DNA of 33,368 nucleotides, taken from sequence record NC_070909; one strand, 5' to 3'. This DNA comes from Escherichia phage Cartapus. The notes below the pieces were generated by a model. The model saw only the letters and a program-made list of their open reading frames with translations. It was not told where the DNA came from and made no database searches. Numbering within the stretch: position 1 is the stretch's first letter; the number at the start of each line of letters is the position of its first letter. Below, piece by piece: positions 1-33,368 of this stretch. A program made the translations under genes and the position numbers.

Positions 1-32
1 AGGCGCATGAAAACCACTACATAAAGCGGGCA

Positions 33-51
33 GGCGTGGCGGGGATACGAG
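33..51. other. cos: cos-like cohesive-end sequence (GGCGTGGCGGGGATACGAG)
   Basis: 19-nt GC-rich motif whose first 13 nt match the 186/P2-type cos end as I recall it (GGCG[T/A]GGCGGGGA...). It sits a short distance upstream of portal gene Q, as in P2. Confidence 0.35.
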
Positions 52-161
52 CGCGCGCTCATGGTTGAATTAATGAAATTATGGTGTTAAATAGGCTAGC
101 TTTTTAAGTCGTGAATATTCAATTTTTCAACTCATTTTTTTCATAGGGAGGAGTAATTGAC

Positions 162-860
162 ATGGTTATGTTAGTGGATGACTGTCCACGATGTGGATCA
201 CAAAAAATAGCGTTTGATGTTAATGGGCTGAATTGCACTAGGGTTTACAATGCATTGGGCGGGGGTAAAACATACGAGTACGAGGTCTATTGTGTTTGCC
301 GAGAGTGTCATAAAACGACAATGTTTCTTTGCAGACCTTTAACGAAAAATAAAACTTTAGATGGCTATAATTGGGAAAGTGGAATATTCGGCTTAAAGGA
401 AGTTGCAGAGGTTGTTAGGCCTATATCACCGGCAGACTTAGCAGTAGAGGAGCCACCAGAGTTCTTACCTGAGCATATCAATAGTGCATATGAGGAAGGG
501 GCGAAATGTTTGGCTATAGGTTGTTATAATGCAGCAGCAACCATGTTTAGGCTTTGCCTTGATTATGCCACAAAAGGACTTCTTCCTGATGGGGAGCAAG
601 GGCCTGCGCAAAAAATAAGGAGAAGCCTAGGGTTAAGAATGGAGTGGTTATTTGATAATCATCTACTGCCTGAAGCTTTAAGGGAACTAGCTGAATGCGT
701 TAAAGATGACGGAAATGATGGAGCGCATGAAGGTATTTTGGATAAAGCTGCTGCTGAGGATCTTGAAGATTTTACCTATCTTTTTTTAGAACGGCTTTAC
801 ACTGAACCTCAACGCCTTATCGAAGCCAAGACAAGGCGTGAACAAAGAAGAAACAAATAA
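162..860 (+). CDS. accessory protein with N-terminal zinc-ribbon (CPRC...CRECH) and C-terminal DUF4145-like region; function unknown
   Basis: ATG at 162 preceded by GGGAGGAG 8 nt upstream. 232-aa ORF convergent with Q, lying in the cos-Q moron slot. The Cys pairs and the C-terminal GAHEG...LERLY-type region recall DUF4145 (an Abi/restriction-associated domain), from memory only. Confidence 0.6.
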   Translation: MVMLVDDCPRCGSQKIAFDVNGLNCTRVYNALGGGKTYEYEVYCVCRECHKTTMFLCRPLTKNKTLDGYNWESGIFGLKEVAEVVRPISPADLAVEEPPEFLPEHINSAYEEGAKCLAIGCYNAAATMFRLCLDYATKGLLPDGEQGPAQKIRRSLGLRMEWLFDNHLLPEALRELAECVKDDGNDGAHEGILDKAAAEDLEDFTYLFLERLYTEPQRLIEAKTRREQRRNK

Positions 861-868
861 GTTCGGAA

Positions 869-1903
869 TTATTCTTCTGAAAGAATATAGGGCGTAAATT
901 TAATCACTTCTTCGCCCAGCCAGTCGTTCAGCTCTTGTAGCCTTTTTTGCAAGGGCGTTAATTCATTACGTACAAATACGCGACTAGCCTTCTCCACATC
1001 CCCAAACCCTCCAACATTATTAGGCATAATCCCCATCATTTGCGGCGGCACGCGGTGCGCAGCCATCATGTCGTCGCGGCTGACATTTTTGATATTCAAA
1101 AACTCATCCTTCGCCGCGACTTCTGACAATGGGATGATCTGAAGCCCGTCTTTTTTGCCGTTAGGCGAGTACATAAACAGGTTGCGGAAGTTGCCTGGAC
1201 CTTTGGCGCTTTTCATCGCATTGCGGAGGTTGTTCACATCCTCCTGGTTTTGCGCGGCATCGGTCATGTACATGATAAAGCCCGCATGACTGCCGTTAAT
1301 GTAATACTTGCGACGGAACAGCGTGGCGGACTCGTTGAGCAGGGCTGACGGAATGGCAGAAAGATAACCGGGCAGGCCGTAGATCTCCTGATTAATATCC
1401 GGTTCCATCAGATGAAAAATGCTGCCTTTCGTGAACTGATACGGCTGGGTTGTCATACCGTATTGCACAAACCAGTAGGTATCCAGGTCTAACCCGCGTC
1501 GGGTGTATTTTGCCAGTGCAGGCTCAAGGGCGATAACTTCACCGAAGCGGTTCGTGCGTTTCTCCAGGTAGGCGTTACCAAAAACCAGATAGTCCTGCAC
1601 AAAACGCGAAAAAGCCTGCTGGCTGAGCAGCGGGTGAGGGATGTAGGTGCTGGTCAGAATGTTGCACTTTACTGCAATCGGGGAACTATGATGCACGGCA
1701 GCGCGGAAGGTGCGCGCCAGTCCGTCAAAGCTGACGGGCGGCTCATACCAGCGGTCCATCTGTACGCATTCCACATAATCCAGCAGTTCTCGGCGGTCCA
1801 GAACAGGAACGGGATCGCCGAAGCTGAATGCTTCGGCTGTAGTTTGACTTTTAAGCTGGATCTGTTTCGTCGCCGCAGCGCGGTTCTTCTTACTCTTTCC
1901 CAT
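869..1903 (-). CDS. Q: portal protein (P2 gpQ-like)
   Basis: 344 aa from the ATG at 1903-1901 (the track ORF begins one codon earlier at a TTG). Length and sequence resemble P2 Q. Start ATG overlaps the stop of P (ATGA). Confidence 0.9.
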   Translation of the reverse strand: MGKSKKNRAAATKQIQLKSQTTAEAFSFGDPVPVLDRRELLDYVECVQMDRWYEPPVSFDGLARTFRAAVHHSSPIAVKCNILTSTYIPHPLLSQQAFSRFVQDYLVFGNAYLEKRTNRFGEVIALEPALAKYTRRGLDLDTYWFVQYGMTTQPYQFTKGSIFHLMEPDINQEIYGLPGYLSAIPSALLNESATLFRRKYYINGSHAGFIMYMTDAAQNQEDVNNLRNAMKSAKGPGNFRNLFMYSPNGKKDGLQIIPLSEVAAKDEFLNIKNVSRDDMMAAHRVPPQMMGIMPNNVGGFGDVEKASRVFVRNELTPLQKRLQELNDWLGEEVIKFTPYILSEE

Positions 1904-3669
1904 CAAAAAATCTCCACAATATTGCTGGTATTGGCGGATTCGCCCTGCAGCGGTTCGTTAAACAGTGCGTGCATCGTTGCCCAGGCCAGATCGGCGTGGC
2001 TGGCTTCTTCGCTGCGGCTGGCTTCATAGGTCGGGCGGTTGCCACTGGCGGTGGTGGCGCGACGGATTGCCATAAAGGACTGCGCTATGTCGGTGTGTCC
2101 GGCGTCAAACTCCAGACGGCGGTGGCTGATAATGTCGTAGGCCTTGAGTACCAGGGCGTTTTTAACGTTGGGGTTGTAGACAAACTCCCGGACGGCAGGA
2201 AAAAACGCTTTCACGTTCTCGTAAACCCCGTGACCAACGCCGGTTGAGTCGATACCGATATAGGTCACGTTGTACTGTTCGGTCAGTTTTTTGATGGCGT
2301 CAGCCTGGGCGCGGAAGTCCATTCCGCGCCACTGGTGACGCTCAAGAATGCGGAACTTACCGCCCGGCACGGCTGGCGGCGCCACCACCACGCATCCGGC
2401 GCTGTCGCCGTTCTGCGTACCTTTCGCCGGGTCATATCCGATCCACACTTCGCGCCAGCCAAACGGGCGCAGGGCCAGTGCATGAAAGTCGGTCCAGACT
2501 TCCCAACTGTCCACCATGCACGCCTGCAGCTCGCTGAGCGGGAACACGGACGCGAGATCGTCCACGAACTCGCACATCAGCAGGTTCTGGTATTCGTCCG
2601 GGCTGTACTCCATGCGCAACTGGTCAAGGTCGAACAGGTTACAGCCGCCGCGCACCGCATCTTCCACGGTGACTATCTGGCGGTACTGCCCGTCTGCGCA
2701 CAGCAGGCCGGGGGCCAGATTGCTGTGGGACAGGTCGATGTCCACCTTATCGGCTTTGTTGCGCCCTCGGTTGAACAGCGCACCGGACCAGAACGGATAA
2801 GCACTGTGTGTCAGGCTGGATGGCGTGGAAAAATAGGTTTGTCGCCATTTTTTGTGAATAGCCATACCGGAAGCCACTTTGCGCAGCTCCTGGAATTTCG
2901 GTATCCAGAAATATTCATCCAGATACAGGTTGCCGTGGTAACTCTGGGCCGTGCGGGCATTGGTGCCGAGGAAGTAAAGCGTGGCCCCGTTAGGAAGCAC
3001 CATCGGATCGCCTTTCAGTTCCACATCCACTTCTTTGGCGAAGTCGATGATGTACTGCTTAAAGACGTGGGCCTGTGCCTTACTGGCGGAAAGGAAAATC
3101 TGGTTACGTCCGGTCAGCAGGGCGTCAATCAGGGCTTCACGGGCAAAGTAAAAGGTCGCGCCGATCTGGCGAGACTTCAGCAGGTTGCGGATGCGATTGG
3201 TTTTTCCGGCTTCCCACCAGTGGCGCTGGTAGTTGAACATGGAGGAATGGAAGATTTCTTCCAGCTTCTCAATCTGTTCATCGGTGAAAACATTCTTTTC
3301 CGGCTGACGGCGCGGCCCTTTGTTGCGGTTGGCGACGTTAGGGTTTAAGTCGGCTTCGTTGCCGCCATTGTTAAACTTGCCGATCCGCGCGTGGCGCTCC
3401 GACTGGCGCGCCAGCAGGTCAATTTCTTTGAAATCTTTCCCTTCTTTGTGCTCCTTCATAATGAGCTGGCAGTAGCGGGCGGCGGTGGTGAGCTGCATCT
3501 GATCCAGCGGCCCATAGTCACCCCACTTGTCGCGTTTTTTCCAGCTGTGAACGGTTGCAACTTTCTCGCCCAGCATTTCAGCAATGCGGGCTACGCGGTA
3601 TCCCTGAAAGTACAGCAGCATGGCCTGCCGACGGGGATCGAGATCTGCGGGTGTCAGTGTGGTGTTCAT
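1903..3669 (-). CDS. P: terminase large (ATPase) subunit (P2 gpP-like)
   Basis: 588-aa ORF, ATG at 3669-3667, immediately upstream of and overlapping Q. Size and position as P2 P. Confidence 0.9.
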   Translation of the reverse strand: MNTTLTPADLDPRRQAMLLYFQGYRVARIAEMLGEKVATVHSWKKRDKWGDYGPLDQMQLTTAARYCQLIMKEHKEGKDFKEIDLLARQSERHARIGKFNNGGNEADLNPNVANRNKGPRRQPEKNVFTDEQIEKLEEIFHSSMFNYQRHWWEAGKTNRIRNLLKSRQIGATFYFAREALIDALLTGRNQIFLSASKAQAHVFKQYIIDFAKEVDVELKGDPMVLPNGATLYFLGTNARTAQSYHGNLYLDEYFWIPKFQELRKVASGMAIHKKWRQTYFSTPSSLTHSAYPFWSGALFNRGRNKADKVDIDLSHSNLAPGLLCADGQYRQIVTVEDAVRGGCNLFDLDQLRMEYSPDEYQNLLMCEFVDDLASVFPLSELQACMVDSWEVWTDFHALALRPFGWREVWIGYDPAKGTQNGDSAGCVVVAPPAVPGGKFRILERHQWRGMDFRAQADAIKKLTEQYNVTYIGIDSTGVGHGVYENVKAFFPAVREFVYNPNVKNALVLKAYDIISHRRLEFDAGHTDIAQSFMAIRRATTASGNRPTYEASRSEEASHADLAWATMHALFNEPLQGESANTSNIVEIF

Positions 3670-3715
3670 GGCACAAACCTACAGCCTTGAATGAAGGCTT
3701 TCCCCGCCTGCGGTT

Positions 3716-3733
3716 TGTGTGGTTGTCGGTACA
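3716..3733. promoter_or_regulatory. TGT-N12-ACA dyad (Ogr-type late-promoter activator site) in the divergent P/O promoter region
   Basis: tgtGTGGTTGTCGGTaca in the P-O intergenic region, roughly 80 nt upstream of the O start. P2 late promoters carry a TGT-N12-ACA element near -55. Confidence 0.4.
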
Positions 3734-3811
3734 AATACCGCGCATTGTTTCACTGCCCCCATCACCGCAACCATAAGGCTCCAGTAAGTTTTTTCTAACG
3801 GAGCACGGCTC

Positions 3812-4645
3812 ATGACAGTGAAAGCAAAGCGTTTTCGCATCGGGGTGGAAGGTGCCACTACCGACGGACGCGAAATCCAGCGTGAATGGCTGGAACAGAT
3901 GGCAGCCAGCTACAACCCGGCGGTGTATACCGCGCTGATTAACCTTGAGCACATTAAGTCTTATCTGCCGGACAGCACGTTTAACCGCTACGGCAAGGTG
4001 ACGGCGCTGTTTGCTGAAGAAATCGCGGAAGGTCCGCTGGCAGGCAAGATGGCACTGTATGCCGACGTTGAGCCAACGGAGTCCCTGGTGGAACTGGTGA
4101 AAAAAGGCCAGAAATTATTCACCTCTATGGAAGTCAGCCCGAAGTTTGCTGATACGGGCAAAGCCTACCTGGTCGGCCTGGCTGCCACTGATGATCCCGC
4201 CAGTCTGGGTACGGAAATGCTGACATTCAGCGCCAGTGCAGCCCATAACCCGCTGGCAAACCGCAAGCAGAATCCTGCCAATCTTTTTACCGCTGCAGAG
4301 GAAACGGTGATCGAACTGGAAGAAATCCAGGAGGACAAGCCGTCCCTGTTTGCCCGCGTCACGGCGCTGTTTACCAAAAAAGAGCAGTCCGATGACGTCC
4401 GGTTCTCTGATGTGCATAAGGCCGTGGAACTGGTCGCCACTGAGCAGCAGAACCTGAGCACGCGCACCGAAAAATCCCTGTCTGAGCAGGAAGAACGCCT
4501 GTCTGAGCTGGAGACTGCTCTGCAGGAGCAGCAAACCGCCTTTAACGAACTGGTGGATAAGCTGAGTCATGAAGACAGCCGCCAGGACTACCGCCAGCGT
4601 GCAACAGGCGGCAACGCCCCCGCTGACACTCTGACCAATTGCTGA
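3812..4645 (+). CDS. O: capsid scaffolding protein (P2 gpO-like)
   Basis: 277-aa ORF, ATG with ACGGAG RBS, divergent from P. Acidic coiled-coil-like C-terminus. Order P-O-N as in P2. Confidence 0.85.
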   Translation: MTVKAKRFRIGVEGATTDGREIQREWLEQMAASYNPAVYTALINLEHIKSYLPDSTFNRYGKVTALFAEEIAEGPLAGKMALYADVEPTESLVELVKKGQKLFTSMEVSPKFADTGKAYLVGLAATDDPASLGTEMLTFSASAAHNPLANRKQNPANLFTAAEETVIELEEIQEDKPSLFARVTALFTKKEQSDDVRFSDVHKAVELVATEQQNLSTRTEKSLSEQEERLSELETALQEQQTAFNELVDKLSHEDSRQDYRQRATGGNAPADTLTNC

Positions 4646-4661
4646 TGGAGCATAAAACCCA

Positions 4662-5720
4662 ATGAAGAAGAATACCCGTTTTGCTTTTAACGCTTACCTG
4701 CAGCAACTGGCGCGTCTGAACGGTGTGGCAGTTGAGGAACTGTCCAGCAAGTTCACCGTAGAGCCGTCTGTGCAGCAGACGCTGGAAGACCAGATCCAGC
4801 AGTCCGCCGCTTTCCTGACGCTGATTAACGTCACGCCAGTGACTGAGCAGTCCGGTCAGCTGCTTGGATTGGGTGTTGGCAGCACCATTGCCGGAACCAC
4901 TGACACCACCGCGAAAGAGCGTGAACCTGTCGATCCGACGCTGATGATCGATGTGGAATACAAATGCGAACAGACCAACTTTGACACGGTGCTGACCTAC
5001 GCGAAGCTGGACCTGTGGGCGAAGTTTCAGGATTTCCAGGTGCGTATCCGTGACGCCATCGTGAAACGCCAGGCACTGGACCGCATCATGATCGGCTTTA
5101 ACGGCGTGAAGCGTGCGAAAACCTCCAACCGTAGCGAAAACCCGCTGCTGCAGGATGTGAACAAAGGCTGGCTGCAGAAAATCCGTGAGGATGCACCGGA
5201 TCACGTCATGGGCAGCACCACCACGGGCGGTGAAACCACACCGGGTGCGGTGAAAGTCGGGAAAGGTGGCGAATATGCCAACCTGGACGCCGTGGTGATG
5301 GATGCGGTCAATGAGCTTATCGACGTGGTCTACCAGGACGATGACGATCTGGTGGTGATTTGCGGTCGTGAGCTGCTGTCTGACAAGTATTTCCCGCTGG
5401 TCAACAAAGAGCAGGAAAACAGTGAAAAACTGGCTGCCGATATGATCATCAGTCAGAAACGCATGGGTGGCCTGCAGGCCGTGCGTGCGCCGTTCTTCCC
5501 GCCGAATGCGCTGCTGATCACCCGTCTGGATAACCTGTCCATTTACTGGCAGGAAGACACCCGCCGCCGTTCGGTTATCGACAACCCGAAACGTGACCGG
5601 ATTGAAAATTTTGAATCCGTTAACGAAGCCTATGTGGTTGAGGACTACCGCTGCGCCGCACTGGTGGAAAACATCCAGATTGGCGACTTCAGCGCCGCCG
5701 CAGCAGAAACCGGAGCGTAA
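4662..5720 (+). CDS. N: major capsid protein precursor (P2 gpN-like)
   Basis: 352-aa ORF directly after O. Size and position match P2 N. Confidence 0.9.
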   Translation: MKKNTRFAFNAYLQQLARLNGVAVEELSSKFTVEPSVQQTLEDQIQQSAAFLTLINVTPVTEQSGQLLGLGVGSTIAGTTDTTAKEREPVDPTLMIDVEYKCEQTNFDTVLTYAKLDLWAKFQDFQVRIRDAIVKRQALDRIMIGFNGVKRAKTSNRSENPLLQDVNKGWLQKIREDAPDHVMGSTTTGGETTPGAVKVGKGGEYANLDAVVMDAVNELIDVVYQDDDDLVVICGRELLSDKYFPLVNKEQENSEKLAADMIISQKRMGGLQAVRAPFFPPNALLITRLDNLSIYWQEDTRRRSVIDNPKRDRIENFESVNEAYVVEDYRCAALVENIQIGDFSAAAAETGA

Positions 5721-5723
5721 ACC

Positions 5724-6374
5724 ATGAGCCTGAGTCCCGCACGGCAGCATCGCCTGCGCGTTCAGGCTGAACAGGCCGCCCGCGAGGGCGGCAGCGTTCG
5801 CCACGCGTCGGGCTATGACCTGATGCTGCTGCAACTGGCAGAAGACCGCCGCCGTCTCAAGGGCGTTCAGTCCACGGTCAAAAAAGCGGAAATCAAGGTG
5901 GAGCTGCTGCCGAAATACGCCGCCTGGGCGGAGGGTGTCCTGGCTGCCGGAGGCGCTCAACAGGATGACGTGCTGATGTACGTGATGCTGTGGCGCATTG
6001 ATGCCGGAGATTATGTCGGAGCGCTGGAGATCGGGCGTCATGCCCTGCGTCATGGCTGGGTGATGCCGCTGGGTAACCGCAACGTGCAGACCGTGCTGGC
6101 AGAGGAAATGGCAGACGCAGCGCAGAGCGCAATGCTTGCCACTACCGGCTTTGATGTCGATCTGCTGCTGCAGACGCTGGAGCTGACAGACGGTCTGGAT
6201 ATGCCGGACCAGTCACGGGCGCGTCTGCATAAAGCGATTGGCGCTGTCCTGAGTGAAAGTAATCCGGCTTCCGCCCTTAATCATCTCAACCATGCGTTAC
6301 AGCTCGATCCCCGCTGTGGCGTGAAAAAAGACAAACAGCAGCTGGAGCGCAGACTGCGCAATGACAGCCGCTGA
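5724..6374 (+). CDS. M: terminase small/endonuclease subunit (P2 gpM-like)
   Basis: 216-aa ORF 3 nt after N. Arg-rich N-terminus. Synteny with P2 M. Confidence 0.8.
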   Translation: MSLSPARQHRLRVQAEQAAREGGSVRHASGYDLMLLQLAEDRRRLKGVQSTVKKAEIKVELLPKYAAWAEGVLAAGGAQQDDVLMYVMLWRIDAGDYVGALEIGRHALRHGWVMPLGNRNVQTVLAEEMADAAQSAMLATTGFDVDLLLQTLELTDGLDMPDQSRARLHKAIGAVLSESNPASALNHLNHALQLDPRCGVKKDKQQLERRLRNDSR

Positions 6375-6469
6375 CAGAACGTGCCCCCGCGCACGGGCGG
6401 CACGGGGTGGCGAAAGGCACTGCCACATCAAAACCCCGTCCACCGCCCTTTATTTCAGGAGAAAGCAGC

Positions 6470-6934
6470 ATGAAGTTTGTTGCGCCAGAACAGGCACCGG
6501 AACAGGCGGAAATCATCAGAAATACGCCGTTCTGGCCTGATGTGGACCTGTCGGAGTTTCGCAGTGTCATGCGCACTGACGGCACGGTGACGCAGCCGCG
6601 TTTAAAGCAGGTTGCGCTGTCGGCAATTTCGGAGGTCAACGCAGAGCTGTATGAGTTTCGCAGACGCCAGCAGATGCTGGGGTATGCCTCGCTGGCAGAA
6701 GTCCCGGCGGAACAACTGGACGGCAAAAGCGAGCGCATTCAGCACTATTTCAACGCGGTTTACTGCTGGGCACGCGCCATGCTCAACGAACGTTACCAGG
6801 ACTATGACGCCACGGCATCCGGTGCGAAGCGAGGCGAGGAACTGGCGGAAGCAAGCGGTGATTTATGGCGTGACGCCCGCTGGGCCATCAGCCGGGTGCA
6901 GGATGCGCCGCACTGCACAGTGGAGCTTATCTGA
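6470..6934 (+). CDS. L: head completion/stabilisation protein (P2 gpL-like)
   Basis: Track ORF 6407-6934. I place the start at the ATG at 6470, preceded by CAGGAGA. Stop overlaps the X start (TGATG). Confidence 0.8.
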   Translation: MKFVAPEQAPEQAEIIRNTPFWPDVDLSEFRSVMRTDGTVTQPRLKQVALSAISEVNAELYEFRRRQQMLGYASLAEVPAEQLDGKSERIQHYFNAVYCWARAMLNERYQDYDATASGAKRGEELAEASGDLWRDARWAISRVQDAPHCTVELI

Positions 6935-7137
6935 TGAAAGTGCGTGCGCATCAGTATGACACGGTGGACGCACTTTGCTGGCGTCATTACGGGCGCACGC
7001 AGGGTGTCACGGAGCAGGTACTGAAGGCAAATCCGGGGCTTGCCGAATACGGCCCCTTTTTACCTCACGGGCTGCAGGTGGAGCTGCCGGACATTCCGAC
7101 AACCACCACCGTGCAGACCGTCCAGCTATGGGACTGA
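6934..7137 (+). CDS. X: tail protein X (P2 gpX-like)
   Basis: 67-aa ORF, the same length as P2 X, in the syntenic position. Confidence 0.75.
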   Translation: MKVRAHQYDTVDALCWRHYGRTQGVTEQVLKANPGLAEYGPFLPHGLQVELPDIPTTTTVQTVQLWD

Positions 7138-7140
7138 ATT

Positions 7141-7356
7141 ATGACGCTTGAGCGAATCAGCGCCTTTATCACGTATTGCATCGCCGTCGTGCTGGCCTGG
7201 CTGGGCGATTTGTCCATCAAGGATGCCTCAACGCTGGGCGGCCTGATGATTGGTGTGCTGATGCTGGCTATCAACTGGTACTACAAACACAAAGCCTACC
7301 AGCTTCTGCGCGACGGGCAGATTTCGCGGGAGGACTATGAATCCATCAATCGTTAA
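7141..7356 (+). CDS. holin (putative; two hydrophobic segments)
   Basis: 71-aa ORF with two hydrophobic stretches (ISAFITYCIAVVLAWLG, LGGLMIGVLMLAINWYY) and a charged C-terminus, directly upstream of and overlapping the endolysin gene. Confidence 0.6.
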   Translation: MTLERISAFITYCIAVVLAWLGDLSIKDASTLGGLMIGVLMLAINWYYKHKAYQLLRDGQISREDYESINR

Positions 7357-7852
7357 ACGCTGCCTTGTCGGGGCCGTGCTGGCTATTGCTGCCACGCTGC
7401 CGGGGTTTCAGCAGCTTCACACCTCCGTGGAGGGGCTGAAACTGATTGCCGATTACGAAGGTTGTCGTCTGCAGCCGTATCAGTGCAGCGCGGGTGTCTG
7501 GACCGACGGCATTGGAAATACGTCGGGCGTCATTCCCGGCAAAACAATCACGGAACGACAGGCAGCAGAAGGGCTTATTTCCAACGTGCTGCGTGTGGAG
7601 CGGGCGCTGGAAAGGTGTGTGAAGCAACAGCCGCCGCAGAAGGTATATGACGCTACGGTGTCGTTTGCCTTCAACGTGGGAACGGGCAATGCCTGCAGTT
7701 CTACGCTGGTGAAATTGCTCAATCAGCGGCGCTGGGCAGAAGCGTGCCGACAGTTGCCGCGCTGGGTTTATGTGAAAGGTGTGTTTAATCAGGGGCTGGA
7801 TAACCGCCGTGCGCGGGAGATGGCCTGGTGCCTTAAAGGAGCTGGATTATGA
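7337..7852 (+). CDS. endolysin, lysozyme-like (GH24-type) with N-terminal signal-anchor-release (SAR)-like segment
   Basis: 171 aa. Weakly hydrophobic Gly/Ala-rich N-terminus (CLVGAVLAIAATLPG) followed by a lysozyme-like EG...WTDGIGNT catalytic region. Follows the holin. Confidence 0.8.
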   Translation: MNPSIVKRCLVGAVLAIAATLPGFQQLHTSVEGLKLIADYEGCRLQPYQCSAGVWTDGIGNTSGVIPGKTITERQAAEGLISNVLRVERALERCVKQQPPQKVYDATVSFAFNVGTGNACSSTLVKLLNQRRWAEACRQLPRWVYVKGVFNQGLDNRRAREMAWCLKGAGL

Positions 7853-8277
7853 CGCGTGCGCTGGCGGTAGTGGCGGCGCTGGCACTCGTTGCGCTGGGCT
7901 GGCAGTCGTGGCGGCTTAACAGCGCCAGCCACACCATCGAAACGCAGCGCGCGGCGCTGAAAAGTAAAGCGCACGAACTGACGAAGAAAAATAGCCAGCT
8001 GATCAGTCTGTCCATTCTGGCTGAAACCAATAACCGGGAGCAGGCGCGGCTCTATGCCGAAGCAGAACAGACCAGCGCGCTGCTGAGACAACGACAACAC
8101 CGGATCGAGGAACTGAAACGTGAGAACGAGGATTTACGCCGCTGGGCTGATACTCCTTTGCCTGCTGACATTATCCGGCTGCGGGAACGTCCGGCACTCA
8201 CCGGAGGTGCAGCTTACCGTCAGTGGTTGTCCGCGAGTGACGCCGTGTCGGCTGGAGCAGGCAGCGCCGCGCACTAA
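7849..8277 (+). CDS. lysB: i-spanin (Rz/LysB-like)
   Basis: 142 aa with an N-terminal TM segment (VVAALALVALGW) and a coiled-coil-like periplasmic part. ATG with AGGAG RBS, overlapping the endolysin stop. Confidence 0.7.
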   Translation: MTRALAVVAALALVALGWQSWRLNSASHTIETQRAALKSKAHELTKKNSQLISLSILAETNNREQARLYAEAEQTSALLRQRQHRIEELKRENEDLRRWADTPLPADIIRLRERPALTGGAAYRQWLSASDAVSAGAGSAAH

Positions 8278-8410
8278 CGGTGATCTGAACGCATTGCTGG
8301 ATGAAACGGAGGCCGCCTGGGCGGTCTGTGCAGACAAAGTGGACATGATTATTGCGTGTCAGGAGCGAAACAGTGAACAAACCACAATCCCTGCGCCACG
8401 CCCTCAATAA
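8120..8410 (+). CDS. lysC: o-spanin lipoprotein (Rz1/LysC-like), starting inside lysB in another frame
   Basis: 96-aa ORF with a signal peptide and lipobox (LTLSGC). Begins within lysB in a different frame, as P2 lysB/lysC do. Confidence 0.6.
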   Translation: MRTRIYAAGLILLCLLTLSGCGNVRHSPEVQLTVSGCPRVTPCRLEQAAPRTNGDLNALLDETEAAWAVCADKVDMIIACQERNSEQTTIPAPRPQ

Positions 8411-8804
8411 AGCAGTGCCTTATGTCCGCAATAACCCGGATAAGCTGCATCTGTTTGTGGATAACGGTTCGCTGGTTGCCACGGGGGCCAGCTCCATGTC
8501 ATGGGAGTACCGTTATACCCTCAACGTGGTGATTGAGGATTTCAGCGGCGACCAGAATCTGCTGATGGCCCCGGTTTTGCTGTGGCTGCGTGATAACCAG
8601 CCCGATGCCATCAATAATCCGGCGTTACGGGAAAAGTTATTCACCTTTGAGGTGGATATTCTGCGCAACGATGTCTGTGATATCAGCCTCAACCTGCAAC
8701 TGACGGAACGTGTGCTGGTCAGCACTGACGGAAGTGTGTCGAGCGTTGAAGCAGTAGCGGAACCCGATGAACCTGAAGAAATGTGGACGGTGAAACGTGG
8801 CTGA
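8373..8804 (+). CDS. R: tail completion protein (P2 gpR-like)
   Basis: Track ORF starts at a TTG at 8352. The GTG at 8373 with an AGGAG RBS gives VNKPQSLRHALNKA..., which resembles the P2 R N-terminus as I recall it. Confidence 0.8.
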   Translation: MNKPQSLRHALNKAVPYVRNNPDKLHLFVDNGSLVATGASSMSWEYRYTLNVVIEDFSGDQNLLMAPVLLWLRDNQPDAINNPALREKLFTFEVDILRNDVCDISLNLQLTERVLVSTDGSVSSVEAVAEPDEPEEMWTVKRG

Positions 8805-9249
8805 ACTGCAGAAGGTGGACGACTGGCTGAGTGCTTTGCTGGCGAATCTGGAACCAGCCGCAAGAAGCCGAATGATGCGCCAGCTGGCGCAGGAACTGCG
8901 CCGGACACAGCAGCAGAATATCAGGATGCAGCGCAATCCAGATGGCAGCAGTTATGAGCCGCGCAGGGTAACAGCACGCAGCAAGAAGGGGCGCATCAAA
9001 CGTCAGATGTTTGCAAAGCTGCGCACCACAAAATACCTGAGAACTGCCGCCAGCGCGGATTCTGCCAGCGTACAGTTTGAAGGTAAGGTACAGCGTATTG
9101 CCCGTGTTCATCACTACGGTCTGCGCGATCGCGTCAGTCCAAAGGGGGGAGTCATTAAGTATCCATCCCGAAAATTGCTGGGTTTAAATGAACATACTGA
9201 AAATGAAGTAAGAGATTTACTTTTAAAGTATTTATTGATGAAAAATTAG
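8797..9249 (+). CDS. S: tail completion protein (P2 gpS-like)
   Basis: 150-aa ORF beginning with GTG; an in-frame stop lies 2 codons upstream, so no earlier start is possible. Synteny with P2 S. Confidence 0.8.
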   Translation: MAELQKVDDWLSALLANLEPAARSRMMRQLAQELRRTQQQNIRMQRNPDGSSYEPRRVTARSKKGRIKRQMFAKLRTTKYLRTAASADSASVQFEGKVQRIARVHHYGLRDRVSPKGGVIKYPSRKLLGLNEHTENEVRDLLLKYLLMKN

Positions 9250-9254
9250 AATGT

Positions 9255-9785
9255 TTACGCTCTTAATAAACTTAAATAACTTTTTATGCTTTGGCAAAAA
9301 GGGAAAAGGTCTATTTTAATTTTCCAGTTTTTTTTGTTTTGAACCCCAGAAGCAATAATAGAACCGTCCCAATATTTTATTCCATTTTTGCCGGTCTTTT
9401 TTGTTAACTCAAAACTTAATGCGTGAATAATTTTATTGCAGCATTCGCGTATAGAATCTTTAACATGACCATCTATAACAAAAAGTATATTTTCATGTTC
9501 TTCAAATGCTTCTTTCTCAGGTGAGTAATCTGGGTTCCACTCATGTTCACTAGTGTCTTGGAGAATTCGTAGTTTTGTACAAAGGCTAATAAGATTGTTG
9601 CTAATGGTATATTCCAACCATCCGTTGTACGATAACTCCTCCATTTCAAATTCAGTTACTATAGAACCATCATATACTTTCTGTGTGGAATATATACGCT
9701 GTAAATAAAATTCAGATGAACAGCATAATTGCTCAATTATTCTTGCGTGTTCTTCTATAGCGTAATAATCAATTGGATGGCTCAT
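9255..9785 (-). CDS. hypothetical accessory protein in the S-V (P2 orf30) moron slot
   Basis: AT-rich ORF opposite to the flanking late genes. Track ORF runs to 9824, but the ATG at 9785 has an AAAGG RBS (176 aa, MSHPIDYY...). No domain recognised. Confidence 0.5.
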   Translation of the reverse strand: MSHPIDYYAIEEHARIIEQLCCSSEFYLQRIYSTQKVYDGSIVTEFEMEELSYNGWLEYTISNNLISLCTKLRILQDTSEHEWNPDYSPEKEAFEEHENILFVIDGHVKDSIRECCNKIIHALSFELTKKTGKNGIKYWDGSIIASGVQNKKNWKIKIDLFPFCQSIKSYLSLLRA

Positions 9786-9816
9786 TCTTTTACCTTTCTT
9801 TGATTGGAATTGTATT

Positions 9817-9834
9817 TGTGTCATTTACCACACA
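9817..9834. promoter_or_regulatory. TGT-N12-ACA dyad (late promoter element upstream of V)
   Basis: tgtGTCATTTACCACaca about 50-60 nt upstream of the V start. Same element type as at 3716 and 15568. Confidence 0.35.
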
Positions 9835-9880
9835 AGGACGTATTGATGCCATAGATTCAAGGTCCGTGCAACCTAACCCT

Positions 9881-10459
9881 ATGAACGCACAACTAACCGA
9901 AATCATGCGCCTTATCACCAACCTGATCCGCACTGGTGTAGTCACCGAAGTGGACCGGGAAAACTGGCTTTGCCGGGTGAAAACGGGCGAGCTTGAAACC
10001 AACTGGATCAGCTGGCTGACGCTGCGTGCCGGGAATGCCCGCACATGGTGGCGACCATCGGAAGGTGAGCAGGTGGTGCTGCTGAGTCTGGGCGGCAATC
10101 TGGAAACTGCCTTTGCGCTGCCCGCTGTCTATTCGAATCAGTTCGCACCACCGTCGACGTCGGCAGACGCCTGCGTGACAGAACATCCTGACGGCGGCTG
10201 GTTTGAATACGAACCCACTACCGGGCGCTGGTATGTCAGGGGCATCAAATCAATGGTCATTGAGGCCGCTGACAACATCACCATGAAAACCAGTGAGTTT
10301 GTACTGGAGGCTGACCGCACGCGCATTAACAGCGAAGTGGTGATCAATGGTGGCGTTACCCAGGGCGGCGGAGCGATGAGTTCTAACGGGATCGTGGTTG
10401 ATGCGCATCAGCATACTGACGTCCTGAAAGGCGGCGACACAACCGGAGGCCCGGTATGA
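9881..10459 (+). CDS. V: baseplate spike/assembly protein (P2 gpV-like)
   Basis: Track ORF 9773-10459. I place the start at the ATG at 9881 (MNAQLTEIMRL...), giving 192 aa. Synteny V-W-J-I. Confidence 0.85.
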   Translation: MNAQLTEIMRLITNLIRTGVVTEVDRENWLCRVKTGELETNWISWLTLRAGNARTWWRPSEGEQVVLLSLGGNLETAFALPAVYSNQFAPPSTSADACVTEHPDGGWFEYEPTTGRWYVRGIKSMVIEAADNITMKTSEFVLEADRTRINSEVVINGGVTQGGGAMSSNGIVVDAHQHTDVLKGGDTTGGPV

Positions 10460-10815
10460 CGCTTTATAGCGGGATGAACAATACCAGCGGTAAAGCCATT
10501 ACTGATATTGATCATCTGCGCCAGTCGGTGCGGGACATTTTGCTGACGCCGCAGGGTAGCCGCATTGCCCGTCGGGAATATGGTTCCCTGCTGTCGGCAC
10601 TGATAGACCAGCCACAAAATCCGGCATTACGCCTGCAGGTCATGTCGGCAGTGTATGTGGCGCTGAGTCGCTGGGAGCCACGGCTGACGCTGGATTCCAT
10701 CACCATTAACAGCAATTTTGACGGTTCAATGGTGGTGGAGCTGACCGGGCGGCGTAATAACGGTGTGCCTGTTTCCCTTTCCGTATCAACAGGAGCAGAG
10801 AATGGCAGTGATTGA
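10456..10815 (+). CDS. W: baseplate wedge protein (P2 gpW-like)
   Basis: 119-aa ORF, GGAGG RBS, overlapping the V stop. Confidence 0.85.
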   Translation: MTLYSGMNNTSGKAITDIDHLRQSVRDILLTPQGSRIARREYGSLLSALIDQPQNPALRLQVMSAVYVALSRWEPRLTLDSITINSNFDGSMVVELTGRRNNGVPVSLSVSTGAENGSD

Positions 10816-11710
10816 CCTTTCGCAGTTGCCTGCGCCGCAGATTGTGGATGTGCCGGACTTTGAGACGCTGCTTGCCGAACGCAAGGCAGAATTTGTGGCG
10901 CTTCATCCGAAAGATGAGCAGGAAGCAGTGATCCGCACGCTGGAACTGGAATCTGAACCCGTCACCAAATTGTTGCAGGAGAATGCTTACCGTGAGTTGC
11001 TTCTGCGCCAGCGCATTAACGAAGCCGCGCAGGCGGTGATGGTGGCTTATGCCATAGGGGGCGATCTGGACCAGCTCGCCGCCAACTACAACGTGAAACG
11101 CCTGACGGTGACGCCTGCTGATAATGACGCTGTGCCGCCCGTTGCAGCTGTGATGGAAAGCGATGAAGCGTTACGCCTGCGTGTGCCTGCAGCCTTTGAA
11201 GGGCTTTCAGTTGCGGGGCCAACTGCAGCTTATGAATTTCATGCCCGAAGCGCCGACGGTCGGGTGGCGGATGCCAGTGCAACCAGCCCGGCACCTGCAG
11301 AGGTGGTGCTGACTGTCCTTAGCCGCGAAGGCGATGGAACTGCAGAAAAAGACCTGCTGGACGTGGTGGAAAAAGCTCTGAACAGTGAGAACGTCCGCCC
11401 GGTGGCTGACCGTCTTACGGTTCGCAGCGCAGAAATCATCCCGTATCGCGTGGAAGCCACCATTTTTCTCTATCCGGGACCGGAAGCAGAGCCGGTAATG
11501 GCAGCGGCAAAAGCCAGTCTGCAGAAGTACATTGCCAGCCAGACGAGGCTTGGTCGGGATATTCGCCGTAGCGCCATCTTTGCTGCTCTGCATGTTGAGG
11601 GTGTTCAACGTGTGGAACTGGCTTCTCCGCTGGCGGATGTGGTCCTGAACAAAACACAGGCGGCATCATGTACGCAGTGGAGCGTAACCAACGGAGGAAC
11701 GGATGAATAG
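10802..11710 (+). CDS. J: baseplate assembly protein (P2 gpJ-like)
   Basis: Start at ATG 10802 (MAVIDLSQLPAPQ...) closely resembles the P2 J N-terminus as recalled. About 302 aa. Confidence 0.9.
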   Translation: MAVIDLSQLPAPQIVDVPDFETLLAERKAEFVALHPKDEQEAVIRTLELESEPVTKLLQENAYRELLLRQRINEAAQAVMVAYAIGGDLDQLAANYNVKRLTVTPADNDAVPPVAAVMESDEALRLRVPAAFEGLSVAGPTAAYEFHARSADGRVADASATSPAPAEVVLTVLSREGDGTAEKDLLDVVEKALNSENVRPVADRLTVRSAEIIPYRVEATIFLYPGPEAEPVMAAAKASLQKYIASQTRLGRDIRRSAIFAALHVEGVQRVELASPLADVVLNKTQAASCTQWSVTNGGTDE

Positions 11711-12308
11711 TCTGCTGCCACCGGGTTCAACTTCACTGGAGCGCCGACTGGCGCAAACCTGTAGCGGGATTTCTGATCTGCAGGTGCCGCTGCGTGACTT
11801 GTGGAATCCGGCTACCTGTCCGGTCAGCTTCCTGCCTTATCTCGCCTGGGCGTTCTCTGTGGATCGCTGGGACGAGGGCTGGACAGAAAGCGTCAAACGC
11901 CAGGTAGTGAAGGATGCTTTTTATATTCATCAGCATAAAGGAACTACCAGTGCCGTGCGGCGGGTGGTGGAACCGTTCGGATTCCTGATCCGCATTATTG
12001 AGTGGTGGCAGACCGGAGAAACACCGGGCACGTTTCGCCTGGATATCGGCGTGCAGGACCAGGGCATCACTGAAGATACCTATCTGGAACTTGAGCGGCT
12101 GATAAGCGATGCCAAACCATGTAGCCGTCACATGATCGGCATGTCCATCAATCTGCAGACCAGCGGTCCGCATTGGGTGGGGGCCGCCAGCTATCTTGGC
12201 GAAGAAATCACGATCTATCCGTATATCAACGAAACAATTATTTCCGGCGGCACCGCGCATGAAGGCGGGGCGGTCCATGTTATTGACACAATGAGAGTGA
12301 ATCCATGA
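11703..12308 (+). CDS. I: baseplate protein (P2 gpI-like)
   Basis: 201-aa ORF, GGAGG RBS, overlapping the J stop and the H start. Confidence 0.85.
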
Positions 12309-13726
12309 GCACAAAATTTTATACCCTGCTGACGGATATTGGCGCGGCGAAACTTGCCAGCGCCGCCGCGCTCGGTGTGCCGCTAAAAATTACCCATATG
12401 GCGGTGGGCGATGGCGGCGGAACATTGCCAACGCCGGACGCCAAGCAGACAGCATTGGTAAATGAGAAACGCCGGGCTGCGCTGAATATGCTCTATATCG
12501 ACCCGCAGAACAGCAGCCAGATTATTGCTGAACAGGTGATCCCTGAAAACGAGGGCGGTTGGTGGATACGTGAAGTGGGCCTGTTTGATGAGTCCGGGGC
12601 ATTGATTGCCGTGGGCAACTGCCCGGAAAGCTATAAGCCGCAACTGGCTGAAGGCAGCGGGCGTACCCAGACCGTGCGCATGGTGCTGATTACCAGCAGC
12701 ACGGACAATATCACCCTGAAAATCGACCCTGCCGTAGTGCTGGCAACCCGCAAGTATGTGGATGACAAGGTACTGGAGCTGAAGGTGTACGTGGATGATC
12801 AGATGGCAAAACATCTTGCCGCACCGGACCCGCATTCACAGTATGCACCCAAAGAAAGTCCGACGTTTACCGGGACACCAAAAGCGCCAACTCCAGCGGC
12901 AGGGAATAACACCACGCAGGTTGCGACCACCGCGTTTGTTCAGGCGGCACTGACGGCTCTTATTAATGGTGCGCCAGCCACGCTGGACACGCTGAAAGAA
13001 ATAGCCGCAGCCATTAACAATGATCCGAATTTCAGTACCACCATTAACAATGCGCTGGCACTGAAAGCGCCGTTGTCGAGTCCGGCACTCACCGGAACGC
13101 CAACAGCCCCCACTGCTGCACAGTCGGTCAACAATACACAGATTGCCACCACGGCTTTTGTGAAATCGGCGATTGCAGCAATGGTAGGTTCTGCACCTGC
13201 GGCACTGGATACACTGAACGAACTGGCGTCGGCGTTGGGGAATGATCCGAACTTTGCCACGACAATGCTTAATGCGCTGGCAGGTAAACAACCGCTGGAC
13301 AATACGCTGACTAATTTGAGTGGAAAGGATGTCGCTGGTCTTCTCGCATACCTTGGTTTGGGAGAAGCGGCAAAACGGGACGTGGGAACAGGGGAAAATC
13401 AGATACCGGATATGGTTTCATTTAGTGGTGTGAGGGATTTTTATGGAAAACAACTTTTGCCAGGAGGGTTGATACTCCAGTGGCTGACGATTCCATCAAG
13501 TGCAGCAGTCAAAGCTGTAACACTGGATAATGGTAATTATCAGCTGTCAGGCTATAAATGGCCCCAGTCATTTGGTGTCCTGTTTGCTGTGTTTGCCACA
13601 AAAGTTTCTGGCTCGACTAACGAAGCATACGCAATCTCAGTTAATCGTCACTCTACCGATGTAATTGTCACCTGGAATGCCCGTAAGGCTGATGATGTCC
13701 ATATTTTAGGAATTGGGAAATTATGA
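12305..13726 (+). CDS. H: tail fibre protein (P2 gpH-like) with constant N-terminal part and invertible C-terminal part
   Basis: 473-aa ORF. The 25-bp crossover repeat lies inside it at 13353-13377; the C-terminal 116 aa are encoded inside the invertible segment. Confidence 0.85.
13353..13377. repeat. left 25-bp inverted repeat (recombination site of the tail-fibre inversion module)
   Basis: TTGGTTTGGGAGAAGCGGCAAAACG; its exact reverse complement is at 14862-14886. Confidence 0.8.
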
Positions 13727-14142
13727 AAATGAAATGGTCCCCATCTGTTCAGGGATTTTTCTCTGAAAACAACAGCGATATTCCCGATGATGCTTTCGAT
13801 ATTGAAGATGCTCTTTATTATGAACTTATGAATGGTCAGAGTACGGGGAAAATTATTATCAATAGCCCGGATAACTACCCTGTACTTACTGAATATCCAG
13901 CGAAGACACATGAACAGGAAATAGCTGAAGCGGAGGGAATGAAAAATATACTTATTGAACAGGCCAACGATTATATGAACAGTAAACAATGGCCTGGTAA
14001 AGCGGCTATTGGCCGGCTGAAAGGTGAGGAACTGGCACAATATAATTTGTGGCTGGATTACCTGGACGCACTGGAACTGGTCGATACTTCCGGTGCGCCA
14101 GATATTGAATGGCCTACACCTCCGGTAACTCAGGCCAGCTAA
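13723..14142 (+). CDS. G: tail fibre assembly chaperone (gpG/Tfa-like)
   Basis: 139-aa ORF directly after H, with an acidic N-terminus and conserved-looking C-terminal ...DIEWPTPP. Confidence 0.75.
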
Positions 14143-14509
14143 TCTCAGGAGCCGTCGAAGTGTCGACGGCTTTTACTTCTTTTTTGTAGTCCATCCAGGC
14201 AGATAGTTTTTCTTTATCTGTACTGCTGATATCACCAAGCATTAATTCCACCCGCCAGTCAGCTGTGACATTATCGGCATGAGCAAGTAACTGCATTCGC
14301 TGATTTTCAGCACGTGCGACATAATCAATCGCCGGAGATTTCAGTACCGGTAAACCATTTTCATCTGACGTGATTAATTTCCCCCCTTCCTGCTGTCCGG
14401 CAATTAATTCATTGTATAAGTCTGTACTTATCTCAACAATGTCAGCAGGCATGTCGCTGTTTATACCATCAAAGAAAAAACCATTAGTCGATTTTGAGAA
14501 ATAAATCAT
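14114..14509 (-). CDS. alternative tail fibre assembly chaperone (Tfa-like), inverted orientation
   Basis: Minus-strand ORF with ATG at 14509 (MIYFSKSTNGFFFDG...) ending in ...[10 protein letters not shown], parallel to the plus-strand Tfa. The 3-prime ends of the two Tfa genes overlap by 29 nt. Confidence 0.7.
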   Translation of the reverse strand: MIYFSKSTNGFFFDGINSDMPADIVEISTDLYNELIAGQQEGGKLITSDENGLPVLKSPAIDYVARAENQRMQLLAHADNVTADWRVELMLGDISSTDKEKLSAWMDYKKEVKAVDTSTAPEISWPELPEV

Positions 14510-14517
14510 AGATATAC

Positions 14518-14861
14518 CTATACACCGATTGCTACCCAAAAACAGGACCTTTCATATTTGACAATTTCTCCCTGAGATATACCGCCAACAATTATATAGA
14601 ACTGTGATTTGCTGATATCAGAACAGTTCGCTATGCCCATTGCAGATATACCAGCCACCGACGTTGTATGTGGCACAGCCAACAGCGCAAGTGAACGATT
14701 TGGGAATGTTACCGGGTAAGTCACCGTATAGTTTGATGCTCCACTGACAATACCCCACTGAATAATCAGACCTGAAGGGAGTTTTTGAAAACCCGTTGAT
14801 GAAAGTGAACTGGCAAACGCCGCCATATCCGGAATTTGGTTTTGCTCGTTACCCACATTTC
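14518..14861 (-). CDS. alternative tail-fibre C-terminal segment (no own start; would be fused to constant H after inversion)
   Basis: Minus-strand reading frame open across the right inverted repeat. Encodes ...LGEAAKRNVGNEQNQIPDM..., paralleling the H segment ...[19 protein letters not shown]... Confidence 0.6.
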
Positions 14862-14886
14862 GTTTTGCCGCTTCTCCCAAACCAAC
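14862..14886. repeat. right 25-bp inverted repeat (recombination site)
   Basis: CGTTTTGCCGCTTCTCCCAAACCAA, the exact reverse complement of 13353-13377. Confidence 0.8.
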
Positions 14887-14952
14887 GTTTATGAAAATGC
14901 AGAGATAACGGCTAACTGGCATCATCTCCGGTTTTTATTCAGGGGGATGATC

Positions 14953-15519
14953 ATGCTTATTGGCTATGTACGCGTGTCAACAAATGACCAGAACACCGAT
15001 TTGCAACGTAATGCACTGAACTGCGCGGGATGTGAGCGGATTTTTGAGGATAAAATCAGTGGCACTAAGTCCGACAGACCGGGGCTGAAAAAGCTGCTCA
15101 GGACACTATCGGCAGGAGACACGCTGGTTGTCTGGAAGCTGGACAGGTTGGGGCGCAGTATGCGGCATCTTGTTACGCTGATAGAGGAGTTGCGCCAGCG
15201 TGGTGTGAATTTCCGAAGCCTGACTGACAGTATTGATACCAGTACCCCAATGGGCCGTTTCTTTTTTCATGTCATGGGTGCCCTGGCTGAAATGGAACGC
15301 GAACTGATAGTTGAACGTACCAGGGCAGGGCTGGCTGCAGCTCGTGCCAAAGGCAGAGTAGGTGGACGCCGTCCTAAGTTGACCACCGAACAGTGGGCAC
15401 AGATTGGGCGTTTACTCGAGGCCGGAGAATCAAGACAGCGTATTGCACTGATTTTTGATGTGGGTGTTTCCACAATTTATAGAAAATTTCCGGCAAATAA
15501 GAGTAATGAATCCCCCTGA
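14953..15519 (+). CDS. serine DNA invertase (Gin/Pin/Hin/Cin family)
   Basis: Track ORF 14836-15519. The ATG at 14953 gives MLIGYVRVSTNDQNTDLQRNAL..., close to the Pin/Gin N-terminus with the catalytic Ser in YVRVS. 188 aa, next to the inverted-repeat-bounded segment. Confidence 0.9.
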   Translation: MLIGYVRVSTNDQNTDLQRNALNCAGCERIFEDKISGTKSDRPGLKKLLRTLSAGDTLVVWKLDRLGRSMRHLVTLIEELRQRGVNFRSLTDSIDTSTPMGRFFFHVMGALAEMERELIVERTRAGLAAARAKGRVGGRRPKLTTEQWAQIGRLLEAGESRQRIALIFDVGVSTIYRKFPANKSNESP

Positions 15520-15567
15520 ATCAGCATTATTTTGATTATCCCTGCAAGTAGACAAATACCGTCATTT

Positions 15568-15585
15568 TGTGTGAATAACGGTACA
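15568..15585. promoter_or_regulatory. TGT-N12-ACA dyad (late promoter element upstream of FI)
   Basis: tgtGTGAATAACGGTaca about 75 nt upstream of the FI start. Shares TGTGTG...GGTACA with the site at 3716. Confidence 0.4.
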
Positions 15586-15661
15586 ACTGCGCTTAGCTGT
15601 TTGTCAGGCACAATCACTTCAACATAGGGCGAAGCCTAATCCAATCAGGAGGTTCGCCACT

Positions 15662-16834
15662 ATGGCTCAGGATTACCACCACGGGGTGCGCGTTGTTGAA
15701 GTCAACGAAGGCACCCGATCCATTACCACGGTGAGCACCGCCATCGTGGGCATGGTCTGCACGGGCGATGATGCCGATGCAAAAATGTTTCCTCTTAACA
15801 AACCTGTGCTGATCACTGATGTGCTGACTGCCAGCGGTAAAGCGGGTGAGTCCGGCACGCTGGCCCGTTCGCTGGATGCCATCGCTGACCAGGCAAAACC
15901 CGTGACCGTTGTTGTGCGTGTGCCGCAGGGTGAAACGGAAGAAGAAACCACGACCAATATCATCGGCGCAGTGACTGCTGAAGGTAAAAAAACAGGCATG
16001 AAAGCTCTGTTATCTGCCCAGTCACAGCTCGGCGTTAAACCGCGCATTCTCGGCGTGCCAGGTCACGATAACAAAGCCGTTGCGACTGAGTTGCTGAGCG
16101 TGGCGCAAAGCCTGCGTGGGTTTGCTTACCTGTCAGCGTATGGCTGCAAGACGGTACAGGAGGCGATCACTTACCGTGAAAACTTCAGCCAGCGCGAAGG
16201 AATGCTGATCTGGCCCGACTTTACTGGCTGGGACACGGTGCTGAATGCCGAAGCAACGGCATATGCCACCGCCCGTGCACTTGGTCTGCGTGCCAAAATT
16301 GATGAGCAGACCGGGTGGCACAAAAGCCTGTCCAACGTGGGCGTGAACGGTGTCACCGGAATTTCTGCAGATGTGTTCTGGGATCTGCAGGACCCGGCAA
16401 CCGATGCAGGTCTGCTGAACCAGAACGACGTCACCACGCTTGTGCGTAAAGACGGTTTCCGCTTCTGGGGTTCCCGCTGTCTGAGCGATGATCCGCTTTT
16501 TGCCTTCGAAAACTACACCCGCACGGCGCAGGTGCTGACGGACACAATGGCAGAAGCACACATGTGGGCGGTGGATAAACCGCTTAACCCGTCGCTGGCC
16601 CGCGACATTATCGAAGGTATCCGCGCCAAAATACGCAGCCTGGTCAGTCAGGGCTATCTCATTGGTGGTGATTGCTGGCTGGATGAGTCGGTGAACGACA
16701 AAGACACGCTGAAAGCCGGAAAACTCACCATCGACTATGACTACACGCCAGTGCCGCCACTTGAAAATCTGATGCTGCGCCAGCGCATCACCGATCAGTA
16801 CCTGGTGAATTTCGCCAGCCAGGTCAGCGCGTAA
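15662..16834 (+). CDS. FI: tail sheath protein (P2 gpFI-like)
   Basis: 390-aa ORF with AGGAGG RBS. Size and sequence resemble P2 FI. Confidence 0.9.
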
Positions 16835-16843
16835 GGGGACAAC

Positions 16844-17359
16844 ATGGCTTTACCACGCAAATTAAAACATCTGAACCTGTTTAACGACGGGAACAACTGG
16901 CAGGGGATCGTTGAGTCGCTGACGCTGCCGAAATTCACCCGCAAATATGAGAAGTATCGCGGCGGCGGAATGCCGGGTGCAGTGGATGTGGATCTGGGGC
17001 TTGATGACAGTGCGCTGGACACAGAATTTTCCATTGGTGGTACTGAACTGCTGCTGTTTAAGCAGATGGGCAAAGCCACGGTAGATGGCATTCAGCTGCG
17101 CTTTACCGGCTCTATCCAGCGTGACGATACCGGGGAAGTGCAGGCCGTGGAGCTTGTGGTGCGTGGACGTCACAAAGAAGTGGATTCCGGCGAGTGGAAG
17201 ACGGGCGAAAGCAACACCACCAAAGTGACCAGTACCAACAGCTACGCGAAGCTGACCATCAATGGTGAGGTGCTCTATGAAGTGGACCTTATCAACATGG
17301 TGGAAATTGTGGACGGTGTGGACCTGATGGAAGCGCACCGCAACGCCCTCGGCCTCTGA
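16844..17359 (+). CDS. FII: tail tube protein (P2 gpFII-like)
   Basis: 171-aa ORF immediately after FI. Confidence 0.9.
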   Translation: MALPRKLKHLNLFNDGNNWQGIVESLTLPKFTRKYEKYRGGGMPGAVDVDLGLDDSALDTEFSIGGTELLLFKQMGKATVDGIQLRFTGSIQRDDTGEVQAVELVVRGRHKEVDSGEWKTGESNTTKVTSTNSYAKLTINGEVLYEVDLINMVEIVDGVDLMEAHRNALGL

Positions 17360-17413
17360 TGTATCTGAACGGCGCGGGATACCGCGCCAGAACCCAATTT
17401 ACAGGACAGCAAA

Positions 17414-17716
17414 ATGAGCGATAAGCAGACTGAAAAGACTATTCAACTGGATACCCCCATCAAGCGCGGTAAAACAGAAATCACCGAAATTGTGCTGCGT
17501 AAACCGCAGTCCGGTGCGCTGCGCGGTACACGCCTGCAGGCCATTATGGATATGGATGTGAACGCGATGATGACCGTGATCCCCCGTATCTCCAGTCCGG
17601 CACTGACTGCACAGGAAATTGCAGAGATGGACCCGGCAGATCTCACTGCCATGTCGGTTGAGGTTGTCACTTTTTTGTTGAAGAAGTCGGTGCTTGCCGG
17701 TTTACCGACAGCCTGA
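17414..17716 (+). CDS. E: tail assembly chaperone (P2 gpE-like)
   Basis: 100-aa ORF upstream of the tape measure gene. Contains the slippery heptamer near its 3-prime end. Confidence 0.8.
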   Translation: MSDKQTEKTIQLDTPIKRGKTEITEIVLRKPQSGALRGTRLQAIMDMDVNAMMTVIPRISSPALTAQEIAEMDPADLTAMSVEVVTFLLKKSVLAGLPTA

Positions 17717-17850
17717 CGGTTGACGATCTGGTGGCTGATATCGCCACCATCTTTCACTGGCCGCCATCCGTTACTGACGTTATGCCGCTGACCGAAGTGC
17801 TGGAATGGCGGTATAAAGCGATTCAGAGAAGCGGGGCCAACGATGAGTGA
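17414..17850 (+). CDS. E': tail assembly chaperone E+E' made by programmed -1 ribosomal frameshift at 17671-17677
   Basis: T TTT TTG heptamer at 17671-17677 in the E frame. The -1 frame is open from there to a TGA at 17848-17850 and encodes ...TVDDLVADIATIFHWPPSVTDVMPLTEVLEWRYKAIQRSGANDE, overlapping the T start. Confidence 0.7.
17671..17677 (+). other. slippery heptanucleotide TTTTTTG (-1 frameshift site)
   Basis: Read directly from the sequence. Same heptamer and position as the P2 E/E' frameshift. Confidence 0.7.
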
Positions 17851-20800
17851 TAACAACCTGCGGCTGCAGGTCATTCTTAATGCGGTTGACAAACTCACCC
17901 GCCCATTCCGTGTTGCACAGGCCAGTTCGAAAGAGCTGGCTGGCGCAATTCAGAATACCCGAAACAGCCTCAAAGAACTGAATAAGCAGGCTGGCAGAAT
18001 TGATGAATTTCGCAAGACGCGCTCGCAACTAGCCATAACAGCCAACAACCTGAACGCAGCCCGCGAAGAGGCGGCAAAACTCGCCACACAATTTGCTGCC
18101 ACTAACAGGCCAACCGCCGCGCAGGCAAAGTTATTCAGTCAGGCCAAAACACGAGTACAGGAACTTCAGCAGACCTATAACGGCTTGTTGGGGGCGGTCC
18201 AGAGACAACGTCAGGCACTTAAAGAATCAGGGATTGATACCAGACAACTCAGTAGTGCCCAGCGAGAACTTAAGAAAAATGCTGAAGAAACAAGGCAGGC
18301 AATGGAGGGCCAGCAAAAAGCACTTAAACGTCTGGGTGAACAACAGGCACGGATGAACGCTGCCAGAGAACAATACTCAAGACGGCTTGAAGTGCGCGAT
18401 CGCATCGCAGGAGCCGGAGCCACTACCACGGCTGCAGGGCTGGCAATGGGTGCGCCAGTGATGGCAGCAGTAAAAAGCTATACCAGCATGGAAGATGCCA
18501 TGAAAGGTGTGGCAAAGCAGGTCAATGGTCTGCGTGATGATAATGGCAACCGCACTGCGCGTTTTTACGAAATGCAGGATGCCATCAAGGCTGCCAGCGA
18601 ACAGTTGCCGATGGAAAACGGTGCTGTGGACTTTGCCGCACTGGTTGAAGGTGGTGCGCGCATGAACGTCGCAAATCCTGACGACAGCTGGGAAGACCAG
18701 AAACGTGACCTGCTGGCCTTCGCCAGCACGGCAGCAAAGGCGGCAACAGCCTTTGAGCTGCCAGCGGATGAACTGTCAGAAAGTCTGGGGAAAATCGCCC
18801 AGCTCTACAAAATCCCTACCCGCAATATTGAACAGCTCGGTGATGCGCTGAACTATCTGGATGATAACGCCATGTCGAAAGGGTCAGACATCATTGATGT
18901 CATGCAACGCCTGGGCGGTGTGGCAGATCGTCTGGATTATCGTAAAGCGGCGGCGCTGGGTTCCACCTTCCTGACACTGGGCGCTGCGCCGGAGGTTGCT
19001 GCCAGTGCAGCAAACGCGATGGTGCGTGAATTGTCCATTGCCACCATGCAAAGTAAGAGTTTCTTTGAAGGGATGAATCTGCTGAAACTCAATCCTGAAG
19101 TGATTGAAAAGCAGATGACGAAGGATGCGATGGGAACTATCCAGCGTGTGCTGGAGAAGGTGAACGCACTGCCGCAGGACAAGCGTCTGTCTGCCATGAC
19201 CATGTTGTTTGGTAAAGAGTTTGGTGATGATGCAGCGAAACTGGCAAACAACCTTCCGGAACTGCAGCGCCAGCTAAAACTGACAGCGGGCAATGATGCG
19301 CTCGGTTCCATGCAGAAAGAATCCGACATCAACAAAGACTCACTTTCCGCTCAGTGGTTGCTGGTCAAAACCGGAGCGCAGAACACCTTCAGCAGCCTGG
19401 GCGAAACGCTGCGCCAGCCGCTGATGGATATTCTGTACACGGTAAAAAGCATCACGGGGGCGTTGCGCCGCTGGGTGGAAGCTAACCCGGAACTGACAGG
19501 CACACTGATGAAAGTAGCGGCTGTTGTGGCTGCGGTTACCGTAGGCCTCGGCACCTTAGCGGTGGCGCTGGCTGCAGTGCTGGGGCCGCTGGCAGTCATC
19601 CGTCTGGGATTCTCTGTGCTGGGTATCAAAACGTTACCTTCCGTTACGGCAGCAGTAACACGAACCAGCAGCGCGTTGTCCTGGTTAGCTGGCGCTCCAC
19701 TGGCACTGCTGCGACGCGGGCTTGCTTCATCGGGCAACGCAGCGGGTTTACTTACTGCGCCGTTGTCGTCTTTGCGCCGCACCGCATCACTGACGGGGAA
19801 TGTCCTGAAAACTGTAGCAGGTGTGCCGGTTGCACTGTTGCGGTCTGGATTATCCGGTTTACGTGCGGTTGCTGTGATGTTTATGAATCCACTGGCAGCA
19901 CTACGCGGTGGACTGGCTGCCGCAGGCGCGGTGCTGCGTGTGCTGGCATCCGGTCCGCTGGCGATGCTGCGCGTTGCCCTGTATGCCGTATCTGGTCTGT
20001 TAGGTGCTCTGCTCAGTCCGATAGGTCTTGTGGTTACTGCACTGGCGGGCGTGGCGCTGGTTGTCTGGAAATACTGGCAACCCATCACCGCATTTCTCGG
20101 TGGCGTGGTGGAAGGATTCAAAGCGGCGGCAGGTCCCATCAGTGCTGCATTCGAACCGCTTAAGCCCGTGTTCCAGTGGATTGGCGACAAAGTACAGGCG
20201 TTGTGGGGCTGGTTTACTGATCTGCTGACGCCTGTTAAGTCGACCTCTGCCGAACTGCAGAGCGCAGCGGCAATGGGGCGACGATTCGGGGAGGCACTGG
20301 CGGAAGGGCTGAATATGGTCATGCATCCGTTGGACTCCCTGAAATCCGGCGTTTCCTGGTTGCTGGAGAAACTCGGTATTGTCAGTAAAGAGGCTGCAAA
20401 GGCGAAACTGCCGGAAAGCGTGACGCGTCAGCAACCTGCGACGGTGAATGCAGACGGTAAAGTGATGATGCCATCGGGTGGTTTTCCGTCATGGGGATAT
20501 GGCTTTGCGGGGATGTATGACAGCGGCGGCTATATCCCGCGCGGGCAGTTCGGCATTGTCGGTGAAAACGGGCCTGAAATTGTCAACGGTCCGGCAAACG
20601 TGACCAGTCGGAGAAATACAGCTGCACTGGCTGCCGTTGTTGCCGGAATGATGGGCGTTGCTGCCGCGCCTGCAGAGCTTCCGCCGTTACATCCTTTGGC
20701 ACTTCCCGCGAAAGGCGGCGAAGCGATGGTGAGTCGTGCAGCCACTGTGCCGCCCGCTCAACGGATTGAGGCACCGACGCAGATCATCATCCAGACGCAG

Positions 20801-20920
20801 CCAGGACAAAGTGCGCAGGATATTGCGCGGGAGGTGGCACGCCAGCTTGATGAACGTGAACGCAGGCTGAAGGCAAAAGCCAGGAGTAACTACAGCGATC
20901 AGGGGGGATACGACGCATGA
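17843..20920 (+). CDS. T: tail tape measure protein (P2 gpT-like)
   Basis: 1025-aa ORF. Coiled-coil-like N-terminal half and an Ala/Leu-rich repetitive hydrophobic central region. Position between E' and U. Confidence 0.9.
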   Translation: MSDNNLRLQVILNAVDKLTRPFRVAQASSKELAGAIQNTRNSLKELNKQAGRIDEFRKTRSQLAITANNLNAAREEAAKLATQFAATNRPTAAQAKLFSQAKTRVQELQQTYNGLLGAVQRQRQALKESGIDTRQLSSAQRELKKNAEETRQAMEGQQKALKRLGEQQARMNAAREQYSRRLEVRDRIAGAGATTTAAGLAMGAPVMAAVKSYTSMEDAMKGVAKQVNGLRDDNGNRTARFYEMQDAIKAASEQLPMENGAVDFAALVEGGARMNVANPDDSWEDQKRDLLAFASTAAKAATAFELPADELSESLGKIAQLYKIPTRNIEQLGDALNYLDDNAMSKGSDIIDVMQRLGGVADRLDYRKAAALGSTFLTLGAAPEVAASAANAMVRELSIATMQSKSFFEGMNLLKLNPEVIEKQMTKDAMGTIQRVLEKVNALPQDKRLSAMTMLFGKEFGDDAAKLANNLPELQRQLKLTAGNDALGSMQKESDINKDSLSAQWLLVKTGAQNTFSSLGETLRQPLMDILYTVKSITGALRRWVEANPELTGTLMKVAAVVAAVTVGLGTLAVALAAVLGPLAVIRLGFSVLGIKTLPSVTAAVTRTSSALSWLAGAPLALLRRGLASSGNAAGLLTAPLSSLRRTASLTGNVLKTVAGVPVALLRSGLSGLRAVAVMFMNPLAALRGGLAAAGAVLRVLASGPLAMLRVALYAVSGLLGALLSPIGLVVTALAGVALVVWKYWQPITAFLGGVVEGFKAAAGPISAAFEPLKPVFQWIGDKVQALWGWFTDLLTPVKSTSAELQSAAAMGRRFGEALAEGLNMVMHPLDSLKSGVSWLLEKLGIVSKEAAKAKLPESVTRQQPATVNADGKVMMPSGGFPSWGYGFAGMYDSGGYIPRGQFGIVGENGPEIVNGPANVTSRRNTAALAAVVAGMMGVAAAPAELPPLHPLALPAKGGEAMVSRAATVPPAQRIEAPTQIIIQTQPGQSAQDIAREVARQLDERERRLKAKARSNYSDQGGYDA

Positions 20921-21402
20921 TGATGGTGCTGGGATTGTACGTGTTTATGCTGCGCACTGTGCCGTATCAGGAACTGCAGTATCAACGCAGCTGGCGACAT
21001 GCGGCAAACAGCCGGGTCAACCGACGTCCGTCCACGCAGTTTCTGGGACCGGACAACGACATGCTGACGCTTTCTGGTGTTCTTATGCCGGAGATAACAG
21101 GCGGCAGGCTGTCGTTGCTGGTACTGGAGCAGATGGCAGAGCAGGGGAAAGCATGGCCCCTGATTGAAGGCAGCGGCACGATTTACGGCATGTATGTGAT
21201 TGAGGGACTGAATCAGACTAAAACGGAGTTTTTCCGCGACGGTATGCCGCGCCGGATTGAGTTCACCCTGTCGCTCAAACGGGTGGATGAATCCCTGTCC
21301 GATATGTTCGGTGATCTCAGTGCGCAACTGAATAATCTGCAGGACACGGCAACGTCTGCCTTAAGCGATATCAGTAAAACGGTGGGAGGGCTGCTGTCGT
21401 GA
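20917..21402 (+). CDS. U: tail protein (P2 gpU-like)
   Basis: 161-aa ORF; its ATG overlaps the T stop (ATGA). Confidence 0.85.
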   Translation: MMMVLGLYVFMLRTVPYQELQYQRSWRHAANSRVNRRPSTQFLGPDNDMLTLSGVLMPEITGGRLSLLVLEQMAEQGKAWPLIEGSGTIYGMYVIEGLNQTKTEFFRDGMPRRIEFTLSLKRVDESLSDMFGDLSAQLNNLQDTATSALSDISKTVGGLLS

Positions 21403-22499
21403 ATTTCAGCTCTGAACTGCTTAACAAAGGCAACAAAACTCCCGCATTCAGCATCAGTATTGAGGGCAGGGATATCACCACTGTGCTGGATAACCGCCTG
21501 ATGAGTTTGACGCTGACGGATAATCGGGGCTTTGAAGCAGACCAGCTTGATCTGGAGCTGGACGACGCCGACGGAAAAATCGTGCTGCCGCGCCGTGGTG
21601 CGGTTATTACGCTGGCGCTGGGCTGGAAGGGGCAGCCGCTTTTCCCGAAAGGGGCATTCACGGTGGACGAGATTGAACACACTGGCGCACCGGACCGCCT
21701 GACTATCCGGGCGCGAAGTGCTGATTTTCGTGAAACGCTGAATACCCGCCGTGAAAAGTCGTGGCACAAGACCACCGTTGGGGAAGTGGTGAAGGAAATA
21801 GCTGCGCGGCACAAACTGAAGATGGCATTGGGTAAAGACCTGTCAGATAAACCCGTGGAACATATAGACCAGACCAATGAGAGTGACGGCAGTTTTCTGA
21901 TGCGACTGGCGCGCCAGTACGGTGCTATTGCGTCGGTGAAAAATGGCAATCTGTTATTCATCCGGCAGGGACAGGGCAAAAGCGCCAGCGGTAAACCACT
22001 GCCGGTGATCACTATCACGCGTAAGGACGGCGACAGTCACCGCTTTACCCTGGCAGATCGCGGAGCCTATACGGGCGTCATTGCCAGCTGGTTGCATACC
22101 CGCGAACCCGCGAAGAAAGAAAGCACCACGGTGAAGCGTAAGCGCAGAACTAAGAAGCAGAAGAAAGAGCCGGAAGCGAAGCAGGGCGATTACCTGGTGG
22201 GGACGGATGAAAACGTGCTGGTACTTAATCGCACTTATGCCAACCGGAGCAACGCCGAACGAGCGGCGAAAATGCAGTGGGAACGCCTGCAACGCGGTGT
22301 TGCGTCATTCTCGCTACAACTGGCGGAAGGTCGGGCAGATCTCTACACGGAAATGCCTGTGAAGGTCAGTGGCTTTAAACAGCCAATAGATGATGCGGAA
22401 TGGACCATTACGACTCTGACACATACCGTCAGCCCGGATAACGGTTTTACGACCAGTATTGAACTTGAAGTGAAAATTGGTGATCTTGAAATGGAGTAA
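21399..22499 (+). CDS. D: tail protein D (P2 gpD-like)
   Basis: 366-aa ORF with a GTG start overlapping the U stop. Last gene of the tail operon before ogr. Confidence 0.85.
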   Translation: MNFSSELLNKGNKTPAFSISIEGRDITTVLDNRLMSLTLTDNRGFEADQLDLELDDADGKIVLPRRGAVITLALGWKGQPLFPKGAFTVDEIEHTGAPDRLTIRARSADFRETLNTRREKSWHKTTVGEVVKEIAARHKLKMALGKDLSDKPVEHIDQTNESDGSFLMRLARQYGAIASVKNGNLLFIRQGQGKSASGKPLPVITITRKDGDSHRFTLADRGAYTGVIASWLHTREPAKKESTTVKRKRRTKKQKKEPEAKQGDYLVGTDENVLVLNRTYANRSNAERAAKMQWERLQRGVASFSLQLAEGRADLYTEMPVKVSGFKQPIDDAEWTITTLTHTVSPDNGFTTSIELEVKIGDLEME

Positions 22500-22567
22500 A
22501 TGGTTCTCAATATTGATATTTTGTGTATCATTGCAATGATTCTGATAGCAAAGGTAGGGATCTGGAT

Positions 22568-22786
22568 ATGATGAATTGTCCAAAGTGTGGTCATGCGGCG
22601 CACACAAGGAGCAGTTTTCAAGTAACAGAAAGCACCAAAGAGCGTTACTGCCAGTGCCAAAATATTAACTGCGGGAGCACTTTTGTTACCCATGAAACAG
22701 TGGTCCGGTTTATTGTGACACCTGCAGTGATTGCCACAGCCCCTCCACATCCATTGCCAGGTGGTCAGGGCCATATGAATTTTTAA
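22568..22786 (+). CDS. ogr: late gene transcriptional activator, Ogr/Delta-type zinc finger
   Basis: Track ORF 22523-22786. The ATG at 22568 gives MMNCPKCGHAAHTRSSFQVTESTKERYCQCQNINCGSTF..., matching the C-x2-C...C-x4-C Ogr zinc finger as recalled. Confidence 0.85.
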   Translation: MMNCPKCGHAAHTRSSFQVTESTKERYCQCQNINCGSTFVTHETVVRFIVTPAVIATAPPHPLPGGQGHMNF

Positions 22787-22793
22787 GAAAGAG

Positions 22794-22817
22794 AACCTGC
22801 TACGGCAGGTTTTTATT
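22794..22817. terminator. hairpin plus T-tract between convergent ogr and the WYL/BRCT gene
   Basis: AACCTGC-TACG-GCAGGTT followed by TTTTATT, 8 nt after the ogr stop. It overlaps the 3-prime end of the minus-strand gene, so it may act in both directions. Confidence 0.6.
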
Positions 22818-23295
22818 CATCTGGGATCTCACCCGTTTCAAGAAAATGTATAAAGCCAGGCTCATCTATGATGATAGTGCCTTTCATCCTGGCTGCCGAT
22901 ACTTTTGATGGGCCTGCATTGTAACCGCAACAGAGCATCTGAAGGTTTTGGGTTACAGATGTTCTTACCGTTAATCCTTGTTCATTCGCCTTATCAACCA
23001 ACCTTTCTTTATCTGCTTTCTTAAATCCGGTGAAACACACATCGAATGTATTTTTTTTCGGACCTGACTGCTTAGTGAGATGTGAGTAGTTTTCGGGGAG
23101 GAATGACGCGCATTCCTGAATGGCTTGTTCTTGTGAATCGTATTGTTTAAGAATGCGGTCTTTTCGGAAGGTTTTTATTCGATCGGTGTTCTTACAAATG
23201 CCCTGTATGTGATTTTCGCTATAACTGATGCTCTGTATTGAGTGAACACCGATACGACCATTTGCATTGATGTAAACAAAGTGAAGTTCTTCCAT
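22813..23295 (-). CDS. small protein with WYL-like N-terminal region and C-terminal BRCT-like domain; function unknown
   Basis: 160-aa ORF, ATG at 23295 with an AAGAGG RBS. C-terminus (DVCFTGF...GLTVRTSVTQNL...GPSK...IIIDEPGFIHFL) resembles the BRCT domain of NAD-dependent ligases. N-terminus (GRIGVHSIQ...IKTFRKDRI) resembles a WYL domain. Both by recalled motifs only. Confidence 0.5.
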   Translation of the reverse strand: MEELHFVYINANGRIGVHSIQSISYSENHIQGICKNTDRIKTFRKDRILKQYDSQEQAIQECASFLPENYSHLTKQSGPKKNTFDVCFTGFKKADKERLVDKANEQGLTVRTSVTQNLQMLCCGYNAGPSKVSAARMKGTIIIDEPGFIHFLETGEIPDE

Positions 23296-23321
23296 GTCAA
23301 ACCTCTTTGCATGATTTCAAG

Positions 23322-23360
23322 ATGGCGACAGGCAAGATGGACGCAAAAGTCTGTCGCCAT
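23322..23360. promoter_or_regulatory. 10-bp perfect inverted repeat with 19-nt spacer (ATGGCGACAG-N19-CTGTCGCCAT) upstream of the WYL/BRCT gene
   Basis: Read directly. Lies between the minus-strand gene start (23295) and attP. Candidate operator or integrase arm-type site. Confidence 0.4.
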
Positions 23361-23376
23361 TTTGCCGCCACTACCT

Positions 23377-23408
23377 AAGAAAAAGGGGCTACGCTTTCAC
23401 GTAACCCC
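23377..23408 (-). terminator. rho-independent terminator on the minus strand immediately after the ssrA-derived core
   Basis: Minus-strand reading gives a 9-bp stem (GGGGUUACG/CGUAGCCCC, one G-U pair), a 6-nt loop and a TTTTTCTT tract, directly downstream of the tmRNA-like 3-prime end. Confidence 0.5.
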
Positions 23409-23418
23409 TTGATTTATT

Positions 23419-23463
23419 TGGTGGAGCTGGCGGGAGTTGAACCCGCGTCCGAAATTCCTACAT
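23419..23463 (-). other. attP: attP core: 45 nt identical to the 3-prime end of ssrA (tmRNA)
   Basis: The reverse complement reads ...ATGTAGGAATTTCGGACGCGGGTTCAACTCCCGCCAGCTCCACCA, the tmRNA T-arm and acceptor end including CCA, as I recall E. coli ssrA. Identity stops abruptly at 23463. Confidence 0.8.
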
Positions 23464-23582
23464 ACCATTTTTACTATAACAAAAACAGTAAATTTCGTTT
23501 GAAAACATATTGTTAATGTTATTTGGTGTTTGTCCGTTTTATAGGTTTTTAATGCTCTGCCGCCAAAATGTCGCCATTACTA

Positions 23583-24788
23583 TCATGGTTTAATATGGGC
23601 ATATACTTGAATTTCATCCATACAAGTTTCGAGTTTATAAAAGTCAGTTAAATTATAGATGTTCAAAATTTCATCATCTATGCTTCCTGTTAGCTCACGA
23701 TTTTTTCTTCTTCGTAGCCTTCTGCTGAGATTCTCTCGATCGGATTGTGCAACTGATTCAGGCACGTACTCAACTGTTTTTAGGACCTGCCAAGATACAG
23801 GCAATGTGAATTTGAAAATTTTCGCTAGATTTGGACAAAATTCATTATTGGCCATCTCCTCGTAACGCACTTTTGGAGGAAGTACCACATTTATTCCTCT
23901 GCTACCTAAGGCATTAGCAGGTAATTTTGTTGAGCGGTAGGCTATACCAACAACATTCTCATTGCTGTTCCGACTGATCCATTGCATCAAAAGATTGGGG
24001 ATAATATATTCTTGTACAAAGGAAGCATTGTCATATTTTTTTAAATAATTGCATGCAATTATCAAAGGCCAAAGTGCTAAATATGAGAGTTTGGTATTGA
24101 AATCATATTTGTTCTTTCTTTTTGACTCTAATATAGATCTCTGTTTATATAAAAAATCAGGTCCTATATTTAGTACCTTTGAGTCATTATTTTTATCGAT
24201 CTTGTAGGCAGATATATATAGCTTATCAAAATCTGGCTTATCCATTTCTCTCCAGCATATATAAAGAGATGTTCCTAAATATAAACAGGGTAGACCAGCA
24301 ACTGAAAATCTCTGTGCTCTAACAAAGTGACGCTGACTGAACGGAATATGAAACATATCTCTTCTTGATGTAAGTGGCGTATCAGATTTTCTAACGCGGA
24401 ATAATGGTTTATCTTCATTACATAAGTCAGAAAGAGGTATGCATATATTTTCAATATGACGAGATATAGTTCGTGGCTCTAGCATACTTTCAAATGAGTC
24501 ATATGCCGACTTAATATCCCCTGATAAAAAACACTCTAAACACGAGACGATTTCTTTCTGCATGATATCTACAGCTCTAAGTCTATTGCGCAAGCGTAAA
24601 CTTAACCTGTTATCATTTTCCTGGATGTAATCTACTAAACAACCCCGGAATTTACTGCATTTTAGAGCGAAGTCATCTATCAAAGTAAGGTTTTTTTCAA
24701 TCTCAATTGGTGGTCGAATACTTGATTTTTTTCTAATAGTGTCAAAAAGATTATTAAGTTCTTCATCGAGTTCTTGTTGAATATGCAT
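23583..24788 (-). CDS. large accessory protein with a RES-domain-like core (possible NAD+-targeting toxin-type fold); function unknown
   Basis: 401-aa AT-rich ORF, 9 nt downstream of the int stop. The central segment ...FRVRKSD...QRFSVAGLPCLYLGTSLYICWRE... parallels the Arg / Tyr-x-x-x-Ser / Glu core of RES toxins (MbcT/ParT type) as recalled. No adjacent antitoxin-like ORF. Confidence 0.5.
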   Translation of the reverse strand: MHIQQELDEELNNLFDTIRKKSSIRPPIEIEKNLTLIDDFALKCSKFRGCLVDYIQENDNRLSLRLRNRLRAVDIMQKEIVSCLECFLSGDIKSAYDSFESMLEPRTISRHIENICIPLSDLCNEDKPLFRVRKSDTPLTSRRDMFHIPFSQRHFVRAQRFSVAGLPCLYLGTSLYICWREMDKPDFDKLYISAYKIDKNNDSKVLNIGPDFLYKQRSILESKRKNKYDFNTKLSYLALWPLIIACNYLKKYDNASFVQEYIIPNLLMQWISRNSNENVVGIAYRSTKLPANALGSRGINVVLPPKVRYEEMANNEFCPNLAKIFKFTLPVSWQVLKTVEYVPESVAQSDRENLSRRLRRRKNRELTGSIDDEILNIYNLTDFYKLETCMDEIQVYAHIKP

Positions 24789-24797
24789 TTTTATTTA

Positions 24798-25814
24798 TCA
24801 CTTTAAGTTAAATAAGGGGTTTTTAGTAACAGCATCTTCAAGATGTTCTGGTGCGAAATGGGCATAGACCATTGTCATTTTTATATCTGAGTGCCCTAAA
24901 ATATCTCTCAATACAAGAATATTTCCGCCATTCATCATAAAGTGACTAGCGAATGTATGGCGCAATACATGCGTGCACTGGCCCTCTGGCAAGTCAATAC
25001 CTGCTCTTTTTACTGCACGCTCAAAAGATTTTCTGCATGGCGTGAATAACTTCCCTCTGTTTTTGGGGAGTTCGTGATACAGATCTTGAGATATTGGTAC
25101 TGTTCTGTTTTTCTTGCCCTTTGTCTTTGTATAAGTAATTCGGTATTTCGATATTTGGTGGCCCTGAAGGTTTTCGGCTTCACTCCACCGTGCGCCGGTA
25201 GCTAAGCATATTTTTGCAATCATTAGTAGGCTCGGGCTTTGAGATTCAGCACATGCAGCCAACAGGCGCTTGATTTCGTCCACGGAAAGAAAAGCCAGCT
25301 CACCTTCGGTAATTTTGAAGGTCGGAAGTCCTGCCAGCGGGTTTGGTGCTGACCAGTGTCCTAGTTTTTTTAATGTACCGAACACCGATGATAGATTGCG
25401 CTGTTCAAGGTTTACCGTGCGGGGCTTAACGGGCGACATAAGCGTGCCATCTTCATTTCGTACTTCACCTTTTAACCGTGCTTCGCGGTATTTCGTAAAG
25501 TCACCGGCTGTTAGTTCTGAGGCGATGGGATCGCCTAGACCATTACAGATAATTCTAAGTTTCGCCATGAGGCGCTTGGGGTCTGCGAGTGTTTGACCAT
25601 ACAGGGAATACCACTGCTCAATTAATTCTGATAGGTGTCGCCGATCTTCCTTTTCCCCCAGCCATGGTTTTTTGTTCACTTCTTCCATTGTGAAGCTTTC
25701 AAAAGCAATGGCTTCGCCTTTCGTAGCAAATTGCTTACGCACGCGCTTGCCATTGCGTCCATTGGGATAGCACTCGCACAACCATTTACCGTTTGGCTGT
25801 TTTCTGACAGTCAT
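24798..25814 (-). CDS. int: tyrosine integrase (phage integrase family)
   Basis: 338 aa. C-terminal ...HVLRHTFASHF...LGHSDIKMTMVYAHF carries the R-H-R-Y catalytic signature. Adjacent to attP and the repressor gene. Confidence 0.9.
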   Translation of the reverse strand: MTVRKQPNGKWLCECYPNGRNGKRVRKQFATKGEAIAFESFTMEEVNKKPWLGEKEDRRHLSELIEQWYSLYGQTLADPKRLMAKLRIICNGLGDPIASELTAGDFTKYREARLKGEVRNEDGTLMSPVKPRTVNLEQRNLSSVFGTLKKLGHWSAPNPLAGLPTFKITEGELAFLSVDEIKRLLAACAESQSPSLLMIAKICLATGARWSEAENLQGHQISKYRITYTKTKGKKNRTVPISQDLYHELPKNRGKLFTPCRKSFERAVKRAGIDLPEGQCTHVLRHTFASHFMMNGGNILVLRDILGHSDIKMTMVYAHFAPEHLEDAVTKNPLFNLK

Positions 25815-25816
25815 GT

Positions 25817-26449
25817 TTAGATACTCTTTATTACTTTGACTGCACGCCCAATAACTTCCACATCATCAGTAGAGCACTCGAAAGACGCTTCATCTTGATT
25901 TACTACAATCTTATTGCCGGGAATCCGCATGATTTTTGCAACAATAATCATTCCATCAATATTGATAAGCCAGAATCCATTGCTGACCTGTTTAATTGAT
26001 TTATCGATGAGATAACAATCAGTAGGGGTTTCTAAGAACATCGATTCTTCATAATCTGCAGGTAATATGCTGTGGTCTAGGAAAATCTCTTCATCAATAC
26101 TGAGTTGTCCATTCTCCAGGGTTCCTTTAGGAATAGCTGGAGTTATGAGTTTGGATAACGGTTTAATTGCTTGTTTGTTCTCATTATGAGAACTTTTCTC
26201 AGGCTCAGCTCCTCCTTTCATGCTTCCCTGTCCTGTAGCTAACCAAAGCAACGAAACACCGGTTTCTAGTGCGCACTGAATTATCCAGTCAGCAGGAAAG
26301 CTGTCACGTAACACTCTGTTTGCCATAGTGCTTTTTGAGACATTCAGGTGCTCGCTTAATGCCTGCTTAGTTGTGAATCCATAAGCCTCAAGCAGCCTTT
26401 CAATAGCTGCCTTACCTCCCGTATCGGAACCCATTCTGATGTTTAACAT
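25817..26449 (-). CDS. cI: CI-like immunity repressor (N-terminal HTH)
   Basis: 210-aa ORF upstream of and co-oriented with int, divergent from the apl/cII operon. HTH-like region TTKQALSEHLNVSKSTMANRV. GGAG RBS. Confidence 0.7.
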   Translation of the reverse strand: MLNIRMGSDTGGKAAIERLLEAYGFTTKQALSEHLNVSKSTMANRVLRDSFPADWIIQCALETGVSLLWLATGQGSMKGGAEPEKSSHNENKQAIKPLSKLITPAIPKGTLENGQLSIDEEIFLDHSILPADYEESMFLETPTDCYLIDKSIKQVSNGFWLINIDGMIIVAKIMRIPGNKIVVNQDEASFECSTDDVEVIGRAVKVIKSI

Positions 26450-26462
26450 TGGTAATCTCCAT

Positions 26463-26491
26463 TTGACAATCTTGAATCAAGATCGTAATGT
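26463..26491 (+). promoter_or_regulatory. candidate rightward early promoter (TTGACA-N17-TAATGT) with an embedded palindromic operator
   Basis: TTGACA at 26463-26468, TAATGT at 26486-26491, and the palindrome ATCTTGA-A-TCAAGAT at 26469-26483 between them. Further TCTTGA half-sites lie downstream. Confidence 0.4.
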
Positions 26492-26570
26492 CTTCATGTC
26501 TCTTGATGTGAGAGTTTAAGAGACGGGCTAAAACGAACTAACACGCACACAAAGTAAGAGATACTGCACT

Positions 26571-26813
26571 ATGAGTACTGATATTTCAATTCGTGTACCA
26601 AAAGAGATGGCTACGCCTGCAGAGTTCGCAGAGTGGGAGGGTATTTCCCGCGGCTCTGTTTACCAAAAAATTCACCATGGTCAACTTGCTAAGTACATGG
26701 TCAAGAAAGAAAAAAACAAAGGTCGCGTAAGCCTGCGTTATCTGATGTACAAAACCGATCAGGTCCGTGAATCCCTCGGTCATTCCAACTTCCGAGTCAT
26801 TGTTGGTAAGTAA
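26571..26813 (+). CDS. Apl/Cox-like small HTH protein (excisionase/transcription switch)
   Basis: 80-aa first gene of the rightward operon, with HTH-like FAEWEGISRGSVYQKIHHGQL. Coordinates taken from the ORF track; my own base count put the start codon one position earlier. Confidence 0.6.
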   Translation: MSTDISIRVPKEMATPAEFAEWEGISRGSVYQKIHHGQLAKYMVKKEKNKGRVSLRYLMYKTDQVRESLGHSNFRVIVGK

Positions 26814-26846
26814 GTTCAATTATGGGAACTTTCTAAGGGGGGCACC

Positions 26847-27356
26847 ATGTTTGATTACAAGATTTCCAAACATCCGCATTTCGATGAAGCCTGTAGGGCT
26901 TTTGCACTGCGCCACAACCTGGTGCAACTGGCAGAACGTGCAGGCATGAATGTGCAGATTCTGCGGAACAAGCTGAACCCAGCTCAACCTCATTTATTAA
27001 CTGCACCAGAAATCTGGTTGCTTACCGATCTGACTGAAGATTCAACGCTGGTAGATGGTTTTCTGGCTCAGATTCACTGCCTGCCATGTGTACCGATTAA
27101 TGAGGTGGCAAAAGAGAAACTGCCACATTACGTCATGAGTGCAACCGCAGAGATCGGGCGTGTTGCTGCAGGTGCGGTATCTGGCGATGTAAAAACCAGT
27201 GCAGGTCGTCGTGATGCTATCAGCAGCATTAACTCTGTAACACGACTGATGGCGCTGGCTGCTGTTTCATTGCAGGCCCGTTTACAGGCTAACCCTGCGA
27301 TGGCGAGTGCAGTTGATACCGTGACTGGCCTCGGTGCTTCATTCGGTTTGCTGTGA
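26847..27356 (+). CDS. cII: CII-like establishment regulator (186 CII family)
   Basis: 169-aa ORF immediately after apl, in the order cI-apl-cII typical of 186-like phages. Confidence 0.65.
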
Positions 27357-27363
27357 GGTGCTT

Positions 27364-27564
27364 ATGCTGACGAAAGAACCATCATTTGCATCGCTGCTGG
27401 TAAAACAAAGTCCGGCAATGCACTACGGTCACGGCTGGATAATGGGTAAGGATGGTAAACGCTGGCATCCGTGCCGTTCACAAGATGAATTGCTGGCAGA
27501 ACTATCAACGAAAAAACGGGGGAACAAATGGCTATTGAAGGCGCTGCGGCGACTGTTCCATTAA
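27364..27564 (+). CDS. hypothetical small early protein
   Basis: Track ORF 27334-27564. ATG at 27364 (MLTKEPSF...), 66 aa, basic C-terminus. Confidence 0.4.
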   Translation: MLTKEPSFASLLVKQSPAMHYGHGWIMGKDGKRWHPCRSQDELLAELSTKKRGNKWLLKALRRLFH

Positions 27565-27664
27565 GCCCCGGCGAACGCCTGAATGGACTTAATCACATTG
27601 CGGAATTAAGGGCGAAAGTTTTGGCCTTAATATTGAGTCAGAGCTTGAGCGGTTTATTAAAGAT

Positions 27665-27868
27665 ATGCGTGATCCACGGGATATCAATAATGAACAAAAT
27701 AAACGGGCACTGGCTGCCATATTCTTTATGGCAAAAATTCCAGCTGAACGTCATAGCATCAGCATTAGTGAGCTGACCACTGATGAAAAGCGGGAGTTGA
27801 TTAAAGCAATGAATCATTTTCGTGCAGTGGTGAGCTTATTTCCAAGACGGCTAACCATGCCGAATTAA
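27665..27868 (+). CDS. hypothetical small early protein
   Basis: 67-aa ORF. Alternative overlapping ORF 27528-27776 makes gene choice here uncertain. Confidence 0.3.
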   Translation: MRDPRDINNEQNKRALAAIFFMAKIPAERHSISISELTTDEKRELIKAMNHFRAVVSLFPRRLTMPN

Positions 27869-27935
27869 CCAACTAATGAAATTAATGGCGTAAACCCGCC
27901 GGGCATCCCTTTATCTAAATTCAGGAGAATTGATT

Positions 27936-28169
27936 ATGCGTAATATTGAAACCCTCACAACCAAAGCCGGACCGGATGACGCAGGGCTTAATATTTTACT
28001 GACAGAGGCTCGTCTGGAAGAACGCCGGGCAAGGGCTGAAGCAATGGCAGCTCGCCTTGATAGCCTGGCGTGTCATATCACATCCCGCCAGCTAAACCAC
28101 GTCGAAGCGGCAGAACTACTGCGTGTAACTGCTGAAGCAATCCAGAACGAAGCGCAGGAGATCCACTAA
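27936..28169 (+). CDS. hypothetical small early protein
   Basis: ATG at 27936 with AGGAGA RBS (MRNIETLTTKAG...), 77 aa. Stop overlaps the next gene start (TAATG). Confidence 0.45.
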   Translation: MRNIETLTTKAGPDDAGLNILLTEARLEERRARAEAMAARLDSLACHITSRQLNHVEAAELLRVTAEAIQNEAQEIH

Positions 28170-28396
28170 TGGCTGATGCAATGGATCTCGTACAGCAGCG
28201 CGTTGAAGAAGAACGCCAGCGCCATATTCGTGCTGCCCGTGCCAAAACACCGGGCGTGTCTCGCGTGCTTTGTATTGAATGTGAAGCGCCAATTCCGCCG
28301 GCACGACGCCGCGCCATTCCGGGAGTGCAGCTTTGCATTACCTGCCAGGAAATCGCAGAGCTGAAAGGCAAACATTACAACGGAGGTGCTGTATGA
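28169..28396 (+). CDS. TraR/DksA-family C4 zinc-finger protein
   Basis: 75 aa with C-x2-C...C-x2-C (CIECEAP...CITCQE), typical of phage TraR/DksA-like proteins. Confidence 0.65.
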   Translation: MADAMDLVQQRVEEERQRHIRAARAKTPGVSRVLCIECEAPIPPARRRAIPGVQLCITCQEIAELKGKHYNGGAV

Positions 28397-29250
28397 GCAC
28401 CATCCTGAAATGGGCGGGAAATAAAACCGCCAATATGTCCGAACTGAAAAAACACCTTCCTGCTGGCCCGCGACTGGTTGAACCTTTCGCGGGTTCCTGT
28501 GCTGTGATGATGGAGACGGATTACCCCAGCTATCTGGTTGCGGATATTAATCCTGATTTAATCAACCTCTATAAAAAGGTTGCCGCTGATTGTGAATCGT
28601 TTATATCTCGCGCCAGAGTTTTATTTGAGATCGCAAACAGGGAGGTGGCTTATTACAACATAAGGCAGGAGTTTAATTACTCCACTGAAATTACTGATTT
28701 CATGAAAGCGGTATATTTCCTGTATCTCAATCGTCACGGTTACCGTGGTTTATGTCGTTATAACAAGAGCGGGCATTTCAACATTCCCTACGGTAATTAT
28801 AAAAATCCGTATTTCCCTGAAAAAGAAATTCGTGCATTTGCAGAAAAAGCCCAGCGGGCAACATTTATCTGCGCCAGCTTCGATGAAACGCTGGCAATGT
28901 TGCACGCGGGAGATGTGGTGTATTGCGATCCGCCGTATGACGGTACGTTTTCCGGCTATCACACTGATGGTTTCACTGAAGATGACCAGTATCACCTGGC
29001 ATCCGTTCTTGAACATCGGTCATCAGAAGGACATCCAGTCATTGTTTCTAACAGTGACACATCCCTGATCCGTTCGCTGTATCGCAATTTTACTCACCAC
29101 TATATCAAGGTAAAACGCAGCATCGGTGTGGCAGCTGGCGAGGGTAAATCAGCAACAGAAATCATTGCTGTTTCCGGGCCGTGCTGCTGGATGGGATTTG
29201 ATTATTCGCGTGGCGTGGATAGTTCTGCCGTGTACGGAGTACGTGCATGA
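28393..29250 (+). CDS. dam: DNA adenine methyltransferase (Dam-like, N6-adenine, DPPY motif)
   Basis: Track ORF 28333-29250. ATG at 28393 with GGAGG RBS gives [11 protein letters not shown]..., like the Dam N-terminus. Catalytic DPPY is present (VYCDPPYDG). Confidence 0.85.
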
Positions 29251-31661
29251 CTCATGCCGATATGAACAACTGCTGCGGCTTTAACGAGGCTGCCGCAGCA
29301 TTCTCATGGAACAGCCCGAAAAAGGCCATTAACCCTTATCTGGACCCGGCGGAAGTTGCGCCGGTTTCTACGCTTTCAAACCTGATCACTCTGTACGCTG
29401 CCGATAACGAGCAGGAACAGTTGCGCCGCGAGGCACTGAGTGATCAGGTCTGGGAGCGTTATTTCTTTAATGAATCACGTGATCCTGTCCAGCGCGAAAT
29501 GGAGCAGGATAAGCTCATTAGCCGGGCAAAGCTGGCGCATGAGCAGCAGCGTTTTAATTCAGACATGGTCATTCTGGCGGACGTCAACGCCCAGCCTTCC
29601 CATATCAGCAAGCCGCTGATGCAACGTATTGAATACTTCAGCAGCCTGGGCAGGCCAAAGGCTTATTCCCGCTATTTACGTGAGACGATTAAGCCATGTC
29701 TGGAACGACTGGAGCATGTACGCGACAGTCAGCTATCTGCATCTTTTCGCTTTATGGCAAGCCATGAAGGGCTGGACGGCCTGCTGATCCTGCCTGAAAT
29801 GAGTCAGGATCAGGTGAAACGCCTGTCCACCCTGGTAGCTGCGCATATGAGTATGTGCCTTGATGCAGCTTGTGGTGATTTGTATGCCACCGATGACGTT
29901 AAGCCAGAAGAAATCCGCAAGACATGGGAAAAGGTGGCAGCGGAAACCCTGCGTCTGGATGTCATCCCACCTGCGTTTGAGCAACTCCGTCGGAAAAGAA
30001 ACCGCCGTAAACCCGTGCCCTATGAACTCATTCCGGGTTCGCTGGCGCGTATGTTGTGCGCCGACTGGTGGTATCGGAAATTATGGAAGATGCGTTGCGA
30101 ATGGCGGGAAGAGCAGTTGCGCGCTGTTTGCCTGGTCAGCAAAAAAGCATCTCCTTATGTCAGCTATGAAGCCGTGATGCATAAACGTGAGCAGCGCCGT
30201 AAGTCGCTGGAGTTTTTCCGTTCTCATGAACTGGTGAACGAAGACGGCGACACGCTGGACATGGAGGATGTGGTAAACGCCAGCAGCAGCAACCCTGCGC
30301 ATCGCCGCAATGAGATGATGGCCTGTGTTAAAGGTCTGGAGCTTATCGCGGAAATGCGCGGTGACTGCGCCGTTTTCTACACTATCACCTGTCCGTCGCG
30401 TTTCCATTCCACGCTAAATAACGGCAGACCAAACCCGACCTGGACAAACGCGACGGTAAGACAAAGCAGCGATTATCTGGTCGGCATGTTTGCTGCATTT
30501 CGTAAGGCGATGCACAAAGCCGGGTTGCGCTGGTATGGCGTGCGGGTGGCTGAGCCGCATCATGATGGCACAGTTCACTGGCACCTGTTGTGTTTCATGC
30601 GCAAAAAAGACCGCCGTGCCATCACTGCATTACTGCGTAAGTTTGCCATCCGTGAAGACCGCGAGGAGCTGGGCAATAACACTGGGCCGCGCTTTAAGTC
30701 TGAGTTGATTAACCCGCGCAAAGGAACGCCGACAAGCTACATCGCGAAATATATCAGTAAGAACATTGACGGTCGTGGTCTGGCTGGCGAGATCAGCAAG
30801 GAAACGGGTAAATCTCTGCGTGATAACGCTGAATACGTGAATGCCTGGGCGTCTTTGCATCGTGTTCAGCAATTCCGCTTCTTTGGCATTCCGGGGCGTC
30901 AGGCTTACCGTGAACTGCGATTGTTGGCTGGTCAGGCGGCAAGGCAACAGGGGGACAAAAATGCAGGTGCGCCGGTACTGGATAACCCGCGTCTTGATGC
31001 CATTCTGGCTGCTGCTGATGCTGGTTGTTTTGCCACCTACATCATGAAGCAGGGCGGCGTACTGGTTCCCCGTAAATATCACCTCATCAGAACCGCTTAT
31101 GAAATCAACGAAGAGCCGACCGCCTATGGCGATCACGGCATTCGTATTTATGGCATCTGGTCACCCATTGCAGAGGGCAAGATCTGCACTCATGCAGTGA
31201 AGTGGAAAATGGTTCGTAAAGCCGTTGACGTTCAGGAGGCGGCAGCCGACCAGGGCGCTTGCGCCCCTTGGACTCGTGGCAATAACTGTCCCCTTGCTGA
31301 AAATTTGAACCAACAAGGGAAAGACAAATCAGCTGATGGGGATACCAGAACGGAAATCACCCGCATGGATGACAAGGAATTGCACGATTACCTGCACAGT
31401 ATGAGCAAAAAAGAGCGCCGGGAACTGGCAGCAAGGTTACGCCTGGTTAAACCGAAACGGCGTAAAGACTACAAACAGCGAATTACAGATCATCAGCGAC
31501 AGCAGCTCGTCTATGAACTGAAGTCCAGAGGATTTGATGGCAGCGAGAAAGAGGTCGATTTACTCCTTCGCGGCGGCAGTATTCCGTCAGGAGCAGGCCT
31601 GCGTATCTTCTATCGGAACCAGCGTCTGCAGGAGGATGATAAATGGCGGAACCTGTATTAA
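29247..31661 (+). CDS. A: replication initiation endonuclease (P2 gpA-like rolling-circle initiator)
   Basis: 804-aa ORF overlapping the dam stop. Contains a [13 protein letters not shown] active-site tyrosine motif. Size and position as P2 A. Confidence 0.9.
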
Positions 31662-31753
31662 TTACGCAGGTTAACAATTCGTGCTCTTAATAATACCAGG
31701 CATATCAGGCTGATGAGCGTAAAAAAACGTTTTACATCAGTAAGATTATTATA

Positions 31754-31773
31754 TACTGTAAATATAAACAGTG
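31754..31773. promoter_or_regulatory. LexA (SOS) box TACTGTAAATATAAACAGTG
   Basis: CTGT-N8-ACAG with an AT-rich spacer, about 40 nt upstream of the tum-like ORF start. Confidence 0.6.
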
Positions 31774-31813
31774 GTTATGTATACAGTGTTGCTTTGGTGT
31801 CATAGGAGGAAAG

Positions 31814-32002
31814 ATGCAGGACTATTTTTTGGAGTCTTTGAAGCTCCAGCGCATTGATTTTTTTCTTAAGCTTGTAGCGGCTAGTGAGTGTAGTGATGAA
31901 GAGAAGGGGCTGGCCCTGCAGTGGGTTTCTGAACTGACAGATGAACTCATGGCAAAAATCAGAACCCACGAATACAACCGCTCAATGGATGTCATCAGCT
32001 GA
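31814..32002 (+). CDS. tum: Tum-like SOS-inducible antirepressor (putative)
   Basis: 62-aa ORF with AGGAGGA RBS directly downstream of the LexA box, followed by a DinI-like ORF, as at the phage 186 tum locus. Confidence 0.45.
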   Translation: MQDYFLESLKLQRIDFFLKLVAASECSDEEKGLALQWVSELTDELMAKIRTHEYNRSMDVIS

Positions 32003-32012
32003 GGTGACTTTT

Positions 32013-32246
32013 ATGCGCATTGAAATAATGATCGATAAAGAGCAGAAGATTAGCCAGTCTACCCTGGACGCTCTGGAGTCCGAGCTTTACCGCAACCTGC
32101 AACCCATCTATCCCAAGACAGCTATCCGCATCCGTAAAGGGTCGGCAAACGGCGTTGAGCTGAGTGGCTTAAAGCTTGATGAAGACAAAAAGCGGGTGAT
32201 GGAAATTATGCAGCAGGTTTGGGAAGACGACAGCTGGCTGCACTAA
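32013..32246 (+). CDS. DinI-like protein
   Basis: Track ORF 31941-32246. The ATG at 32013 gives MRIEIMIDKEQKISQSTLDALESELYRNLQ..., closely parallel to E. coli DinI as recalled. 77 aa. Confidence 0.75.
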   Translation: MRIEIMIDKEQKISQSTLDALESELYRNLQPIYPKTAIRIRKGSANGVELSGLKLDEDKKRVMEIMQQVWEDDSWLH

Positions 32247-32319
32247 GGAACGTTCCTGATGTAAGAACTTGATTCTGACGTCAGCAAGGTTGAACAACGA
32301 GAGTAGCGAGGCGTTAGCC

Positions 32320-32580
32320 ATGGGTAAAAAAGACAGTAATCACCAGATTATTTATCGGGGCCAGGTGCTGGAACGGTTTACCCCTGGCGGCTGGGTCTTC
32401 TTTCAACGCCCAAAGGAGTGTGGCGGAGGTTTTTGGTTGGGCCGCACCTATGAAGACTGCTTCTGGCTTGAGCTGGAATTCCCCGTTTCGCTATATGACG
32501 GCCTGGAGTTTTTGATGGAAGTCACCAGGGTAGAGCAGAGAAGTGATGAGGTTGACGCGAATTATTCCCTGTTTGATTAA
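32320..32580 (+). CDS. hypothetical protein (accessory, cos-proximal)
   Basis: Track ORF 32269-32580. ATG at 32320 (MGKKDSNHQIIYRGQ...), 86 aa. No domain recognised. Confidence 0.4.
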   Translation: MGKKDSNHQIIYRGQVLERFTPGGWVFFQRPKECGGGFWLGRTYEDCFWLELEFPVSLYDGLEFLMEVTRVEQRSDEVDANYSLFD

Positions 32581-32628
32581 AAATGTATTAGCTTATAATG
32601 GAATACTATTTTTGCAGGTGGGGGCGCA

Positions 32629-33240
32629 ATGGATTTAGTCTTTAAAATTCTGGCTTCGTTGGGTGGGGTGTCTTTTGTTGCATCTGGCATATTTGTTTGG
32701 ATCGGGAAAGTTTATTTAGAAAGATATAAGTCGCGGCTAAACAAAGATATTGCTGAATTTCAATCACAACTGAGTGCAACTAATGAAAGAATAAAGGCTA
32801 AGTTAGACAATTCTGTTTATGTAACGAAAGCGTATTTTGATAAGGAGTTATCAGCATATAGTCTCATTTGGAATTCGATGTTTGAAACCAGAGAAAGCGT
32901 GCTTAAGCTGAGGCCTGCGCTGGATCATTTTGACCCCAACGAACCATTTGAAGAGAGAAAATTTAGAAGGTTGAAAGTTTTTTTCGATGCATTTAATACT
33001 TTTGTTACAAGTGTTGAGTCTAACAAACCGTTCATCTCACCAGAGGTTTATATAATCTTGGACCGTTTCCGGAAGGAATGCCTTTCAGAGTCAATATCGT
33101 TTCAGCATGGCGATCCAGAATTTGACTGGCAAAATTATTGGAAAGAGGCAGAGTTGAACCGTACAACCATCACCAAGCTTTTTGATGAGACGTGTGATGC
33201 AATTCGAGACAGGATGCACACATTAACTGTGGTTACGTAG
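32629..33240 (+). CDS. hypothetical membrane-anchored protein (accessory, cos-proximal moron)
   Basis: 203-aa AT-rich ORF with one N-terminal hydrophobic helix (LVFKILASLGGVSFVASGIFVWIG), then a charged, probably helical region. Followed by a terminator. Confidence 0.5.
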   Translation: MDLVFKILASLGGVSFVASGIFVWIGKVYLERYKSRLNKDIAEFQSQLSATNERIKAKLDNSVYVTKAYFDKELSAYSLIWNSMFETRESVLKLRPALDHFDPNEPFEERKFRRLKVFFDAFNTFVTSVESNKPFISPEVYIILDRFRKECLSESISFQHGDPEFDWQNYWKEAELNRTTITKLFDETCDAIRDRMHTLTVVT

Positions 33241-33330
33241 TTTTCCAAAAAGTCTCGATGCCCGCTTTGGCGATTGTGCATGTCTATGCCGCATGAATCC
33301 GCATGATCGTTTGAGGATCGTTTTAGCTGA

Positions 33331-33356
33331 GGCCCGCTAGGAATGGCGGGCTTTTG
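33331..33356 (+). terminator. rho-independent terminator
   Basis: GGCCCGC-TAGGAATG-GCGGGC followed by TTTTGC, about 90 nt after the stop of the 203-aa ORF. Confidence 0.55.
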
Positions 33357-33368
33357 CTTATGTCATGC

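What the first reader, a model, noticed from the sequence alone, without database searches (positions are those of the whole stretch)
32320..33240. Cos-proximal cargo: 86-aa ORF plus 203-aa membrane-anchored protein after the tum/dinI module
Downstream of A and the SOS-controlled tum/dinI-like pair, and just before the right genome end, lie two ORFs that are visibly AT-richer than the core genome: an 86-aa protein with no recognisable domain and a 203-aa protein with a single N-terminal transmembrane helix and a charged helical body, ending in a clean terminator. This is the other side of the same cos-spanning accessory locus that holds old/tin in P2. A single-pass membrane protein here could be a superinfection-exclusion or abortive-infection factor, and the pair might work together.
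Basis: partly seen in the sequence, partly recalled or inferred. Interest (0 to 1): 0.6.

Follow-up and report, generated by a model that had tools for sequence, protein, structure and literature searches.

The report
Two unrelated prophage accessory genes beside cos
The two ORFs are real and expressed, but they are separate genes: a small SOS-switched protein that is often mutated away, and a self-promoted membrane-anchored protein from a large unstudied family that may block other phages, though that is untested.

Summary
The window is prophage Cartapus of E. coli LF82, a P2/186-like phage opened near cos. Both ORFs exist as described: orf86 at 32320-32580 and orf203 at 32629-33240.

Only orf203 is AT-rich (38.6% GC against 51% for the genome). 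orf86 is 49.8% GC.

They are not a pair.
- orf86 (phrog_2100) occurs without orf203 in P22-like, SSU5-like, Serratia and Klebsiella phages. Published LF82 RNA-seq shows it following the LexA-controlled orf62-dinI operon. It is broken in 15 of 21 related viral contigs.
- orf203 is intact in all 21, with dN/dS about 0.12-0.14. It is transcribed when orf86 is silent, and Misson et al. 2023 already list it as a Cartapus moron (LF82_789).

orf203 belongs to a large unannotated family (915 clusters at 50% identity, no Pfam or PADLOC match). Members have one N-terminal membrane helix, a predicted cytoplasmic stalk of variable length, and a conserved four-helix bundle. They occur singly on phages, satellites, integrative elements and in one defence island.

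orf203 sits where phage 186 has orf97 and P2 has tin/old. A single-gene phage-exclusion role is the most likely reading, but it is untested. The arrangement is already catalogued, untested, in Rousset et al. 2022. The gene across cos is a RAZR/PD-T7-4-like defence gene.

The parts
31754..31772 (+). LexA box (TACTGTAAATATAAACAGT) of a p95-like SOS promoter upstream of orf62
   Evidence: It is the only site in the window that matches TACTGT-N8-ACAGT, found at 31754-31772 on the + strand and again, with one mismatch, on the opposite strand at the same place. 0.33 matches are expected by chance; 7 of 100 shuffles gave two or more. Phage 186 has an annotated LexA site in p95 at the same relative position. 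Published RNA-seq shows the downstream genes switch on in macrophages while A and the portal gene stay silent.
31814..32002 (+). orf62 (phrog_698), first gene of the SOS operon (CARTA_44); it occupies the position of the N-terminal part of 186 Tum (inferred from position, not tested for homology)
   Evidence: Expression log2(fpkm+5) 4.3 in LB and 10.9 in macrophages at 6 h.
32013..32246 (+). DinI-family gene (CARTA_45)
   Evidence: Pfam DinI, 86.1 bits. Expression 3.0 in LB and 9.2 in macrophages at 6 h.
32320..32580 (+). orf86 (WP_000516592.1, CARTA_46, phrog_2100): small soluble alpha/beta protein, distal gene of the SOS operon
32573..32599 (+). Putative own promoter of orf203 (TTGATT, 15 nt, TATAAT), overlapping the orf86 stop codon; an AGGTGG ribosome-binding site lies at 32616-32621
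   Evidence: The sequence is conserved from E. coli to Enterobacter phages even where orf86 is decayed. In condition B6, orf86 reads about 2.7 against orf203 about 8.6 on the log2 scale, so a transcript must start here. The scan tool did not report it because it requires a 16-18 nt spacer.
32629..33240 (+). orf203 (WP_000366628.1, LF82_789, CARTA_47, phrog_26391): bitopic inner-membrane protein with membrane helix at residues 7-26, stalk at about 27-62, and four-helix bundle at about 63-202
   Evidence: dN/dS 0.12-0.14. Published as a moron, 7-fold above the prophage background.
33329..33359 (+). GC-rich hairpin followed by UUUUGCUU; probable end of the transcript, lying inside the conserved cos flank
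   Evidence: Fold -24.2 kcal/mol, z = -3.4. Conserved with cos in all relatives. Not detected by the terminator scan.
33..51 (+). cos cohesive-end-like sequence GGCGTGGCGGGGATACGAG; homology between relatives ends at about window 60
   Evidence: P2 cosR annotation used for comparison.
162..860 (+). Neighbour across cos: Cys4 zinc-ribbon plus DUF4145 protein (WP_000245245.1, CARTA_1), RAZR/PD-T7-4-like; this is the truly variable cargo slot
   Evidence: Pfam DUF4145 30.3 bits against a cut-off of 23.1. PADLOC PD-T7-4 E = 1.2e-6. RAZR architecture from PMC13017515. Present next to orf203 in only 4 of 21 contigs.

Best explanation
The interval holds two unrelated and independently regulated accessory genes of prophage Cartapus (E. 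coli LF82, P2/186-like).

orf86 is the distal gene of the LexA-controlled orf62-dinI SOS operon. It is a small soluble protein of a family scattered through early and accessory regions of many temperate enterobacterial phages. It is dispensable in this setting and is decaying.

orf203 is an autonomous moron. It has its own promoter, was acquired horizontally (AT-rich), is expressed in the lysogen and is under purifying selection. It encodes a bitopic inner-membrane protein with a short N-terminus outside, one membrane helix carrying a conserved GG motif, a cytoplasmic stalk of variable length, and a conserved four-helix-bundle head of about 135 residues. It belongs to a large unannotated family that travels as a single gene on phages, satellites and integrative elements.

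Inferred, not shown: it acts alone as a phage-exclusion factor. The membrane-tethered cytoplasmic head would recognise a component of an incoming or developing phage. The protein would then either block an early step at the membrane or disturb the membrane through oligomerisation (abortive infection). This would be functionally analogous to orf97 of 186 and tin/old of P2, which occupy the same slot.
For: Shown:
- Identity. The window is 100% identical to LF82. Cartapus is 33,368 bp, the length of the window.
- Independent distribution. orf86 homologues occur in the P22-like ea region, in SSU5, in Serratia BZS1, and after dinI in a Klebsiella P2-like phage carrying different cargo.
- Independent partners of orf203. 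orf203 at 83% identity sits at the same site in other P2-like phages (one contig from Enterobacter bugandensis), with four different right-hand cargos: AIPR, RVT_1 plus STM3845, an OLD-like ATPase, or a 223-aa unknown protein.
- Decay. orf203 is intact in 21 of 21 IMG/VR contigs. orf86 is intact in 6 of 21. The lesions are a stop at Q15, ATG to AAG, and ATG to CTG plus a frameshift.
- Selection. dN/dS is 0.12-0.14 at dS about 0.75.
- Expression, from Misson 2023 S1 Table, log2(fpkm+5) in conditions BLB, B1, B6, MB1, MB6:
  - orf62: 4.3, 5.5, 4.4, 9.9, 10.9
  - dinI: 3.0, 4.4, 3.7, 7.9, 9.2
  - orf86: 3.2, 3.4, 2.7, 5.0, 7.6
  - orf203: 5.5, 7.2, 8.6, 9.0, 10.5
  - A and portal: about 2.5-2.9 throughout
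- LF82_789 is listed as a moron in their Table 1.
- Family. There are 915 clusters at E <= 1e-3 and none matches Pfam or PADLOC. 214 of 231 full-length members have a single N-terminal membrane helix. Mean K+R count is 0.45 on the N side against 2.98 on the C side, and 206 of 214 members carry more on the C side. E73, P134 and R195 are invariant; F70, W81, L94, R95, P96, F135, E154, I192 and R193 are nearly so.
- Context of distant members. One lies beside a type IIG restriction-modification gene and Abi_alpha. Another lies next to an integrase and AlpA. Others are in a Corallococcus prophage, in integrase/resolvase/Prim-Pol elements, next to HigB, and near cI in Pseudomonas phage Riah.
- Slot analogy. 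186 has p95-LexA-tum-t95a-orf97 ('expression from plasmid blocks 186 infection')-t95b-cosR. P2 has tin and old before cosR.
- Rousset 2022 defines the A-to-Q region as a defence hotspot and lists this arrangement.
Against: - No phenotype exists for orf203 or for any family member.
- It has no sequence relation to Orf97, Tin, the DUF4145 neighbour or any PADLOC model.
- A cytoplasmic head is unlike classical periplasm-facing superinfection-exclusion proteins.
- Only about a dozen contexts were examined by hand, and several show no defence or mobile-element marks.
- Eleven E. coli genomes carry a decayed copy.
- Transcription rises in macrophages, which would also fit a host-adaptation role.
- The promoter is inferred from conservation and the RNA-seq step, not mapped, and its 15-nt spacer is suboptimal.
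Confidence: 0.5

Rival explanations
1. orf86 and orf203 form a two-gene system, such as sensor plus membrane effector or toxin plus antitoxin.
For: They are adjacent, on the same strand and 48 nt apart. Wherever orf203 is found in E. coli, orf86 or its remnant lies beside it.
Against: - orf86 is broken in 15 of 21 contigs while orf203 is intact in all 21.
- orf86 homologues occur in many phages that lack orf203.
- Distant orf203 relatives have no conserved neighbour.
- Expression is uncoupled: about 2.7 against 8.6 in condition B6.
Confidence: 0.05
2. orf203 is a lysogenic-conversion or host-fitness factor unrelated to phage defence, for example one that modulates envelope or stress physiology and helps LF82 inside macrophages.
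For: - It is a lysogen-expressed moron whose transcript rises from log2 5.5 in LB to 10.5 in macrophages at 6 h.
- It has no match to defence models.
- Some family members sit in ordinary chromosomal contexts.
Against: - CI and the RAZR-like gene show a similar rise from LB to the other conditions, so the increase is not specific to orf203.
- The family spans Enterobacteria, myxobacteria, Nitrospira and Clostridia and is mostly on mobile elements. That fits a conflict function better than a niche-specific one.
- It sits in the slot of known exclusion genes.
Confidence: 0.25
3. orf203 serves the phage's own cycle. Examples would be excluding homologous phage during induction or modulating lysis timing as the last gene of the SOS operon, rather than protecting the lysogen against other phages.
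For: - It lies downstream of the LexA-controlled operon, and no recognisable terminator was found by eye in the dinI-orf86 or orf86-orf203 spacers, although the scan flags a weak site inside orf86.
- Its transcript is highest when the SOS operon is on.
- 186 orf97 in the same slot blocks 186 itself.
- In P2-like phages it always abuts the conserved cos flank.
Against: - It is strongly expressed when the SOS operon is off (B6).
- It is present in only about 1% of complete E. coli genomes, whereas 1134 of 5426 match at least part of the 1,719-bp query, mainly its conserved left end around the orf62-dinI module.
- Family members occur in non-phage elements and in unrelated phages at other positions.
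Confidence: 0.15
4. Concerning orf86 only: it is an early or SOS-expressed host-takeover or counter-defence protein, active when the prophage or an infecting phage starts development.
For: - It is switched on with the SOS operon.
- Its homologues sit at the distal end of the early-left 'ea' region of P22-like phages and in early accessory blocks of Serratia and SSU5-like phages.
- It is small, well folded (pLDDT 83) and without a known fold.
Against: - There is no homology to any known anti-defence protein.
- It is frequently pseudogenised.
Confidence: 0.2

Closest known systems
Phage 186 SOS operon (p95, LexA site, tum, t95a, orf97, t95b, cosR)
   Same: Same backbone position and order: A, then a LexA-controlled promoter, then Tum/DinI function, then accessory gene(s), then cos. 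The record notes that 186 orf97 blocks 186 infection when expressed from a plasmid, which makes it a positional precedent for an exclusion gene.
   Different: Tum is split here into orf62 plus DinI. Orf97 is homologous to neither orf86 nor orf203 (hhalign probability 0.3%). orf203 has its own promoter and is expressed without SOS induction. No t95a-like terminator was found by eye in the dinI-orf86 spacer.
P2 tin/old and the A-to-Q cos-proximal defence hotspot (Rousset et al. 2022, PMC9122126)
   Same: The genes lie between gpA and gpQ next to cos. The exact arrangement 'hypothetical + DinI + hypothetical + hypothetical + DUF4145' is in their Table S5A. tin and old are lysogen-expressed exclusion genes on the same side of cos.
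   Different: tin and old are transcribed leftwards from near cos. There is no homology to Tin. This arrangement is not among the systems whose testing the main text describes. In this lineage the rapidly swapping slot is to the right of cos, while orf203 is a more stable passenger on the left.
Four-helix-bundle sensor domains of histidine kinases and chemoreceptors (Adeh_2942 4k0d, TorS 3i9w, Tar/Tsr)
   Different: Those domains are periplasmic and return to a second membrane helix. orf203 has one membrane helix and a predicted cytoplasmic bundle. There is no Pfam 4HB hit. Designed bundles score nearly as high, so the resemblance is fold-level only.
Single-gene membrane-anchored prophage exclusion proteins (for example T4 Imm and Sp, lactococcal Sie2009, P22 SieA, HK97 gp15; from general knowledge)
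   Same: Small prophage- or early-expressed inner-membrane proteins that act alone. Like them, orf203 is a lysogen-expressed moron.
   Different: There is no sequence or model match. orf203 carries a large cytoplasmic helical head on a stalk, whereas classical exclusion proteins act at or outside the membrane on DNA entry. No phenotype is known.
RAZR / PD-T7-4 (ring-activated zinc-finger RNase; PMC13017515), relevant to the neighbour at window 162-860 and not to the finding itself
   Same: N-terminal Cys4 zinc ribbon plus C-terminal DUF4145 (HEPN-like), single gene, in a defence hotspot.
   Different: The match to the PADLOC model is weak (E = 1.2e-6). The position eight residues before the conserved His189 is Lys181 rather than Arg. 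It is not homologous to orf203.

Membership tests
Cargo of the P2-like gpA-gpQ cos-proximal hotspot (Rousset 2022) | Located between the replication gene A and the portal gene Q, next to cos | tested here: met
   A is at 29247-31661, orf86 and orf203 at 32320-33240, cos at 33-51, and the portal gene at 869-1906 on the minus strand.
Cargo of the P2-like gpA-gpQ cos-proximal hotspot (Rousset 2022) | Accessory: present in a minority of related phages, with variable neighbours | tested here: met
   orf203 is in 52 of 5426 complete E. coli genomes, whereas 1134 match at least part of the 1,719-bp query, mainly its conserved left end. The right-hand cargo differs among carriers. The arrangement is listed in Table S5A.
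Phage 186-type SOS operon | LexA box in the promoter upstream of a Tum/DinI gene | tested here: met
   TACTGT-N8-ACAGT at 31754-31772. DinI Pfam 86.1 bits. 186 annotation used for comparison.
Phage 186-type SOS operon | SOS-type expression, uncoupled from lytic genes | tested here: met
   Published RNA-seq shows orf62, dinI and orf86 rising in macrophages while A and the portal gene stay at the floor. orf203 does not depend on this pattern.
Phage 186-type SOS operon | Homology of the distal gene to 186 Orf97 | tested here: not met
   hhalign probability is 0.3% for both the orf203 family and the orf86 family against Orf97.
Known anti-phage defence or exclusion systems (PADLOC 2.0, P2 Tin) | Sequence match to a described defence protein | tested here: not met
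   There are no PADLOC hits for orf86 or orf203. Among 64 family members only scattered hits appear, each to one to three members. Tin hhalign probability is 0.25%.
Known anti-phage defence or exclusion systems (functional class) | Expression in the lysogen from its own promoter (moron) | tested here: met
   LF82_789 is 7-fold above the prophage background in LB. It is expressed when the upstream gene is silent. A conserved TTGATT-N15-TATAAT lies upstream.
Known anti-phage defence or exclusion systems (functional class) | Confers resistance to phage infection | not testable with these tools
   This needs plaque and efficiency-of-plating assays. No publication was found under the accession numbers or PHROG ids.
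Four-helix-bundle periplasmic sensor domains (4HB_MCP, TorS, NarX type) | Four-helix up-down bundle continuous with a membrane helix | tested here: inconclusive
Four-helix-bundle periplasmic sensor domains (4HB_MCP, TorS, NarX type) | Periplasmic location between two membrane helices | tested here: not met
   There is a single hydrophobic segment; only 1 of 231 members has a second. Positive charges fall on the C-terminal side in 206 of 214 members.
Tad2 / DUF2829 (name a source gives to one orf86 homologue, P0074) | Pfam DUF2829 match or Tad2-like fold | tested here: not met
RAZR / PD-T7-4 (neighbour gene at window 162-860) | N-terminal Cys4 zinc ribbon plus C-terminal DUF4145/HEPN domain in a single gene | tested here: met
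   Cysteines at 8, 11, 44/46 and 49. DUF4145 30.3 bits against a cut-off of 23.1. PADLOC PD-T7-4 E = 1.2e-6. Architecture as described in PMC13017515.
RAZR / PD-T7-4 (neighbour gene at window 162-860) | Catalytic Arg and His (R146 and H154 in RAZR-Ec) | tested here: inconclusive
   His189 is present in GNDGAH. The residue eight positions upstream is Lys181, and Arg174 lies further upstream. No alignment to RAZR-Ec itself was possible.

The most novel reading that the evidence does not exclude
orf203 is the founding, experimentally tractable member of a new and widespread single-gene anti-phage family. The family comprises about 900 clusters at 50% identity across Proteobacteria, myxobacteria, Nitrospira, Firmicutes and their phages. 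In this reading, a membrane-tethered cytoplasmic four-helix-bundle head on a stalk of variable length senses a phage component and acts through the membrane anchor. That architecture is absent from current defence catalogues.
Probability: 0.35. Interest if true: 0.65.

Novelty: new member of a known kind. Interest (0 to 1): 0.45.

Why it matters
If orf203 excludes phages, it would add a compact, single-gene, membrane-anchored family of about 900 clusters to the known defence repertoire. It would also explain one of the two published 'unknown' morons of a prophage in the Crohn's-disease-associated strain LF82.

The locus also shows that the P2 A-to-Q hotspot has internal structure. To the left of cos there is a stable SOS operon and a semi-stable moron. 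To the right of cos there is a fast-swapping slot, here holding a RAZR-like gene.

If orf203 has no anti-phage effect, it is simply one more expressed prophage gene of unknown function.

Tried and rejected
- Sequence-family searches on orf86 and orf203 returned only coiled-coil noise or PHROGs of unknown function. The libraries were Pfam, NCBIfam, PADLOC and PHROGs.
- Profile searches against PDB sequences found nothing.
- A BFVD fold search with orf203 gave no hit at E <= 0.001. The tempting hit to HP1 orf1, from a P2-like phage, was tested by hhalign and rejected (probability 0.2%).
- Homology of orf203 to 186 Orf97, P2 Tin and the DUF4145 neighbour was rejected.
- The afdb50 fold library was not available.
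- The search for related loci with the diverse alignment failed because no stretch was conserved enough. Distant contexts were therefore sampled one at a time.
- The promoter and terminator scan reported neither the promoter nor the terminator proposed here. Both rest on conservation, folding and RNA-seq.
- Literature searches by accession number and PHROG id found nothing. The LF82 CRISPRi preprint and the 2026 NAR paper on P2/P4 hotspots do not mention these genes in their main text.
Full report
**What the window is.** The last 1.7 kb of the window is 100% identical to the E. coli LF82 chromosome. In LF82 this sequence continues directly into the first genes of the window: a DUF4145 gene, then the portal, terminase and capsid genes. 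Misson et al. 2023 (PMC9928086) name the P2-related prophage of LF82 'Cartapus' and give its size as 33,368 bp, which is the window length. The window is therefore the circularised Cartapus genome opened about 30 nt before a cos-like sequence, GGCGTGGCGGGGATACGAG, at window 33-51.

**Check of the observation.**
- Both ORFs are present: 86 aa at 32320-32580 and 203 aa at 32629-33240.
- They follow A (29247-31661) and then a 62-aa ORF plus a DinI-family gene (Pfam 86.1 bits).
- That pair is preceded by the only perfect TACTGT-N8-ACAGT LexA-box match in the window, at 31754-31772.
- orf86 has no Pfam, NCBIfam or PADLOC match. It belongs to phrog_2100, of unknown function.
- orf203 has one hydrophobic segment at residues 7-26 and an all-helical body.
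- The composition claim holds only for orf203: GC 0.386 and GC3 0.387, against 0.510 for the genome. orf86 is 0.498.
- The 'clean terminator' is a GC-rich hairpin plus UUUUGCUU at about 33329-33359 (-24.2 kcal/mol, z = -3.4). It lies within the roughly 230-bp cos-flanking block conserved in all relatives, and the consensus scan did not report it.
- In P2, tin and old lie between A and cosR. That is the same side of cos as these ORFs, not the other side.

**The two ORFs are not a functional pair. Three lines of evidence agree.**
1. Distribution.
   - orf86 homologues (50-62% identity) occur in four settings without orf203. These are the distal 'ea' region of P22-like Salmonella phages, phage-plasmid SSU5, Serratia phage BZS1, and directly after dinI in Klebsiella P2-like phage ST13-OXA48phi12.1. 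That Klebsiella phage carries an ATPase plus RloB cargo instead.
   - Conversely, orf203 at 83% identity sits at the same place in other P2-like phages (one of these contigs is from Enterobacter bugandensis). There it has four different right-hand neighbours: a 223-aa unknown, AIPR, STM3845 plus reverse transcriptase, or an OLD-like ATPase.
2. Decay.
   - In 21 IMG/VR contigs that carry orf203, orf203 is intact in all 21. orf86 is intact in only 6.
   - At least three independent lesions are involved: Q15 to stop in 9 contigs, ATG to AAG in 1, and ATG to CTG plus a frameshift in the Enterobacter-type contigs.
   - orf203 shows dN/dS of 0.12-0.14 at dS about 0.75.
3. Expression. The S1 Table of Misson et al. 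gives log2(fpkm+5), with a floor of 2.32, for five conditions. The main text defines BLB (LB, stationary phase) and MB6 (THP1 macrophages, 6 h). I take B1 and B6 to be bacteria-only controls and MB1 to be macrophages at 1 h. The values in the order BLB, B1, B6, MB1, MB6 are:
   - A: 2.5, 2.5, 2.8, 2.5, 2.8
   - orf62: 4.3, 5.5, 4.4, 9.9, 10.9
   - dinI: 3.0, 4.4, 3.7, 7.9, 9.2
   - orf86: 3.2, 3.4, 2.7, 5.0, 7.6
   - orf203: 5.5, 7.2, 8.6, 9.0, 10.5
   - DUF4145 gene: 4.7, 7.1, 7.6, 9.2, 9.6
   - portal: about 2.5-2.9 throughout
   - CI: 5.0, 8.3, 8.1, 9.3, 8.1

orf86 therefore behaves as the distal, attenuated gene of an SOS operon. That operon is on in macrophages while the lytic genes stay off. 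orf203 is transcribed in B6, when orf86 is at the floor, so a transcript must start between them.

A TTGATT-15 nt-TATAAT element at 32573-32599 overlaps the orf86 stop codon. It is conserved even where orf86 has decayed, and an AGGTGG ribosome-binding site follows at 32616-32621. Misson et al. list this gene (LF82_789, CARTA_47) as one of only two Cartapus morons, 7-fold above the prophage background.

**Anatomy and family of orf203.**
- AlphaFold2 (pLDDT 81.5) predicts one continuous helix over residues 2-92, covering the membrane helix, the stalk and the first bundle helix. Three more helices follow at 107-131, 138-160 and 167-202, closing an up-down four-helix bundle.
- The word-based search found only 17 close relatives, named from Enterobacter, Citrobacter and E. 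coli where a source gives a name. An exhaustive profile search found 915 cluster representatives at E <= 1e-3, of which 384 were at E <= 1e-10. Among the 150 listed, most are about 190-230 aa and match along most of their length.
- None of 64 diverse members matches a Pfam or PADLOC family beyond coiled-coil noise, and all 64 fall in phrog_26391.
- Of 231 full-length members, 214 have a single N-terminal membrane helix and only one has a second hydrophobic segment.
- Positive charges average 0.45 on the N side and 2.98 on the C side, with more on the C side in 206 of 214 members. By the positive-inside rule the helical body is cytoplasmic.
- Longer members simply have a longer stalk; there are no domain fusions.
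- E73, P134 and R195 are invariant. F70, W81, L94-R95-P96, F135, E154 and I192-R193 are nearly invariant. A GG pair in the membrane helix and an LGKVW motif at the cytoplasmic boundary are conserved in the consensus. By their positions along the helices, these residues cluster at the two ends of the bundle. They may be structural salt bridges or a binding surface. I could not map them in three dimensions.

**Genomic contexts of distant orf203 relatives.** No partner gene is conserved. The contexts sampled are:
- beside a type IIG methylase-nuclease and Abi_alpha;
- directly after an integrase and AlpA in a satellite-like element inserted in a phage;
- in a Corallococcus prophage with RusA and a P4-cII-like gene;
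- next to an IS element and a truncated HsdM in Nitrospira;
- in Prim-Pol, integrase and resolvase elements;
- beside HigB-HTH and a resolvase;
- near the CI repressor of temperate Pseudomonas phage Riah, confirmed by hhalign at 99.7% probability;
- between the terminase genes of a Clostridium phage;
- three contexts with no obvious marks.

This is the signature of a single-gene mobile accessory module.

**Structure of the hotspot.**
- Alignment of carriers shows continuous homology from the orf86 remnant through orf203, the hairpin and cos to about window 60. After that point the sequences are unrelated.
- The fast-swapping slot is therefore between cos and the portal gene. In LF82 it holds a Cys4 zinc-ribbon plus DUF4145 gene (Pfam 30.3 bits, PADLOC PD-T7-4 E = 1.2e-6).
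- That is the architecture of RAZR, a ring-activated zinc-finger RNase that works by abortive infection (PMC13017515).
- Only 4 of 21 orf203 carriers have the RAZR-like gene.
- Rousset et al. 2022 defined the A-to-Q region as a defence hotspot. Their Table S5A lists this exact five-gene arrangement by accession. The main text does not mention testing it.

**Comparison with 186 and P2.** Phage 186 has p95 with a LexA site, then tum, the partial terminator t95a, orf97, t95b and cosR. The record notes that orf97 'expression from plasmid blocks 186 infection'. Cartapus has the same layout, with orf86 and orf203 in the orf97 slot. Neither family is homologous to Orf97, to P2 Tin or to the DUF4145 neighbour.

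**Most likely mechanism.**
- Shown: orf203 is an autonomous, lysogen-expressed, selectively maintained gene. It was horizontally acquired and encodes a membrane-anchored protein of a large mobile family.
- Predicted from sequence, not shown experimentally: the helical head is cytoplasmic.
- Inferred: it acts alone as a phage-exclusion factor. Its tethered head would recognise a phage component at the cytoplasmic face of the membrane. Its conserved glycine-rich anchor and stalk would mediate oligomerisation, leading either to a block of an early step or to membrane perturbation (abortive infection).
- I put this at about 0.5.
- The main rival is a host-fitness moron unrelated to phage (0.25). 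It is supported by the rise in macrophages, although CI and the RAZR-like gene rise similarly from LB.
- A role in the phage's own induction or lysis gets 0.15, and the two-gene system 0.05.

**Novelty and verdict.** The locus type is known, the arrangement is catalogued, and orf203 is already published as an expressed moron of unknown function. This analysis adds three things:
- the demonstration that the two ORFs are independent;
- the size, conserved topology and mobile single-gene habit of the orf203 family;
- the finer structure of the hotspot.

I class it as a new member of a known kind, a prophage hotspot moron and candidate exclusion gene. Interest is moderate at 0.45. It would rise if a phage-resistance phenotype were shown.

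Noticed in passing
window 162-860 (+): The gene just across cos is a Cys4 zinc-ribbon plus DUF4145 (HEPN-like) protein. That is the architecture of the recently characterised RAZR / PD-T7-4 abortive-infection RNase. The match to the PADLOC model is weak (E = 1.2e-6). Lys181, not Arg, sits eight residues before the conserved His189. It is expressed in the lysogen (CARTA_1).
   Followed up: partly
window 32579-32612: An imperfect 20-nt inverted repeat (AAAAATGTATTAGCTTATAA / TTATAATGGAATACTATTTT) is centred on the putative -10 of the orf203 promoter and is largely conserved in Enterobacter phages. It could be an operator for an unknown regulator.
   Followed up: no
window 31814-32580; published RNA-seq: In LF82 inside macrophages the SOS operon (orf62, dinI, orf86) is strongly on, up to log2 10.9. 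A, the portal gene and the other lytic genes stay at the detection floor. So the Tum-like module is transcribed without lytic induction of Cartapus.
   Followed up: partly
L022 3501-4112 and other RefSeq E. coli genomes: In many RefSeq genomes the orf203 allele WP_020218871.1 is annotated 'valyl-tRNA synthetase'. This is probably a mis-annotation caused by the weak coiled-coil similarity to Val_tRNA-synt_C (Pfam E = 0.009, below the cut-off).
   Followed up: partly
L020 and L021, about 3500-4100 (E. coli strains 550 and 2015C-3121): Eleven E. coli genomes carry a copy of orf203 at about 91% identity, broken by frameshifts and stops where inspected (L020, L021). It lies in a degraded remnant next to a phosphoribosyltransferase plus DprA pair. 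Rousset 2022 validated a DprA plus PRTase pair as a P2-hotspot defence system.
   Followed up: partly
window 22813-23295 (-): The other published Cartapus moron (LF82_783, 'putative exonuclease', 15-fold above background) maps here, next to the inferred att junction at about window 23417/23418. It has only a sub-threshold BRCT match and a weak PADLOC PDC-S48 hit (E = 1.7e-7).
   Followed up: partly
window 23583-24788 (-): A 401-aa ORF lies between the inferred att junction and the integrase gene (24798-25814). It has no Pfam or PADLOC match. The int-att interval is a minor defence hotspot of P2-like phages according to PMC13586616.
   Followed up: partly
window about 27530-27870 (L001 1879-2219): RefSeq annotates a frameshifted DUF5347 pseudogene in the early operon of Cartapus, overlapping the fil-like gene.
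   Followed up: no
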